Notes under the pieces: generated by a model
What the model was told of the DNA's origin: nothing
What the model saw: only the letters and a program-made list of their open reading frames with translations
The model's database searches: none
Part shown: positions 1 through 64,000 of the stretch, one piece after another
Position numbering within the stretch: the stretch's first letter is position 1
How the letters are laid out: every line of letters begins with the position of its first letter
Assembly: GCA_028534125.1 (NCBI GenBank)
Contig: CM052816.1
Span: 79,300,001-79,364,000 of the forward strand
DNA length: 64,000 nucleotides
Origin: Lama glama
Taxonomy: Eukaryota
Reading direction: 5' to 3'
Program-made: the position numbers and the translations under genes

Positions 1-99
1 TTTAGTTGGGTTTCTATATCCTTTGGTAAATTGGGAACTTAATCTAATTGTGGATGGTGGGGGGAGAATATTCTATCAGGTAAAGATTTTAGAATTAAG

Positions 100-101
<2 letters not shown>

Positions 102-142
<41 letters not shown>
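102..142. repeat. (TATC)n tetranucleotide microsatellite, ~10 units
   Basis: Directly visible tatctatctatc run. Confidence 0.97.
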
Positions 143-2299
143 GAGCCTCTTCTCCATTTTAAACAATTGAAATGCTACTGGCAGAAATGTGAAACTAGCC
201 TTTTTGCCTGCGCCGAGGAAGTTCAGAGATCATCACGCTGGCTACCCGTCAATAATTTCCCAGGGTGATAGAACATTTAGTACGGTAAAATGAACATAGT
301 TGAGATGCAAAACATCTTGCTGAGTGAGTGAAGGATGAATGAACTTCTGCTCCGAGTGCAGCATGGGTGCTACGTGGACAAGGTAATGGCAGAACCTGAG
401 GGTGAGCACATGACTAACTGAGCTGGCTCAGCAGGTGATAACAAAATTAAATAGAGAAGGAACCTGGTCTCTGCACTGTTTCTATAACTAGAGAGGACCC
501 AACTTCTCAAAGACTCGAGATAATCATCATGGGATAAATGGATTTTTAATTTTAGCCAAAAGATAACAATGTAAACGTTCGAAAGATTAGAGTGAAGAAT
601 CCTTAACTTATTAACATCAGAGGATGCTTTGTAAATATTTGCTGTTTTTGCTCTCTAGGGGGTTGGGGCAGAATAGACTTAGTGGCTCAGTGGAAGCGGT
701 GGGGGGTGGGGAGGCAGGCCACAATGAGGACCACAGGAGCCAGCTCAGCATCCTGGTGGGACTGCAGGGTGTGCATGAGAGGGGGCTCTCTCCAAAAGAC
801 AGCTCTGAAAGATCACAACTGTGAATGTGGGTGTATGAGCAAAGCCAGGGATGCCAGTTTGGAGAAAAGCCAGGGCTTCTGAATGAGCAGTTATTAGCGG
901 TATCAAAACTCGGTGTGAGTCACATTATCATCTCAGCAGCGAGGCAGGCTGCAGCGCTAGCAAACCCCTTGTCACACTTGGCTAACTCTCAGAGGCAGCT
1001 CTCAAGGACTCCCAGCAAAAGTGCCCCAGGATGGTGCCTGACCACGCGGCCCCATCATTCAGCCCGTTCAGTCCCACATCGCAGAGGGCAGAGCAGAAAG
1101 GCAGTCCTTGGCACTAACAGGAACAAAGCATCAAAGAGCAGAACTGAATGAAAATGTGTAGTTTTCGAATCCCAAGGCCTCAAACCATCTCTGCCAATAT
1201 GCTTTACCAAGAGCCTTAAACTGTGGGAGAGTCAAGCTCACAATTTACTAAATTCCAATATCATAACCCCCACAGCCCACAGGCCAGAATGAACCATTTT
1301 CTCAAATGTCAACTTATCGGAAACTTCACGAGGACTAGGGCGTGCTCATGAGTGCTTTGTTCTCGAGTTTCTTTTAAATGACCTGAGAAGCCGTGCATTT
1401 AAACAGGAGGTCTGTGCCACATTGACAAAACAGCGTGTGTAGCAGATATAGAGTAAGGAAGAATCAAATATCGGGGGAGATTTCCAGTTGTTTATTTGGA
1501 AAGCAGAAGCCAAGACCCCATTCAATGTCTTGGGGTGAATACTGATCTGTTGGAGACATTATTTCTGAGCAGGCTCATTGTGGCTTCTTGGGATAAAGTT
1601 GCCCAGGAAACTAGAACATGGTTGGAAAGGCTACCGAAACAGGGCATCTTTGGAGGCAGGGGGGTGAGGACCAAGAGTGGGCAAGAATGAGGGAAGTGGG
1701 TGGATACTGCACTTTCAAAGCTCCTAGGGTTCACTCCAAGCCAGAAGCAGCCCTATGTGTGGGGCATGTGACAGACCTCGACTCCATCCCTTGCCCCTCA
1801 CCTCGGTTCCATCTCTGCTGTGCACTGGCAATGGGACGGTTCTTGTGCAGTATCCTTGGGCTGTAAAGGGCTCTTGAGAGAAGAACTCCAGAGGGCTGCT
1901 TCCTGGGTGAGGCACTAGCTCATGGTGAGTGATCTGACCGGGTCAGGGACGGAAGGGATGCAGTGCCTTCTTGTGCTAGCTGGCCTGGCTGCTACCCACT
2001 CAGCTGGCTGTCTGCTGCTATGGCAACAGTTCTAGCACTTTTTTTTCCTGGTCTTTCTGGCTCATTACAGCCTCCTGAACCCTGCTATTGCCTCTGCCTG
2101 GAATGTCCACTCTCCTCTGCTCTACGCTGGAGTCTGGATTCCATCCTTTCCTTCTCTTCTCCTCTTTCCCGGCCATGTTTGCAAACATTTATTGAGCACT
2201 TGCTATGTACGTTGTTGCACACTTGCTACTTCGGAGGACACAAAGATGGATAACAAGTTGTCTCCAGCTCAAGGTAGAAATGACAGCAGTAGGATTCAA

Positions 2300-2882
2300 T
2301 AGATAAATAGCCTCTGCCTGAATTCTTAGTGTCCTCACTTCCCTCCTTTACCCCTTATAGTCTGTTCTGTATAGGGATATATTTTAAATCAAATGACCAT
2401 GCTCCAGTGACTTCTCATCTCATCTGTTTGGCAGAGTCAAAGCCAAGGTCCCTCCAGTGGCCCTCAGAGCTGTTTCCTCCTCACTTTTCTCTCCTGCTAC
2501 TCTCCTCCAGCTCAGTCCTCTCTGACTACAAAGGCTGACTTGCTGTTCCTTGGAATACACCAGGCACGACCCCACTTTAGGGCTTTTGCATTCACCACGG
2601 TATTCACTTAAAATGCTCTTCCTCCAGAGATCCGCAAGGCTCTCTCCTTCACCTCTTCCAGGCTTCTGCTTATATGCCTTTTCACAGAGAGATCTTGGGC
2701 ACCCTATTTAACACAGCAACTCCCGCCCAGACTCCTGTATTTTTACCTACATTCTTTTTTTTTTTTTTCCCTGTAGCCTTTATCATCATTTGCTGTTGTC
2801 TCTATTTTACCCGCTTTAGCCTCAGGTCAAGGGTGGCTCCTGGCACACAGAGGTGCTGCGTAAGTGTTTGTTGAATAAATGT
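2300..2882 (+). mobile_element. L2 LINE 3' fragment
   Basis: Pyrimidine-rich L2-like body ending cctggcacacagaggtgctgcgtaagtgtttgttgaataaatg. Confidence 0.7.
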
Positions 2883-4727
2883 GTGTGTGCACGTGATGGT
2901 GCTCAGTCCTGCTGGAGAGGATCTGAACAGAAACGCGGCGCTGGGGAGAGAGCACTCAGTGTGTCAGGGGAAGCTTTAGGAATGAAACGGCAGTTGAAAT
3001 AGGCCTTGGATACTGGAGGAGCCGCAAACCCTTCGAGATGAGACGAATAGCAAGAGCAAAGACAGGGAGACAGCAAAGAAGGCACAGACCCCTCTTTTGA
3101 TCAGCAAGGCTCTGTGCTAATCTGTCCTTTATTCTGTGCTCCCTCTGCCTTTGGGCCATCGCTCTCTCATTCTTGCCTGTGTGGATGGGGCCGTTAGATA
3201 GAATCCCTTCAGGGGAACAAATGTGGCTTCTTCTGTAGCTTTTGCAGAGCACGGGGCTACACAGAGGGTATGATGCACAGAGCTAATTGAAGAATTAACT
3301 GATTGCTGTGCTCAGTGGAAAGTTTACTGAGCTATGTGGCAGTAATGCAGGTTCAGGGAGGCAGAACAGGATAGGCGGCCCCACCCCGCCCACAGGGCGC
3401 CCAGGGTCCAGGCAGGGAGCTGACCCTGAGGATGTGGTTGTCGATGAGAAGTATCGAGAAGAGAGAGGCACAGCGGGCTGTGGGAACCTAGGGCAGGGTG
3501 CCTGCCCGCCCCGGACGTTCCCCGGACGACAGACATTTAGTTGAGACCTCAAGTCAGGCTATGACCCCTGCCAGAGTCGAGTTCAGGAGGCCCAGTCTGT
3601 GAGGAGATGCAGCATCGTCCCTGGGAAAGGGGCAAGTGCAGTCCCCGTGAAGACAGACCCCCTCTAACCCTTCATTTATTTGGGGACAGTTAAATGGTCT
3701 AAGAAGGCAACGTTCTTGAGTGAAAGTAATAACCCCTTGCAGAACTTTGTTGTCGTGTCAGTGTTAAAGTGCGTCTACAGCACATGGGGTCGAAGAGGCC
3801 TGAGTCGTCAGCTTACTCGGTGTCAGTCTGAACTCACTCTGGCCCCAAGGGAAGGACATCCCCTCCTGGCCATCTGCTCGAGGCTAGCATTTTGGGCTGT
3901 ATCCCAAAGAGTCTATTTCTTCCTTAATGTGAAAGTTGTCACAGTAACTTCCCATTGTTTCTCAGAGAGCCCAGCACACTCTGTTCTGACAACCATGGGC
4001 AACCGGGACATCTAAGGAGTCTGAGCCGGGCAGCACCTCTCTCCCCGCCGTGTCCGCAGAGAAGGACAGAACAAAGCATTCCATCGTGAGTGCCACAGCT
4101 CTGTCCCCAAAAGGTCATGCCGACAGGCACCGAATGAGCACATTATTCAGTACCCTGTTCTGAGGCTTTTCCACCCCCAAAAGCCAGGGAATCTCAACCC
4201 TTTAGAAATCCACAGCGGGGTGTGAGATTTTCTTAAATATTCAGTTCTTTTGTCCCTGGATGTAGGTGATACAAAGTGTCTGTGGAGTTCAGGTGGCCAG
4301 GTTTTGGCCTGAGACACTATCAAGCATCACATCTACGTGGCCTCTGTCTCAGTCCTGAACTTGTTTTGCACAGAATTTCCACACAGTGTGACAAGCAGAC
4401 TGCGTTGATACCCAGTTCTTTTTCATTTATCAGGATTAACACTTCATGTAAACTAAAGGCTGACCTTTACAGAGCAACTTTGATTCCACCAAGAAATTCT
4501 GAACAAATTTCAATTTACTACAGAAGCATTTTTTTGGGTAATGGGTCCCTAGTTCTTAGGGACCAATCCGGTAGAGTAAGGTTTTATCAAAGATCTAGTA
4601 AAGCACTGTGTGAGGAACTTGGGAAAATACAGAGATGAAAAAAATGGAGTCTTTGCTGTTAGAACTTTAGGGTCTTCTGGCATCCCCTCCAGACCCCAAC
4701 GCTGGTCTGTTTCTGGAACCCAATTAC

Positions 4728-4907
4728 CTTTTCTGCAACAACAGCAGGCACTTTGATTGGCTGGAAGACGTGAGTCCCAATGGCCACACTGAGGGCCCGG
4801 TAGACCCCTTCCGTACTGTCCGGATGGCAAGAAAAATAGAGCAGCATCTGTGTGTAGTCAAGCTGGGGTGGCTCCTTCTCATGGTCAGCAAATAGCCTAA
4901 AGAAAAA
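4728..4907 (-). CDS. SPEF2: SPEF2 coding exon (last seen in window): FFFRLFADHEKEPPQLDYTQMLLYFSCHPDSTEGVYRALSVAIGTHVFQPIKVPAVVAEK
   Basis: Overlaps ORF 4659..4847; acceptor tgtgacag|, donor AAG|gtaatt; 180 bp, phase 0 to 0. No further exon found in 1-4700. Confidence 0.94.
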
Positions 4908-6912
4908 CTGTCACACAAAAAGAATTTCAACCAAAGATAAAACACGGCTACTAGAACATTCAAGTGGAGCTGTCCAGTAGGCAGCGGTATCCAGGAGCTA
5001 ACGTTGGAAGAGAGAGGTTTGGAACAGAAATAGATACTTGGGATTTGTCAGCAAATAGCTAGTATTTCAAATCGTGAACTTGGCATCAACACATATTAAC
5101 AGCCCAACATAAGAGAAGGATTTCACATGGACAGATGGTGTGGAGAAGAGATTGACACAAAACCTGTGCATCTGAATATGAGGAAATTTAATTGCCTTTT
5201 CTCAGGTAATCCCTGAGGACTTTTACTCTGGAATAGTCAGTCATGCTTGGCGTTGCGTGGAAAACTAGGCAGCCGGGACTCGGCTGAACCTCATCAGTTA
5301 TAAGGAAGTGTGTTGTCACTGTCAGGGGACAATGATGTGATTGCAACACAGACACGTCTTGGGGCTCCTTTTTTGGATGCAACTGGACTTTTCATTCAGT
5401 ATCTGGGACTCTAAGGTCATCCAAGCCCATGCACAATGGTAATGGCCTGTCTCTAGGAGCCCTGCCGACCCTGGGCCACAGAGAACGCAGATGACAAAGC
5501 AGGGGAGCTTGGTGCGGCCCTAGAGTGTAGCTAAGCCCTCTTAAGAGGATACAGAGGCCCCGGGAGGTGAAGGGACCTGCTCCAGGTCTTACAATGAGTC
5601 ATGGAAGAACGGGGAACAGATCCCAGGGAGCCTGGCCTTCAGAATTCCTCTGCACGGGCTATTTCCCCCAGATTTGGTCTTTGCTATTCTAAGTACAGCC
5701 CCCCGAGTAAACTTATAATATTGCCTTATGTTTTTGCTTTGCACACCTTCCTTAGCATGGTGACCGTTAACCATCATTTAACCATCTATAGTTTGCATGG
5801 TTAGCTTCTGTTTAGGTGACACTTACACAGGGCTTGCTATAGGCCAGTCACTGCTCTAAAAGTACCACACATATGAGTTCACTCTGCCCAACAACCCCGG
5901 CAGAGAGGGATGAGAATAAGCCACGGCCCAGAGAGGTTAGGCAACGCCATCAAGATGTCACAGCATGTCAGCTGTGGCATCTGTGCTTTTAATCCCAGCT
6001 GAAGAGCATTAAGATTTATGTAGTGCAGAGACAGATGGAAAACTACACTGCTTTCTGTCCTCTGGACATCACACACACCCACAGCTGTCAGCTGTCCTTC
6101 ATGCCATCAGAGCACTTCCATCTCAGGCTCCATGGTCCTGCCTCTGTCCCCAGTTTACTCCTTTCCTCCGTGTCATTTTCCAGCAGTTTGGGCAGCAGCA
6201 GCAGGTGGGAGCCACCCCCTTCCTTGGTACCCAAAGGCCCTTTCCTGCGTCACTGCCTCCCAGTCCTCAGGGCTGATTTCTGCCTTTATTGGCTCCATAA
6301 GCAATGCCCTGATGGACATTTCTAGAAACTTCTGGCTGAAGGGGAAAGTGCTTTTTCCTTGGCATCTTATTCAGACTGCTGGCCTTCTTCTCAAGGAATG
6401 AAGAAATTGTTTATGTTGCGGGCAGATTTATTCACAGAATCATGAAGAGATGTCTTCCAAAGCTTTCCAGGAGAATTGATGTCAGTTCTCCATTTATTAA
6501 AAAAAATACAAAAAAACAACCACCAAAACAAAAATGTGCCCCTGCAACTGCCAGCCTCATGTCTTGGACTTTTTTGGTGACTCCCTGACCCCTTTCTTTG
6601 ACCTACTCTCCTGCCAGCATCTAGCAGAGATGCTCAAAGGAAATGCGTCCAGTGGAAGGGAACTGTTCATTTTCAGATTCTAACTGGAGTCATGCACTGC
6701 AGTTTTGAACTAAGGGCTGGCTGGAAATTGACTAATCGATACACATAGTTTGCTGTGATGTCTAAATCTACCATTCAGCTTTTCTTGTAGCTTATTGAGT
6801 TTGGATGTGTTACATCTATGTTTTATATTTCAAACAATTCTACTGAAGTCAGAGTGGGCTTTAGATTTTAAGGTCTTGCATTCTATTTTGGCCTCAGGGC
6901 TAGAAATGAATG

Positions 6913-6956
6913 ATAATAATAATAATAATAATAATGATATTTTTGATAATAATAAT
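6913..6956. repeat. (AAT)n microsatellite, interrupted
   Basis: Directly visible ataataataat run. Confidence 0.9.
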
Positions 6957-7389
6957 CTGATGGGTCATGGGCAATACTGTACGCAAATCCTTAGAATGGT
7001 AGTCAAAATGAAAGAGAAATGAGCAAAAACATGTATTGGTAAAAGGCATTCCTATCCAAAGCTTTTAGAATTGGAAGGTCACTTAGAGAAAAATGTATTC
7101 AGTAACAGCTTATTTGCCAGATGAGGAAGGTGAAACTCAGAGGTAATGGATACTGTCCAAGATCACACAGAGAATTAATAGGACTCTGTCTAAGATTTTG
7201 GCCCCTATCTCCTCCCCAGATTCCTCTGCACTGCTACCTTAGTGAATATTAAACTCTGCACTGTGAGGATCCAGCAAAGGAGCTGGGGGTGAGAATAGAA
7301 TCTAAAACTAATTACACAGGTGGAAGAAAAGCCAAAGAAACTGGTCAATGTTACATAGTACTACACTTTTTAAAGATCGCAATAATTAC

Positions 7390-7482
7390 CTCTATAAGAT
7401 GCTCCTGCCTGTTGAATGGCAAGGGTTCAAGAGGATTTTCTGGAATTTTTATATCTTCATCTCCCATAAACCACAGGCCAGC
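7390..7482 (-). CDS. SPEF2: SPEF2 coding exon: AGLWFMGDEDIKIPENPLEPLPFNRQEHLIE
   Basis: Hand translation; acceptor ttgtatag|, donor GAG|gtaatt; 93 bp, phase 0 to 0. Confidence 0.94.
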
Positions 7483-8499
7483 CTATACAAAAAGGAGAAT
7501 CATTAAAGTTATGCTGAGATGCAACTGCTCCTCTAAGAGCCAGGGACTGAATCCCTTCTTTGCAGGTGTCTAGGGCAGTGGTCTCCCAAGTAGGGTGAAG
7601 AAATCATGGGGACGGAGGAGAAAATACTAGGAACTTCCATTCACATTTGTTTGATCTCATTCTTTAATAATTTTTATTTTTAAAAATTAGAGAATGGGTA
7701 TGATGTATGAGTGCAGTAGTACGTGTGGCTAATGTACAAATGAAAACCCACACACTGGGCGTGCTAGCTGTATTGAACTGTTGGAGCCTGTGGTGACACT
7801 TGACAGTCCCTGCCCTAGACGATGCTTGCACAGCAAAACTTCAAAGGGGTCTGTGCCTGTCACACTAGCTCCCATTCTACGTGTCCTGTTTGTGCTGCTA
7901 TCTGTCCTTGGAACCCAGCGTGGTGCTGGGGCACAAGGTTGATGCCGGAAAATCTTTGCTGAGGGAGTGACTGACTGACTCAAGAGCTCAATGGACTTCT
8001 TTTTAATGACAAACCTCGTTCTCAGCCCACATCTGACATCAATGAGCAACTCTCTTGGTTCCCACTTGGCAATGCCTCTCCCCTCTCTCCCCTCCTCTCA
8101 CTCTCACTGCTGCCATGCTGGTTTCGAGTCTCAAGCCTCTGTCATGGGCCACTCCAGCAACCCTGGAGCCGTCTTCATTTCCTGTCTCCTTCTTATTCAT
8201 TTCAGCTCATATCATGTGACCATATCAACTTGCTCAAGGCTTTAATCTTGTCATGTCATTCTCTGCTCAGAACCATCCTCTCACTTTTGCTCACATCATC
8301 ACTCCTACTTGAGGTGACTTCCTGTCCACTAATGTAAACCTATCCATCTTTCCAGATCCAGCTTAGATCACACCTCCTCAGGGAGGTCCTCCTTGATCTC
8401 TCCTCTAAGCTCCAATTTGACTTGTTCATACTACACATTTGGCATTCAGTCCATTTCTTTGGGTGTTCTCATTCATGTCTGCAATTGACCATCAGGGAA

Positions 8500-9405
8500 A
8501 ACAGTACCACCAGGAAGAGTGGAAGGACCTTCTAAACCACAAGGCTTTGGGAAGATCCTCCAGGAGGATATTACTTTAGTGGTGAAGCCAGATTAGCCCT
8601 ACACCAAAGAATGCTCTGGACCCATCCTTACAAACCTTAAGGCAACCTTGGAAGGATAAAACTGACTGCAAGTAACATTTCTGCTTGCCTGACAATATTT
8701 CAAGGTATATAAAATTTGGTACCTAACAGTGTAAAATTAAAACATCTGGCATCCTATATAAAGTTACTAGGCGTCCAAAGAAGCCAGAAAATCTAACCTA
8801 CAGTCAGAAGAAACATCAATCAGAAGAAACAAACACAGAAATACACAGATAACGGAATGAACAGACAAGAACGTTCATTTAGCTACTCCAAATATATTTC
8901 GTTTGTTCAAGGAGATAGAGAAATATGCACACAATGAAGAAAGAAATGAAGGATATATATAAAAAGACACAAGCTTCAAGAGAAAAAGTACATTTGAAAT
9001 AAAAAATACACTGGATTGTATTAATAATATTTGACTCTGCAAAAGAAATGATCAGTGACCTGGAAGATGAAGAAGTAGCTACGAATGCAAAATAAAGAAC
9101 AGAGAGGGAAAAAGACTGGAAAAAACTGAATCAAGCATCAGTGAGCCGTGGGACGAACATGTGATTGGATTTTGAGAAGGGATGGGGCTACATAGAAAAT
9201 ATTTGGGAAAAAAGAAAATCCTGACAACTTTCCAAATTTGACAAAAATTACAAACCCACATATTCAAGAAGCTCAGTGAACCCCAAGCAAAAGAAATGGT
9301 CCGAAAACCACAGTGAGAGAAATACAATAATCAACTTGCTGAAAATCAATGATAAAGAGGAAATACTAAAAGAAGCTAGAAAGGAAAAAAAAAGAAAAAA
9401 GAAAC
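8500..9405 (+). mobile_element. Old L1 fragment (5' UTR/ORF1 region)
   Basis: ORF1-like remnant ...IINLLKINDKEEILKEAR; attcaagaagctcagtgaacccca; A-rich plus strand. Confidence 0.7.
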
Positions 9406-10081
9406 AGAGAGGAATTCTACCCTGCCCCCATTTTTCAACCATCAATTTCATATCCAAATTGTTTCAATGCACAGGAATTTTCCCTGATTCTTAAACCCAA
9501 GAATTCATTCATATTAGATTTTTTTTAAAAAAGGTGATATTTTATAGATTAGGAAACTGTTTCAAAGTGTTTCACATACGAGAGGCCCACTTGAGAAAGA
9601 AAAGAGAACGGAATTAGAGAACAACTTATGTTTTTTAAAAAGTCATCCCTGAAATTTCAGCAATGTGAAAAGTTCAGTGTGTATGGTAGGGCTGGGTTTA
9701 AATTCATAAAGCAAGGTTCGGTCAACCACATCCTGTCTCACTGGATAATCAGGTGATTTCTCCTTAAAATATGGAAATGTCCTTCGTACTCTTTTGCTAA
9801 AACAGGGCCAAAGAATTTTAGGTTATTTTACTTTTCCTCAAAGAGTTAGCGCCGCACTGTTTGGACCCTAGAACATCGGGCTCATCAAGCCTCACAGTAA
9901 CGTGCATCCTCACCGGCAGAGGATGAGCCGAGAGCTCAGCATCAAAGAATTCTACATGAGTGTGACTAAACGTGCACATGCGACACAGGTGAGCGTGCAA
10001 CAGCTGCAGCCAGGGTGGGAGCAAAGGCAAATGAGATGCACTTTTATGCTCGCATTGCTGAGCTGAAGTACCCAGCCTGGC

Positions 10082-10612
10082 TGTTAGAGCAGGCAGGTAG
10101 CTAGATATGAGCAGAGAAAGGGGGACATGGGCAAATGATAGACAATCACACATCTTGTAAGCAACAGGGGTCCTGGGACAGACCAAGAAAAACAGGATCC
10201 TCTGGACTAATAAAAAACATAACTTCTGGGTTGATACATATCCTGGAGGCAGAAGGGTGGGGCAGGCAGGAATCCCCACCATCTGAACGTAACCTTTTGT
10301 TCATTATGACCTCATCCAACTTCCCAATCAAGACTAAATAAGGATGAAAAATCCCTCCTCCCCACCTGGGAAGGTGGAGCTGGGATGAAGATCAGGAAAG
10401 ATGACCCCAAACCCCTCCCCACCAATGAATATTCTGCCCATTCATTTTTACACTCATATAACGAGCTTGCCAGGGAAACTCAGGGCAGCCGCCCACCTGG
10501 TTTGCCTGCTCTTTTCTTGAGAGCGTACTACTTATCTCTTAATACATCCTTGCTTTGCTTTCTTGTCTCTGAATTCTTTCTGCTACAAGACAAGAACCTC
10601 TTGACCCCAACA
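10082..10612 (+). mobile_element. Solo LTR (ERV1/MER50-like)
   Basis: Starts TGTTAGAGCAGGCAGGTAGCTAGATATGAGCAG and ends CCCCAACA; internal TATA-like and poly(A)-like elements; no clean target-site duplication. Confidence 0.65.
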
Positions 10613-12526
10613 TGATGAGCTGTACAAATGCTGCATCTCGTTCCATTTTAGAAGCTGGGGAAACCAGCACACTCTTAAGTGGCTGTTGCGGTGAACTTGT
10701 AATTAGTCCAAAGAAAAGAAAAAAGACAAAATAAAAAGCAGAGTAGGGAGCCCTCCCCCCACCCCCCGGGGGACTTCATTTCAGCAAAGCAGATGTATTA
10801 CTTTACGACTCTAAGGTGGCATTTCCGACAAAGCATAAAGTTTTGCCCTAGAAGCTGTTCTGACATTCCCATAAAGATCTGTGTGGGTGTGATCTGGTGA
10901 GTGCTGGAAATCTGTGAGTCACGTGGGGAGGTCTAGCGGGCCTCTCCAAAGGGCCTTCTCGTCCTGGGCCTCCTGAGGAGTGGGGACGGGTGGGCCAGGG
11001 GAGAGGTCAGAGCTCAGAAATCAACTGCTCCCAAAACACAGGAGGTGTTCTAATAAGTATTTCTGAGTTTCAATTTAATGCAGTGACCAACTTTCTCTAA
11101 GAAATTCATACCTTTGGTAAAGGGAGCTTTCTGGTTTTGCTCAGAACTTTGGTGCAAATTTCCAACACCTGTGTTCATCTCATGTTTGTGCAAAAAGATG
11201 TTTAAATCAATATCCTGTGTTAATTGGCATAAACTGTAAAGAGCGAAGGCTGGTATTTTCACAAGTGCCCACTTTTTAAAATCTTAAGCTGACAACAAAA
11301 TAGAATATGTTTTGCTCTGATGTTTATGTTTTAAACAAAATCACTTTTGCAAGTTGTTAAGTCCAGATCAAGCACAATGAAAGAACCCACAAATTGCTCT
11401 ACTTGGGAAGCGAATCAGAGCCCAGTCAGCTAGGCACCTTTCTTAATCAGCCTTGAAGAACCCCCTCAGTGTGTAAGTGCCATTTCCTCCGGCTCAGCTG
11501 TGCGCATGGGAATCTCAGGGCTGGCGATGAGCACATCTTCCGTTAATTAAGGAAGAAAAGAGAAGCAGGAAGGGATGTGATCTTTCGATGATGAAATTTA
11601 TCTGAGATACAGGTACCCAGAGATCATTGCCCTGTTTCAAATTTAGCACCTTATAAAGTTTCCAGCTTTCCTATCTACCAGCAAAGTGACTTGGTGAGTG
11701 CTAGGGTGGGTTCAATTAGGAGACGATAAATAAGTCACTCAGGCCCTTCTTAGTTATGGCATTCCATTCTCACTCCTTCCTCACTCAAACTTCTCAAAAT
11801 GAATTGACTACTCTTACCTGCACTTCCTAAGACCTATTCATTTCATCTACCCTCTGCAATTTGTGTTCTGTACTCCATCAAAATTGCTCTGCTGAAGGTC
11901 ACCAGATACATCCTACCTGCAAGTCAGGTATCCCCTTACTGGATTATCCATCACTTTACACACTTCCTCCGGGTGATCTTGTCCATTCATAAATTTAACA
12001 ACTGCCTATGTGGTAGTGACTTGTTTCTCCATCTGCCATATCAGATGGGATGTTTCTGTCTTGCATTTCCCACAGACATTTCACACTCAACTTGTCTGAA
12101 ACCATCTAATCATTCACCACACTCGTGATTGAAGGAAAAAAAAATGCCCCTTTTCCTGTGTTCATTGCAACTGTTGTTGCTACTCCTAGAATATTAGGTC
12201 TTGAGCAATGGGCTTATTAAAAGCTCTGTAGGTGCTTCTGATGTACAGCCAAGGTTAAGAACGATCTAGAAACTGCTCAGGAGGACAATGAAGTTTGTGT
12301 GACTTCTTTCAGAACTTTTAGCCCTCCAAGCAGTTCTGACTCTTTCAGACCCTTCCCTGGGGATGGAAGCCAGACTTCTGCCTGGGACCTGACAGTGCCT
12401 GTGCTGTCCCTGGGCGCCTAGACATGGGCCAGGATCCCTGGCACTGTGAAGTCAGTGAATAATACACTTCTTAGGTCAAAAGCAGTCTGGTATGATCAGT
12501 GTCACTAGCTGCTGGCTGGTAGCAAC

Positions 12527-12709
12527 CTGCATATACTGCTCGAAAGTGACTGTGCCCAGCTGCTCCTCATCCACAGCCTTGAACCTCTGCAGGGTCTCCA
12601 GGAGCTCCTCCTCCAGAGGGATGGGCCAAGGCAGCGCCGTTAATAACAAGAATTTCCGCCAGTCCACGAACTCTGAGTTTATGACCAATAAAGATGCTAA
12701 CTCCTGCAA
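12527..12709 (-). CDS. SPEF2: SPEF2 coding exon: LQELASLLVINSEFVDWRKFLLLTALPWPIPLEEELLETLQRFKAVDEEQLGTVTFEQYMQ (EF-hand-like region)
   Basis: ORF 12476..12709; acceptor tttcttctag|, donor CAG|gttgct; 183 bp, phase 0 to 0. Confidence 0.95.
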
Positions 12710-13405
12710 CTAGAAGAAAACAGGAAATGCCAATGGAATATTTGTATGACTCTCAGGTGACCCTCTACCTCCTCGTGTTTCTTAGTAAAAGATTTCGATG
12801 AAGGAAGTAAGGTTTTAGCTTGGCCAGTAGAGCGAGTTCTGACTTTTGTTCCCTCAGGTCCTACCAACCGATCCACACCAGACAGAACCTGAAAAGTGTT
12901 TCACTCCTCATTTCCTCGATATTTGTATTTTCTGCTTACTGTTATGCAACAAATTAACACTTGCGACTGTTGTACACTATGCACCTCTTCAACAGAGGAG
13001 GAATGAAGAGGATGGTTACCAGGGCTCCACTGGTTGTGGGGAAATACTCCTTAACCTCTTCGTCACCTGATGCATTCCTAAGGAACAGAATATAATGCAG
13101 AGAAGGAACTGCCAGAATCGCCTACTATTACTAGTTAGGCTCATTGCATCCGGTGGTAATAGGTACGACCTCATGGGTGGAGCCTCATGGTCTCTGTAAC
13201 GTTTCATCGACAGTCAGCATCATTGCTCATTTTCCAAACTGAGCATGCACACACTATGATCTGAACTTGCAGTTCATTCAGGTCCTACTGGCTGCCTGCT
13301 AAATGTCAGATACTGTGCAGGTATGGGTTATTTTAAAATTACTGACTTATTGATCAAACAAGAAGAATGCTCAAAACTTGAAACCCCAGCAAAAATGAAG
13401 CTTAC

Positions 13406-13512
13406 TTCAGGTTGAGTGAGGTGCATCCAACTACTAGGAAAGTTGTTTGTTCCAAGGCTGAGGGTTGTCAAATCCAGCAGAATGTCGGCAAATGCTTTAT
13501 GTCCTATTATGC
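13406..13512 (-). CDS. SPEF2: SPEF2 coding exon: (G)IIGHKAFADILLDLTTLSLGTNNFPSSWMHLTQPE
   Basis: Hand translation; acceptor attgtag|, donor GAA|gtaagc; 107 bp, phase 1 to 0; continues the frame from 25268. Confidence 0.94.
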
Positions 13513-15412
13513 CTACAATACAATGAAAAATATCTTTTCAGTTTTTATTACATGGCAGGGATTTGTTTCTTTTGCTAAAGTAGAATGAGTAATGGATATT
13601 CATGTAATTACTTTTTCCATATAATTTAAAACTGTAACCCTTAGAGAAACAGAAGACAGTCTGAACACCTAAAAATAACAATCAGTTTCCTGATGCTCTC
13701 TCATTATTGTTTCTCAGTTTATTACTTGGCTGAATAATAAATCATTCCAGATTGCACAGAATACTGAGACTTTATATTTTAGTTTGGAGTCTTTGAACTT
13801 TTACTCAGAATAGGTTGAATTAAAAAAAAAAAAGACTCCAAGGGTTTCTATTATACAGGAGGGCACAAGAGTAAAACGTTTTGGTAAATATGGGATAAAG
13901 GTGTTTCAAATGCATGCAAATCACCACTGTGATCAAGGTAACACATTTATCCTCATTTTACTTTTTTAAGTCAGAATATATTTGTTTTTATAACTGTAGG
14001 GAGACTACTGGATTGGAAGTGCTAATTTAATCATCTAATTGGCTCAAATATTCTGACATATTTTATAAAAGATCACTAACTTCTTTTTTAAAAATCACTA
14101 ACCTTTTAAACACTTTGCTCTTGAACACTAATCTACTTTGAGTCTGTTTAGGCTGTTGCTTACTTGAAGTTGCATGCACATGCATTAAAAACAGAAGTAA
14201 GGAAGCAAAATAAATGCATCTACTTAAAAAATGCCTAACTCCTATAGCAGAGGTACCTTCTAGAGCCAGGAGACACTCTTACATGTACTGGGGTATCTTT
14301 CCAGTCCAGAGTATAGAGCTTTTCTTCTTTGTTTAGGTATAAAAAGAGTAAAAAATAGATGTAATCTTGTATTTGTGTTTTTAGCATTTCTAAAGTCCAG
14401 CATGAACTTTATAATTTCCTCTAACCTTTGGGAAAATACAGCAATCCTTTAAAAAATTTCAGTGGTTCAAACCAAATTTACAAGTTTGAGATACTTTTCT
14501 GGTAGCAAGAGCAGAATCTTCCTTTCTTTGATATAACTAGCCATCCAGTAGGTTGTTCAGAAATAAATTGTCTGTTTTGATCAAACCTGAGTATCCAATT
14601 TTACAGAGATGAGAACACTTTCCCAGGTAGTGGAATTTTTGTTAAAATGATCTTTATATGATACCACATTGGTTTTCAGATATGTTAGAAATAAATCATT
14701 CATGTTCCTCAAGATGAAACCATAAATAAACTCAATTGAAACTGAAAAGGCTCAAAGTATTTAAAAATTCTGGTAGTTAGGTAAAATATTTCCACTGTCT
14801 CTACTGGCTATGGCGCATGCAAAGTGTTGTAGGAAAATATTTTCAGTTTATATAGGAATGATTTATCTGGGGGCTTTAGTGTGAAATGTGACAACTATTT
14901 TAATCTTTGGCCTTGTTATTTAAATGAACGAGGCATGTCATGAAATGACTTTCACATAAAATGCAGTAACAGAAACAGATAAGCTTATAAATCTTGTTTA
15001 AGAATCAAAACAAAGCTCTCTTTCAATTTGGTTGTAAGTTAGTCACCTAATGCAATCATCATTTAGAATTATCCAGGAAAAATAGACCTAAATGAACTCA
15101 GATCCTAATCCTAGTCTAGTAACCCTCTGCAATATCTCTCAGAAGGATTACATCAAAATAACACCATTGCTTGGAAGTATACACTTCACCCAAAGAATGT
15201 GAAATCATGTGTGAATAGACACCTAGAATTAGAAAGTTAGAGGAAAACCCATCTTTGGATTTTTGCTCTGTAAGTCTGGAAGATGCCAAATGCTTTTCAT
15301 TTTCAATGTGAAGACTAGTGACTTTTAAGTTTCAGGCTTTTGAAAATAGGATTTGTTTTTGTTTTTGCTTTTGTTTTTGCTATGCTCAATGAAGAGGTCA
15401 ACATTTGTCACA

Positions 15413-15767
15413 TCACTGATCACTTTCATAATGGCTCTCTGAGTTTGATGAACAATCCGAATTAGGTCTTGAGTCAACAGTTGAAGATGATGTTCTTGTA
15501 TTCCATAAACGAATGGCTTTCCTGGGGTCAAAGTTATTAATGTCTGGAGAACTCAGCTGAATTATCAGGAGATCCGTCATACATTCAGCCTTGACCTTGG
15601 CATGCATTTGGGACTTGGTGTGCTTCAACTGACTAAAGCCGCGTTCTGCTTCCGCTGAACTTGCCGGGAGGCTCAGCACCAGGTCAACTAGTGTTAGGAT
15701 GTTCGGGTACTTGTGGAAGTAAACAGAATTCACCAAATCCCAGGTCAATTTGCGGACGTTGTGAAAT
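15413..15767 (-). CDS. hAT transposase-derived module, terminal exon 5: hAT C-terminal (dimerisation) domain YPNILTLVDLVLSLPASSAEAERGFSQLK plus Ser-rich tail and TGA stop
   Basis: ORF 15413..15748 extended to acceptor ttttccctcctag| (phase 2); P-x-S-S-A-x-x-E-R-x-F-S is the canonical hAT motif carrying the catalytic Glu. Confidence 0.92.
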
Positions 15768-15853
15768 CTAGGAGGGAAAATGAAAAAAAAATGTAAAAGA
15801 TTGAGACTCCCAAATAAGATATTTGTAAATATCAGCTATGTTACTCATCTCAC

Positions 15854-15977
15854 CTAGCGTAAATCTCTAATTTCAACATGCTCCATTCTGTGTCCACTTC
15901 GTCAATTTTCACCTTGGCAGCTTCCAGTACTGGTTCATAATGTGCAATCAGGATGGACACCTCTTTTTCTCCAAATT
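15854..15977 (-). CDS. hAT transposase-derived module, exon 4: (E)FGEKEVSILIAHYEPVLEAAKVKIDEVDTEWSMLKLEIYA(R)
   Basis: Not in the ORF track; hand translation; acceptor ttgattgcag|, donor TAG|gtgaga; 124 bp, phase 1 to 2; FG...EW..LK pattern typical of ZNF862-like hAT proteins. Confidence 0.87.
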
Positions 15978-16071
15978 CTGCAATCAATACACAAAAAAGT
16001 CACAGATCTGAAAGACACTTGTACAGACAATCAAAGAACAACAGATTCAGAGCCCGTGCAAGGTAGGTTAC

Positions 16072-16280
16072 CTTGATTGATCTTGGCGGGCCACAATTTA
16101 AAGCTTCCAATTGTGGTTGCCTTCACCACATCTTGGCTGGCATCTCTAAAACAGCCTTGCAGCCTCTTGATAAGATGTGTTAAAACCGTGTTTCTCACGT
16201 CAGAAATGTTTCCTTTTCCTCCAAGGCAGTTACCATGAAAGTGTGTGACTGAATCCACCCTCCGTTCTTTTGGCCCCAGT
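16072..16280 (-). CDS. hAT transposase-derived module, exon 3: (R)LGPKERRVDSVTHFHGNCLGG...SFKLWPAKINQ(E)
   Basis: Within ORF 16031..16306; acceptor ttttttccctccccag|, donor AAG|gtaacc; 209 bp, phase 2 to 1. Confidence 0.87.
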
Positions 16281-16399
16281 CTGGGGAGGGAAAAAAATCC
16301 CCCCAAATAGACAAATTAAATGAAAAAGCACCTAGCAAATGATTTCTCAAGTTGAACTGTCTAGTCTGACAGACCCTCAGATCATCGCTGATACCTTAC

Positions 16400-16617
16400 C
16401 TTGTTTGATATATTCTGAGCATGTCCAGTGTTGACTCTAAGGTGGCAAATACATCAGCAATTGAGGAATTTCTGTTTTGAGTGACCCAGGACAGAATGCT
16501 AAGAATATTAATGACATCCACCAAGAAGTGGACAAATTTAACAACATCTGCTTGGAGAAGGAAGTCTAGAAGTTCTTTGGCTTTCTGATGACTGGTATCA
16601 GTTCTGCTTTCGTCTGT
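16400..16617 (-). CDS. hAT transposase-derived module, exon 2: TDESRTDTSHQKAKELLDFLLQADVVKFVHFLVDVINILSILSWVTQ...MLRIYQT(R)
   Basis: Within ORF 16396..16626; acceptor tgttacag|, donor AAG|gtaagg; 218 bp, phase 0 to 2; resembles hAT helical insertion-domain sequence. Confidence 0.88.
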
Positions 16618-16743
16618 CTGTAACACAGGTGGGAGATAAAATAGTGGTTTATCTTTCTCAAAGTTATTATTTCAAGTTGCTCAGTAAAAGTATTCTCTTT
16701 ATTCTGAAAAACTAAAATAGCATGGTATTTCAAAATTCCTTAC

Positions 16744-17912
16744 CGAATGCAGTTGCTGGACAATTGCTGGATATCCCTTGAGAAAGTTCTGGAGGGCAGC
16801 CTGTAATCCCTGAAGCCACCTCCCACCTCCTACTGGAGAGGGCACCACAGGCTGAAGGTGAAGGCCTTTGAAACCGGCCATCAGAAAACTCTTGTGGAGA
16901 GGAGAATTACGATAGAAGTAATAAATGCTCTGGAGAAGGTCTCTGACGTGGTTGTACAGGGGAACACTCTGGAACACTGCCTTGTACGATAGCTCAAGGT
17001 GATGTGGAAAGCAGTAAACAGCCAGCACACATGGCTGGATTTCTTTTAAAAGCAGGGCCACCCCGCTGCTGTTTTCTGCCTCCGAGCCGGAGGCACCATC
17101 ACTTCCAAAACCAACCAGCTTCTTTGCCCAGTCTTGGTTCGACAGCCGAAGTTGAAGACTTCTCTCCAGAGTTTTCTCAATGGCATTTTTTATTGCCAGA
17201 GGATCCTTCTTTTCCACCATCTGCACCCCGACGATTTGGCAATGCACTTTCCCTGCGTGGGCAAACTGTACGTACACGCGTTCAGCTTCCTGGATGAAAC
17301 TGTCTGTGAGCCCATCACTGATGACAGAGAAGAACTTACTTTTTTCTAATTTCTCTCTTAGCGTTCTCCGTTCTACTTCGGCAATAAAATATGTAAATGT
17401 TCTCGCTGATTTGTTAGTTCTGAACATGAGGCCAATGTCAATGCCCTTCATGTCGTCCAGCGTGCACATCCAGATAAAATCTTTGAGGGGACGTCCGGTT
17501 TCGGCGATAGCATGGCAGGACCTGAACAGGTTCTCCACCCTCCCGAGGGTCACCTTGCTCATGGTCCTCACCATCAGCTCCGTGGTGGCTCTGCCCACTG
17601 GAGAACCGCTTGTCGCTTCCACTAGGGAAGCTCTGGCGTGAGCCTCGCTGAGATGATATGCATTGAGAAATTCGGTCCTGAAGTTGTCGGTGCCGTAAAA
17701 AAGACTCATTTGGTTTCCCCTTGACTTCATTCCATGCTTACGACACAGGCCACAGAACATAAGATTTAGAATCTCATCATATACAAGCCAAGGGTACTTT
17801 TTAAGCCAAATTTTTAAAAACTGGTTGTTCCTCTTTGGAAGGTAATGGTCAAGTTTCCGTGGCCTTTTCTGCTTTTCAGTGACTCGAATCACACCATCTG
17901 GAGGCTCCCTGT
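16744..17912 (-). CDS. hAT transposase-derived module, exon 1: NLS-like KQKRPRK, TTF-type zinc finger, first two catalytic Asp, CxxH, RW (ZNF862/ZMYM1-like type)
   Basis: ORF 16699..17892 extends open upstream to acceptor ttttaaag| at 17912 (alternative acag| at 17908); donor TCG|gtaagg; motifs FSVISDGLTD, GFGSDGAS, YCFPHHLEL, GRW. The 5' boundary is inferred. Confidence 0.88.
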
Positions 17913-19742
17913 CTTTAAAATAACTCCATGTTTTTATTTTAAGTAATCATCAATGCCTCCCTTCGGTTTTGCCTAATCCCTGCCCCTTCGCATTTACTCA
18001 TTTCTGGAAAAATTCTAGTGAGTTTTCACTACTTAGCAGGCATTCTGGCTAGTGCTCCAAGTGCTTTCTATCATTTAATCCTCCTAAACCAGTATCTCTA
18101 CTTTATAGTTCAGAAAAGGGACCAATTATTAGTATCACTAGCCATTTTATGGATTAAAAAAACCCTAAGGCACAGAGAGGTTAATTAGTTTGCCCGATGT
18201 CACAGTGGTCACATGTAGTGGGGCTGGGTTCACTAGCAGGCACTCTGACTCCAGAGCCCCCCAAGTTTACACACTTCACATTACAGGTTTCTCCTATGGG
18301 CAAAGAATGCTGTGGTCTTTTTCATTCTAGAATCTATCTCCACGCAGGAGAGGGACACTGCTTTTTGCAGGATTTGCTTGTGACACCTCTTCCCTCCCGC
18401 CTCAGTCCTGCCTTCTCTGGCGGTGACAGGGCCCACTTGCTCCAAAAGGGTGCCCTTCTCAGGTGGTTCTGGAAAGGAGCTGTGCCGCATGCTTCATCTG
18501 TTTCTTTTCCCCAAAGGTCTAATTTTTGACAATCATTTGATTATTTGCCAGAAAAAAGGGTATTTATTTATCTGGACAAAAGGACAAAATAATTAAAGTT
18601 CCACAAATTGTCCTAAAATACAGTTTCTCCCAGAACACAGATGGCTTAGACCAACCAACCATCCCTCTCTCTGCCTTCACCTTCTGCTCATTTGATGACA
18701 CTGCTATTTCATAGCGCAGTGAAACCTGGACTCTGTGCTTCTGTGACGTTATATTAAAAAATCCTTGTGTTGACACACACGGTGTTTCCCTGCCCTGTTT
18801 TAGGGCCCTAGGCTTTCAGTCCTCAACTGGACTTTGAGCTCTTCTGACAGAAACACACCTACCTCTTCTTTGCTCCAGAATGTGCAAGGTGAGGGCTGAG
18901 TACTAGGTAGACCTGTAAGAAAATCAATCTTTCCTAATTGCTTTTCTTAGTCTCGTATCTCTTAACATCTTTGAATTGAAAACTTTTGCCTTTAGTCAGT
19001 CTGCCTCTGCCTTTCTTATTCTATTTGCACTTAACTTCTAGCTTGCCTTTAACCAGTCTCTTTGCAGTTGTTGTTAAAACAAAGCCCTGGGTTGTTTGTT
19101 TGTTTGTTTGTTTGAAGGATTTTTCCAAATCCTAGATGTTTCTGTGTTCATTGAAAACAAACCTCCCTCCTACCTTTGTTTCTTACCTGCACGTGGGGTA
19201 ACTTCCATGTCTCCCACCCTCGGCCTTCAGGGCCTGCTCTACACACAGGAACCTTGGTGGACATGCATGAACGTGTGAAAAAAGCAGAAATCATGTTGCT
19301 AAAGGAAAAGTCTTTAACTTTCACTACTGATTTAGCTGATACTTATGTTTTCGGTTTCATGGACAGATTTTCCAGAAGGTGCTATCTCGAATTCGGAGCA
19401 TACACTTTCATTCGCCTAATAAATTCTTTGGCTTCACAGGAACATGTTTCCTCCTGAGCCTGTGCCCACCACAGTTTCACCGGGTCCAAAGGCTTCTCAA
19501 TTCATACTGCACGTCCGTGACCTGAATCTGGGCAAGCAGGAGCTCACTGGCCGAGGGACCTGCAGGGCACCTGGCGGCCTCACTTCTTTTTCCTCTCATA
19601 CCCCCCTGGTGAGATACTCCTGTTAATATCATTGATCCTTCTCTCTCACACCTCTCCCAGGAAACGTTGCTGTATTTCTTGATCTGTGTAGATGTCAGAC
19701 TACTTTAAAGACTTTTCAGATCAAAATAGGGGGCTTCCTTAC

Positions 19743-19910
19743 CTGCAAACATAGAGTATCATAGTTTTAGAATTTTCTCAGAGACACTAAGCTTAGGAAA
19801 CCCCCCAAACTTTCTAGTTACTTCTTTCAGGCAACAACCCAGGTGCCCTCCCCGCTGCCTCTCGGTTCGTGCGTGGAGGCTCTGTGCGGAGACGGGAGCG
19901 TCCGCTGCTC
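19743..19910 (-). promoter_or_regulatory. Candidate alternative first exon/promoter for the hAT module
   Basis: Strong donor CAG|gtaagg at 19743; ATGs at 19762 and 19752; 8 CpGs in ~19853-19905. No transcript evidence available. Confidence 0.3.
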
Positions 19911-20969
19911 TCAGACACAGCCTCATTCTCCCACTAATCCACTCTCCAAGTCCTTTGGCTCTAAATGACTTTGATAATCTCTCCTGCATGTCCTCTGAGG
20001 GCCACTTGAGACTTCACAACTCAGCCACCAGCTCTTTGTGGCCTAGCTTCCTGCCACTTGCCTTAGCTGGTCTGTTGCCTGTTCCCTAAATGTCATGCAA
20101 CCTCAAAATCTCGATGTCGATTCCATTTTCGCCTGTGCCTGGAAGACCCTGCCCTGCTTCTCTTCCTGGAAGCGTCTGTCCAGAAGCTTCCCACGGGTTA
20201 AACCCTTTGCTGACACACACGGGCGGCAATAACTACTTCCTCCTTTGAATTCCTGTAAAAACCATATCGCTGAATGATCTTGTTAAGCCACTGCAGCTGA
20301 GAGTTCTTGAACTTGTCTTAGGCCAGTCACTGAGTCTAAAGATCTCCAAAAGGGGCCGGAAGGAGGGGCCCTTGTCAGTTTTTAGAACAAAGCTAAGGGA
20401 CTCGAACAACTGAATGCTGCCTCTCTTTGGAGGAAAGGGTACAGAATTTGCGGGATGGTATGCTCTCCAAATAGCCTCCCAGAAGAAGCCAAAACTGCTA
20501 AGAACCAAATCTCTACAGGTGTTACACGGAGTACTGATGGGCTGACAAGGAAAAGGAGTTCTTGTGGTTTAAGTGGGGACATTGGAACATGGCTAAAGTG
20601 TTCCAGTTTCCACAGACTTCAAATTGCTCCCATTGGAGAAAGGCTGTGTCTTCCTGACGTGCTTGGCACTTGGTGTTTGGGAGGAGATGTACCCATCCAG
20701 AGCTTACATAAAATGAGTGTTTTGGTTTTGTGTTCTTAAGGTCGCCAGGGAGTCACGTTCCTCATGGTTCAATTCCACTAGCTGTTGCGATTTTTTTTTT
20801 TTTCTGGAATTGTTCTCGGGCAATGCTGCAGGTGCCTATTAGGGTGTGTGCACCTTCAGCAATGGAGCTAACATTTTGGATAATCATAAGCATCGTTAGT
20901 ATCAATATTGTAAAATGTTATATATTATATAATAATATAATGTTACTGTAATTATATAATCAAGTGATA

Positions 20970-21170
20970 ATGGCTTACATCACACTTAAATTGCACATGC
21001 TATGTGCCAGACACTTTTAAAGCACTTTACATGTATTAGTTAATTTAAGGCTCATAACAACCCCTTGAAATATCCCATTTTCCAGATGAGGAAAGTGAGA
21101 CTGAAAGGTGTTAAATAACTTGCTCAAGATCCTATTACAGTCATTGGACAAGAAGTGGATTTGGAAGGAG
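20970..21170 (-). mobile_element. MIR SINE
   Basis: tatgtgccagacact...cccattttccagatgaggaaagtgagactga...taaataacttgctcaagatc. Confidence 0.7.
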
Positions 21171-23254
21171 CTGTATGACTCTTCTTACCCATGGTTGGGT
21201 CTGCTTACTCATCCAGCAATGGAGAAGAAGTGAATTTACATGGAAATGCTGGCCTGAGGCCTGACACGCAAGGCCTGATGCCATGCCGATGTTGGCTATT
21301 GCCGTAATCCAGGAAATGTTCACTGAATCCCTCTGTGCTGGGAGTATGTGCATGGGAACGGTTCCTGGGACAGTCCATGCAGAACACATCTGGTAATTCA
21401 GGCTGTCTCCTACCTAAGCTGCTCCTAAATTCTAAGTATAGATCTTTGCTGGGTGGCAAGAAAAATGCTACCAAGACAAGCTATTTCCTTATGTTTTGTG
21501 TGATTATCACGTGTAAGATGAGTTTTTTTTTCCTAGCACATTTGTGACAATCAACAAATGATATTTTATGTCTAATGACTACCCTTACTAAAGGAGATTC
21601 AGAATTATCACAAGTGGCAGAATCTGCCCAGGAAAGGAGTGATAAACATAAGCATTCCAGTATATGATGCATTTTCAATTTTACATCGTTTTCAGTAAGG
21701 ACTATCTTAATGAAGACTTTTAATTTCCATGGAGGTTAACCAACACTCAGAAAAACTTCTTAAGCTTTAGTTTTTTCCATTAATATCATGATACCAGCTA
21801 CTCACAAGTATTTATTCAGTCATTTTTAAATGAAAGATTATCCATTTTCCTCAATAATTTCATTTATGTAGCATAATTAAAAGTCATAAAGTGTAACTTA
21901 ACAATATTAACACTCTTTGTGAATTTTCTAAAAAAATCTTACTATGGGCCTAGTAACATAATGACTATTATGTGCAAATATGGGTGCTTTTTTGTAGAAA
22001 AATTCACCTACTAATCAGATTTTAATATATTTTAGTGAGCTCGAAGCTTACATCCTAGATATCATAGGCTGCATTGGTAAATATGAAATAGTATAAGGAA
22101 ATGCTCATATGTCTTGGCTTAGAAATAATAGCAGTGTTCAAGTTCAAGCAGGAAGTTTTTAAGGATTACGCATTTAGAAATGTACCACTTTCAGCCAGTT
22201 GCTCTATGCTTTCAAACTGTTACCACCTCAACTAAGATCATGTTTTGAAATTATAGATTTCTAGGGTAAATACCATGGAAGGTATCTTAGAAGGAGTATG
22301 ATCAAAAAAAAAATTCATGCAAAAGATTTAAGGCAGTGAACAACAATTGCAAGAATGAGGAAGAAAGACTAAAGTCAGAGGATGCTTTTGGGGACCAGGT
22401 GAACTGGGAGAAGGGGTGAGTGGTAATTCCTGGACTTCCTCACAGAGGGACAAAGTCAGCATTCCCTGCCTGACTTCTAAGATGGCATCAGAGAACCTCT
22501 AATTCTGTGACTCTGGGATGCAGAAAATGGAATGATTATTCTGTTTCCCTTTATACATTAGCAAAATGACAACATTGAGTATCATTTCTATTGATAGACT
22601 ACCCGATACTTAAGAAGCACCATATGCAACGTATATTTTTTCAAACAGGGTAACTGAGCTAATAACAAAGGGTTCAGGCTCTTTGCTTATAGTCTGTAAC
22701 TCATTTTGATCCATCAAGATCCCCCAATTCCATGGGATTGGATAGCTTTGTAAATTCTGCATTAATTACAACTGTTATTCTTAAACCTGGGTTAACTCGC
22801 CAGCTGGGGTGGGTGGAGGTGGTTCCCCAGACAGAGGAGGCCTCTGCACCTGTTTTCCTGCAATTCATGCAGCTGGGGAAGGAAAAGCAGAGCAGTTCCT
22901 AACCTTCCCTCGAGCAACCACACTCATTCTTCATTCTACACGTTTTCTAGTGGCTGCTCCCCCAACTTTAAATAGCCTCTGTATCTTTGCCATTACATCA
23001 CTGTTGACTTCTTTCAGTTCCTCCCTCCAAGGTATTTTATCACAAAATTTTCCTGACCAACCTTGTTGCACACTGATTCTCCTTTGCTTTGCATACTTGA
23101 ACACTTTTATCAAGTTCCTATTCTGTTCCAGAAAGAACCTAAGTAGAAGTTTATATTTTCTTCTTCTTTGATTGCTTTTTCAAATTATATTCTAAGTCCC
23201 TAAGGCAAGTGGCTTTCCTTTTATACTTACCTTAAATTTTTTTCCCTTTTTATG

Positions 23255-23446
23255 CTGGTGGGAGAGGTAATTAGGTTTATTTATTTATTTATCTATGTGC
23301 AAAATTTCTTTAAATTTTTAAAAAATTTTGAAATAATTATAGATTCAGAGTAAGTTTAAAAAGAAGTACAATGGAGGTACTGAGGATTGAACCCAGGACC
23401 TCATGCATGCTAGGCATGCACTCTACCACTGAGCTATATCCTCCCC
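23255..23446 (-). mobile_element. tRNA-derived SINE (camelid Vic-1-like), interrupted by ~75 bp of AT-rich sequence
   Basis: Minus strand GGGGAGGATATAGCTCAGTGGTAGAG...GGTCCTGGGTTCAATCCTCAGTACCTCC (A and B boxes) and tail AAATAAATAAACCTAATTACCTC. Confidence 0.8.
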
Positions 23447-25267
23447 TTATATTTACTTTAAAAAAAGTATATAACTATCTCCCTCCTCCTCTCCCTCCCT
23501 TTCTTCTCCCTTCCTTCTTATTCCCAGCGTACATTGAAAACCGTTGTGTCATACCATACTCTGAAAATAGACAAATGTACCAGATGACATTTTTAGCCCC
23601 AACAGTTTTGAGAGTTAATCTTCTAAGAAACACACATGTCAAGTTATAGCTGATACTTATAACTTGTTTTTAACTTTTAGTTGAAATGCAAAGTCTGATT
23701 ACGTGATTGGAGCCAAGAATGTATTACAGTTAACATGAATAGTAAGGTCCCTTCTGAAAGGGATATGAGTGGTTGATAAGTTTTCACCTATTCAAAGGCC
23801 CCCAAACACTTTTAATTTTGACCTGCTTCTAGTCACCCTAGTTTAGGATTAAAGCAAATCACATTTCATACTTGAATTTTTATACCTCTTTCTATTTTAT
23901 ATGTAAAAATTAGTGTGGACAAAATGAAGAGTAAAATCAGCTTTGAAGAAGGAAATATGCAATAAAAAGACACTGTGAAGCCCTCACAATGGGGAAGAGG
24001 GTGGAATCTGCCTGACTAAAGGACTGAAGGGATTTCCTTTGGTGGCTCTGTAAAATTGAGATTTTTCTGCACCTGTTGATGGCCATTTTGGGGGTACCTG
24101 CTGCTTCCTGCCCAAATGCTGCTAACCTGAGTTGGTGTCCATCCACTGCTGTAGTGTGTGCCTTTATATCTTGGAGGTGTAGCTCCACTCAAGCTGATTA
24201 GATGAGCTGATACACACCAGGGGAGGGGTCTATCCAGGGACACACAGTTACACCTGTTTCACCCACTGGGCTTAGCAAGGAGTCTTCAGACTTAGCAAAG
24301 TAACTCTCTTTTAACTAATGAGATCTAATGTGCTTTTCTGGAAACACTGAATTTTTAAAAAATAAGTGAAATACAACCATTGTGAAAGTAGAACTGTGCT
24401 AGTACTAGACAAATGTTAGTTGATTATTCTCTAGAGGAAAGTAATGATTTTCCAGTAAGTAGGAGTTGTTGGAAGATAAACCTCTTTATGAGAGGCAATT
24501 TAGTTCAGTGGGAAGGGAGGGGCAGCCCTTTGAACCCGGAGAGTCCTGAATGATACAGGACCATAGGCAGATTCTCAATTGCCCTGTGACTCAGTATCCT
24601 GACTTACAGAATAGAGATACAATCCTACATGATTTGTCTGAATTATTTGTGCTATCAATGGATGGAATTCATTGATGAAAATCTACATGCAGAAAGATTC
24701 TGAAATTTAAAAAAGCCTGGTGCTACAGCACCATGATAATAAAATATGAAGGAAATAAAGAATCTGTGTGCAGAAAATAACTATACTCTTACATGTGAAC
24801 AGATTAATTAATCCATTAAGCAAGTATGGGTTAACAAAGGTTCTGCTCGTGGTCTCCAAAACATTGAGGAAAAAGGCAAATACAAAAGGGAAATTCTCTA
24901 CTCCCTGGTCTCCCTTCACAGACTAGTGGGGGAGACAGAAACACACACTCATAATCCTAGTACAAAACTTAAACTAGAAGTATGCACGAAGGCTGTCTTT
25001 CAATTGCCAGATGGAGTAATACTCAAATTTATCAACCTGCCGGCCAGGGGCAGGGGAGGGCAGGAATGAGGATCACTGCACTCCCAAAGGGTTAGACACT
25101 TTTCTTCTCTGTTTAGTTCAGATCCATTTTGTGGAAAGCAAGGGCTTGTTTTAATGCCACACAGTGCCAGAGGGCTGTTTTACTTATGGATAGGTGATCG
25201 CCATCCTGGTCAATCTTAACCTTCCCCCCTCCGCCCCTACTCTTTTCATAATAATTACTTTCCCTAC

Positions 25268-25497
25268 CTTTAGGTGCTATATCTAAGAACTGATTGCGAA
25301 GGCTGTCAAGTTGTTCAATGGTCAGGGTGCCATTTTCCTCTTTTTCTACAGGTGCAGGGCGCACGGGAGGAGGCGGATCTGGAAAGACTTTTAAATCGCC
25401 CTTAATGAAGAAGTCTTCTTGGCCTAAATAAAGTTCACTCTGAATTTTGGTAGATGTTTCAATGTGATAGCGAGCCACCTCCGTCAATTTTTCCACG
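25268..25497 (-). CDS. SPEF2: SPEF2 coding exon: (S)VEKLTEVARYHIETSTKIQSELYL...PDPPPPVRPAPVEKEENGTLTIEQLDSLRNQFLDIAPK(G); last exon before the transposase-containing intron
   Basis: Within ORF 25113..25496; acceptor tttcag|, donor AAG|gtaggg; 230 bp, phase 2 to 1. Confidence 0.95.
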
Positions 25498-28140
25498 CTG
25501 AAAGTGGAAAAATGAATAGGGTTATCCCCATTAAAGATACTATCATATTAAGAGTGTTTGCTTATTAGACACACACATTCCATAGCTCAGTTAGTTAATT
25601 CAAGCCGCATGTTTAAAAATTCTAATTTCTCTTCAAACCTATTTGTAAAAAGGCAGGGTATAAATAAATACATGTAGATTAGAAGCAGAATACATGCTTG
25701 TTACAGGGCTAATAGTCACACATTTTAATACAAATTTGAACAAAAAGAGATTCCATTAAATTTTTTTTTTAGTATTAGAATGTATTTTGCTGATAAGCAA
25801 GATTATGTCAAGAGATAAACTTCATTCTAAGTATGAACCAGAATCACGTTATATGGCAGACAAACCTGTAAAACAGGATTGTTAGAATAACACATTTCTT
25901 TGGAATCGGGACAAATTACATGTAAAGTGAATCAAATTTGGCAACGGTTTTCTAGAAAAGTGGCTTTTCTCTAACTTTGTATCAAGGAGTTTGATGTTAT
26001 CTAAGATACACTTGACAGAAGAGACTCTGACGAGATAATCCACTGAAACTCCTATGCCATCTTCTCGGAGAACAGCAACTCCTGGCTAAACACGTGGTCT
26101 CAGCAGCCATAGTTAGGAACCACCGCGGGGCAGGGGGCGGAGCCCTGGAAGCTGAGTTCTCATTCCAGACCCGTCTCCAGCCATGGGTCCTTGGGTAAGT
26201 TACTCGAGCTCTCAGACTTCTTCATCTTCACAATGGAGCCAGGAACTACACAACTCCATACCTTATGGTTATTCACGTAGGGCGTGGATTTAGGCTGTAC
26301 TGAGGATTATAGTCATGGCCCTAATTAAAGGTCACTTTAAAAGCCAGAGAAGTTTTCTACAGGAATAAGTACAGTATCACTGTAGTACAGAAAGTCTTGT
26401 TTATATCTTGCAATAAAGATTGAACATGGCAGAAAAATGCATATTGAATCTGCTCTTATGTAACTCAGGAACACAAAAAATATTCATATACTGAAAAATT
26501 TAAAAAATAACATTAATGCTTTCCTTCAAAAGAGAATCTTGAATTCAACTCCAGCATGCTGTATTCGTGAGTGTCCGTAGAGTATGTATTATCTAGGTAG
26601 TTTATGCTCGATGGTATTTGTGTGCTGGGGCCAGAGGAGAAGGCACTAGGTAGCTATTGAATTCACAACCCTGAGTGAGGAGGGGCTCCACTCTCAGAGA
26701 CCCAGACATGACCAGAGTAACAAAATAAGTGCGCCATCTAGTGGAAGGTCACAGAGAGTAAACTTCTCAAAAAGGGAGCGGCAAGGCAGGGCTGGGGGTT
26801 GGTAAAAATGCCAGGAAAATGAAAAGTAAGATTTGAAGTTCAAAGGGATCTGATAGATCTCCCTATTCTTTTTTCTCTTGTCACTGGAGAATTTTTGCAA
26901 GAACCAAAATAGAAAGCATGGCTGTACTGCCTTAGGTTTTAACTCCTTGTGGCCACATTCAGACGTCAGAGAGATATATACACACAAAATAAGTGTGAGA
27001 AATAGGAGTATATCTGATAAAAATAAAAAGCATTTATGCTTGATGGCCACAAGGATGGGCACTGTGAACCCTAAGAATGAAAAAGACATGTTTTCATTTG
27101 TAAGTAGCAGGCAGAGAACAGAACTGAACATCACTGCTCTGTGATGCTGTTAAGCAACTGATGGCAATCCAGAGGCAAATTATTTTAAGCGTTACTGCAG
27201 TGAGGTTACCAGGCTGAAGGGTGTGCGTGCACGCATGCATGCGTGCGTGCGTGTGCATTTCACTACAGAGCCACAGATACAGACAACAAGCTGAGGAATT
27301 TACAGTAGGACTTTCATTATGAGACAAGGACTGGAGAAAACAAACCATAGCAACCATCTTCTAGCTGGCCGTGGTTGCTTCTGAGAATACTTGCCGTCTG
27401 TAGGAAGTAACTTCCAAATTTCCAGTAAATGTTTATTGCAAACTGTGGTGTATCACAGAATCTAGATCTAGTAGAAACCTCTAGAGTAGCCTGGTTAGAG
27501 TGTTCTCTTTTATAGATGAAGTCCATGGGGCCTGAAGCAATTAGGCATGCTGTAACTTACTGACAAGGAAAGATTCCCTGTTTCCTGGACCATCAGGTCT
27601 CCTGACTCTCTGTTGACGGCTATTTCTGCTCAGCTGCGCTGCCTCTTTATGCCTTTCAAGGGAGAGTTAAGACTCTCACTAGCAGTGAGAGTCTGGGGAG
27701 CCTTTGGAACCCAACAGAAAAGCAGAACTATCACATGGGAATCGGCTAAGCTGATAAAACATTCCAGTGAACGACTTCTTCATTGCCCACTAATTGGCTC
27801 TGAGTAATAATAAGTCTGGCATTAGAAAGACAGGAAACATTATACTACTTCTAAAAAAATTTTTCTAATGACTTATAATCTTACTTTGTAAACTAAGGTC
27901 CTCACTGAGCAGTGTGAAAACCAAACTCATATATAATGTGCAAAATCGGATGCTTCAATAGCCCCCTTTGATGCGTGATTTACTGTTAAAGAGTCAACAC
28001 CAGTGTGTATGTGATTTCCTAAAGGGTCAAAATTTCTCTTTGTGAATGTAATTCACATTTGTAAACACCTTAAAAATCTGTCAGATTTTGGTCTTCAGGA
28101 ATTAACAAAGGGTATTTTTAAAAAGTCACGCGTACTTTAC

Positions 28141-28279
28141 CTGGCCATTTCATTCAAGTACCTCTCACCGAGCCACTTTTCTGTGAGTTTATATACATCA
28201 ACCGCCTTTGTGACTAAGTCTTCCAGGGAAGCCAGGGCTTTGTTCTTTATCAGTTCAAGTCGAAATTGGGTGGCTCTCT
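28141..28279 (-). CDS. SPEF2: SPEF2 coding exon: (E)RATQFRLELIKNKALASLEDLVTKAVDVYKLTEKWLGERYLNEMA(S)
   Basis: Hand translation; acceptor taaacag|, donor CAG|gtaaag; 139 bp, phase 1 to 2. Confidence 0.93.
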
Positions 28280-30261
28280 CTGTTTAAAGAGAGAAATAAG
28301 GATGTTTTCATGTATTATATGCTGTGCATTTTCTGATGAAACAAATTCAATTTTAAGCCAATTATGCTTTAGTTTTATTTATGCACACATTATACCAATA
28401 TGGATAACTGATCCCTCATCCAGCTCAGAAGCAAAACAATGTGTGGCAGAGGTGCTGACAGTTTATTTAAAACAAAACTGTAATTCAGCTTTATAAGTGT
28501 TGCACTTTATAGTAATATCCCCTTTGATGAATTGGAATAGGAAAACACAACAGTTTCCGAATTTTGAAAAGGGGAGGGTACTAAGTCTCTGGATCTCCCT
28601 TCTTAGAACCTTGGGAAGGCGGTGCCATCGTATTTCTCAGCGCTGGTGAAAGGCGATGAAGCCTGTGGTTCCAGGGCTCATTGCTATTCTGGGCACACAA
28701 TGAGGTCTGCAGATTTTACCTTTGAAGTATCTGCCCAGTCTTTCTTCTTTGTTTTTCCTGTCGCCACGTTTGGGTACCTGCTTAGCTCTCACCTCAACTA
28801 CAGCAATCACCTCCATCCTGCTTTCTCTAGCCTCCCTTCTCCCCCCCTCAAATCTGAATCCACTTCCACAGCCCCCAGAGTAACCTGTCTCACCTGCACA
28901 TCACAGATCACAGTCGCTTTCTGCTCAGAATTCTTCGCTTACTCCCAGTTGCCATAGGAGAAATGTAACTTTCTTGGCAGGGCTTCTGTGTCCCTCTGTC
29001 TCCCTAATCATTCATTCCCAGAAGATGCCTCAGGCTCCCAAGCCACTCACTGCTGGCCTCCTAGTTCTCCGCCCCTGCTCTCGATCTGTCCCCCACACAT
29101 ATTTCCCCACATTCCTCCAGTTCAACCAAAGCAGGAATCCACCTGCTAGGCAGTCTTTCTGGACTCCCCTGGGCTCCCTCCATCCTGTATATCGGATGTC
29201 TCCGATATCACAAAATATGATAAGTGATTGCTTGCATTTCTCTTCCTGTGGATTGGGTTTTCTTTTTATTTGTTTGTTCATGTTGTGTTTGGGTATATAT
29301 GTTTCTGTTAATAGGCCTGGGAACAACAGAAACTCAGTAGACGTTCATTGTGTGAACGAGTGAATTTAGCCACACTAGGGATCATGTGCAGAATGAACTG
29401 AAGGATGAAGGACACGTCACTAGGGAAAGCAGATGTGGGGACAGGCAGCGGGAGAGAAGCAAGTGCCCTGATTCCCACATTTAATATCCTTCAGATTTTA
29501 CTGATTCTTGGGACTCTGAAAGCAGATGGTGGTAGGATGAGGGGAGGGGAGAAAGGGAGAGAAGCCAGAGATGGGACACATCCTCAGTGTGTCACTGAGT
29601 AGTTCCTGTGACCCAGCGTGGTACCCAGTGCTGCTTTTTTATGGTTCTGTCATCTAGTCTTTTGACTATGGTCTCTCTTCAATTAGGAGACTTTGGCTTC
29701 GTTTCCTGATCTTTTCAAATTCCATTTGGAATTGTATTACAGGAACTGGAAAAGCCAGAGGAAGACTGTCTTGTAAAATTGTTGCTCTCTGTTGAGAGGG
29801 AGGCCCTTAATCAGTGACTGGCTCTTTCACAGCCTCCAAGATCTCACTTTCAGAACCTATTAACCTTTAGTTGGGGTTTATTTTCCTAATGAGAGGCCTA
29901 AATTTTTCTTCTTATAACATAGAAAGAACCACCTCCTTCGGTAGCCCTAAGCCTGCTTTTAGTCTATAAAGTCACACCAACCCTAAAATATTCCTTTTGT
30001 TCCTAATCTTTGAGATTTGAGTCACTGCTGGGGCTGTCCTAAGCTCTTCCCAAATTCCCTTTTTGAGATCCCAGCAGACAGTCACACAATGGTCAGATCT
30101 AGTCTTCACATGGTCACGTGAAAACCACCAAACCAAGAGTAGGACCTTTCTGTCGGCTGGCTTTGTGTCCTCATAGACACACTTTGAGCTGGTCGTGGGC
30201 TGTCTGCCTAATGGTCTGTTTCCTACTGCAAAGTACCATCTTCTTCCTTTCTAATTGCTAC

Positions 30262-30390
30262 CTTCGAATTGCAGGGCAGTGAGATGTTCTTCCTTTATTC
30301 TGAGACTCAGTTCGTTTTTTAATTCCACTTCAGCAGTCACCTCTACTGGTACCACCACAGGAGCAGCTTCTGCCGTGAGTGAGGATTTAC
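30262..30390 (-). CDS. SPEF2: SPEF2 coding exon: (G)KSSLTAEAAPVVVPVEVTAEVELKNELSLRIKEEHLTALQFE(E)
   Basis: Within ORF 30251..30544; acceptor ttttcag|, donor AAG|gtagca; 129 bp, phase 1 to 1. Confidence 0.92.
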
Positions 30391-32194
30391 CTGAAAAAGC
30401 AGTGAAATGTGCTGAGTTACCTGGATAAAATGAGTACAAAGTGGAGTGTATAGCATACACCTTCAGTGATTTGGAAAGGAGAGACCCTGGTCCAGACAGC
30501 ATGAGTGATGTAATATTGATCGTCTTTCCTTGAGTTGTTTCCATGTGCTATCTTGCTGGACACATATAAAAACACCACATTCATGTAGCATCATGGAAAA
30601 ATGAGGCATGTGGCTAGCACAAACATGGTTACAGACTCCAAAGAGGGTGCAACTCAGAGTTTGGGGACAGAAATTAGCAAACCTCAAAATAGCCACCTGG
30701 AGAAGTACCACTCCACCAGGGATACTTGTGTTGGCCAAGTGCTTCCCGGGTCCTCATGAAGTTAAGAACAGAGAACAACCTCAAGCAGATATGTCTGAAA
30801 CGTAGCTGATGGTCAAGAATTCATAATGTACTTCAATATCTTTTAATTAGCACTTAACTACAGGTACTTCAGTGCATACATAAGAGAATTCGAAAATGAG
30901 ATTCTATCAGTGTTTGTCTGAGAATCTGCCCGTAAGAGATGACAGTGCGATTCTAGCTGCAGGCCCCACCTATATGATTCTACTTAGTTCAATACATCTT
31001 TCTTGAAGATCTGACCTCAAGAGTTTCAAATTTTCAGGAGAAGACACATGTCAATGGAGATACTGTAATAAGGTGTCTTAATTGCAGTAGTGGATGTAAG
31101 TGTAAGTTACAGATGAAACAGTCCTTAATCTCTCTGGCTTCCTGTTTTAATGTCTGTAAAATTAAGAGATTGGACTCAACCAATTATACCATTGAAGTAA
31201 ATGGAAGCATTGCCTTCAAATGCAGCTTATTTCCTTTATGTTTACCGTCTGAGATGAACTAAAGTCGCGTGCTCTTTATTGTGGTGTCACTCTTTCCTTG
31301 GCTTCAGAGGTCACCACCTCCCCACCCCCGAGCCTCAGGGTTTTGTCCTAAGTCCTACTGCGGCTGCTCGATCAGACTCCACCTGGGAAGCATTTCCCTT
31401 CCCCCTGGATGGACAAGGTGACGCGCTCTCCAGGGACTTGTACCTCCCCCACTAAAGAACAGTGCTCGGTCAGCTGTCTGTCTCGGCCTCTGAACTACAG
31501 CTCTATCAGGGCCGGACCAACTGGTCCTTAGCACCCATCATGGTGTTCACCATGGTGGGTGCCAACAAACACACCATGAGCGACTGATTCGTGGACTGAC
31601 TTTTGCTCACGTGCTTCCATCTCTTCCTCTCTTGTCTCAAATCACTTCCAAAATGTGCAGGTGGAAACATTCAGAGGGGAGGGTACTGTATGTGGCAGAG
31701 CTTATCCCTAAGGTTCACTGGAGGTTGCTCTCAACCTGAGTTTTCTTTCCTCTTCCTGGTCCACGTTGCCTCTGAGGCAGAGTTTTAGGCAGGAGGCCTC
31801 CAGGATGGAAGGACTTGCTGGAATTAAACCTAAAACTTACACATGTAGAGATAGTTTGTAACCCTCTCTTGGTTAAGGCAGCCAGCGTCAACCCCCTTGC
31901 CCACACTTTTCAGATCTCAGTGTCATCTTGGAGTTCTTTTCACATGTCCAAGACTGTCTTTGAGGTTTATCTTACCCTGGACCCACTTGGCTATGTGGGT
32001 AAACAAGTTAGAAGGGGCTGCGCGCAGTGTGGTTCGCCAGCTAACACTAGGGCTCACAGAAGCCTGAGTGTCTAAGTAAAACCTAGTGAGCAGTATTCCA
32101 GGAGCTCAGAGGCCCCTGTGCCTGGTTAAATGCCTATTTTTCACCAAGGAGCATTTTAAGCAGTCAGAGTTCTGGATGCTAAAACCATGAATAC

Positions 32195-32345
32195 CTTTTC
32201 CTTTTTTGTCCTCTTTTTTTTTCTGGGGTGGCGGCTCCTTTTTCACTTTTTTATTTGCAGCCACCAGCAGAGGTTTTTCTTTTGTGTCTACTGTCTGGTT
32301 TTCTTTTTCTTCTTCCATGAGCCTCTGCTGAATTTCAGCAGCCAC
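32195..32345 (-). CDS. SPEF2: SPEF2 coding exon: VAAEIQQRLMEEEKENQTVDTKEKPLLVAANKKVKKEPPPQKKKEDKKGK(G)
   Basis: Within ORF 32106..32459; acceptor aaccag|, donor AAG|gtattc; 151 bp, phase 0 to 1. Confidence 0.93.
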
Positions 32346-35300
32346 CTGGTTGTAGCAGAGCAATATTTCAGTTAATGCAACATTTATGAAAGATGGTAAC
32401 CATTTGGATTGAACCAGCACCCAATTGCCTGGAAACCTTTGTCCATTGCAAATAACCATGCCATGTGCTCAATCTTTACAGAACACCGTTTGATGTGTTA
32501 CTTAAATGGAAGCCCATCCCTGTCCCAGAATGTGGCCTCCCTGAGTTCCATCTGGGTTGAGGCCACTCACTTTCTCAAGCCGTCCTAGAATGCACCTTTA
32601 CACTTCCTCCTGCCATCCCATCTGCGACAGCTCCCCAGTGATGCAAAAATGTCTTTCTTTTTAATGTCAGAGCCTATGGATTTAACACCCACTATTCTTC
32701 CAAGTTCCTGTTATCTCAGTCTTCAGTCTGGGGCATTCCCCTCTATCAGGGTTTCACAATCTTTTTTTGTTTCTTTCATTATTGATTGTTGTAAGTCAGT
32801 TTCGCCTAATCACATTCCCCTCCATGAAATTTTAATACTGCGGAAGTGTATCTGTTTATGTATTTTATGTATGTCTGTGATTTGTACATAAGACGGGTGA
32901 GAATTTTTCACACCCTGTAACCAAGTGTTAGGAGTGCACGCCCTGTATTAATCGGGCTCACAGACATTTGAATCGAGCTTCTGTTCTGTTCTGACATCAC
33001 CCCAGGAAGGTGCAATGTTCGTGAAGATGACCTATCCCACAGGCTAACCTCATCGCTCGTTCTTAGCTTCCTCTACTTGGGGGCTTTCAGCCTCTCTCCA
33101 TCTCAGCCATTCCTCCTCTGATGCTCAGAGGTTTCCTGGTATAAGATTAGTCATGTGGTCACCACACAACAGCTGGTGAATGGGGAGGGGTGGGGCCCTG
33201 CAGGGGTCCCTTTGTCTCTCCTGAGGCTGGGCCTGCACAGCAGGCAGCCAAAAGGCCTTGTCTCAGGGATTGTACAGCTGGGACCATGCCTGCAGTTAGA
33301 AAGGCTGGACCTACTGAAATAAATCCAACTGCCCCTGGAGAGGTGAGGGGAATTGGTCGGTGTGAACTTGAGAAATGAGAGTCAAGACTCCCACAAGGAA
33401 GAAAGAAGACTCGCACAACACCGTGGGGGCGACTAGCAGTATATGGTGGAAAACTTAAAAATCTCAATGAAACAGCTGGTGAGGAAATGGAGGCCCATGG
33501 AAGTTTATTTGTTTACTGAAGTACTTGCTGTATCCAAGCCTGCTGTTATTTCTGGGGATAACTGGATAAGGGGCCTGGAGGAGAAAGAGGAAGTGAGACA
33601 GAGTGACTAGAAAGATGAATGAGGCACAATCTCTGCTCTCAAAGAAGCTTACAGTCTTGTGGGAGAGATAGACTAGCCAATACCCGCCCTCTCCAGATTC
33701 CTGCCAAACTCCATACTCCATGATCAGCATGGAACTGTCCCCAACTGTTCTAGGAATGTTTAAGTCTCATCTCCAATCTCCAGATGGACGGAGAGCTCCT
33801 GAGAGCTGAGCCAGCCCTGCTTCTTGGTATTCTCCACCTGTGCTCTGCTCAGAGAAGAGGCTTGGGAAATGTTTATTAATTGATGGAATTTGTTTTAAAA
33901 TAACCATATGCCATAGAATACACTACAGCGTCTTCAGTATCAGCAGAGCCTTGGAGGGATGCAGAAAGGTTTCAGAGAGCAAGCCAGTTTTTGTGTGTGT
34001 GTGTGTGTGTTTTAATCAGATGCTCTTTGGATAAAAACGGATTTCACGATGTATACCATACTTTCAAATTCTTCGTAAAGCTGAAAGCAGACTTGTTAAC
34101 ATTCCCCTCGAAATTGCAAGCAATTCATTTTTGAATCTGTTCTTGCAAAGCACGGTAAGATAGCAATTTCCTTTAAAATTGGATTTTTCTTCTTTGTAAA
34201 CAGCCTTGTGGTGGTGATGATGATGATGATGATGATAACTATCATCATCCACATTTTTCTGGTCCACTTCCCTCAAACACCTTTGGATTTCTTTCAAAAA
34301 TTAGCATAATTCACAGTACATCCAACAATCTAGCTTGTAAGGCTAACGAAGCTCTAGAAATGATGCTTTAGACATTGTAGGTGTTAAACATGACTTGTTT
34401 CTTTGAAATCATTGTGTACCTGCTAATTAGAAGAAAGTTTTGCTAAAAATTAACATAACATACTAAATGGTAAAACTGCTGTGTAGAAAATGGCCCATGT
34501 TAAAATGTTCTCAATTGCCCTGATCTCAGCTGGTTCTGTTCTCCTTGCAACAATTTACTGAATCAGGCCAGTCTCATTTGAAACTTAAAAGTTCCCCCAA
34601 GGTCCTATAATATCAAAGTCATAAAAGTCTGTTAGAAACATAAAAGCAGATTCAAGTGTAATTATTACAAATATTAAATACTAAACAATCCTTCCTCCTG
34701 TGCATGTTTCTCTTGGTTTTTTAGAAGTTCACAAGCTAAGTGGTACAGTTTGAATACATTTCTTAACATAATGATCTATTATATTTAGTTTCTAAAACTT
34801 TCATGAACATTATTTCATTGGATCTTTTCAACTATTCCAGAAAGGAAAGAGAGGTAGAATGTCTCCCATGTTACAGACAAGGAATCAAAGAGTCAGAGAA
34901 GTTAAGTGATTTCCCTAAAATCACACAGCTTAATCAAGAGGTGTAGCCAGTGCTCTTTGTGCTGTATAATTTTCTCTTTCTAATAATGTAAGATTTAAAA
35001 TCTCCTTTCCTCAAGTAATTTTAATGGGATTCATAAGACTTATAAATAATGTTTATGCTGTTTAATAAGAATATTCATCTTTTTTTTTTTTTTAGTACTT
35101 TACTTGTACATCTGGTTTCCTACTCTCTGGTGCTTGGCAGTTGTGGGCTTTGTGATGATCATCATTGCCACTGCCATCATCATTGATGTGAACATCGGTG
35201 TCACCAGTATAGCAGCAGCAGCAGCGTCTCAAGAATGTACTGAGGACTCAGTATTATGTTAGGAGTGGGCATTATGCTAGGTGTAGTGTAATCAGAAAGT

Positions 35301-36049
35301 TTTAGACTCTAGCTAAGTATTCAGGAAAACACTAATGAGATAGAAATGACAAACAATACCCTAGATACTAAGAGCCAAGAGTGGGAGAGACAGTAACCAC
35401 TACGAGCACTGGAAGAGCATGTGATCATAGAGGGCTCGGGTTTCAGGACACAGGCAACAAACCGGTCAGGAATCAAGGGAGGAGCTAGTTCTAAAGATTT
35501 CAAGAAAGTAGAGGATTTAAGTAAATGAAAGGAGGAGCATATTTTAAGAAAGAAACATGACATTACCAAGGTATTGAAATTGGTAATGCCCATGGAATGA
35601 GCAGAAGGCAATATCTAGTCAGTCTACAGAGCATTTGCTGAGATGGTACCAACTAAGACACAGAGTTCTGAGCCTCTAGGTGGAGGGTTTGAGGCTCTAC
35701 CATGGCTTCTGGAGGTCATCACACTACCCCATCTTCCTCTCAGGTCAAGAATGGGAAATCATTTCTGCATTCTTATAAGCATGATATGCTTTAGAAAAAA
35801 CAATCAATCAATCAATCCTTTTCCTTTATCTGAACTATTTTGTCCTTTTAAATTTTATGTAGCTGTGGAGATATTTGAGGTATAAATCTAGTCTCTTATT
35901 TTGTGACTCTTATTTGTATTGCTTATCCTGAATCTTTTTTACCCTCCTTTCTTTTCTTATTTTGGATTGAATATTTTAAATTATTTTGTTTTTCCTATAT
36001 TAATTTGGAAGCAACATACATTACACTTAGTGTTAACTCTAGAGATAAT

Positions 36050-38715
36050 GATTGACTATATAATGTTTAGACTTTGATGAGTTAATAATTCATGGTGTAA
36101 TTCCTAGGGTGACTACTAAGAGAACAGTAATGGAATGTATTATTTCCAAACTTCTGGAGAGGAGAAGAAAGCAAGAAAGAAAAGATACAGAAATGATGAA
36201 AAAATACATAACATGTAAATGATATCTAAAAGTATAATTTCTCCCCCAAAAGAATTATAGATAAAGGTTACCTCAGAACAAGAAAAGGTTCAATTCACCA
36301 GAAAGATTCAACAATTTAAAATTTGTATATACCCAATGCCATGACTTTAAAATATATGTAAAGTAAAAATTGACAAAACTATAGAGAGAAATTAATAAAT
36401 ACACTTTCACAGTGGATAATTTATCATACCTCTCTTAACAACTCAAAGAAGGAGAAAACAAATTTAATGAAGATAAAGAAGATTTACAAAATGAGATACA
36501 TAATATTTATTTATATATTTAAATACAAATATATAATAAATAAAATAATAACTATATGCAATTTATATATAAAACACTTATATACAAACATATATATATA
36601 TATATAACAATGAAATATATATTTTAAGGACACACAGAACATTTCTGAAATTCACCACAAAGCAAATTTCAAAAATTTCACTGAGGGTGTGACCTCTGAT
36701 TAAAATATAGTTAAACTAGAAATCAACATACCATTTTGAAAACTAAAAATATACTTCTAGAATGCTTTGGCCGTATGACAAGGAAAATACCATCATTACA
36801 AAACTTTTGAGATGCAGTTAAAGCAAATCACTGCGGGAACTTTACAGTAACAGATGCATATATTAGGAAAAAATACTGAAAATTCACCAAACTATCATCC
36901 ATCTCAAAGCCCTAGAGAAATATGGTGGAATAAATCCAAAGGAAAGAATGAGAAAAAAGTAAAATTAAGACTGAAAAAAAACACAGTAAAGTAAAGTAGT
37001 GAAGTTAAAAGTTAATTCTGTGAAAAGATGATAGATATAATTGATAAACTTCTGGCTGAGTTAAGCTAAGGAAGGGCAAAAGCACCAAAAATCAACATCA
37101 GAATTGGCAAAGGGGACAGCAAATATATACTGCAAATATTAACACAAACATAAGAGGATATTTTAAGCAACATCATGCCAATAAATTTGAAAATTTAGAA
37201 ATGGAAAAATTCCTAGCAAAATAAAAGTTACAGAAACCAACCTAAGTTCCTGCCAAGAACAGACAGAAAATAGAAGTGTCCTATAATCTATCAAAGAAAA
37301 TGAATCCTTGGAGGTGGAGGTGGGGGTGGGGGAGGAACAAAAACCCTTCCTACAAACTGCCTATAGAACTATAGGCTGAGATGGCTTACTGGAGAATTCT
37401 ACCAATCATTTCAAGAAGAAATAATTCCAACTTCCTCAAAATCTTGCAAAGACCAGAAAGAGGGAAACATCCAACTGGGTTTATGAGATTAGTACTACCT
37501 GACACTAAAAGTCAACAAGAACAGCATGCGAGACAGAAATTCAAGAATCTTCTCTCTTTTCTACAAAGATTAAAAAATTTTAAACAAATTATTAGCAAAA
37601 TAAATCCAGCAATATGTAAGAAGAATGATGCTTCATTACAATGCTTGGACTTAGTCCAGGGATGTGATGTAAGTTTAACATTAGAAAATTGACCAAATAT
37701 ATTACTTTACATTAATAGAAAATGGAGAAAACACCAAGTGATAATCTCAATAGATTCAGAAAAAGCATTTGATAATACAGCTCATGAAAAAGTCCTCATA
37801 GTAAGCTAGATGTGAAAAGAGATTTCCATAATTTGAAAAACATTATCTGAAAAAAAAATCTACAGCCAATATTTTTGTGAATCGTGACAAGCTGACTAGA
37901 AAATTTATACGAAAAATCAGAGTCAAGAAGAGCTAAATGTTCTTAGCAGATGATAAGGTGGGAAGATTTGCTCATCCAGATAACAAATAAATGGTGTGAT
38001 ATTGTGTGGTTTGTGTACAAGGATAAACAAATGAAATAATGCAACAGACCTAATTTATGATATGTCATCACCTAATCTATGATGAAGATGCTACTGCAGT
38101 GAAATTGAGGAAAGGATTTAGTATTACCTGTGAAAACTGAAGTATTATGTATATGGTATTACCTACTGGCACTGCAGACAGCACATACCCCTAGATATAT
38201 ACCCAGCAGTTATGTGTTCACATTCGCACCAGTGGACACGTACACAAATGCTCAGAGCAGCACTACCCATGACGGCACCGAGCATAGAAGCCCAGATGTG
38301 AATCGGTAGCTGACTAGTCAAACAAACAGTGTGACATTTATAAAATGCATACAACAACAAAAAGGAAGAGAATACAGCTATACCCAACAGCATGGGATGA
38401 ATTTCATAAATACTGGGGAGCAAAAGAAGACACAAAAAGACAAAAACAATGGGTCTATTTATTTAAAGCTCAAAAGCAAGCAAAGCTCAACTATACCGTT
38501 TAGAGATACAGACTTGGCTAATAAAACTCTTAAGAAAATCAAGAAAGTAATTACTAAAAAGGCAAGATGGAAGTTTTCTTTCCCAGGGATGTCAGGGGTG
38601 GGTAGAACTGGGAAGGGGCAGATGAAGAGCTTGGCAGGTGCGGACCTAACACATTGTAAATCAACTAAACTTCAATTTTAAAAAAATTGAAAAAATTGAA
38701 AAAGAAAAAAAGAAG
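36050..38715 (+). mobile_element. Old degenerate L1 (ORF2 remnants and 3' UTR)
   Basis: A-rich plus strand; ORF2-like segments such as atctcaatagattcagaaaaagcatttgataa and catgccaataaatttgaaaatttaga; A-rich 3' end near 38700; many stops and frameshifts. Confidence 0.8.
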
Positions 38716-39029
38716 TGCTTATTGTGATGCAGTATCTTTTCCATGAAATCTTTTGGAAAGTTGGCACTGCTGTCTGTTTGAATGGGATATTTTAGGGAAA
38801 CTCAAAGAAGGCTTGGCACAGAATGAAAACAGAAACCACATCGGTGGACTCAGGATCTGAAGGATGAGGAAACAAGGTCATCCGAGCTAAACTCTGCACG
38901 CACCTCCTGTATGGGTGAGGTCTCTGCTTAGATTAACGTTATCTGTATGCTTTTCCTTTCTCCTTTGACTTGGTACAGGCTTCTTGCAGGCAGGGACTAT
39001 CATTTCTTTGTCTCCCAGGGAAGGTGGAA

Positions 39030-39195
39030 AGGACATGAACTTTGAAGTCACACAGAACAAGGTTCAAATCACATCTGTGACATTTACCTACTGAGTGACC
39101 TTGGGCAAGTTTCTTAACCTTCCTGAATCTGAGTTTTTCATTGTGAAGAGGATAATAACATCTACCCCATAGGTGACTTGTGTAAAATGCCTAGC
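39030..39195 (+). mobile_element. MIR SINE
   Basis: Core gttcaaatc...tactgagtgaccttgggcaagtttcttaaccttcctgaatctgagttt. Confidence 0.75.
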
Positions 39196-39764
39196 AGAGG
39201 TTGTAAACTAGAGGCCTAGAGGGCAGATGTACGTTTCACTTGTCTCTGTAAATTTTTAAAAATCAGATTTCATTTCTGATCTGTTAAAATCAGTAAGTTT
39301 CACATGAAAATCCGAGTTTCTGGCTTTACAATGGGGAAATTTGGCCATACTGGGTCCCATTCTTAGATGGTAAAGGTGGTCAGGGTGGAGTAGCACATGG
39401 CTCTCTAGATAGGGGTGTTACTTCCACTTAGCCACAGTCCCGCCCCTCCCTATTTCCTTATGCTTGACCCACCTCATTGACACTTCCTGATTGGCCCTTT
39501 AGACCCCTGCACTTGGAATCCTGGTCCAGCACATAAAAGAATCTAAATGTCGGTTTCCTCCTTTTTGACCTCATGTATTTGCTGGTTGATTGGTTTCACT
39601 TCCTATTACTTTCAGAATAATAATAATAAAAAAAGACCACTTCTTAGAGGTATAGATTTATACTGTGAACATTGTGTAAGTTTTCTATTCCTAGCAATTG
39701 ACCAACTTTGAGATTTAATGAACGGGTATAACTGAAAGGAAATGTAGAAATAAGCACCGCTTAC

Positions 39765-39945
39765 CATGTGAGATATTGCTAAAGAAGCCTGCTGCCATGT
39801 GTCAATTACCGTCTTCTCATCGGCCTCAAAGTTTAACTCTACATTTTCCAGCGAGTAATTGATCTTGCCCTTCAGTATGGCTTTCGTTTTTGGTCTGGAT
39901 GCAGCTGAATCCGGAGAAACGGATCTTCGAGGAACTAGGGGAATT
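39765..39945 (-). CDS. SPEF2: SPEF2 coding exon: (R)IPLVPRRSVSPDSAASRPKTKAILKGKINYSLENVELNFEADEKTVIDTWQQASLAISHM
   Basis: Within ORF 39612..39962; acceptor ccccaag|, donor ATG|gtaagc; 181 bp, phase 2 to 0. Confidence 0.93.
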
Positions 39946-41306
39946 CTTGGGGAAACAACCAAAAAATAAACATTGGGATTTTATTTCACAGAATTCTACT
40001 TTTGTGACCATGTTACTTTGTGAATGTTGTTGTCTTGTTTTAATCTCAATTTTCAAAGTTTTCTTGAAAGAATTCTTTAAATGGAGAAAAGACTATGAAA
40101 AGCTATAATCAGATTTTTATGGTCTAGGAAGTCTTAATAACAAGAGGAAACTAGAAATAAGCAATACTAACACATACTTTTTTAGGTTTAATTCTCAGTA
40201 ATTATGAGGAGGGAGAGTAAACAATTACAATTATAAAGAAATGCAATTTTGAAACGTATCCAGGGCATAAACTTCCAACAAGGAATACATGAGGCATGAA
40301 AAGCAAACCAAACAGAAGTGGGCATCGCTTCTTTAAGATGACTAGCGCTTGGCTTCCTGAAGTGGGCAGTTAAAAAGCAGGATATGACAGATGTGAGTTC
40401 TGCAAGGGAGTGTCCCATGGAGGCAATGAGAGTGCCACCCTCTCCACCCTTGAATATGGGAGATGAAGGCTGGCTCTTTGTTCTGTAAAGTGCTGTGGGA
40501 ACACCGTATTAAGCTTTCTCTTCCCTTGCTCTCCACCATATTGCTGCCTCTATGTAGAGATTTTAGAGCTGCTGTTTGGGTGAGGAATGGGCAGAGAGGG
40601 GTTCCGAGGATGCCTTGGCTGAAATTGGAAAAGGAACAAGCATTTGGTTTGGCAAACTCAAGTTGCTGGGGAACAGAGCGGTGATGCAGAAAGCTGATTG
40701 TGGACTCCAGCAAACAGTCGGCGTGGCCTGGTTTAGAAGCATCAGAGGGGGTTTTTGGACTTGGCTCTTTGATACTTTTAGTGCTTGGAATTCTGACACT
40801 GCACCATGCCTATCAAGGCAACGTGTTGAGGCTCTACAACTCAGGATACGCCTACCCACAGGACAGTTTACATTTTAATAATCAGTTGATGCTCAGTCTT
40901 GGTCACTGAGACACATGAGATTCGCGTGTCTACTATGTTAAGGTAAAGACTGTGTGATCATCTCTAGATGTTTAATGCAGGACAACATGCATTTCCCAAC
41001 ACCTTGCTTTAGGTGGCGATCATTTAGAAAAGGAATTTGGGTTTAGAATTCATTTACTGGGGAAAGTTCTAGGCTAGCTAGCTCTCCAACTGTCAGTAGA
41101 TACAAACAGGGGCATGTCACGACTTTCTGAGACTTCACTCCTTCCAGAATAATACAAATATGATAATAATATTACTATTATTGTTATAAAATATTGGTTA
41201 TAACCATTATTATTATTATTATAATTAAGATGTTGGAGGGATAAAATAGACAAGCTATGGGAAAATGCTTAACAATGTGCTTGTTCCCTTATACACACTA
41301 AAGAGA

Positions 41307-41329
41307 TTGGTTGGTTGGTTGGTTGGTTG
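41307..41329. repeat. (TTGG)n microsatellite
   Basis: ttggttggttggttggttggttg. Confidence 0.9.
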
Positions 41330-42580
41330 ATGCATGGATTGGCTGAGTTTCAGGAGATACTCCTAGCATGATTTGAGGTTGAGACTGGTGCAGAGTTGTT
41401 TTGCAGAAAATAAGAACTGGCTGTTCTTTTGCCTGTTTCATTCTACTAACCAACATTAATAGCTTCCTCATTACACCTGACTTGCTATTTTGTGTTAAGA
41501 ACAGATTGCACTGCTACTGCAGACAGGGAAACTTGGCCTCTTCTGATGACTCTGATGGTTCATATCACTTTGGGAACTTTTTATTGTTTTTAATGTCAAA
41601 GTTCTCTTTCAGCAGCCTGCTGAGTTCAACATTGTTCTTGTACTTGGGTCAAGAAGAGGGTATAGACTTTCCTCCTTGCTTTTCTTGCTTATATGTGGTC
41701 CTGATGGGGACATGATGGGACGAGATGGAAGAGGCCCAGAGAGAAATGGGCCTCAGATCACTGTGTAATCCTGTGGTGTTCAGGCCATTTCAAGTCCTTC
41801 TTGGAATGAGAGAGGGTGAAACAAATGAGGCAAGAACACGTGATACTCACAATTAAAACAGTGCACTAAGTAAGACTAGGGTGTTACCATATTACACAAT
41901 AAGGTAATTTAATCACCACTTACTGAGCGTTACTGGGACTAGGTCTCAAGTCTTCCGACTCTCAGACATGGTACTACATGTTTTGAGGATTTCACTTTCT
42001 GTAATCTTCACAACAGCCCTTCTTTACAGATAAGGAAACCAAGGCTTAAGAGAGTTGGGGTGACTCCCAACCAGATAAATTGCTTTAATTTACTTAACTG
42101 GTAATATAACTGGTAAATAACAGCCTGAGGGTTGAAATTGGATCCATCTGACTCCAAAACCTGTTCACTACCCCATATTAGTTTGTGCAACTCCAGCTAT
42201 CTGTATCCAGCAAGCCAGTAAAATAAAGTACACACACTACTTTCAATCTATAATATGTAATTCATCTCCTTGGAGATTTAAATTTAACTCTCAGTGTCTA
42301 TATATTAATTGTTTTTAATCTAAGTTCTTTCTTTTTCTCCTTTCCACAATCACAGCATCTTATTTTCTTGTGATCTGCTTACTGGTCACCAGAAAATGTT
42401 ACTTTAATTCTTAAGTCTATTTTATTCACTTATTTTTAATTAATTAATTTATTTTTTTAAGGATTTTGAGTTTTTTTATTACTTTATTTTAATTCTTACT
42501 ATTTGCTCTCTTTAAATGTTTTATAGCTGGGAAAGACATCACAGGAATTATCATCACTCCCACTCCTCATTTCTTAAAGA

Positions 42581-42673
42581 TTTTTTTTTTTACTGAAGTA
42601 TAGTCGGTTTACAACGTTGTGTTAATTTTTGGTGTTCAGCATAGTTGTTCAGTTATATATATATATATTCCTT
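42581..42673 (-). mobile_element. L1 extreme 3' end with poly(A), fused directly to the U6 copy
   Basis: Plus strand T11 followed by actgaagtatagtcggtttacaacgttgtgttaatttttggtgttcagcatagttgttcagttata, resembling an artiodactyl L1 3' terminus in reverse. Confidence 0.75.
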
Positions 42674-42777
42674 AAAAATATGGAACGATTCACGAATTTG
42701 CATGTCATCCTTGTGCAGAGGCCATGCTAATCTCTGTATGGTTTCAATTTTAGTATATTTGCTGCCAAAGTGAGCAC
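42674..42777 (-). pseudogene. RNU6: Full-length U6 snRNA retro-pseudogene (5' part of a U6-L1 chimera)
   Basis: Minus strand reads GTGCTCACTTTGGCAGCAAATATACTAAAATTGAAACCATACAGAGATTAGCATGGCCTCTGCACAAGGATGACATGCAAATTCGTGAATCGTTCCATATTTTT, which is U6 with ~9 substitutions (several CpG transitions) and a 3-nt deletion. Confidence 0.96.
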
Positions 42778-43527
42778 TAGAGACATTTTTCTATCTGTTC
42801 ATTGCTTCTCAGGGTTTAGGAACTCGCCCCTCCCCTGCCCCTACCTATTGGGTCTAAAAAAAAAATATTTACAAATTTTTGTATTTCACCAGAGTCTTTG
42901 GCTGAAAATATAATTTTTCTTCCACACTTACCAACAAGTTTATTTTCTTGCTGGTGGGAATCTGAGGTTAGACTGTTAATAAGTTTCAGTCTTATGAAGT
43001 CATAATCACATATGACTGAGTCTTTACTGTTTCTAAATTCCCTAACCTGTAAAAGGAGACTCATAATGCCTTCCATTTTCATTTATATAACGTCAGTGCA
43101 CCTGTGCGCACCCACACCCACACACACACATACACACACAGAACAGCTTGGGACCTTTCATGAAAGTGGTAGAGAGTCCTGATCCCTTACCAGAAAACTT
43201 TGCAATCAAAAGTCTTTCAGAATACTAAGTATTCCCTAATACCCCCAGAAGTCTGTTGGAAGCACTCTATAACAAAACACACTATATCTCTGCAATGAAA
43301 TGAGTAAATATTCATTACTGTTGGGATAAATAATATCCCATATTCATATCAATAGTCTTAAATCAAATTGAGAAAAAAGATTCAGGTTTCAGAGGTTTCT
43401 TTTTTTTTTTTTTTTGATTTGGGGTTTGCAGACATAGGAGTGTGGTTTATATTAGTGGTATTCAATTTAAAATTACAAAGCTGTATGTTCAGATTAATTA
43501 CAGTGCAAAATGATCGCCCCGCCTTAC

Positions 43528-43679
43528 CTAAGCTGGAATTCCAAAATATCTTTACTATCCAGTTGGACCAATGGGATGCGAATAAATCTCTTAGTGTCGT
43601 CTGTTGGGATTTTACATTCCATTCCCCTGTAATAATCTTGAAGAAGTATCTTTGTATCTTGGAAACGGTTCAGTTCTGC
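43528..43679 (-). CDS. SPEF2: SPEF2 coding exon: AELNRFQDTKILLQDYYRGMECKIPTDDTKRFIRIPLVQLDSKDILEFQL(R)
   Basis: Hand translation; acceptor ttaaag|, donor TAG|gtaagg; 152 bp, phase 0 to 2. Confidence 0.93.
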
Positions 43680-45775
43680 CTTTAATAGCAAATGAGAATG
43701 TTAATACCCAAGAAAGAACAAGCTGATTTGTGCATGTTTTCCATATAAGCTCTGTAAGCACTATTCTAAAACATTTAGGTTAAAATCAGCTTTCTGGAAA
43801 TTAAGGAAGAGAATTGGCTTCAAGCGTATATCTAAAATTCCCTAAAAATTAAAGAAAATTGATGAGTTTGCATCCTCTGTACTTATTGAGTATAATTCCA
43901 CTTAACAACATGACATTTTCATGCTCTTAATATGGTGACAAAGGATTGTATGATGGCTGAAGTAGTGTATATCATTCATTACTTTGACATTAAGAGTTCT
44001 TCCTGTGTCCTGTATTCAATCAATCAATACGTTCACCAACATGTGAGTGTCTTCTGTCACAGGGAACATATTCATTGATTTAGGAGATAACGAAAATATT
44101 ATACATACAAATACATAATACAGATACAGATATAAAACATTGAAATACAAAATAAGACTAGGCTTTGGTCCTATAGGACTATGTAATGTAGTTGTGGAGA
44201 AATAACAAATGGTGACGTAAATTGATAATGAATAGTTCTCTTTCACAGTTTCTGTTCTTGCTCAGTGTGAAGGGAGGGGACACCACTCCTCCACACTCAA
44301 AGAGAAACCCCTCTGCTGGCTTTGCCAGGAAGCGTCTTGAGGGAAACGGAGAAGAACAGAGGAGCATCTGTTTTTCACAAGTGACTTCCTGCCAGCCAGG
44401 TCATTTCCCTCTGCAGTAATGATGAAGTGTTTGCGTGGTGAGATACTGTGCAGTGCTGATTACACAAACGCAGACCACGAGTGTTCCAACCTGCTCTCCC
44501 ATCAGGTGTTAGACCAGTTGACATATCTGTGCTGCTTTCTGGTGGTATAATCATGACCTCCATTCTGCTTTAGTTGGTCGGGCTACTTAAACCAGTACCT
44601 GAGGGTCCAAAGATTGAAGCTCTTTCGCAGATATATTCTGTGATAGCTAGTTAATTACAGAAAGCCTCATTTCTGAAAAAAACAAAACTGACCCAATGTT
44701 CAAAGCCCTTTAGCTGAACCTAACCCAGAATATTTATGAAGGGATCCCTGTATTCATCAAGCAATTAATATTGCCATTTACTTCATAAAACATCAAGAAA
44801 TTGTCTTGTCCTGCCATATTCATGGTTTTGAACAAATAAATGTCTGCTTTGCATTGTAGTCTGCAACAAAAGATAAGCATGGCTTCAGTAGGTTTGTTTT
44901 TGATACAGAAAAGGGGAAGCCAAACTGCTCCTGAAAAGCTGTTCTCTGCATTGTTAAACTTTTCTAGCTTAATGACTGAAACAGGAAGAAATTCATCTGG
45001 TTAATTTAAGTCTATGTTGTAAATAAAATTACCATCCATATATTGTCTTAAATTATAGAACATGTTTTAAATACTCAGATTTTAAATGTAGATATATGTC
45101 TAAATAACTTCAAACTAGCATTTTGAAATATTAGGAAAATGAAACATTTTTCTCTTTCCCTGCAGAGAAACCAAATGGAGTTTCTAAATATTCACATATG
45201 AACTAATCTCATAGTTTGACAATAGATGTCTTATACAAATAGTCTTATATACTAAGCTCATGAGAATCTGCACAATAACACATTTACAATGAGTAGCATG
45301 CAAATGTAAACTCAATTGGTACAAACTGGATATTGACAAATAACTTCGGGTTGTAGAGGAGAAATGCTGTGAAGCTGCCAGAAATTATTATTCATCAAAC
45401 CATAGCCCTACATTATTTAGTAAATATATTTAGAAATCAGAAAATTATTTCCTCCTTAACTTAGAGAACTAAACTCTTTAATTACAATTCAGTTTAGTAC
45501 CTCCTATTTTATAAAACTGATATTTGAGACAGTGGTGGTATGTATGCCTTAGGCTAACCTTGTCTATATTTTATACAGAATATTAATTTATTTTGGGGGA
45601 CATAATTTGATTTGTTATATAGGTAACTATGAACAAGATGCCATTATATATCCAGAATTCTCATATAAGCAGAATTGATCAGGGGTCCTCTCATCTTTAC
45701 GACAACTAGTAAATAATGCTTTATTGTTTCTCTTATTGCAGAATCTTAGTTTTGAAAGAAATCTTAGAAATCATC

Positions 45776-46092
45776 CAGCAGCGCATTTTCTAAAATGTAT
45801 TTTGCAGAAAACTTGTCCAATAGGCTGTTAATGAACACCACGTTGGGTATAAAACAAACGAAAACTGCAAAGTCAAATAGTTTCTGAAATACTGGGTTAA
45901 TGTACCAGAAGAGTTTCCTTATTGCAGGTCATCTTAATGTCTTGATGTGTCGACATGCTTGTCAGTCTCCCAGGGAGAGGGAAGGAAGGGTAGAGTACTC
46001 AGCACTTCCCAACATGTTTTGATCATCGAATCCTTGTTTTATGAAACATCGTGTAGGACTAGTGTTCTATGGAACCCACTTGGGGAAACACT
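45776..46092. mobile_element. Probable old Charlie-type (hAT) DNA transposon relic
   Basis: Ends cagcgcattttctaaaatg ... cacttggggaaacact form degenerate inverted repeats. Confidence 0.4.
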
Positions 46093-46379
46093 TATTTAGC
46101 CACAGGCTCTTGAAAATTTTCATGGAAGATTCCTTCCCCTCCACAAAAATGTGCAAGCTTCTGCTTATGAGCTCTTGGACGAGCAGCTCAAGTGCCTGAA
46201 AAGTCTGTTATTTGATAGTCAATGCTAATCATTAGGCTCTTTCTTCATTTTTTGAACTGAAATCGACTACCTTCCTATAGGTTACAACTTTCGTTTTTAT
46301 AGGATCCTGTCTATCAGTGCAGGACAAGGATTTTTCCGTTCTATGTGGCTAACTTTTAACTATGTGAACAGCGATAAGA

Positions 46380-46612
46380 AAGCAGTGGTTAGGGCTATTG
46401 GCCCAGGAGTAGACGTCCTTAGTCCAAATCCCAGCTCTCCCACTTGCTGGTGTGTGGCACTTCATCTATGTTTGCCTCTGCTTCCCCATCTGAAAAATGA
46501 GGATTATGGGAGAATTTACAGCATAGGGTTGTTGTGAAGGTTTAATGTCTCGTACATGAAAAGTTCTCAGAACAGTGCCTTCCTGGCACGTACAGAGTAA
46601 GAATTTAATACA
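46380..46612 (+). mobile_element. MIR SINE
   Basis: gcagtggttagg...caaatcccagctctcccactt...catctgaaaaatgagg...gggttgttgtgaagg...cctggcacgtac. Confidence 0.7.
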
Positions 46613-47189
46613 TACCGGCCTTTATTTGCTGCCCTTTCCTTTACCCTCTTTTTTCCCCATTGGTTTTAGATGTGGATTCTGTTTCTCGGGTTGAGGGCCT
46701 TAAATATAGGTATTGTGGGGTAAAAGTTATACCATCTCCAAAAGAGGCACATGGACAAATGAGAATGATTCACAATAATTCTCTAACCCCTTTGCCTTCA
46801 CTTTTGGATTTCAGTTATTTCTACCATAAGCTTCTAACACACCTGTTCCAACATTCAGTCTCTGCCTGCCCAAAATGGGGTCCCCGGGATGTTCCCCAGG
46901 CTGATTTAGGCTGCTGGGTGTCCCACCTTAATCTTCTGCACACTCCATGACTTGTAGGCTCCCACCTGGCCCCCAGAGCTAGAAACCTCTCAGATTTCTG
47001 CTTCCTGTGGTCCAAACTGCCCCTGAACCAGGAGGTTGTCCCTTGGAGTCTTAGAAATACTTGCATTCATGGTCATTTGTTGAACAAAGATCTATTGAAC
47101 ACCTACTATTCACTAGCCCTGGTGACTGTCAGCTAAGCCTTCTCATTTCCTGCCGTAACTCCTTCTTTCCTACTCTCCATCCTCACTGC

Positions 47190-47772
47190 TATTTTCTTAG
47201 GAAAAAATACTCATGTAGACAGCCTTCATATTCCCTTCAGCAGGACTAAACCATAGACAGGATTCTTCCTAACTCCAGGCTTCTGTTCTCCCTTTTCTTA
47301 AAGTATTTACTTTAGGAAACTTGTCTTTGTAAGTCCATTCTCTGTCCCTTTGAGATGTCTTCTTTTTTCCAAGATCTTCCTGCTGTCTTTAGAAACTAGA
47401 ACCATCTCTTAAAGGACCTGGGAACCATCTCTTTGAAATGTAAGCATATGAAATAAAAACAGCACCCATAAGTCCCAGTCCTCTAGGAGGAGAGGAGCCC
47501 AACTTAGGAAGGTGCCTTGCTCTGAGCCATAACACTCCTTGTATCATGAAGAGGAGAGGAAGTTTATTTTCCTTTAGGCGACGTCAATCAAGAAACACAG
47601 TTTGCCTGTAACACCCCACCTTACTGCAGCTCTTAAAAACTCTCCAGCCTTTACTCTTGGCAGAGCTGGGTTTCCAGACTTGGTCTGTGCTCTCTCTCCT
47701 ATTGTAGACAGTATCTTGGGATAAAATCAATGTTGGTCTCTTTAACTTGTCCAGTGCAATTCATTATTTAAT
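47190..47772 (+). mobile_element. Solo LTR (ERV1, MER34-like); boundaries approximate
   Basis: Segments such as gaaccatctctttgaaatgtaa...cccagtcctctaggaggagaggagcccaactt and ataaa...tttaacttgtccagtgcaattt resemble MER34-family LTRs. Confidence 0.55.
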
Positions 47773-48179
47773 GAGCTGCAACAATTCAGTCAATTAGGGT
47801 GTTCTGATGAATGATCTGTTTTTCCAATCTGGACACAAATGTTTTTCAGGAATCTGTGCTTTATGGCCACTTGGGGTGTCCCCTGTGAGAGGCTGGGGAG
47901 GCAGCGATTCAGGACAGACACCATCTCTGTTGTCCCCTCCACAGCTCTGGGCCAACCAGAAACAGCCGGTGAGTTGTTGCTGGGGATTCTCCCAGTTCTG
48001 GTGCTTATTTGGCCAGGGCCAAAATGGTTTATTTCAGCTAACTTCCTTAGTAAGTTGTTGCTCAGGCTGGGCAGAGCGCTGTGAGTAAAATGAGCCCTGA
48101 ATCCATCCAGAGGGGTGGTTGTACGAGGGACGTAGCTGTGGAGGGAAGAAACTGTATCATCAGGACTGGCCCCTCTTAC

Positions 48180-48317
48180 CTGCATCAGCGAGAAGAAATG
48201 GTTCATTGTTATTCCGATCGAGTCCTGTAACCAGCTCTTGTTAATGATGTCCAGACGCTCCTGCTCCGCCTCTTCCTTCCGGGCATCGCAGATGTCCCAC
48301 AGGCGGTCCCGTAAATC
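48180..48317 (-). CDS. SPEF2: SPEF2 coding exon: DLRDRLWDICDARKEEAEQERLDIINKSWLQDSIGITMNHFFSLMQ
   Basis: Within ORF 47790..48335; acceptor gtcag|, donor CAG|gtaaga; 138 bp, phase 0 to 0. Confidence 0.95.
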
Positions 48318-49699
48318 CTGACCAGAAAGCAACACCGCTGTGATGTTGATTTGGAATCACAGCTCAGAATATACCAGCATAATAAAACTAAAATCCTTTG
48401 CCTATCTTAAAAATGTTCCCGAAGAAAGCTTAGACCTAAAGCACTCATATATTTTATTTTTCACTTTGCTCAACAAGTGTTTATTTTTCTTCTGCTCTAT
48501 GTCAGGCTCTCACTTCCTAAGACCAGCTCACTACCCCGTCGCTCATGTCCACCACAAACCCCCAGCAGCTCTTTGCTCACGGGTGGCTGTTTTCTGTATT
48601 CCGATCCTTCCTCACAAGATTCACTTGGTCGAAAAAGACCTTTCAGGGAATTTTTGAGAAACCTGTGTATTGTTGGTAGAAGAAATACGCAGCCCTATTT
48701 AATCCAAGGGCATTGGCTTGTTAACAAATCACACAAGTGGAACATGTTCACTAAGAAATGGTGTCTGAGCTCAATTACTGTCTGAAAATAAACTTTGTCC
48801 TACAGAGTCGGCAGCAAGAAAACGTCTTAAAGAGCCTAGCTCTGCCGCTTACCAGATCCTGAGCAATAATGATGATAATACCTTTCTACGTGTGTCGGTG
48901 TGTCAGAATCTGAGTCACTGTACTTATGCCAATTCACTTAATGCCTCAACAGTCTTAGGTACTATTATCATCTTCCTTTTGCAGATGAGGAGACTATGTC
49001 ACAGAGAGGTTATTTTCCTAAAGTTACACAATAAGTGAGCGGTGGATCCAGGATATGAGCTTGTGGTTTAGAGTATTATGCACCACTGTATTAGGGCTCA
49101 ATGACTTTATCTGTAAAATGGGGTTATTACTTAACTTTTGGATATGCTATATAGAATAAGTTAGCTTGAGCATATAAAGCACTGAACACGGGATTTAGCA
49201 CACAATAATTCCTCGATTAGTGAAATCTACTATCACCTTATTCATAGCAATATCTTTTTAAATAAAATATCCCATCAATAAAATATATACAGTCTAATAA
49301 AATCTGAGAGTTTTCACAATTGTAATAATTTATTGAACATTTACTATGTGTTAAGTGCCTTATATTAATTACCTCGCTAATCCCCACAAAAAGAATAGAG
49401 TAATTGTTTCCATCAGAATTAACTGTGACCCTGTAAAAAATGAATGGGATATAAGGGCCCATTCTTAACCTAATGAGTTTGGATGTAGGGCCTGAAGCAA
49501 AGGCAGGTTTAGTTTTTTAAACTTCACAAGTTTCTCTACTACCTACTTCTATTGCGAATCCACTGCTAAAAGCATTATAATATCATGAACGAGGTTGATT
49601 TGACCTTCCAAATTTAGACTATCTGCTATTTTCTAGTATCCATGGAATATATACAATCATTTTTCACATTTTAGGCAACTGAAAAATTAAAATAAAGGT

Positions 49700-51190
49700 A
49701 AAATATTACTAAAATGAATTAATTAAAATAAATTAAAATGAAACTTTAAATACTTAATTATCTGATAACAATATAACAGAATTAGAGGCAAAGGACAAAG
49801 TTTAAAGCACTAACAACAAAAATGATTGCTCGGAAATGGAACAAAACATTCTTTTGAATAATTACGTGGTCAGTGAGGATATCAATACTGCAATTACACA
49901 ATACTTGGTAAGCAATCATATAGAAAATATTATAATCAAAAGCTATGGGATATATTAAAATCTCTATTTAAAGGAAAGTTTTTTCCCTTGACTATTCTTG
50001 GGTTGATAGTTTACGTTTAATGTTTCTAACTTTCTAAGCTGTCAATTTCTGCTTTTATCCCCAATAATCCCTTTTTCCTTTTCTCAGGCTTATTTTCTAG
50101 CTTCTTTTTGAAATTATATTTATTTCAATTCTATAATGTCTAATAATAGGTCAAGAAAAAAGACAAAGGGGACTGCATCTACCATATATAACTAAATAAT
50201 AGATTAGATAGATATCTACATATATATAAATCCATTATGTATAATATATATCATATGCAACTTTATGTGATACATTTGAGAATCTACTCATACAATTGAT
50301 TAACTTTTTGGAAAAAATAAAATGAGATCCTTATCAAAATAGCAAACAATTTAAATATTTAAAACTAAAATATAAAACTAAAAATGTGAAAGTATTAAAA
50401 ATTGTGGCATATTTGTATATAGTCTTGGAGAAATATCTTTCAAACTGACCACAAAAACAAACTATAAAGAAAAAGTTTCTATATTTATCTACATAAACAT
50501 TAAAAGCTTTCTTCATATTAAACTCACCTTAAATAAAACAAACATCAAATGAGGAACATATTTGTAACATGTGACCAACAGATGGTTTATGTCCTTAATA
50601 CATAAAGAGATCCTAGAAAATATCCATATCTTTGCCCATTAAATTGGAGAAAATTAACAAAATGATAAAATCCAATACTTGATGCATTCTGGTAATCTCT
50701 TACTTGAAATGAGATTTGAAAGTTTCATTGTGTAAATTTTTTTAATTTGCAAATTAAAAAAAATTACAATCTTTAGTGTGTTTTAAAAGCAAGCATAACT
50801 TTAAATTCAGCAATTTCCACTATCTAAAAACTTTTCCCAAGTCAATAATTAAGGATGTGATAAATATTCAGCTAGATGAAATTTTACTATATCTCTTTAT
50901 AATAACTTGGAGCTCAACAAATATTTATTAATAAAATGGTGGCTAGTAATAGAAGTTTATTAAATTATGGTATAATTTATTATTGAAATATCTTTTAGAC
51001 ATAAGGATGATGAAGTAGATGAATCTTATTGAGAAAGAAAATGTGTTCTATTGTTGAATAAGAATGTTACAAAACAATAGGTACATTGCAGTCACATTTT
51101 TTTACAAAAATAATTGTACCAGGGTAGTAAAAATGGTGAACTATTGGCAATGGGATTATGGATTTGTCATTTTAAATTTTGCTTTTTAAA
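49700..51190 (+). mobile_element. Very old, highly diverged L1 remnants
   Basis: Very AT-rich with patchy L1 ORF2/3' UTR-like segments; family not resolvable by eye. Confidence 0.45.
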
Positions 51191-51196
51191 ATATCT

Positions 51197-51513
51197 AATT
51201 TATCTACAATAAATAGAAAACAGAAATAGACTCACAGACATAGAATATAAACTTGTGGTTGCCAAGGGGGCGGGGGGTGAGAAGAGATAGACTGGGATTT
51301 CAAAATTGTAGAATAAATAAACAAGATTATACTGTATAGCACAAGGAAATATATACAAGATCTTATGGTAGCTCACAGAGAAAAAATGTGACAATGAATA
51401 TATACATGTTCATGTATAACTGAAAAATTGTGCTCTACACTGGAATTTGACACAACATTGTAAAATGATTATAAATCAATAAAAAATGTTAAAAAATAAA
51501 AAATAAATAAAAA
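51197..51513 (+). mobile_element. Young 5'-truncated L1 3' end with poly(A)
   Basis: agactcacagacatagaatataaacttgtggttgccaagggg...actgtatagcacaaggaaatatatacaa...acaacattgtaaa...caataaaaaa, typical of an artiodactyl L1 3' UTR. Confidence 0.85.
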
Positions 51514-51719
51514 CCTTCTCATTTTACTAGCAATTGCCTGATTGATATGAGGAAAGAGTTTACAGGAAGGCTGGTAGGAAAGAGAAAAGGCAGGTATGTT
51601 TCAGGATTTGCATAGCTATTAATTACTGTTTGAGGAATGTCTAAAAACAGATAAAATACTTCAGATTACTAGGATATTTGTTAATTCAATACCTCTTGGG
51701 TTAAACCCTTCAGCACCAT

Positions 51720-52328
51720 GCTCATGCAAGTCACCATAATGACTTCACTTCTCAGCTGGTTTCCCAACTGCTCTTCCTGCTGTGTTTACTGAAAGACTCT
51801 TAAAACTAGTAGCCAAGGCTTTAACTCTCATTCAGATTAATACCAAAATCCTAACAATGATCTCCAAGGCATTAGATAATCTGGTCCCCTAAGATCTTTC
51901 TGACTTAATCACCAACATCTCTGGCCCATACTTACTCCACTCCAGTCACACTGGCCTCTTTGCTGTTCTTCACACACACCAAGCATCCTCACCCGTCAGT
52001 GCCTTTGCTTTTCCCTATGCCTGGTTCACTCTTCCCCCCAAAATCTATGTGGCTCATTTAATCACTCCTGTCCTGAGTTTGCTCAAATATCACCTTCTCA
52101 GTGGGCCTTTCCATGACCACTGTATACAAAATGGTACATTGACGTTCTTTTCTTCCTTGCTGTGCCTTCATTCTTCACCTGTTTATGGCTTATTCTTTGT
52201 CTTCTGGTCACCAGAACATAAATATCATGAGGTCATAGACTTTTTGTCCCCTGCTGGGTTCCCTGACCCTTGCACAGTGCCAGGACCATGATAGGTGCTC
52301 AGTAAATATTCATAGAGCAGATGAATGG
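51720..52328 (+). mobile_element. L2 LINE 3' fragment
   Basis: ctccagtcacactggcctctttgctgttc...cacagtgccaggaccatgataggtgctcagtaaatatt...gatgaatg. Confidence 0.7.
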
Positions 52329-53072
52329 GCCGGGGGTAGAGTTTGGCAGGTTTTTGTTGTACAAATAAATACTGAGATAATAATCAGATTTGACTACCAG
52401 TAGCCTATACTTAAGGCAGTGGCAAAGGAAAGAATTCCTATGACAGGATAAGGGGCTCTGTAAATCTACAGAAGAAAGACAAAATGTCAGAGATTGAAAT
52501 CAGGCTTCTTATACATCAGAGGAACTCTTCGAAAGCAACAGGGTAATATATATTCCATTTGTGGATTTATGGAAATCCACCTGTCTAACAAGTGCCAGGC
52601 GCTGTACTTGCTGGAGATACAAAGATATGTAAGATGCAATACGTCCCCTCCAGGGATCCACTCAACAGAGACAACGTTTTTAACATTTTAGGTTTTCCCT
52701 AAAGTTCCCTCATTCCCCTTTTCCCTGACATCAACCAACAATATAACTGCATCCAAGAGAGGCATGCTCTTAATACCAGGCTTGGACACACTTACATGAT
52801 CCAACAAAGGGGTTAGGAGTCTACAACACTGATGCCCAGAATGCTCTAGTGCTGCTGGCCTTGAGCCCTCCTTCCACAAGCATCGGCCACCATATTCTCA
52901 TTCTGAATTCAAAGTGCAGAAGAGCCACTGCTCTTGAAAGTTGGTAGATAAATGTCCAAACCATCTACCTCCTTATCCTCACACCTCATTAGAGTAAAAA
53001 GGGAATGGATTCAGGTTTTGCAGTACAAGCTTTGAGAGCATGGGGACCCTTATGTGTGACAGATTCCCTTAC

Positions 53073-53211
53073 ATTCACTCTTTGGTGTAGTTCAGCCTTC
53101 ATTTCCTCATCATCCCACAGGTCATCGGGAAGAGAGTTGAAGTCAGCTTGCCACTGAGATACAAAATCTTGCTTGTGGTCTGGACGCCTTAGAAACTCCT
53201 GGAAACTTGTT
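53073..53211 (-). CDS. SPEF2: SPEF2 coding exon: (R)TSFQEFLRRPDHKQDFVSQWQADFNSLPDDLWDDEEMKAELHQRVN
   Basis: Within ORF 52989..53252; acceptor ttacag|, donor AAT|gtaagg; 139 bp, phase 2 to 0. Confidence 0.95.
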
Positions 53212-53294
53212 CTGTAAGGCATGAGGAGAACGAGATAGCACTTAGATCTCACATCTGTAAACGATAAAATTATAACTTTGGAAACTTTACTTAC

Positions 53295-53422
53295 CTGATA
53301 TCATATAAGTAAGCAAGCACCGTATGCTGGTCTTCTCTCAGGTGCCTGAGTGCTGTTTTGATGGAATTTATATAGGAATTTTCTATCAGGTTCCAGTAAG
53401 GTACTAAAAATGAAGGTATTTC
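53295..53422 (-). CDS. SPEF2: SPEF2 coding exon: EIPSFLVPYWNLIENSYINSIKTALRHLREDQHTVLAYLYDI(R)
   Basis: Acceptor ttgacag|, donor CAG|gtaagt; 128 bp, phase 0 to 2; in frame with both neighbours. Confidence 0.93.
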
Positions 53423-56400
53423 CTGTCAAATGGTAAAGCATAAAAAATCATAATTTCAAAGTGAAAATTCTTCTGAATAACTGAGTCAAAAGGGCACCAC
53501 TAAGCAAGAAGATCAAGATGCAAGTGCAGCTACTTAGGGCATCTCAGCAAAACTTCTTGCTCCTCCTTCCTTTCCTGCCCCCAGCTAATTCCTATTCCAA
53601 GTCATTCTTCCTTTCGCAGGCCAGAGATCATTTCTCAAGAAATCCATCCTTGATCTAACAAGTCTATAAGGTCATCCTCTGAAGTTCTGAAATTCTACCA
53701 TATCGCCCTGTATTTCCCCATTATAGTATTGATGGCATTCATCATTACTGCTTACTTATGAGTCCCTACTCACCTCTAGAATAGCAGTCTCATAAAATCA
53801 GAAAGAATGCTTGTCTTATTCACACTACACAGTTTTCCCCATAATTACCACAGTATCTGGGACAGAGTAGGTACTCAAGAAATATTTTTTGAAGGAATGA
53901 ATTGAATGGTCATGGAGGTTACATTTTGCCTAGGTTGGAGAACACCTAGGATTTATGTTGGGGTGAGGATGAGTTATTTCTCTGAATTCCCCCTTGAGGT
54001 TTTACCTTGTAAAGTGGACCATGAAAATCAGAAAGTTTCTTTTATGTTATCTTTAGTGATGCAAATCAACAATCAAAAATAATAACCAAATTGAAAGAAA
54101 ACTGAAGATATATATTGTGTTTAATATAAACTTGCTGTATGACTCATTCCCTGATTGGTTGTGCATTTACTTACTCAGGAAATCACACATGGGGACCTTA
54201 GAGGTCATCTGGACTAATTTCCTCTACAACTGAGAAATGCCAAGAGATCCAGAGACAGATTACCCAGTCTCTCTGCAGACTTCACTGATGCAGAGAGCAC
54301 AGCGTTTTGAGGCAACTCCCTGCAGTGTCACACAACTTGTGTTAGTGGAGAATTCTTCTTATATTGAGCAGAAATCTGCTTTCCTGTGGTTTCTACTTAT
54401 AAGCCCTAAGCTGTACCCTTTGGAGAAGGACAGGCTACATTCATACAGTACCCTTATGACAGCCTGTTAAATATTTGAAAACATTATGAGGAGAAGTAAG
54501 CTGGGATTCTGGATGAAACTTGCTTGCTATTGGATTCCCAGCATCTGGTACAGCATTTGCAAATAACAGGGACTCAACCAATGTTCATAGAGATGTATGT
54601 AGACTCACTTGAACTCAACTTTATCACCAGTTACATTTTCAGAAGACTGTATGGCCCATCTAGTTCCAAAGGACTACAATTCTCTGTTCAGCCACACTTC
54701 AGGTATTCATTTATCTAAATTAAACATTTAAAGTTCCTTTAATGCTTCTCTGGCACTATTTTAACACCTTTTTCTTACCTAGATCCCCACTCTGGTTTCT
54801 AGTTTTTCATGATCTCTCTTAAAATATGTGGCAGTCAGAGTGGCGCAGAAGACCATTTAAAATAACCATTAAACCCACTGCGAATCCTCCCTCCTGGTTG
54901 ACTTCAAGTCATGAATATACTCTATGTATGAAGAATTACAACCTAAGAATGGACCTAATTGAATTAATGTCCTGCTCACAGCTCTCATTTCTCTACGAGA
55001 ACATCATAAGAAATTATCAAATACTATTTTGAATTCAAGATATAACTATATTCATGGTACTTTCCTGACCCACCTACCCAACCTTGCTATTAAGGAACAG
55101 ACACAGGCCAATTCAGGAGGATTTATTATTAGTGAACCTGTGTGAGCATTGGGTGATCATTTTGTATTTTATAAATGCTCAGAAGACATGTGTTTAGTAC
55201 TTTTCTTCCAGATTTTGTCAGGGATCAATGTCTAGATCGTTGGTCTTTCATGCTCCTAAATCCTCTCCACCTTCTACGAAATATTTAGGCATTTGCCTGC
55301 ACTTGGTCTTCCAGATCCTTCTGTATCCTCTGTGATTCCTATGAGTTATTGTTAATATGTAGGTTCTTTCAGTCTCTGGGATATACCTTTTCTGAATCTG
55401 GGGACTTGAATTTATTTGATGTGACTAGAAGTTCAGACCTATCCTTTTCAGTTAGTCTCCCTTCAGTGGAGAAGACTGAGCACAATAGGAGATCAGCAGC
55501 CAAAGCAAGTATCCTCCAAACTTTAGAAGCTGGAAAGCAAAGACCTTTCACTCCTACTGCCTCCTTGGTTTTCTCTGCACCTTTCCTTGTGACTGGTAAA
55601 GGGAGAAGGACCTAGACTCTCATTGAACTTGGCTGCTGCCTCCACCTGAGAGAGCCAGATATGAGAGGGGTACATCTGGAGTCCTTGGAAAGCCTAGGAC
55701 TAGGATTACCAGATGAAGTATAGGATGCTCAGTTAAATTAATTGATTTTCTGAAATTCAAATTTACCGGGCATCTATCTTCTCTCCCTTGTCAGGTAAGC
55801 ACTGCAGCTCGTGTGTGAAAAGCTTAGAGTGGAGAGGGAGGAGATCATGGGACCTGCTCTGTCTCCGGGTTCTAGGCTACCTCTGCTTATAGCAAAAGGT
55901 GTTCTCCACACGGTTTCACTTAGGTAGCTAGAGGTGTGTGCTGTATATCTTCCCATCATCCCTCCACACCAGTTTCCCATCCTTCATTCTCTAACATGCT
56001 CAGTGCCCTAAGAGGCTACCTGACATGAACTCCTGTGCCCACCACCTCCTGGGCAAAAGATGCCAGAGCAGGAAGTACACGAAATCTGGTTATGTGTTTT
56101 CCCGCTCCGGGACACTGTGAGTGGCTGACTCTCTGGGAAGACCCCAGCCCTGGCAGATGGTCCTCTCCATGAACAGGTGTTCTTGAGGTCCCGGCATCCA
56201 CTCCCTGTCTTCACCTCCTCAGGCCGAGGGGCCATAATAGCTCCTGGCTACCCCTTGTGTTCGGGAGGGATAATCTAATCCTTGTAAGTTTCCTTATTTA
56301 TATTTCCATATATATGTATCTATATTCATATATATATCGTACTTTATCCAACACTCCTTAAATTATCACCTGTCTTCTGCCAGGATCCTAACTGCTAGAA

Positions 56401-57727
56401 GACCTATGATGGAAGCTGGTGCCCTATCTCAGTGTCATTGTTTATTTTTCACTCATGTCCTCTATTTTCCTCTTGTCCTCTATGAGTTTATTTCTCTCAA
56501 GGGCTTCAAGGTTTGGAGCTAAGGACTGGATTTCAATATTTTTGTCCCTCACTCACCAACGCCTGCTAAGCAAGATTTTAATTTTATCTCCTTCCCAACA
56601 ACCACGTCTGTATCCCGCTCCTATGACAGCTTTTGAATGTACTTATTTTTCAAAGTAGCTACTATTTGACTGAGTGATCTTAATTACACCCATCTGCAGT
56701 TATATCATTGAATCTTCTCATCTTCAAATATTTTCTGTGCTAATTTCCCCCTCAATGCTAATTAATTTATTCATCAGAGCCCTATCAAGAATCTCTAATG
56801 TACTCTTCACTGTATTTGATTCTGAAAACAGTGAATTATTCCACGTGTTCCTACCCTCCTCTGAAGAGTTTATACTTTAATTGGGGAGTTAAGTAAGACA
56901 TTTCCAGAGGAAACTCAATCACAGTAACACCACCATCACTGCAATTCATGATTGGATCTCAGATGCTGGTGCGGATGGTTAGGGCTAAGAGTTCATAAGA
57001 GCAAGAAACCATGCAGGACTGAAATTAGGAAGATGGGGACTGAGTCTTTTAAAATCTCTTAGTCTTTTAAAAAGTTTTAAAAGAAAGACCGTTCTGTGTG
57101 ATTTGCCTAAGGTGATATATCTATGAAAGTAGCCAGATTTGCATAGGTGGCAACTGGGCTTTGAGCTGTCAGAGAACAAAGAATTGAATGGAGCTTCCAG
57201 GGCCCACCTGGGGCATCTCCTTGCCTGGGACTCAGATACCCATTTAAGGAGCTCAGGCCAGATAGCACTCTGTTCTTTTATTAGTTTAGTTAGAACTAAC
57301 TCAAAATTTTCCTTCTATTTCTAAGAAGTCAGAGGTTAAACTTCATTTGAAGGCATTATGTTGCGGACAAGAGAACATGGTTGGAGGGTTGTAATTTGTT
57401 GGATATGTGTTCTGAGGAAGTCATTCTTCTAGGAAACTGCATCTCTGCTTGTTCTTGGAGAGAAAATTGATCTCCAGAGAACCCATTTGTTCCCCTGATT
57501 GCAGCACTCAACAGCGGTTCAAAGCATGACTCAGAAACTCGAGGGAGGGGAGAACGAATGGGATGTGGTTCAGTGAGTATTCTCAAAAGAACACCTCGGC
57601 TTTTTGATGAAAATATATCTTACCTGGCATGAAAGGCCCTTTGGATGGTGCAAATAATAGTGTGAGTCTTACTATAATAAAGAGGAGGGAGAATAGATTC
57701 TACTGGCTTGAATTGAAACCGTCATAC

Positions 57728-57876
57728 CTCAGGAATTGGTTCATTCACATACACCCACTCTTCTGATCCTGGCTTAGATGGTGGTGGCACGACGGGAGCA
57801 GGTGACACATCTGCAGAGTCAGCAGGTGATTTCTTTACCAGTACTTTCCCTCCTGGCGATTTTCCTCTAGGAGAAC
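57728..57876 (-). CDS. SPEF2: SPEF2 internal coding exon (1st in window): GSPRGKSPGGKVLVKKSPADSADVSPAPVVPPPSKPGSEEWVYVNEPIPE
   Basis: Hand translation; acceptor tttaag|, donor GAG|gtatga; 149 bp, phase 1 to 0; peptide matches recalled mammalian SPEF2 (KPGSEEWVYVNEP). Confidence 0.92.
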
Positions 57877-59940
57877 CTTAAATGTGCGTATTAAATTATT
57901 CCAACACAAGAAGACGAATGGGGCTGGATTCTGGTGGATGAATAAATCTAAATTGACCTGGACTTCAGGCAATTCACTAACTACTTTTTAAGCAACTTTG
58001 GGAAGCTTATAAAATAATAAAATTTTAAAAAACTCTCATTTTATACAGCCCCCAAATTAATCAACTAAAATACACATAGCAGATTTTTTAAAAAAGCAAC
58101 ACAACTTCTCTCGTCCACTTAGCTATGGAAAGCAACTTCATATTTTATTCTCATTTCTGTCCTTGCTTCCACAATGAACACATAATTTTTTACAAGACTC
58201 TAGAGAAGAATGTATTTCATTTATTATTGCAAAAGCTGGCAAATTAAACGCTCACCCTGAATGAGAAAGAGGGTAGCTATGACAGGAGGCTCTCGGTGCT
58301 CCTTGAAACCCAGAGGAAGAGCAGGGGAAAAGACGTTATTGTAAGAGCCAGCCAGAGGCAGTGGGGGATATGGAGGAGGAGAAAAGGCATTGTAGCCCTT
58401 GAATATTCTCACATTCCTTGGATGAGACATAGGGTTTCTGAGTAAGAAATTACATTTCTTGCTACAGTCACAGTGTATGGATGACAGCAACTGCTGGGCT
58501 GTAAGTCTGGCTGAATGAAAGCATAAGAGGAGGCAGAAAAGAAAGAGCCTTAATTTCAGATCAGAATCCAGAAAGGGCATGTGTGCCACCCTCCTGAGAA
58601 CAGCAGGAGGAGAAGCCAGACTGGTTAAGCGGGACGTTATGGTCTGAATGACCTTGAGTCTGATCAAAGTACCTTAACTCAGGAAGCACCGATACTTCCT
58701 TAAAGGATCAAAGTTATCATAGTTTAGAAATTCGTTCAGTTAATTCCACTTACTTTCCAATTAGTTATTAAGAGTTTAGACACAGTTTATAGATGCCTAT
58801 AGAATTTGCTCACTTTCTTTCCCCAAGATATAATTCTTTAATGAGTATTGCTTCATGATTATGCTGTTTAGAAAAGTAAATACACCTTCCACCTTTATTC
58901 TAGTTAAAGTACATGGATTATAAATAGAGGGGAAGTTGTCAGGTATGTCTTGTGGACAGTTTAGGTGACTTCTCCTCATACATTTAAAAACAGTACTTGT
59001 TATCTACAAGTTTAAAGTTGTATCTAGATTTTTTTTTAATTAGAAAAATTTAAGAACATCTTTGTTCAGGCTATAACCAGGAATGTTCCTAATTTGATAT
59101 ATTTTTCTATATGATGATTTTTTCATTCTCTGACCTGGATCTCTGGTGAAAGAAAAGTGATAACACTATTGTCACTTGAAGATGAATTTCTGTAAGGAGA
59201 ATTCCTTAGAAGAACTTTGTAATTATAAATGTGAGACTGGAATGAATTTCTTTCTAAAATATCATGATTATTCAGTGAAAACTAAGAGAGCCAGGGAATA
59301 TTTTTGAACCAGGGTGTTTTGATTTCACTTAACTTTTATCTAGTTTTTAACAATAAAAATGCTAAAGGGTAAAAGATTCAAATGAATAAAAATGTATCTC
59401 TGTCACAGTGAGTGAAAATAGATGCCACTTTTGAACAAAATCTATCAACATCTGAAATGTTATGAGGGGCATTCCTTTTTAAGTACCACCCATGCAACCA
59501 TATGATGGCTTCAGTTTCTAATGAGATACTTGTTTTCACTTGGAAGTTGGATTATGGAGTCCTCAGTGTAGCCATTCTTCACTCATGAAAGGTATGGAAT
59601 GTAGTCTATGCTTAAGCACACGGTAAAGGTAGATTTTAGCAATTTTTTTTTCAGTTATAGGAACCTAATAGTATCACACAGAAGCCCATGGAGTAAGAAC
59701 AAATACACATAAAATAAAATAAAAAGAAAAATGCAATTTTAGGATACGGGATTTATTTAATCATGTTATCTGCAAAGAAATGGTCAAAGTTGAAACAACA
59801 GAACAACAGGTTTGAGCAGAGTATAACACAGTAGGAGCTCGGTAAAGGTAAGAATAACCTTTCTTATCAGTTGATGAGAGGACACTAAGGTATATGGCAA
59901 AGGTATCAGGGCAGTGGTTCTTATTAGACTCTTCAGTTTG

Positions 59941-60041
59941 TTTTTTTTTAATTAAAAAAATTTTTTAGCGGAGGTACAGGGGATTGAACCCAGGACCTTG
60001 TGCAACCTAAGCATGCCCTCTAGCACTGAGCTATTACCCAC
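59941..60041 (-). mobile_element. tRNA-derived SINE (camelid Vic-like) with A-rich tail
   Basis: Minus strand TAGCTCAGTGCTAGAG...GGTCCTGGGTTCAATCCCCTGTACCTCC then an A-rich tail; similar to the copy at 23370-23446. Confidence 0.8.
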
Positions 60042-61288
60042 TCAAGAGGACATTAAGAAAATTAGAACATTTTCAAATTAAATTGGCACTACTCAGGGAG
60101 ATGAGAAGATTGCAGGAAGAAGAAGAGATATAGAAAGTATGCTTTTTTTTTTTTTAAAGAAAGGCATTATTATTACCTCTCAGTAGTAAAATATTTCCTA
60201 GTAGGATATGGTTTAATTAAGAGCTTTACTAGGTAGAAGCTAGAAGATTGGTTAACAGGAATGGCTTTCTTATTGCCTTGGTTTAGCAAAAAATGACTCT
60301 GTTGCTCACAGACAGTGCTGACGGCTGCCTGGGCTGCAATGGCGACTGAAGTACAGACTCAGGACGCTCTGGGTAAGATGGAAATTTTAGCTCTGAAGCA
60401 ACATGGCCAGGAAGAGAAGGGGGTCACATTAGGTAAGGAGCCAGGGAGGGAACATGAACCATCTTACTCTTTACTTCGCTATTGGGCTATGTTGGAAAAG
60501 CTTGCGAAAGGAAAGTTTTCCCTCCTCAGCGTCCTAGAATTCATGTTGTTATTCTCTATGGAGCTGGAGATATGGGATGTGGACAAGTATAAAGTAATGA
60601 GTGCTGGTTATCTGGGATTCCTTATGGGATCTGATTTCAATACAATTATAATTATAATCAGTGATAAGCGTTGGGAACTCCCTAAGTTAACTTTGGAGTT
60701 AAGTTAATGATTCCTAACAAAACATTACTTGGTTTATTTTGACTCTCAATTTCCTCATCTTTGAAGTGGGAAATGATCATTTATATGTCACAGGTGATTG
60801 TGAGGGTTCAGTGAGATTGTATATTAAAATGACCCTGTACAGTTCCTGGCATATGGCAGGCACTCTGTTAGGCGTAGTTTGCTATCATGATCAGGAATTA
60901 CACTATAAAAGGAGATTGCTGAACTTCACTATCTGAACCATGACTGTAAATTAAACATCAACTTTCTGATGTGTGGCACCAACTTTCAGGTGAAACCTAA
61001 TGTGTTTTGCATTTGCTATAAAATCTATTAAGACCACGTACCTGGTACCACATGCCACACACTGTCCTTTGTTTAAGTTCCCAGGTAATAAAAATGTATT
61101 TTAGAATTTAATCCTAGGAAATCTTAGGGCTTTTTATTTCTATTTCAAAGTATCATTATATACATGTTGTTTTCTAAATTGTAATCCAACTTAAATATTT
61201 TGGGGAACAGGGCATATTACAAACAACACATTAGAAATAACTGATTGTTTCTCATACTCCATACAGCAATAAGCCTGCGGCTCCGGTA

Positions 61289-61474
61289 TAGTAGTTCTTC
61301 AACTTTAGCGATCACCAGAATTCCCTAGAGGGCTTATTAAAACCCAAATTGCTGGGCCCCTCCAGGAGTTTCAGATTCAGTAGGTCTGGGGAGGGACCAA
61401 TGATCTGTATTTCTAACAAGTTCCTAGGTGATGCAGATGTTGCGTGGTCCAGGACCGCACTTAAAGAGTCACTG
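61289..61474. mobile_element. MER5A-like non-autonomous hAT-Charlie DNA transposon
   Basis: agtagttcttcaactt...gattcagtaggtctgggg...tttctaacaagttcctaggtgatgc...cacttaaagagtcactg; ~186 bp with degenerate terminal inverted repeats. Confidence 0.8.
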
Positions 61475-64000
61475 CTTAAGTAGATGCATCTAGGTATTTC
61501 AATTCCATTTCACTTTCATCTCTTTTCCCCCGCTCTGTTCTTCCATGTCCTTCCAATTAAATGTTACTGATGTTTGTAAAACTGATATTTCATTTATTGC
61601 TAAAGGACCCGCTAGCACTTAAACTAGAAGGCAAATCGGAAGGCAAGCCCTGGAGCAGTAGCAATACTAACACACGGGCAGGCCAGCACACTTGGAGAGG
61701 ACATGATTTCCAAACATTTGCGCCATAGAACTCTAGTCCCAGCGGACACTCTTCCAAGAGAGAATTCTGCAACCACGGTGTTCTGGGATGTTGCATAGTG
61801 GATCTCCCACTGCCTTAGAGATACACATTGAGACAGATATAGATATGGATCTCCTGTAACTAAGAACATTTTAATTTGGTGTAACTCAGCATTTTCTGAA
61901 ATTGGTTGATTAAGGAAAACTCTTCATTTAGCCCCTAATGAACATCTCCTAGGTAAGGTCATAGAACTGAAAAGCCTTTATTTTAGGAAGGAATAAATCG
62001 GGATGATGGCAAATGTTTGAAGAGAATAAGAAATGCTTTAAGAACATCACAAATACAACTGCACATAGCATTTCAGTGTCAAGATTTGGGGGAGGGTAGG
62101 GATTGATCTAATATGCAGAGGAAAAAAATAGAAATGAGTCAAAGACACCAACAGCAGGAAATAATAAGTTTGAAGGAAGGAAAAAGGAGATGGTTACTCG
62201 AAACATGAGGTGCTTTCAATATAACTGGTATCAAAAAGCCTGTGAGGTAAACAGATAACCAATCAGTAGTATTCACCCTAGTGGTGTTAATTCAAAATAT
62301 TAGGAATTAAAATCATTAAGACTTCCTCTTAATGAAGGAAATTCTGTTATATATGTGCCAAAGCAACAGCATTTCACTGTAAAAGAAAGACTTGTAGATT
62401 TTGATTGAGTTCACCTATTTCAAATATCATGAAACATGGTAGAAATTGTGTTTACAGAAATAGAAGCACAATAGCAAAATAAAAGCAAAGCAATGTTTGA
62501 AAGTCCTTGGGTTTCTTTAATTGAGATCACTACATGACTCCAATGAATGTATATTTTACTGGCTGAGCTTGAATTTGCTTATGGTTTATTTGAGTGTGTA
62601 TACTTTTATCTAAGGATACTCTTAAAGCATGTGCATTATTATGTCTACCTTGATGATTTGGTACCTAATATGCATAAGTGTATTTAATTCCTATATTTGA
62701 TTACCCTATGCTGATCCTTCATTTGCCTTTACTGATCACGGTAAGACAGCAAGGGATGCATAACGTAAGTGTGAAAATTATTCTCCTACTCATAAACAGG
62801 TGAGAGGTGAAGCAGAGCATAAATTATAGCCAAAATTTTAGCTGAAATTTTCACCTCAGTGTTAACTCACCAAATGACTCTAGTTGTATAAGCATATCAG
62901 GTCATATATTCAGAGAAGGGTGAGATTCTTTGAGAATCATGGTTAAGCATCTTTAAAGGCCAAAATAAAGATCCTTTTAGCCCATCATTTTGTGAACATT
63001 GCACACTCTTGGGCTGCTGCTGCAGTAGCAATTTGTAATGAAGAATTAAACAAAGGTGTATACTTCAGGACAACCTCATTTGTACGTACCCCGGAAAAAG
63101 TCAACTGCATGTGTCCATTGCTGCATTTCAGTCTTTGACTGGCTGCTGTCGCAGCTTCCCCATACAATCTAATATGCTTTTCAGAGCCTGATATTTTCTT
63201 CTACTAACTGTCAAGTATTTACAAAAATGTATCCCCCTTATTTCACAGCTAAGGTTAAAATAAAATAGAAAAAAAAAATAAATGAAATTAGGGTCAGGAA
63301 AAATAGAACTTAAAGTAGATAGTCAAAACCAGGAGAGGAATTAGAAAGCAGATTCCGAGATTCAGGTCCTGGAACAGATACTAAGATCGGAGGCACTAAT
63401 TTGGCTCTGAACTTCTAGGTGCCAAAAGAGAACAGGACGTGCTATCATGTCGAGGTGCTAACTATTTAGCCACTCGGAGGAAGAAGGATTTTCCAGCCCC
63501 TTGAATCTGAATGAAACTTCCCACCTAGGATTTCACATAGGGGCCACGGAACAATATAATAGGCACACCATCCCTCCAGAGAAGCAATATGCCAGATAAT
63601 TATAGGTATAATGAAAGTTTCACTTCCTCTGCTATGTTGAGAACTTTATATTAAAAGTGCTTATCAGTGAAAGCAATTCCATGGGGGACCCAAGAAAACA
63701 TATTTCAATATGTAGCTTTCTGTTGTCATAGCTTAGCAAGAGAGTAACACCTATAATATCTATGATGAATGGCTTTTCTGTATATTAGACATTATGTAAA
63801 TCACTCCCTGCAAGCATCACTTTTCTCAGCAGGACCTTTGCTAAGAGCCAGGATGCAGAAAGACCGAGGTTCTTTTTTTTTTTTTTTTGGCAAGGGCTTA
63901 CAGTTTATATATGCCTGAGAAAAGCAGTCAACATATACTAGTATAAAAATCTAGCTATTTTCACTGAGACAGTTACAAAGTGCAGCATTATACTTAATCA

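Follow-up and report, generated by a model that had tools for sequence, protein, structure and literature searches.

In CSB-PGBD3 of primates, a transposase that lies in an intron on the same strand as its host gene has been captured by way of a splice acceptor immediately upstream of its reading frame, and the parental protein is still made. GTF2IRD2, a member of a transcription-factor family and of eutherian age, joins GTF2I repeats to a Charlie8 hAT transposase in a constitutive fusion. CSB-PGBD3 (ERCC6-PGBD3) is cited as precedent in the preprint of Cosby et al. (10.1101/2020.05.07.082677), the main text of which reports that in old fusions the parental transcript has generally been lost, and that the hosts' domains are predominantly KRAB and other chromatin domains. 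SPEF2 is absent from that main text.

Here we analysed a window of 64,000 nucleotides of Lama glama DNA (the whole stretch under study), in which an intron of SPEF2, a gene of cilia and the sperm tail, holds an intact transposase-derived module. We consider it probable that this module descends from an ancient hAT insertion and now forms five start-less coding exons that are used by alternative splicing of SPEF2, yield two products and serve a role other than transposition. Like CSB-PGBD3, the annotated SPEF2 fusion unites the N-terminal part of a host with a transposase by alternative splicing from a host intron. CSB-PGBD3, however, is a capture of a single piggyBac exon by a chromatin remodeller and dates from primates, whereas the SPEF2 module is a five-exon hAT derivative that is as old as the amniotes, has an axonemal host and, by a further annotated route, rejoins the C-terminus of that host as an in-frame cassette. 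With GTF2IRD2 it shares a hAT-derived C-terminal module on a host N-terminal part in mammals, but where that fusion is constitutive, the one in SPEF2 is an alternative isoform, and its host gene is structural and ciliary. According to the main text of Cosby et al., fusions such as SETMAR and KRABINER resemble it in having arisen by alternative splicing onto an acceptor that borders the transposase frame on its 5′ side, and in having separate transposase exons and a conserved transposase part; unlike the old fusions described there, parental SPEF2 and the module-bearing forms are both still annotated after more than about 300 My, and a central-apparatus protein of cilia serves as the host. A literature search found no paper describing a SPEF2–transposase fusion, and in our reading it adds a new member to the known class of host–transposase fusions, already present in automatic annotation.

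The minus strand from 57877 to 4728 encodes SPEF2, also named CPC1, as exon-by-exon matching of mouse NP_001291971 and Q8C9J3 and human NP_079143 showed. The host domains CH_2, SPEF2_D5, ADK and SPEF2_C were scored on mouse and human SPEF2 models, the assignment of SPEF2_C to exon 13406..13512 coming from the human X5 model. All module exons (17912-15413) lie on the same strand, inside the intron between the SPEF2 exons 25497-25268 and 13512-13406. The upstream of these two exons, 77–89% identical in tblastn searches with reference mouse and human SPEF2 and the fusion models as queries, is the final exon common to canonical and module-bearing forms. On the minus strand it ends in GAT ATA GCA CCT AAA G/GTAGGG (slash, exon border), with 25268 as its final base and one base carried over, which confirms the phase-1 donor given in the preliminary description. 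Across the canonical junction from 25268 to 13512, reference mouse and human SPEF2 read ...APK/GIIGNKAF.

The module consists of five exons (T1–T5) with canonical GT/AG borders and adds 691 codons; together, the SPEF2 exon and the module up to its stop form a single open frame of 768 codons through a phase-1 donor and a phase-1 acceptor (Table 1). The start of T1 at 17912 needs exactly one upstream base, giving ...LDIAPK-D(G/AC)-REPPDGVIRVTEKQKRPRK..., and the one other AG between the in-frame TGA and the T1 acceptor, at 17925-24, is in the wrong phase. The preliminary description had already proposed this upstream TGA, a same-strand phase-1 AG with this reading across the junction, and an AAG acceptor with a weak polypyrimidine tract; the last is borne out by 8 of 18 pyrimidines at positions -20 to -3, against 12–17 of 18 in five other acceptors measured. 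Its statement that no ATG precedes the zinc finger also holds: between the TGA and the finger the window contains none, and the first module ATG encodes Met52 (...LNLMFCGLC), within the Pfam zinc-finger match. The expected transposase of about 690 residues was right in size but is divided among five exons instead of occupying a single open reading frame, and the proposed span, 17908-25268, covers the intron and the junction, whereas the module itself reaches down to 15413. T5 contains an internal phase-1 donor, and T1 up to this exit at 15583 measures 1905 nt, or 635 codons, with phase 1 on entry and on exit. A match of phase alone has a one-in-three chance; the excess over chance rests on comparative evidence.

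Table 1 Features of the SPEF2 locus and its module in the window (a slash marks an exon border)
Feature	Position	Strand	Remarks
SPEF2 coding exon	25268..25497	-	...SVEKLTEVARYH...LDIAPK plus first base of next codon; acceptor ctttcag/CGTGGA, donor AAG/gtaggg
Phase-1 donor GT	25266..25267	-	Serves canonical and module-bearing splice alike
In-frame TGA	17947..17949	-	Upstream closure of module frame
T1 acceptor AG, phase 1 (fusion junction)	17913..17914	-	Weak AAG; same position in 34 eutherian protein models
Module exon T1	16744..17912	-	Basic stretch, zf-C17orf113 finger, most of RNase-H-like core (D200, D272, W366); donor TCG/gtaagg
Zinc finger (Pfam match)	17620..17796	-	C54 and C57 (17754-17743), Y86 (17658-17656), H87, H92
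Module exon T2	16400..16617	-	ttacag/ACAGAC ... AAG/gtaagg; aligned with orthologous models
Module exon T3	16072..16280	-	ccccag/ACTGGG ... AAG/gtaacc; 79–91% identity to eutherian models
Module exon T4	15854..15977	-	ttgcag/AATTTG ... TAG/gtgaga
Module exon T5	15413..15767	-	hAT C-terminal dimerisation region, E615 (15646-15644); coding to 15416, stop TGA 15415-15413
Internal phase-1 donor in T5	15581..15583	-	GAA T/GTATGA; exon would end at 15583
Candidate polyadenylation-like hexamer ATTAAA	14899..14904	-	First after module stop, 508 nt downstream
Next canonical SPEF2 exon	13406..13512	-	G-IIGHKAFADILLDL..., start of SPEF2_C domain; acceptor AG 13514-13513

By its Pfam domains, the module is assigned to the zf-C17orf113 ('ZNF862-like') group of the hAT superfamily: T1 of the window matches zf-C17orf113 (PF25431) with 33.9 bits against a cut-off of 29.5, and T5 matches Dimer_Tnp_hAT (PF05699) with 27.8 bits against 21.4 (E 2.1e-6). 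A family profile aligned with the Hermes transposase at the motifs around D, W and E. For the dog orthologue, which is 84% identical to the window module as calculated from the T1–T5 identities, AlphaFold gave a model with a mean pLDDT of 80.2 and a pTM of 0.73, the best matches of which were Hermes chains (E 3e-11, target-normalised TM 0.66, about 546 columns). The module core is thus predicted to be RNase-H-like with an inserted helical domain, in a Hermes-like fold. Similarity to Hermes (PDB 2bw3, 4d1q, 6dww, 8edg, 8sjd) extends to the overall fold, the aligned first D, W and E motifs and, in the window, a D-D-E triad with W. In contrast to Hermes, the module has about 14% sequence identity to it, a different N-terminal finger, a single copy, no convincing terminal inverted repeats (TIRs) and a triad that is replaced in part of its orthologues.

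Codon inspection of the window module found D200, D272, E615 and W366 all present. Among orthologous models, the triad is intact in 58 of 93 and has at least one residue replaced in the other 35; the conserved W survives in 109 of 110 models, and the two cysteines of the finger in 105 of 105 and 104 of 105. Since the triad is replaced in those 35 models, the conserved activity is most likely one other than transposition. DNA binding by the module is a plausible prediction. Position 86 of the finger is Tyr in the window and His in all 35 other eutherian models. The adjoining His87 could act as a ligand.

The module is single-copy, as protein and DNA searches of its own genome returned only the window itself at 100%. 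Around it, no convincing TIRs were found, the sole bracketing inverted pair being 18 nt long and 78% identical, which is chance level; a single copy without bracketing TIRs indicates a transposase-derived module, not a transposon. Three other protein matches in the same genome are 23–34% identical and lie on other contigs, and the paralogues of 703 and 717 aa in this genome, each encoded by one intact exon, have 23–25% identity to T1. Domesticated hAT genes of the ZNF862, C17orf113 and KIAA1586 type share the zf-C17orf113 finger and the hAT C-terminal dimerisation region with the module; unlike them, it is divided by introns and lacks a start codon, a KRAB domain and a C2H2 array. Given the low identity and separate contigs of the other own-genome matches, orthology to ZNF862, C17orf113 or KIAA1586 was ruled out.

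The module frame is open in the window and in 110 orthologous models, and in all alignments of these models the orthologues sit in SPEF2. Predicted isoforms carry the module at this position of SPEF2 in eutherians, marsupials, turtles, crocodilians, birds and squamates. It is conserved as much as or more than the upstream SPEF2 part in 14 of 16 species pairs (for example, 58.5% against 57.3% identity for bat–swan and 78.6% against 70.8% for turtle–swan), and by this protein-level proxy it appears to have been under purifying selection for more than 50 My. As judged from the alignments, the last common ancestor of mammals, birds and reptiles already carried the module in this SPEF2 intron, and it has been kept there since, over a period that we take to be more than about 300 My.

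In 86 of 96 fetched proteins, the SPEF2 exon runs straight into module sequence, although predictors pick in-frame AGs and transfer models across species by homology, so that these non-independent 86 models amount to far fewer than 86 observations. Fusion protein names occur in NCBI as well as in UniRef/Ensembl-type entries. The preliminary description had made conservation of the phase-1 AG across species a test of its junction. Entry at the window's site is found in 34 eutherian models, mouse XP_017172157 and a mouse TrEMBL entry of 2076 aa among them, whereas 7 marsupial and 30 sauropsid models have their entry point about 9 codons upstream and 15 others elsewhere; the exact AG is thus specific to eutherians. 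The proposed isoform in which the transposase replaces the SPEF2 C-terminus has the support of the 34 models, but the annotation contains a second outcome as well, a 635-codon cassette that stays in frame, exits T5 at 15583 and re-enters SPEF2 at 13512: 16 models, including those of horse, mink, bear, mouse lemur, tamandua, marmot and hedgehog and four human isoforms, go on from T5 to the canonical exons of the C-terminus, and 12 of the 16 do so through the donor orthologous to 15583.

The symmetry of this cassette, exactly 1905 nt with phase 1 at both ends, and the models that reach the canonical C-terminus through it would suit a module that is mainly or only an internal insertion of 635 residues before SPEF2_C in an otherwise full-length protein, the C-terminal swap being minor or an artefact. 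After the module stop there is also no strong AATAAA, the first hexamer being ATTAAA. We nevertheless regard this as unlikely, in that the majority of fetched models terminate with the module, among them the mouse TrEMBL entry, which represents the full terminal fusion (CH, D5, ADK, zinc finger and hAT region), and the internal donor would cut through the Pfam hAT dimerisation match. Furthermore, conservation of the tail that follows this donor (MTDLLIIQLSSPDINNFDPRKAI.LW...) extends from mammals to birds, which would be expected only of translated sequence.

RNA-derived data bear on whether the module belongs to SPEF2 transcripts at all. Seven RNA-recorded runs from two studies hold 0.09–0.43 of the sampled words of 15413-17912, for which unspliced SPEF2 pre-mRNA is a possible source. 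Spliced open frames were recovered from run assemblies of chicken (T1–T5, 578 aa, 100% in one block), mouse (T3–T5, 222 aa) and dog (T2–T5). The chicken frame begins at an internal Met without upstream continuation into SPEF2 sequence, which fits transcripts initiated in the intron and also fits limits of the contig or of ORF calling. This frame, 19 source-named stand-alone models of the module (ZNF862-like, KIAA1586-like, LOC...) and the weak fusion acceptor of the window would be accounted for by a separate nested gene with an intronic promoter, the SPEF2–module isoforms then being predictor merges of a start-less, same-strand, in-phase frame. The stand-alone models come from canids (683 aa), kangaroo rat, tree shrew, rat (LOC120100737), platypus, seven squamates, turtle and birds, and in some species (seal, bat) an in-frame ATG lies just upstream (MWSYFKGRD..., where the window has ...TWSYFKDRE). 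Yet a nested gene is quite improbable in our assessment. In the window, the stretch from the closing TGA to the finger contains no ATG for it, and the starts of the stand-alone models are unconserved, falling at many different places; 10 of the 19 lie at a Met inside the finger and would drop about 51 residues that are conserved among eutherians, the residues between the T1 acceptor and the finger among them. Phase fits the SPEF2 donor in eutherian, marsupial and sauropsid models despite their differing entry points. The second phase-1 donor in T5 also disfavours a nested gene, because the symmetric 1905-nt cassette that it creates would serve no purpose in a stand-alone gene.

For module exons used within SPEF2, we propose the following history. 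A hAT-superfamily transposon of the zf-C17orf113 group would have inserted into a SPEF2 intron before the mammal–sauropsid divergence, lost mobility and its own start codon, and persisted as a set of five coding exons for which SPEF2 transcripts are the sole route to translation. The donor at 25268 would then be spliced either to the canonical acceptor at 13514-13513, which is strong, or, in fewer cases, to the weak one at 17914-17913 followed by T1–T5; we infer both the use of the 25268-to-17912 junction in Lama glama and the relative abundance of the forms. One product would end at the module stop, retaining the SPEF2 part that precedes SPEF2_C and replacing SPEF2_C by 691 residues with the finger, the RNase-H-like core and the hAT dimerisation region. 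The second would leave T5 at 15583 and re-enter at 13512, placing 635 residues just before SPEF2_C. With domain content as the guide to molecular role, we would expect the module to supply the microtubule-binding half of SPEF2 with a zinc finger that binds nucleic acid, a hAT fold that self-associates, or both.

Finally, whatever its role elsewhere, the module could have lost function in Lama glama and be an exonised relic in early decay. The replacement of finger His86 by Tyr would be compatible with this, as would the primate models, which show that T1 can be lost in a lineage, and the number of singleton changes at otherwise invariant eutherian columns, which is highest in the window (8, against 7 in pig and 6 in mouse). 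This count, however, is within the range of other species without close relatives in the set, and His87 could be the ligand in place of residue 86. We consider decay highly improbable, given that in the window all five exons are open, none of the eight internal splice sites departs from the canonical form, and residues D200, D272, W366 and E615 are still in place.

The SPEF2 gene of this eutherian genome lies on the minus strand of the window, where exon-by-exon mapping of the reference mouse and human SPEF2 proteins placed it from 57877 down to 4728. Reference SPEF2 joins the exon at 25497-25268 directly to that at 13512-13406, reading APK-G-IIG.KAF, and the 11.7-kb intron between them carries, on the same strand, a coding module that derives from a transposase and is divided into five exons, T1-T5. 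All internal module boundaries are canonical GT/AG, and the acceptors of T2-T5 have good pyrimidine tracts (12-17 of 18 positions). Splicing the SPEF2 exon and T1-T5 by coordinates with a script yielded 768 codons in one frame with a sole stop at the end; the module share is 691 codons, including the split codon G/AC (Asp), in line with the roughly 690 transposase residues given in the preliminary description. The transposase frame it refers to, 415 codons at 17946-16699, is indeed open, with a TGA upstream at 17949-17947, and is the first of five exons. A single long ORF was ruled out by in-frame stops at 16699 and beyond, which are intronic. The frame also proved start-less, as described: it has no ATG before module residue Met52, which is inside the zinc finger. 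A basic run, EKQKRPRK, lies at window 17880-17865 (module residues ~12-20); it is kept among eutherian models, differs in sauropsids and resembles a classical nuclear localisation signal.

Coordinates of the SPEF2 exons, the module and its own-genome paralogues
Feature	Position	Strand	Remarks
SPEF2 coding exon	25497-25268	-	ends GCA CCT AAA G/GTAGGG; good donor, phase 1
Module exon T1	17912-16744	-	
Entry inside T1	~16839 (window-equivalent)		proteins compared: P0040, P0068-P0071, P0048
Module exon T2	16617-16400	-	
Module exon T3	16280-16072	-	
Module exon T4	15977-15854	-	
Module exon T5	15767-15416, then TGA 15415-15413	-	
Next canonical SPEF2 exon	13512-13406	-	acceptor tattgtag/GC
Paralogue	L002:1345-3456, own-genome contig C7	+	intact; 23-25% identical to T1
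Paralogue	L003:523-2676, own-genome contig C36	-	intact; 23-25% identical to T1

Pfam identified zf-C17orf113 on T1 (33.9 bits against a cut-off of 29.5) and the hAT dimerisation region on T5 (27.8 bits against 21.4), and a profile of family members aligned with the Hermes transposase around the first catalytic Asp, the Trp and the Glu. The AlphaFold model of the dog orthologue (pLDDT 80.2, pTM 0.73) had strong PDB matches to Hermes chains only (E 3e-11 to 7e-9; ~520-616 aligned columns). Together, these results indicate that the module is a complete hAT transposase body. The window module has all four key residues, D200, D272, W366 and E615. At module residue 86, in the zinc finger (TAT, 17658-17656, minus strand), the window encodes Tyr, in the peptide NAYHLSEAH, whereas all 35 other eutherian models have His (NAHHLSEAH); either a substitution particular to the lineage or an error in the assembly may account for this. 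The adjoining His87 might serve as a substitute zinc ligand. It was rejected as the conserved ligand position of the finger, since alignment of the orthologous models places the conserved column at residue 86.

In its own genome, searched by protein and by DNA, the module is present as a single copy, and the remaining matches are 23-34% identical to it. Two of these are intact single-exon paralogues of 703 and 717 aa with the same two Pfam domains, presumably ZNF862, C17orf113 or KIAA1586-type genes of Lama glama. No convincing terminal inverted repeats bracket the module, which is a host gene segment and not a transposon. Two protein searches for orthologues (40 and 82 hits) and another aimed at shorter forms (35 hits) recovered them from many eutherian orders, marsupials, platypus, turtles, an alligator, birds and squamates, and found none in amphibians or fish; the next relatives were invertebrate or unnamed sequences at 28-35% identity. 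Identity of the window module is 82-84% with bat, cattle, horse and pig and 58-61% with turtle, alligator, swan and duck, and its conservation equals or exceeds that of the upstream part of SPEF2 in 14 of 16 species pairs. Mammals and sauropsids diverged more than ~300 My ago; a 2-kb frame that has stayed open and alignable across that divergence therefore points to purifying selection. A decayed transposon fossil was rejected on the same grounds, the frame being open over five exons with 58-61% identity between mammals and birds, turtles or alligator. The module is very likely real as a conserved coding unit. One scan of metagenomes with the family alignment yielded 28 loci at up to 46% identity; these are distant transposon relatives with no orthologue among them. 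Metagenome contigs L005-L007 code for relatives that share 37-46% identity with the dog module across 260-500 residues, and the transposon family from which the module came may still live on in them.

The AG at 17914-17913, proposed as the acceptor that joins the module to SPEF2, is the first in-phase acceptor past the in-frame TGA, and the sole other AG there (17925-24) is out of phase. Its weakness was likewise seen as described: it is AAG, with 8 of 18 pyrimidines, which fits a minor alternative form and, equally, non-use. An orthologue of exon 25497-25268 was present in 86 of the 96 proteins that the two initial searches supplied, and all 86 run directly into the module, partly by construction because the proteins were retrieved through the module. 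Entry occurs at the position of the window in 34 eutherian models (APK followed by G, D or A, then R or K, then D), ~9 codons further upstream in 7 marsupial (APK-AKTPWKYFK) and 30 sauropsid models (APK-AIRALKQFK), and at other sites in 15. In these models, use of this exact AG is a eutherian feature. The window frame upstream of its AG (IKTWSYFK-DRE) is still similar to the upstream-entry peptide and has no AG at that point; from this alignment, made by eye, we infer that the acceptor may have shifted downstream in the eutherian stem with its phase retained. Such gene-model counts overstate the evidence, as pipelines prefer in-frame joins and reuse homologous proteins.

Fused forms in mouse include XP_017172157 and the TrEMBL entry A0A140LIV1 (2076 aa), the latter with CH_2, SPEF2_D5, ADK, zinc finger and hAT region. 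Frames from run assemblies contained spliced module exons in chicken (T1-T5, 578 aa, 100%, one block), mouse (T3-T5) and dog (T2-T5); none of these listed frames crossed the SPEF2-T1 junction. Of 24 sequencing runs matched by search, seven recorded as RNA (two studies) contained 0.09-0.43 of the sampled words of 15413-17912, which could derive from pre-mRNA. The module is given as a separate gene in 19 source-named models, whose starts are scattered: 10 start from the Met within the finger, the rest from species-specific ATGs absent from the window. We consider it likely that the module is spliced to SPEF2 as predicted. In one model, P0096 from grey squirrel, the SPEF2 exon is joined straight to T4 (window 15977; APK-EFGEKEV), skipping T1-T3; this could represent an alternative isoform or an artefact of prediction.

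The preliminary description envisaged a swap of the SPEF2 C-terminus, and most of the models retrieved do end at the module's own stop. In a second outcome, 16 models do not end there and run on to the canonical C-terminal exons. Twelve of these exit T5 after AKIKAE, and the corresponding window donor, GAA T/GTATGA with the exon end at 15583, is in phase 1 like the donor at 25268. Because both donors are phase 1, the stretch from T1 to 15583 forms a symmetric cassette of 1905 nt (635 codons) that can go in directly ahead of the SPEF2_C domain; in the window the cassette join reads AKVKAE-C-IIGHKAF. Models P0009, P0062, P0042 and P0090 leave T5 at sites other than the 15583 donor (window 15479 and ~15422) and then return to the canonical exon. 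The window at 15479 reads ACT/GTTGAC, a poor donor in phase 0, so that these exits probably arose as artefacts of ab initio prediction.

Entry by an acceptor inside T1 (APK-GDRKWLHGLQ) is seen in the four human models (X3, X5 and two X7) and in ring-tailed lemur X2, which thereby lack the finger and the bulk of the catalytic core. The human models retain only the end of T1, exons T2-T4, and T5 as far as the internal donor, with the zinc finger absent, and all four take the cassette exit; the ring-tailed lemur model ends at the module's own stop. Two of four tracked finger positions are changed in the gorilla model (Cys to Phe, His to Gln), and T1 is complete in the mouse lemur model. From these models, the 5′ part of the module appears to have partly decayed in some primates.

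Among 93 orthologous models with all three positions aligned, the D-D-E triad is intact in 58 and replaced in 35: ruminants and a fruit bat have Gly for the Glu, squamates have Ala for it, five marsupials have Asn for the second Asp, and the remainder carry other changes. Trp366 is retained in 109 of 110 models; one of the two finger Cys is present in 105 of 105 and the other in 104 of 105. Replacement of the triad alongside a retained Trp and finger therefore indicates selection on fold and finger rather than on catalysis. Judging from domain content, we favour a non-catalytic role, in which nucleic-acid binding, self-association by the hAT fold, or both, would be joined to the CH/D5/ADK part, with the module taking the place of the SPEF2_C domain or sitting before it. 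SPEF2 is a disease gene, associated with primary ciliary dyskinesia and sperm flagellar defects, and to our knowledge its literature regards the protein as purely axonemal. A far bolder proposal, which we think improbable, is that the module is more than a passive appendage and that amniotes have had a dual-purpose SPEF2 for more than 300 My. It would combine a microtubule-binding CH/D5/ADK half with a sequence-specific, self-associating hAT DNA-binding module, perhaps still DNA-cleaving where D-D-E and W are intact (Lama glama included). Its place of action would be the nucleus, or the nucleus-manchette interface, of spermatids as well as multiciliated cells, where it would connect chromatin with the axoneme-building machinery. 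If true, this would be a function with no counterpart among those described for domesticated transposases or central-apparatus proteins.

Module-bearing SPEF2 isoforms are already in automatic annotation for dozens of species. Full-text literature searches (SPEF2, ZNF862, C17orf113, A0A140LIV1, host-transposase fusions), judged from their listings, found no published account of a SPEF2-transposase fusion. SPEF2 is absent from the main text of the preprint by Cosby et al. on host-transposase fusions (10.1101/2020.05.07.082677); its Table S3 may list the gene. As presented in that main text, the fusions arise when an intronic transposase is captured via alternative splicing with an acceptor at the frame edge, and the SPEF2 module shares this mechanism. 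It differs from the fusions treated there in its great age together with a surviving parental isoform, and in its axonemal host, multi-exon structure and cassette exit.

Should the module-bearing forms indeed be produced, a large and conserved portion of the SPEF2 locus, 691 codons evolving about as slowly as SPEF2 itself, has been overlooked, and the fusion would be among the oldest host-transposase fusions coexisting with a parental isoform. Its host domain is outside the chromatin and transcription set dominant in the fusion class, and the symmetric cassette is unusual in that the same transposase exons can replace or precede the SPEF2_C domain. Mouse carries the module and has it annotated, so its exons could be deleted cleanly with canonical splicing left undisturbed. 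Last, the finger-less human models offer a natural comparison and are relevant to the interpretation of deep-intronic variants.
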